The translations under genes were made by a program, and so were the position numbers. A stretch of DNA of 63,780 bases, filler included, from Collodictyon triciliatum (lineage: Eukaryota), in assembly GCA_043381765.1 (NCBI GenBank). It is 7 parts of 7 records of this genome, joined end to end, with 100 filler letters (N's around TTAATTAATTAA, not from the genome) between each part and the next. Parts side by side here need not be neighbours in the genome. Positions count along the whole stretch, not along the records: positions 35,412 to 50,016 come from JBHJMP010000311.1; 6 more parts are not named here. The stretch is one strand, 5' to 3'. The notes under the pieces were generated by a model. The model had not been told where the DNA came from. It was given only the letters and a program-made list of their open reading frames with translations, and made no database searches. Below, piece by piece: positions 1 through 63,780 of this stretch (its first letter is position 1; each line of letters opens with the position of its first letter).

Positions 1-38107: not shown

Positions 38108-38232
38108 AGGCTGTTGGGTCTTCCCTGGCAGCCTTAATCACTACACAATCTGTATGAAAAAAAAGTGGTGAGACCTTGGATACTGGCGCACTGGGTTTAC
38201 CAATCGGAAGATTTATGTGTATATCCTTCTAG
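38108..38232 (+). ncRNA. Candidate Fanzor omegaRNA scaffold, copy 3
   Basis: AGGCTGTTGGG/CCTGGCAGCCT 11-bp stem, ATCACT/AGTGGT stem and terminal AATC-GGAA-GATT hairpin. Confidence 0.6.
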
Positions 38233-38912
38233 TAAGAAGAAAAACGATGAAATCTCCAGATATAGATTTCAATTCGAAATCATTCTCGTCCTGGAATTTG
38301 GGTCATACATACCAATGGTGGTGTATCGACTACAAACGCGTGGGACGCGACTGTCAGAAATTCGCATTAATTTCCAGAATCACTTGCGGAAGAAACCCTT
38401 TCCCTGGAGTATAAGAATCCCAGAGCCTATATAAAGTAGAGCGCACGCAGACGGATTGAATAAAATATTTCATCTGAATAGGTCGCATTCAAAGTCTACG
38501 CGCCATTAATCCCCTTAGTCAATCAAGCCTCGTGCAGCGAACGAACGAACGAACGAGCAAGCGAGCGCCCCAACAAACAAAACAAATAACAAAAAGAATA
38601 CAAGCCTTTCGCTTCTCAAGCCGAGCGAGAACCACAGAAAAAGCACAAAAAAAGAAAAAGAAAAAGAAAGGAAGAAAAAATAGAATAGAATAGAAAATAT
38701 TCGTTTGACACACGCGCATTAGTAGAGGAAAGGAAAAATGTGGGAGGGTTGGGACTCTGGATGGATATCATCGCGAGCGAACGTTACCCTCTGCAGACAC
38801 CAGGAGCTGAACTTGACAGGGGGCGCAACAAGAAACCCAGAGAAAACAAACAAGCTTGACAAGCACTAACCTCCTCCCCTCCCCCCTTTTGCTGACCACT
38901 AGAAGCCGAATC

Positions 38913-40298
38913 ATGATTGGCCGCCTGCACCCAAGCGTGGTGCTCATCGCGATAGCCGCGATGCTTGCCGGAAGCGCCCTTGCCGTTCCTCTGCAGCCTG
39001 CAAGCGGCCTCGGCAGCAATGGTGGGATTCTTTCCCTGGAGAGTCCATTCCGCACCTGCGGCGGGGACCCGAGCGGGGCCGGGCTCTGCCTTGTGCTGGA
39101 CACGGCAGCCTTCGCGTCGCTGTCGCAGGTGGAGATTGGACAAGGCGTGGAGCTGCGCCGCTTCCCACTGGGACTGAACCAGCGCGGCACGGCCCGCGTG
39201 CGCCGCTTCTCGGTGGCGGGGCCGGCAGCGTCTGACAAGGGCGCAGAGGGCGCCGTGGTTGTGCTGCTGCAAGGGGCGGTCTACGGCGAGGGCGAGGCGG
39301 TGCCTGCAGATGCGGCCGCGGCCATGGCCTTCGGGACGGAGCGGTCGCTGTTTCTGGCACTCTCGCCGCACGGGTCCAACGGCTACGCGCAGCTGCAGAG
39401 CCACACCTACGTGCTGACCACGCCGTGGGAATCCGTGGACGCGTCCAACCCGACGGTGGACGCATACGTGGCCGCCCTCCGCACCGCAGCCGCAGCCTCG
39501 CTCCCGGGCCTTGTGGCCTCCGCGTCTGCCCGCGTGTCCGTGGTCTACGACGCAACGGCCGCCGGCATCCGGCTCGACGCGATGAATCTCGCTGCCCCGC
39601 GCGCCGCCCCGGCCGGCCTCGGCGTCGGGATGCTCAACACCACAGCGCCGGCCGCAGGCACGCGCCGCGCATACGCCGTGGCTGCCGACGTGGACTACGA
39701 CATGTACCGTACCAAAGGCTACAACTACGACGCCACCGTCTCGTTCTACTACACGCTGCTGGGCTCGGCCGACGCCATCTACGCGCGCGACTTTGGGGCA
39801 AACCTGTACAGCTCGTACCTCAAGGTCTACACCTCGCCGGACCCGTACCCTTGCTGCAGCAGCGGGCAGGCGCTGGACTACATGGTGCGCACGTGGAACC
39901 CGTCCACGCCGTACCGCGCCCTGGCCACGCTGGTCTCGGCAAAGAACCTCGGCGGAGGCATCGCCTATGTGCGCGTGCTCTGCTACACGCCGTACGCCTA
40001 CGCTGTCAACGGCAACATGGTCGGCTACTTCCCGGTCCCGCTGCGCTCGTACGACTACCAGAACTGGGACATCTACGTCTTTGCCCACGAGCTCGGCCAT
40101 GTCTTTGGCGCCTCGCACACGCACGACCTCAACCCCCCCGCCGACCGCTGCGGCTCCACCCCGGGCTGCGGCCCCACCTACGGCACAATCATGTCCTACT
40201 GCCATCTCTGCCAGAACGGCCTCGGAAACATCGACCTGGTCTTCCATCAGTACACAAAGAACGAGGTCATCCCTTACATCAACGGCGTCGCCTGCTAG
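38913..40298 (+). CDS. Secreted metzincin zinc metalloprotease, M12B/reprolysin-like; intronless and very GC-rich
   Basis: Signal peptide MIGRLHPSVVLIAIAAMLAGSALA, LGGGIAYVRVLC, WDIYVFAHELGHVFGASHTH (HExxHxxGxxH) and Met-turn GTIMSYCHLC. Confidence 0.93.
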   Translation: MIGRLHPSVVLIAIAAMLAGSALAVPLQPASGLGSNGGILSLESPFRTCGGDPSGAGLCLVLDTAAFASLSQVEIGQGVELRRFPLGLNQRGTARVRRFSVAGPAASDKGAEGAVVVLLQGAVYGEGEAVPADAAAAMAFGTERSLFLALSPHGSNGYAQLQSHTYVLTTPWESVDASNPTVDAYVAALRTAAAASLPGLVASASARVSVVYDATAAGIRLDAMNLAAPRAAPAGLGVGMLNTTAPAAGTRRAYAVAADVDYDMYRTKGYNYDATVSFYYTLLGSADAIYARDFGANLYSSYLKVYTSPDPYPCCSSGQALDYMVRTWNPSTPYRALATLVSAKNLGGGIAYVRVLCYTPYAYAVNGNMVGYFPVPLRSYDYQNWDIYVFAHELGHVFGASHTHDLNPPADRCGSTPGCGPTYGTIMSYCHLCQNGLGNIDLVFHQYTKNEVIPYINGVAC

Positions 40299-40501
40299 CG
40301 CTCCATTCCGTCGCATTCCATAAAGCGCGCACAGGGTATGAGAGAAAACATCCTGCGGTCATGCCTGTTCCTCTGCTGATGGACTTTTGCTTTCTGATTC
40401 TTGTGATTTTCAAAGTGTAGTGGTTGCTGGCGATAGAGTTTGTTTGTTTGTTTGTTTTTATTATGGCTGATATTGATTATGGTGACTTGTTGAGTCCCTC
40501 T

Positions 40502-49700
<9,199 letters not shown>

Positions 49701-50682
49701 AAGACACAAAAGTGTGTATTGGGCAAATGAGCAACTTTGCGGTACAGGCCTTTTTCTTCTTTTTTTTCTGTTGTTGTTGTTGTTGTTGTTTTTGTTGTTG
49801 TTTTTGTTGTTGTTTTTGTTTTTGTTGTTGTTTTTGTTGTTGTTTTTGTTTTTGTTTTTGTTTTTGTTGTTTTTTTATTTATTTATTATTCATTTCAATT
49901 TTGTGCAGGATGGTGGAGTTGTTTTTGTTGTTTTTGTTGTTTTTGTTTTTGTTTTTGTTTTTGTTTTTGTTTTTGTTTTTGTTTTTGTTTTTGTTTTTGT
50001 TTTTGTTTTTGTTTTTNNNNNNNNNNNNNNNNNNNNNNNNNNNNNNNNNNNNNNNNNNNNTTAATTAATTAANNNNNNNNNNNNNNNNNNNNNNNNNNNN
50101 NNNNNNNNNNNNNNNNAGGCGATATTTGGGCCTCTGCAACAGCTGCGTCCAGATGCAAAAACATTCTGGGCAGTGACGCGAGGCCATTTGCTATGGACTA
50201 TGTGGATAGCACGCACATACTCACGCAAAGCAAGATTCAACATCCCATTACCAATAATAGGCTGGGCGCATCATACAAACCAGCTCGCCGACCCGCGTCC
50301 TTCCGCGGGTTCCGCTTCCGTTCCACCGGAGCCAAATCGGGGCCATTTTGTCGTCTGGAAGTGGAATTGCGTTCTGCGGATCTGCGCGCTGTGTGCTCTG
50401 GGATCATTTGCTTTCTGTGGGGCTGTCTTGTCGATTCTTCTTTTTCCTGCGAGCGAGCAGTTGAGAGAGGGAGGATCTAAAGAGCCGCAGCCAAAGAGGC
50501 TATGCAGCAGCCCATTACCCAGTCGGCGCCACTTTTTTTCCTCCATCAAGGCTTAAACTCTCCTTGGACCCCTGAGCAGCTTCGCACCAACGGCTTCAAA
50601 GAAAAAAGAAAAAGAAAAAAGAAAAAAGAAAAAGAAAATACACGCAGGAGTGACATTTCGGCTCTCAACCCATCAGACAGGT

Positions 50683-53467
50683 ATGAGCCAGCCCGATTCA
50701 AGTCCGCTAGCTGAGCCGGATAATGAATACGGCAGCTTCGCTGTTCCATTGCAGATTCCTTTGTCCAGATCAAAGAAAAACCCCGCGCATCCGCTCACCC
50801 CGCAACATCCACCATTGACGAACCAGTCGTCTTCCCAAGTATCCAGCAGCTCCTATGGCAATTACACCCACCCAATTAACGCCTTCGCCATGGTCCAACC
50901 CAACTCGGGTAATGATGGGCATGTGCATGTGCATCACTCCTTCGAAAGCCTAAGCGGACAAAGCCACCACGCAACTGAAGGTTTTTTTCTATATTATTAG
51001 TATTAAAATGATTCTGAACAGACCAGGTTGATTTTCGGTTCGCATTTTCATTTTTAAATAATAATAATAATTAAAATTAGCGAAAATTGTTGCAATCAAC
51101 ACAGCCATAGGCGATCCAGCTATCATGTTAAAGATATATTCACATGGTTTATATGAACAGGATCAAATAGCTTATCAGGGTACCGCTCGTCACATGAAGC
51201 TGCCTATCGCGCAATAACTGAGGCAAAAAACCGTTGGTTAAGACCTCATGAGATATATGACATCATCCAGAAGTATCAAGAATTCAACTTCAAACTTAGT
51301 CGAGCGCCGCCTTTTCGACCAGCAAGTACCATTATTCCCTTCCACACATACCAAATTATATACTATTTTTTCAGTACGTTCCCAGCGCGCATTATGAAGT
51401 TTTCTTTTTTTTTAAAAAAAAATAGTACTTCTTTTCAATGATTATGATAATTAACCTTAATTTTTGCGCCCAGGTGGAACGGTGTATCTGTTCGATAAGA
51501 ATCAAGTCAAATATTTTCGTCGGGATGGGTATTGCTGGAAAAAGAAGAAGGACGGAAAAGCTATAAGAGAAAATCACGAGAGGTTGAAGGTGAACTGTTG
51601 TTGAGATTTTCTGCGTTTTAAAACCAAATAATGTAGACCCCTTTGGCTTTAGACTAAGACAAACGATTGATAATACAATTTATGACTAGATCGACGGCGA
51701 ACTAAAGCTTAGCTGTGCTTACAATTACGGAGAGGATAAACCCTATTTGCAGCGCCGTATTTACTGGCTGATAGAAAAACAAGAGCCAGCTATCGTGCTC
51801 GTGCACTATTTTGATGTATATATATTCAACGGAGCCCAAGATAAATTAAGGACTCCCAGTTTGGTCGCAGACTTTGAGACCAAGTCCGAAGTCGAATCCC
51901 GCATTGCTGGCTCATCTTCTATAAACTCGACATACTCTATTACCCCAGAAGTTAACTCTAGAAAGCGGGTCAAGTAGCTTTTTCATTGATTTTTTTTTCG
52001 TGTGTATACTTTGGTTTATGGTGATATTTCTGATTCTAATAAAGAGTGACTAGATAAGCATATACTCTCTTATCTGAGACAGTAATATTGCCTTTGATTA
52101 CCATAGATGTGATGTTTTGAGTGACAATCGAGGAACATACATACCTCAGTCTCGCCCTATACACCAACAAAATGAATTAGAGTATCACAATATTCAGGAA
52201 GAGGACTCTGCTCATTGGAGAAGTGACCTCGTATCAGGTTAACTATCATCCTTCTTACACGTATGCACAAATGTATTTCTCATTTTCGATACTATCGTTT
52301 GATTTTCTGTGTTTGCTATCTTATTTTGGCCTTATTGTCTGACTCAAAAAATGATTATATAAACAAGCAGATAGTCTTTTTGACTTTGAGGATAACTTTG
52401 ACAAACAAGGATTATTTGAGGCTACGTTGAAGCATACCGAGACAAATGAACATACGTCTGTCGATTTTACAAAAGAAACAGATTTCCAACTGTATTCTGC
52501 CCCCTTGGAAGCCCAAGGCAAATTTCATGGTTATACCCAAGATTCCATATACTCAGGTTTGTGTACTGTACCCGTTGATTATCATTATTATTATTTTTTT
52601 TTTTGTTGCATGAAAAGATATAAAAAATTATCTGGAAAACATTTTCCCTCATAAATAATTGACTAATTGCCGTGTCTCGAAACCAGAGAGTATGCCTCAT
52701 CTGGGCCACTTCTCACAACAAACGGACCATATGTATTCAACTACAGAACAGCTACATGTACCTAGGCAATCGGCAAATATGCGTTCAATCAGTCCAAAAG
52801 CATTCAACGCAACAAATCAAGATATGCGGAACTTAAATACTGACTCAATAGGTACGTAAATCTTATTCACTTTTCCTTGAGAGAACGATTGATTTACTGA
52901 TTTGTTTGCCTATTCATATATTATTGGACTTTTTTGTATATCTTTCATTTATATTCAAATCATTTATTTATTTACTTATTCATTCACTTTAGAAAGGAAA
53001 ATCTCATTTATTGTTTCTCTCAAAAAAATAACAGCTGAAGAGGTTCACATAACATCCACCATCGTTGACTTTGCTCCATCATGGGTTTATACAGATACAG
53101 AATGTAAAATCTTGCTCGTTGTCACGTTAATTCCAGTCAACACCTCAATTACAGTTCACTTTGGACGCATAAGTGTTCCTGCCCAGGCTATAAGTTCCAC
53201 AGCCATAAGATGTGTCTCTCCTTCATTTCCTTCAGCAGAAAACTTAGAATTGCGCATAATATTCACATATATATACAATCATGGGAAGGGAGCTCAACTG
53301 CCAACAAAAGAGAGACATAACCAAATTGAAACCAACTCTGTAGCTTTTTGTATCAGAAAAAAACTCTCCTCTTTGATACCGCATCATCAGCACACTTACT
53401 CTCCCATGTACCACTTTTCAGAACCGAGACCGATGTCTAGGCCCAATGGTAAACTCTACAATTCTCT

Positions 53468-53562
<95 letters not shown>

Positions 53563-54855
53563 NNNNNNNNNNNNNNNNNNNNNNNNNNNNNNNNNNNNNN
53601 NNNNNNNNNNNNNNNNNNNNNNNNNNNNNNNNNNNNNNNNNNNNNNNNNNNNNNNNNNNNNNGTAAACTCTACAATTCTCTGTTTTTTTTTTTTTTTTTT
53701 GTTGTTGGGAAAGAAAAGCTGGCTTTGATGCCCATATTATTTTATTTTTGTCTGAAAGTAAACTATAAATCATGTATAAATTTTTGCTTGTAGAGAGCGT
53801 TATGAAATCAAATCTCATCTCTCGTCTGAAGATGGTGTACCAGAATCATAATCGCCATACTATGGATACTTTCATCGGGGCTCAATTGAACTCCTGCCAA
53901 CAACTTATTCTAAGATTTGTAAGGTAAAGTGTAATTGATAATATAAATTGGATACACAAATCCCCACTGATTTTTTCTATGGCTCGAAAAAAGAACAAGG
54001 CTTAGTCATTTCTTTTCCTTAGCGAATTACACTCACTTAAAGAGAAACGGGCTGTTATAAGTTGGCAAGATGAAATAGGATTTACACTTTTGCATTATGC
54101 TTGCATTTTCAACCTCCCAAACGCTACTCGTGCTTTTATTCGATATTGCACAAATGTCGATGCAAGAGATACCCAAGGTATGACGGCTGAAAATTGGGCA
54201 AAAGCACTTGGTCAAGACCAGATAGTCCATATCCTGAATGAATTCGATCCAAGTTTAGATAATAGGTGATGAATTCCTCTCGACCGACGCTACAACTCTT
54301 CAATTCTCATGCCATCATACAATTCTCAATAATAATGATAACAATTTCATTCGTTTTCTTTCACCCAAGCCAATCTAGGGAGAACTATGCGTCGCTAGCA
54401 AGTGTGCGAAAGTGGAATCGAAAAACAAGCGCAGATACGCCGCACCAAAATCATTATGTAGATTGGAATATTAGAGACCCACCCTTTCAAAGAAGTCTTG
54501 TTTATGCATACATGTACCAAGGTTTTTTTTTTAATGCACATGAGACCCTTAAACATTTAATATATTCTTAAACATGTTTTAAGCTGCTCAAATTGTAACA
54601 TGAGTTGAATATCCCACAGGGAAAAAATATGTTGTTGCAGCAAAAAGGATACAACGTTGGTTTAGACATCATTCCGCTCTTAAGAAACCAAACGCACATA
54701 TAGACCGCAGCCTCCATCCAGAGTCTTCTGGTCGCACCTACCATCCATTTTCTTCTCACACACAATCCAAAAGAGACTTTGGACATGTTTCAGGATATTC
54801 TCCGAGTCACTATCCTCACCAGAATGCGATGTACCCCGACCCCTTTGGCGAATGA
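50683..54855 (+). CDS. CAMTA: Calmodulin-binding transcription activator (CG-1, TIG, ankyrin, IQ), multi-exon
   Basis: CG-1 domain EAKNRWLRPHEI..LFDKNQVKYFRRDGYCWKKKKDGKAIRENHERLK..QRRIYWL..IVLVHYFDV; TIG IVDFAPSWVYT; ankyrin GFTLLHYAC..DTQGMTA; IQ motif AAKRIQRWFRHH; stop at 54853-54855. Confidence 0.92.
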
Positions 54856-55398
54856 ACTTCGTCTTTCTGAGCATCGTGACTTTTTCTTTTTCTTCTTTTT
54901 TTTAAGATAAAATTAATTACATAATCACAATCAAATATAAACCAACATAGACAACAGCAAACAGTCTGTAGTGTTTCATTCGTTTTTCTCGTCCCTCATA
55001 ATTACCCCTGCATTACAACTAATTCATTGTGACGCATGTGTGCCAAAATAAAACTAAAATAAAAGGCATATCTTAACAACGATTCCCTCTCAAAAAGCCA
55101 CATCTCTTTGTTGATTCTGCTTCGTACCTTCTGTCCCTAAAGCCCCCAGAGACATACTTTTCCAGCCTCATAAGTATAAAAAAAGTACATACGGAATCGA
55201 AGCTATAATAGATTGCAGATCGGTTTATTCTGCAACTACCCCACAACAACTCTTCGCTTTTGCCTGACCTCATGGAAGCCTCTGCAGAAGCATCACAACT
55301 TCCGTCTCCTTTCCAAACATCAAAAACTACAATCGAAAATGTTAATACAGAAACCATCTTCGACCGTGCAAAGCAACGAGAAGAAAGTTAGTGTGCCT

Positions 55399-55526
55399 TT
55401 TTCTTCTGTTTTTCTTCTGTTTTTCTTCTGTTTTTCTTCTGTTTTTCTTCTGTTTTTCTTCTGTTTTTCTTCTGTTTTTCTTCTGTTTTTCTTCTATTTT
55501 CTTCTTTTTTCTTCTGTTTTTCTTCT
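55399..55526. repeat. (TTTTTCTTCTG)n 11-bp tandem repeat
   Basis: Seen directly at the contig end. Confidence 0.9.
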
Positions 55527-56109
55527 NNNNNNNNNNNNNNNNNNNNNNNNNNNNNNNNNNNNNNNNNNNNTTAATTAATTAANNNNNNNNNNNNNNNNNN
55601 NNNNNNNNNNNNNNNNNNNNNNNNNNAATAGCATGTCTGTATAAACTCGAATGGCCAGTTTTGGTTGTTTGTCCTTCATCCCTTCGTTTCAAGTGGAAAG
55701 CTGTACTTATTTAATTTTTATACGATTTTAAAATAAAACTACTTGGAGACTGATGGTGCAGACAGTGGTGTTTGTGAATATGGCATTTATATTAATTCAG
55801 TTCCTTCCTGATCTGCTGCNNNNNNNNNNNNNNNNNNNNNNNNNNNNNNNNNNNNNNNNNNNNNNNNNNNNNNNNNNNNNNNNNNNNNNNNNNNNNNNNN
55901 NNNNNNNNNNNNNNNNNNNNNNNNNNNNNNNNNNNNNNNNNNNNNNNNNNNNNNNNNNNNNNNNNNNNNNNNNNNNNNNNNNNNNNNNNNNNNNNNNNNN
56001 NNNNNNNNNNNNNNNNNNNNNNNNNNNNNNNNNNNNNNNNNNNNNNNNNNNNNNNNNNNNNNGGGGGGGGGGGACTAAAAAATGTATTGAATTTCTACCG
56101 ACTCTGTAG

Positions 56110-58973
56110 TTACTTAGGGCAGACACTTACTTCAATGAAAACAAATTCCATGTGGTGATAGCAGATGAAAGTCACTATATCAAATCACCTACTGCAAAGA
56201 GAACCAATCGAATTATGCCGATTTTATTGGTAATACACCATACATTAATTGTTTGTGATGAAGTTCATGCTACTTTGGTATTTTCGATTTTCTATACCTC
56301 GAATATGAGATGAACCATTCCGCTAATCAAAAGAAAAAATCTTTTTTCAGCAAGCAAAGCGCGCAATTTTACTTACAGGGACCCCAGCACTGTCGCGACC
56401 TATCGAGCTATTTCCTCAGCTTTATGCGTTGAAGCCAACGGTACACGAGATATTATCAATTTTTTTGAATAAATGAAGAATTGTGAGCGCATTTGCTTCA
56501 CTTGAAAAGAAAGTCTATACGATTTCAAAGAAGCCGCTCGATTATCATATGGTATAACAGTATCAAATATCCACCACTGGTCAAATATTTTATGCTTCAT
56601 ATGATTTTTTTTCCATCAGGTATTCCCAAACAGCAAGGAGTTCGCTATTCGATATTGTGCAGCACACGAAGGGCCTTTTGGATGGGATTTTACTGGGGCG
56701 TAAGAAAGCCACACCCTAGTTCTGTGTTTTTCTTTTCTCTGCTATTCATGTTTCTTTTTTTCTTCTTATTCCTCCCTCCGTTTTTATCACCTAAATCCCA
56801 CCCTTTATGTATTTATTATTTCTCAATATTACCGTAAACCTTACAGGAAGACTCGTGTATCCTTACAAATTTCAATGTCATGATTCTTTCTAAATAAAAT
56901 TAATGAAAAATACTTGGCATTTCATCAGATCGAATTTAGAAGAATTAAATTACCTCCTGACTGACAGCATTATGATAAGAAGGAAAAAATCCGAGGTCTT
57001 GCTCGAGCTCTTACCAAAAGATCGAAAAAAGGTTTCTATAGATTTTTTTTTCGTATTGTTTAATTATTTGCAAAAATAAAAGTACAGCTGGATTGACGAA
57101 TCAATATCATGTTTAATGATTTCCTGACATGTATTCTAGAATCCATATTTGAACTTCACTTACTATGGCAATGAAAAAAAAAAGGTACTGATAGATATTC
57201 AGCTATCCTCCGAATACTTGAAACTGATGAAGGATGTGAAGGAAATAGACACTAAAGAAGAACGTATGTAACTCCCGAAGCGTCCAGTTCCTTATCTTTT
57301 AATTTAAATTTAAATAATTTTCTTTCCCATTTTTGACGTAATTGCATTTTTTTTTTACCTCGACAGAGCCGAACTTCACAAAAGGACTCGCTTTCAATAG
57401 ACTGTATTTGATGACAGGCGTCGCCAAAACCCATTATGTGTGCAAATATATTCTGGAGACTTTAAAAGAGCACAAAAAAATTATTGTTTTTGCACATCAC
57501 AAGGAGGTGATGGATTCAATCGAGAAGGAGTTACATGTTTGTTATTTTCAATCTTATCAGATCAATCGCTGAATACCAATTGAAATATTTATTTCACTTC
57601 ATGTTTCTACATATTGGCTAATTATCCTTCCCTACTTTTCCTTTTTTCTAAATACTAATTACACAATATAACAGAGCAATGACATATTTCTGGTCCGGAT
57701 AGATGGGTCCACAAATCCCATAGCGCGACAAGAGATTGTCACTGAATTCAAAGAAATGGAACCCATTCGGGTCAGACCATCATCTATGAGAAACAAAATT
57801 ATTATTGTTATTCTTAAAAAAAAAAAAAACTTCACGCTGAGGCGAATACGTTGATTCTCTTTTATTTTATTGTCGTTCGTTTTTTCTTATTCGGGAATTC
57901 TTTATGGTATGACGTATCAAGGTTGCCCTGCTGAGCATAACCGCTGCAGGAACCGGATTAGATTTTACTCGAGCTAGTATTGTTTTATTTGCCGAGCTGC
58001 ATTGGACACCAGGGGTACAGTGCGGATATATATGTGCAATTATAAAATGCGAATAATCTAAAATAGAAACAAAAAATACCACAAAAATTGAAAAAAAAAG
58101 CCTATTTTATTAAAGTAGTAGAAATTGACATATACTTTATTCATATCTTATGGATGGTTATTTTATTCCCGGTAATTATCAACATCTTAATGAACTAATG
58201 TAAGTACTGAGCAGGTTTTAGCTCAAGCTGAGGACAGGGCACATCGTTTAGGACAGGTACGGGATTAAAAATTTTACTTATGCACCAAAATAATTTTAAA
58301 AAACTATAAAAAAAAAAGAAAGGAAGGAAGGAAGAAACGAAGAAACGAGTTTTATTGAAGAAGTGTTGTGATTATCTTTCTATACTACACCTCTAGCAAT
58401 CTGCAGTTAAGATTCACTATTTACTGGGTAAATTTCATCTGTTTGCTTTAAGCGCAATGGTATACCAACAGAAAACTGTGAGAATAATACCTAATTTTTT
58501 TTTTGGTCTCATTCCAAGAAACAAACAACAAGAAACAAACAACAAGATTAGCATGAAAAATGATGACCTTATTATTTAATTATTAATTTTTTTTGATGAA
58601 AGGGAGAAAATCATTTGATGAGAAAATCTGGTAAACATATTTAATTTTTTTTTATTGTGATCAGAATGTTTTTTTCTTTCAAACAAATACATTCGCTTAT
58701 TATTCGGAAATAAAAGATGGGAAGGAAGGCATCATCATCTTAATCCAAAGTATTATAGGCCTATGATAGAGCACAAACTAGATGTTGTGTCCAAAACCAT
58801 CGATACTGAATTCCAGCAAGAGAATTTTGCAGCTTCTGCAGAGTCTATATCTAAAGTAAAACGAAAACGAAAACGAAAACACACACACACACACACACAC
58901 AAAAAAAATAAAATAAAAACAATAAAAACAAATAAGTAGAAAAATGTAATTAGAAGAAGAAAAAGTGGTATCC

Positions 58974-59034
<61 letters not shown>

Positions 59035-60148
59035 TTTTTTTTTTTTNNNNNNNNNNNNNNNNNNNNNNNNNNNNNNNNNNNNNNNNNNNNNNNNNNNNNN
59101 NNNNNNNNNNNNNNNNNNNNNNNNNNNNNNNNNNNNNNNNNNNNNNTTTGTTTTTTGTTTTTTGTTTTTTGTTTTTTGTTTTTTGTTTTTTGTTTTTTGT
59201 TTTTTGTTTTTTGTTTTTTGCTTTTAAGGATGCATTTGTATCTAGTCCGTTTCAAAAATATACATGTAGTTGATAAAAAAAAAAAAAAAAAAGGGTAACC
59301 TTTTTTTTTTTTTTTTTTTTTTTTACTATTCATTTATTGCCAATCCGGAAATTTACTGATTTGATATAATTTTTTCCCCCTTTATTCAATTCAAGATTTG
59401 ATATGATTTGGTATTGATAATGTGATGAACGACTAAAAGACCTATACAACGAATATAGAGGGACATACCACACAAAGATCAGCACCAATTGTCAGAGTAC
59501 ACGAGTCCCTTTTCTGACAAGGCGTTGTTGGAGAAGCGAATCCAAACCCAACAGAGTGTCATCCAGGCAGGGCAGAAGCGCAAGGAAGCAAGCCAAGAGA
59601 GGAGCCCAGATATTCCCGAGTCGCAAGGAAGGAAGCCTGGTGAAAGAGCAGACGAAGGCACGCAAAAGACTCTCTTCGAATGGATGTCACCAAACGCCGG
59701 TGCAGAAAGCAACAAGAGAGCACGACTAAAGAACAGCCCTGTGAAGAGTGAGGCTTCTGCGCCACAGACAACAGCAACCATGACATCCTTAGACCTGAGC
59801 GAACTGCTGCAGGATTTCCCAGACGACTTTTTCGACTTTGACGAAGACGCGCCACATGACAGGCTGGTGGATTCCATCACCACGTCAAGTAGAATCCCAG
59901 CAAGACAGCCGCACTCACAAGCATCACAGAACGCATGCACAGAAACACCGGAAGTCGCCCCGCGTAATGAATCGTCCAGTGTATGGATGGCCTCACCGCT
60001 CCAGTCCAGTGGCGAGACAAAGTCGGGTTGTCAAGAAGGCCAGAAGCAGCAGCAGCAACAACAGCAGCAACAACAGCAGCAACAACACGGGTGCTTTGAT
60101 GACGAAGACCTTATTCTACTTGACCTTCTTGACGAAGAGTATGAATAG
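56110..60148 (+). CDS. SMARCAL1/HARP (or ZRANB3)-like SNF2 annealing helicase; 5' partial, multi-exon
   Basis: [102 protein letters not shown], and a poly-Q tail. Confidence 0.9.
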
Positions 60149-61330
60149 CATTCCTTGCATAGCCGCCCCACCTGACATGCTGCACTTTCTTCTTTTTCTT
60201 TATCTTTGTTTTCTACTGGTTTTTTTTTTATCTTTTTGATCAAACAAAGTTGATAGACAAAACACAACAGGAATAAAAACTCATTTGTATTTGTTTCTCA
60301 TACCCGCTACCCCTGATTTTTTTCCCACACTCCCTATTTTTTTTGTTTTTTTGTTTTGTGTTTTGTGTGCGCGTTATGTGGTGTCTGTTGCAACTCTCTT
60401 TCTGGGGGTGATCAATGCACAAGTTCTGGCAAATCGCAACGAAAACCAGACAGTACATACCAAAAAAAGACATCACTTCCCGAAACAAAAGCCAAGACAC
60501 CACCGCACTCGCAGCAGATGAATCAGAAAATTTTCAGCAACAAAAAACAGAATAAAAAACGAAAGGTGAAGGAATAAGAACCAAAAANNNNNNNNNNNNN
60601 NNNNNNNNNNNNNNNNNNNNNNNNNNNNNNNTTAATTAATTAANNNNNNNNNNNNNNNNNNNNNNNNNNNNNNNNNNNNNNNNNNNNATTGAATCAGGGC
60701 TATGTGGTATTTTGTCTGTGCATAAACAAAGTGGGTGATGTGATGGGATGACTATATGTGGGCGGGTCAGAGTTGCCTGGATTTATTCCAGTGTGGTGCC
60801 GTTGTAGAAAATAATAATAATGACAAAGCCAAAGTTTACTTCTTTTTCTTTTCTTGTTTCTTCTCAAAGCAAAAAGCAGCCGGTTTTTGTTCAAGTAGTG
60901 TCGAGGCTTGTACCTTTAAAATAATTGACTCGCCGCCCCAACTCTGCCCCGTCCTTCATGCGCAGCTTTTCGTGGGCGCGCAGGTAGAGAACAAGGGGTG
61001 TCCACTTGTTTTTAATCTCCATGCCTAGCCTATTCTTTTCGATTTGATCAGACCAACGAGTCTTTTTTTTGCTGTTTTGCTGTTTTTTTCTTTCGTTTTT
61101 TTATTTTGTCGGCTCCATTTGCTGCTGTGGCGTTGTGGCTCGATGGCCTACTTCTGTTTCCCTCTGCGCGCTTCATGTTTTTTTTACGATTGGAATCGGC
61201 TCCACTTTGCGAAAAGCTGTTTCTTTAATTTCCAGAATAGGGTAGGAGATATCAAAAGGCAGCAGGAACGACCCCGGAGCTTCCATCTTTATAAATAGAG
61301 GCTGGTGAACCGCCATGGGAAGAATATCAC

Positions 61331-62597
61331 ATGAACAAGACTTACAGAGGAACGCAGCCAATGTCGGGAATGGACAGAGTGCAGGCCAGTAAAACACTCA
61401 GCTACCTGCTTCGCCACCAAGCAGTCAAGGAAGGTCTGCCCATCAGGCCGGATGGATACGTACCGGTTGGCGCAGTTCTCCAACACCCATCAGTTGCCAG
61501 GCAACATATAAGCTTGTGAGAATCCTTTGCTGGTGGTCTTCCGCCTCTCCCTTTCTTCTCCATTCAAGTCGATTATCTAGTTGTGGAGAGATGATTAGCT
61601 GTTTTTGAATGTTCGTTCTATCAAGTGATGCACTCTTCTTCAGGGAAATCCTGCAATCCATCGTCTCGAACGACTCGAAACAAAGATACAGCCTCTTAAA
61701 TGAGGATGGGATTTTGTACATACGGGCGAATCAAGGCCACACACTACAAGTAAAAGAATGAAAGGCCATGATAGATAATTTTCGAGTCATAACATGAACC
61801 CCTAAATGCCAACACAATGCCACATGCATAGTTTGTTACTCAACCAAAACCCCCAATAGCTTGATGAAGAGCAACTCTTGACCGAAATACGAGACCCGTC
61901 GCGCTATCCCGTGGTAGTTCATGGGACCTACTTGTAAGGGGTTTCTTTTTTGGTTTCTTCTTGGAACATGTAATATTCTCTCTCGCAGTATCCACCCAGA
62001 TATCACGCATCCTGACATCATAGAGGCCAGAGTACCGATCAGGCAATATTCCAACCAAACCGACCTTAAAAACACACCTTTTGTAGACGTGCCTGGGAAT
62101 CAGTCAAGTTTTCAGGTCTTAGCCGAATGAAGCGCAATCACATACACTTTGCAAAGGGGCTTGTGGGGGATTCCAGTGTGAAAAGTGGTTTGTATGATAA
62201 AGTTCAATCTATATAACATCCAACTCAATTATTTCTGTTTTCCTGGGTCAATAAAATACCAATGATTATTGCAGGAATGCGATCAGATTGCCAGGTTTTC
62301 ATATATGTTGACATCGCAAGAGCCATGACAGGTCCACCTTCCTTTCTTTCTGTCTTTTTTTTAATATACTCTTCCGCTTTCCGCACCAATCAAACAACAA
62401 AGCAAGATGCTGATAAGCGACCCAGCATGTCTGCACACCCTCGCCTAACGGATTTCAATCAAAACAACATTCCAGATGGAATCCGATTCTTTGAATCATC
62501 CAACGGGGTTGTGTTGACCTCCGGACAAAACGGCGTCCTGCCACCCCAATATTTCCAGAAGGTTCTAGACAGGAACGGGCGAACTATATCCTATTGA
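61331..62597 (+). CDS. TPT1: tRNA 2'-phosphotransferase (Tpt1/KptA), multi-exon; start may lie further upstream
   Basis: [66 protein letters not shown]. Confidence 0.93.
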
Positions 62598-63228
62598 AGA
62601 CAACTTTTTTTATCAGAATAAAATGCCAATTTTAGCTACCATTCTAGTCTCCCTCAAGGTAGTTCTACATATGTGGAATCTACAAGCTATTTTTGGACAC
62701 GTACTGGTGACGCTTGATTGCATCATTCCAATGACGAGATCACTGATGGCTCGGGTGAGTTGCCTTGGAGATTTAAAAGTGCATGCGTTGCTTTCGTTCA
62801 AAGGGCTAATCCCACGAAATGGATGACACCCCCTCCATTTGAAAATCAAGGCTTTTGGATTACCCGTGTCTGTCATCCAACTAATCACTGAAACGAACCG
62901 GTTGCTTGACAAGGCATAAGGCACACACAAACGAAGGCCAGAAATCGAAAGCCCAAACACCCTTCATCTTCTTCTAGCTTTCGTGAACAACAAGAATAAT
63001 AATAATAAAAAAAAAAAGAGAAAGAAAAATAAATAAAATCAGCATCCCCTTCGACTGGAAAAACAAAGCAGGAGATATAAAAAAAATACAAAACAATAAT
63101 GATAATACTTAAACCCAAGCAAACATATGTATATGCATAACTGTAACATAGCAAAACAACGAAGCAGTTTCAATCATTCTGCCTTGCGCAAGATACCATA
63201 ACAAAAGGCGTCACCGATCACAAACAGA

Positions 63229-63491
63229 ATGATTCCGCAAGTCGACGCCTATCTGCCTCACCTTTCTGCCGAGCACGTCGCCATCCTACAAAAGCTTTGT
63301 GCATTGGGTCAAACAGTACGTGAATAAAACTTCCACTTTACCATGTTTTGATTTTTGCTTGCTACTTCTCTTCCCTTGAGCAACGCTTTCCAGTTTCCAT
63401 GGTTTTCTCAAAGCACGCTCTTACCTCATAGCATGTATTCAAAGGCTGGAGCGAAGGGCGTTTGGAGCAAGTCAAACGCTTCTGCGATCAG
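63229..63491 (+). CDS. Probable UDP-sugar pyrophosphorylase, first two exons (3' truncated)
   Basis: MIPQVDAYLPHLSAEHVAILQKLCALGQT|HVFKGWSEG..VKRFCDQ resembles the USP N-terminus (LS..Q..L...L...GQ.HLF..W.....K..FFDQ). Confidence 0.6.
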
Positions 63492-63685
63492 GTTCGGAGT
63501 ATTTCTTTTAACTTTTACATACTGCCTGGACTATTCCCGCACAAAAACCAATATTCCATGCTCTTTCATAGCCCTCCTCCTCTTCTTTTATAAAAGAGAA
63601 CATCCAGAAGACCCACTTTTCAGCTCACTCCCGCAGTGAAAGAGTTTGAGGGATAAGTTAAACCTTATCATAATTTACCCACTTT

Positions 63686-63780
63686 TTCTTTTCCTTTTCC
63701 TTTTCCTTTTCCTTTTCCTTTTCCTTTTCCTTTTCCTTTTCCTTTTCCTTTTCCTTTTCCTTTTCCTTTTCCTTTTCCTT
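63686..63780. repeat. (TTTTCC)n microsatellite
   Basis: Seen directly. Confidence 0.95.

Follow-up and report, generated by a model that had tools for sequence, protein, structure and literature searches.

A candidate Fanzor1 ωRNA scaffold at the right end of a decayed element family in Collodictyon triciliatum

The element and its nuclease gene

The DNA analyzed here, hereafter the window, is a stretch of 63,780 nucleotides, filler included, from Collodictyon triciliatum (GCA_043381765.1). It harbors three copies of an element of approximately 2.8 kb, with copy 3 on the plus strand at 35464-38232, and copies 1 and 2 on the minus strand from 22193 to about 25060 and from 25834 to about 28700, respectively. 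In blastn alignments, copy 3 shows an identity of 85.0% to copy 1 (2809 columns) and of 85.1% to copy 2 (2798 columns). A run of N takes away the left end of copy 3, and the head-to-tail adjacency of copies 1 and 2, which are 3.65 kb apart, may partly reflect scaffolding, because another such run lies between them. These runs, at 25190-25286 and 35312-35411 around the linker TTAATTAATTAA, resemble scaffold joins. A search for further copies elsewhere, by a protein-profile scan of a collection of genome contigs, yielded 40 pattern matches and no relatives, and the use of a 17-base invariant stretch as scan query returned six matches in prokaryotic MAGs, all of them due to chance (≤10.6 bits).

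The window is rich in microsatellites, with a G+C content of approximately 30-45%. Directly downstream of copy 3, a 57% G+C island carries an ORF of 461 aa that encodes M12 metallopeptidase domains of the reprolysin type (38913-40295, plus strand; E 1.7e-21), and a longer antisense ORF is found at 38784-40316, with no Pfam match. On the minus strand, an ORF at 18969-20117 encodes a TrAA12-like domain (E 1.3e-12), and its coding sequence includes a long repeat of the CCATCA type at 19600-19833; with the microsatellites and the G+C content, this ORF is in keeping with a eukaryotic genome. Within the element itself, a conserved region of approximately 760 nt without recognizable gene precedes the Fanzor start, and Pfam searches of the 5' frames gave no credible matches. 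Part of this region, at 35583-35743, ranks second in degree of structure along the element consensus (z -2.91 and -2.40).

Judging from protein homology, the element is a Fanzor1 element, each copy of which carries a full-length Fanzor1 homologue. For the last intact frame of copy 3 (37396-38157, 253 aa, P0001), a search of 1.84 billion representative proteins gave 1696 relatives at E≤1e-3, and the frame matches the solved Fanzor1 proteins PpFz1 of Parasitella (7.2e-10), SpuFz1 of Spizellomyces (1.4e-7) and GtFz1 of Guillardia (7.6e-4). P0002, a full-length relative of 634 aa, matches solved Fanzor1 structures with an E-value of 9.2e-37, and for P0152, an intact relative of 648 aa that is 64% identical to the copy 3 frame, the best solved match is GtFz1 (E 2.1e-28). 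The C-terminal TS-x-x-Zn-finger...RD motif is present in copy 3 as FRTSKMCCNC...CLICKEC...RDFNS. PF07282 was detected in copy 3 only below the Pfam cut-off (E 0.013), and a local Pfam scan of P0152 returned no family at E≤0.01, including PF26935, which is a precomputed label on relatives.

In tblastn alignments with P0002 and P0152, the whole protein is spanned in each copy, but the match is spread over several frames and interrupted by numerous in-frame stops. Private substitutions in the three copies number 85, 101 and 95 by codon position, and their synonymous fraction is 0.252, versus 0.251 expected from the element's own spectrum, which rules out purifying selection on the ORFs. From the stops and frameshifts, the even distribution among codon positions and the synonymous fraction, we conclude that all three genes are pseudogenes undergoing neutral decay. 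Since none of the three copies has kept an intact partner nuclease within the same element, all of them being interrupted by stops and frameshifts, any activity would require a Fanzor1 protein supplied from elsewhere. Copy 3 also has a lysine codon at 37882-37884 (...SVNKFRTSK...), where copies 1 and 2 and all nine aligned relatives have glutamate. If this position is the relocated RuvC glutamate of Fanzors, copy 3 would lack catalytic activity irrespective of its frameshifts.

Extent, fold and evolution of the right-end block

As the initial annotation had proposed, a block of approximately 121-126 nt closes all three copies of the element (Table 1). A covariance model of the three blocks recovers them at 22191-22312 (minus strand), 25832-25952 (minus strand) and 38108-38231 (plus strand) with scores of 123-134 bits, and it reveals no fourth block in the window with filters off, the next best score being 8.3 bits. 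The sharp loss of similarity that had been reported was confirmed by alignment and falls after a terminal CTAG in copies 1 and 3 and TTCG in copy 2, and the three flanks beyond it, which are those that had been quoted, are mutually unrelated. Fanzor ωRNAs have been described as coming from the 3' non-coding region at the right end of their elements and extending 14-21 nt into the flank (PMC10432273, PMC10530073). By analogy with these reports, the flank of copy 3 may have acted as a guide, and the length given to it in Table 1 is taken from this published range. A direct repeat, ATAC-N-CCTTC, flanks the structured block at 38087-38096, immediately ahead of stem 1, and at 38221-38229, among the final 12 nt of the element, and occurs at the same places in copies 1 and 2; it could be due to chance, represent a processing signal, or be a trace of block acquisition.

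Table 1. Coordinates in the window of the right-end blocks, their predicted substructures in copy 3 and the associated nuclease gene
Feature	Position	Strand	Description
Fanzor1 pseudogene, copy 3	36226..38157	+	tblastn; homology to P0002/P0152 from residue ~2 to the tail, with frameshifts and stops
Stem-loop 1	38108..38134	+	11 bp, 5-nt loop; 32/33 cells paired
Stem-loop 2	38135..38171	+	8-bp outer helix, 5-bp inner helix, A-rich internal loop; contains TGA 38155-38157
Stem-loop 3	38173..38196	+	Form of the initial annotation: 6 bp and 1-nt bulge; 18/18 cells paired
Terminal hairpin	38198..38217	+	8 bp in the consensus, GNRA-type loop (GAAA, GGAA); 87% of cells paired
Element 3' tail, copy 3, terminal CTAG	38218..38232	+	End of inter-copy similarity (alignment)
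Copy-specific flank of copy 3, putative guide	38233..38252	+	Flanks dissimilar in alignments
Block, copy 1	22193..22312	-	Covariance model 133.7 bits; putative guide from 22192 downward
Block, copy 2, end TTCG	25834..25952	-	Covariance model 133.2 bits; putative guide from 25833 downward

The block had been regarded as non-coding and situated after the ORF, a description that holds for most of its length but not for its 5' third, which is probably coding. The frame of copy 3 is open for 16 codons into the block, up to a TGA that is common to all three copies, and stem-loop 1 thus lies inside this frame, as the codons for QAVGSSLAA. The tail of the intact relative P0152 (...KKQAVGYSSTAL...) is similar to that of copy 3 (...KKQAVGSSLAAL...), and their C-terminal ends read ...KKQAVGYSSTALTVTHKRMRM and ...KKQAVGSSLAALITTQSV, respectively. 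The open frame and the similar tail suggest that the ancestor likely read approximately 16 codons into the block, so that its first ~48 nt were probably coding, the reading likely ended after stem 1 and half of stem 2, and the shared TGA is the probable ancestral stop codon. At the position of the copy 3 CAG codon (38107-38109), copies 1 and 2 have TAG. The A-run that precedes the block, at 38101-38106 in copy 3, differs by -1 and +2 nt in the other copies, which throws the ORF out of frame right at its entry into stem 1. Of 152 stored relatives, 124 carry the RD.N motif, and across these the tail that follows the RP..F.R motif is variable.

The majority consensus of the three blocks folds with an energy of -42.8 kcal/mol (z -3.85), and none of 300 shuffled sequences did as well. 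The individual blocks have energies of -37.3, -34.6 and -32.8 kcal/mol and z-scores that are modest relative to shuffles (-2.12, -1.90 and -1.24), and copy 3 alone, over 38108-38255, gives -38.1 kcal/mol (z -2.09). Along the element consensus, the segment corresponding to 38074-38195 has both the lowest energy (-40.4, the next being -30.2) and the lowest z-score (-4.39) of 67 windows, for which the mean z is -0.24 (sd 1.3). That the consensus folds better than the single copies and is extreme among these windows indicates an ancestral structure, localized at this end, that has since deteriorated in every copy. All stems quoted in the initial annotation are present; nevertheless, only the majority consensus shows perfect forms of stem 2, of its inner stem and of the terminal hairpin, and each copy has mismatches. 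With the consensus structure, pairing is kept in 97 of 107 cells, or in 104 of 113 with stem 3 as initially drawn. The corresponding values are 87.5% and 86.7% for the outer and inner helices of stem-loop 2. An alternative for stem-loop 3, a 4-bp hairpin CUGG/CCAG within the loop, pairs in 11 of 12 cells. The terminal hairpin of copy 3 is the most damaged, and that of copy 2 is kept by a double change from C-G to G-U (pair 98-103).

The claim that stem 1 forms in full only on the sense strand proved correct, because it contains U-G and G-U pairs that are fixed in all three copies; in the minus-strand consensus it shrinks from 11 bp to 6+2 bp. The minus-strand consensus nevertheless folds well too, with a z-score of -3.25. 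The suggested pseudoknot between positions 10-15 and 63-68 is compatible with the three sequences (17 of 18 cells paired), but it shows no covariation, and for four of its six pairs it draws on bases already engaged in stems 1 and 2. An alternative one, between the loop of stem 1 and the terminal loop (12-16 with 100-104), pairs in 13 of 15 cells and includes one double change from U-A to C-G in copy 3, which 160 of 500 shuffles equal. Neither pseudoknot is established. A search of the whole window against Rfam 15 gave no match at the gathering score, and between 37800 and 38400 the sole match at E≤10 was a chance one (E 9.3).

The block is present in all three copies, as had been reported, but it is no better conserved than the ORF. 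Pairwise identity in the last 100-column window is 73-80%, versus mostly 0.80-0.92 in windows of the ORF body, and the substitution rate of the block reaches 9.4% for paired columns and 8.3% for unpaired ones, versus 6.1% in the ORF body. Covariation over the three copies amounts to a single double change among 36-38 pairs, that of the terminal hairpin of copy 2, and this count was equalled by 131 and 176 of 500 shuffles with the consensus structure and with stem 3 as initially drawn, respectively; with only three sequences, the test has no power and is uninformative. Among changed stem cells, 13 of 20 keep their pair on the plus strand, where the spectrum of the element itself, which is strand-symmetric with 463 substitutions and a ts/tv of 1.4, predicts a fraction of 0.30 (binomial P 0.0013). 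On the minus strand, the count is 5 of 20. In a control set of 62 ORF-body windows, with pairs taken from minimum free energy folds, 220 of 629 changed cells keep their pair (0.35). The block under its own minimum free energy fold keeps 16 of 24. Of the control windows, 54 have eight changes or more, and only one of these surpasses the block. The excess of pair-keeping changes in the stems is suggestive, with small numbers. Since the substitution rate of the block is not reduced, it corresponds to a surplus of wobble-making transitions rather than to fewer disruptive changes. Three such transitions lie within 5 nt of each other in copy 1. RIP-type mutation as a cause of the wobble changes was rejected in view of the ts/tv ratio of 1.4, the strand-symmetric spectrum of the ORF body and the weak CpA bias.

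Known guide RNAs and competing explanations

Published Fz1 ωRNAs are 75-150 nt long, have two to four stem-loops and are variable between the first stem-loop and the guide (PMC11423790). With its size and four hairpins, the block falls within this range, and it lies on the sense strand between the ORF end and the right end of the element in all three copies. The same layout, with a scaffold followed by a guide from the variable flank, has been described for the ωRNA of SpuFz1 from Spizellomyces punctatus (PMC10432273), whose protein is homologous to that encoded by the ORF in the window. However, the SpuFz1 scaffold is reported to have 75 nt and two stems, to lie wholly past the stop codon and to span a 30-nt terminal inverted repeat (PMC10432273), whereas the block comprises approximately 125 nt and four hairpins, overlaps the ORF by approximately 16 codons and belongs to an element with no detectable inverted repeat of this kind. 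In size, hairpin count and ORF overlap, the block most closely resembles the ωRNA of GtFz1 from Guillardia theta, for which 150 nt, four stem-loops and a 17-codon overlap have been reported (PMC10432273, PMC11423790), a likeness of architecture. The host lineages differ, as do the first stems: the first stem-loop of the three solved Fz1 ωRNAs, including that of GtFz1, has 7 bp (PMC11423790), whereas stem 1 of the block has 11 bp, and stem 3 alone comes near this value, with 6 bp plus a bulge.

Similarly, the fRNA of CrFNuc-1, encoded by a Helitron2 element of Chlamydomonas, is a Fanzor1 RNA located at a conserved 3' UTR at the element end (PMC10530073, PMC3627910). Helitron2 ends have, according to the same sources, asymmetric inverted repeats and two hairpins, whereas the element described here has only a Helitron1-like 3' end, with a hairpin, CTAG and T. 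The ωRNAs or reRNAs of TnpB proteins, in the IS200/IS605 and IS607 families, also consist of a right-end scaffold that overlaps the nuclease ORF and is followed by a flank-derived guide (PMC10711439). In the TnpB-type pseudoknot of Yoon et al., 5 nt beside the guide pair with the loop of the first stem-loop (PMC10711439). This pairing is impossible in the block, where the guide-adjacent UCUAG mismatches the loop of stem 1 and the two candidate partners lie elsewhere.

The element ends bear on the question of whether the hairpins, and the terminal palindrome in particular, are rather cis signals for transposition at the DNA level, in the style of a Helitron 3' terminus recognized by a rolling-circle or single-strand transposase, with no guide-RNA role. 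In Helitron1-type 3' termini, a subterminal hairpin lies ~10-12 nt from a CTRR end, and insertion takes place before T. The right end has such a hairpin, followed after 12 nt by CTAG; the consensus palindrome ends 12-15 nt short of the element end, CTAG in two of the three copies conforms to CTRR (copy 2 has TTCG), and the next base is T in all three. There are no detectable terminal inverted repeats (best scores of 14-15 versus shuffle means of 13-16), the minus-strand consensus folds well too, as noted above, and Fanzor1 proteins have been described in Helitron-type elements (PMC3627910, PMC10530073). Against this, the Helitron1 5' signature was not found, because the similarity between copies 1 and 2 passes upstream of the sole candidate 5'-TC and, in copy 1, G rather than A precedes it. 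Moreover, there are four hairpins instead of one, stem 1 relies on sense-strand G-U pairs, and the terminal loops are of the GNRA type. The terminal hairpin with CTAG|T might just as well act in transposition as a signal in the DNA, but this role and that of a guide RNA are compatible and not mutually exclusive: the right-end hairpin of IS200/IS605 serves both. A DNA signal devoid of any guide-RNA role appears unlikely. The two readable left ends, ...AATAAA|GGG and ...AATAAT|GGG, are too few to call a TAM. A (TAA)n microsatellite at 25061-25189 adjoins the left end of copy 1, and the left flank of copy 2 ends with AATAAT; these flanks may point to a target site or TAM rich in A+T.

A structured 3' UTR or mRNA-end element, acting on stability, termination or translation without being bound as a guide, the flanks being plain insertion sites, would occupy the same position on the same strand and overlap the stop codon just as the block does. 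Yet at all Fanzor loci examined in PMC10432273, which number 20 and come from ten organisms, and in PMC10530073, the RNA arising at this place was bound by the nuclease and reached into the flank, and an element of the 3' UTR type is an unlikely alternative. If the block had no function at all, its inverted repeats would be there by chance and its fold would be inflated by consensus building. The modest z-scores of the single copies (-1.2 to -2.1), the null result of covariation and the fact that the structure was partly picked after the data had been seen all agree with this idea. Nevertheless, the same consensus procedure gave a mean z near zero over the 67 windows, among which the block is extreme, and the surplus of pair-keeping changes exceeds that of the control windows. 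An absence of function is regarded as very improbable.

A candidate ωRNA and its possible fate

On the basis of its position, of protein homology and of thermodynamics, the block is probably the DNA for a Fanzor1 ωRNA scaffold, also called fRNA or reRNA, now a relic of a dead family. The earlier reading of the block as a scaffold and of the flanks as guides stands with respect to Fanzor1 homology, position, strand, boundary and fold, but it has to accommodate three dead nuclease genes and a 5' third that is probably coding. Expression and processing of this candidate ωRNA, its binding by protein and its use of a guide are matters that we only infer. In an active ancestor, transcription of the Fanzor gene would have continued through the right end into the flank, and the last ~125 nt of the element would have formed four hairpins, with the last ~16 codons extending over the first of them and half of the second. 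The Fanzor1 nuclease would then have bound this four-hairpin scaffold, and the next ~15-20 nt of flanking RNA would have provided a copy-specific guide for cleavage at a matching, TAM-adjacent site, such as the empty donor site.

Beyond their loci of origin, Fanzor ωRNAs have been reported to occur as orphan copies (PMC10432273, PMC10530073), including orphan 'ghost' copies without ORF for Spu-1 (PMC10432273) and additional copies of the CrFNuc-1 fRNA in the Chlamydomonas genome (PMC10530073, PMC3627910). In the element described here, the ORFs have evolved neutrally, yet the changes in the stems are skewed toward sense-strand pairing, and the copies may therefore be orphan ωRNA genes under selection. 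The right-end RNA genes would in this case outlive the nuclease genes, each with its own guide, and rely on an intact Fanzor1 that is encoded at another genomic locus and acts in trans. Such copies would resemble the ghost Spu-1 elements, but they would have arisen by decay of the ORF. This scenario seems unlikely.

As it stands, the candidate scaffold is what one would expect to find in a decayed transposon family, and it leaves current views unchanged. The subfamily includes an intact relative of 648 aa, P0152, which is a candidate for tests as a compact editor. If confirmed, the block would add one more design to the few characterized Fanzor1 ωRNAs, with approximately 125 nt, four hairpins and an overlap with the ORF tail, and the element would offer a natural case in which to ask whether guide-RNA genes stay useful once the nuclease gene is dead.
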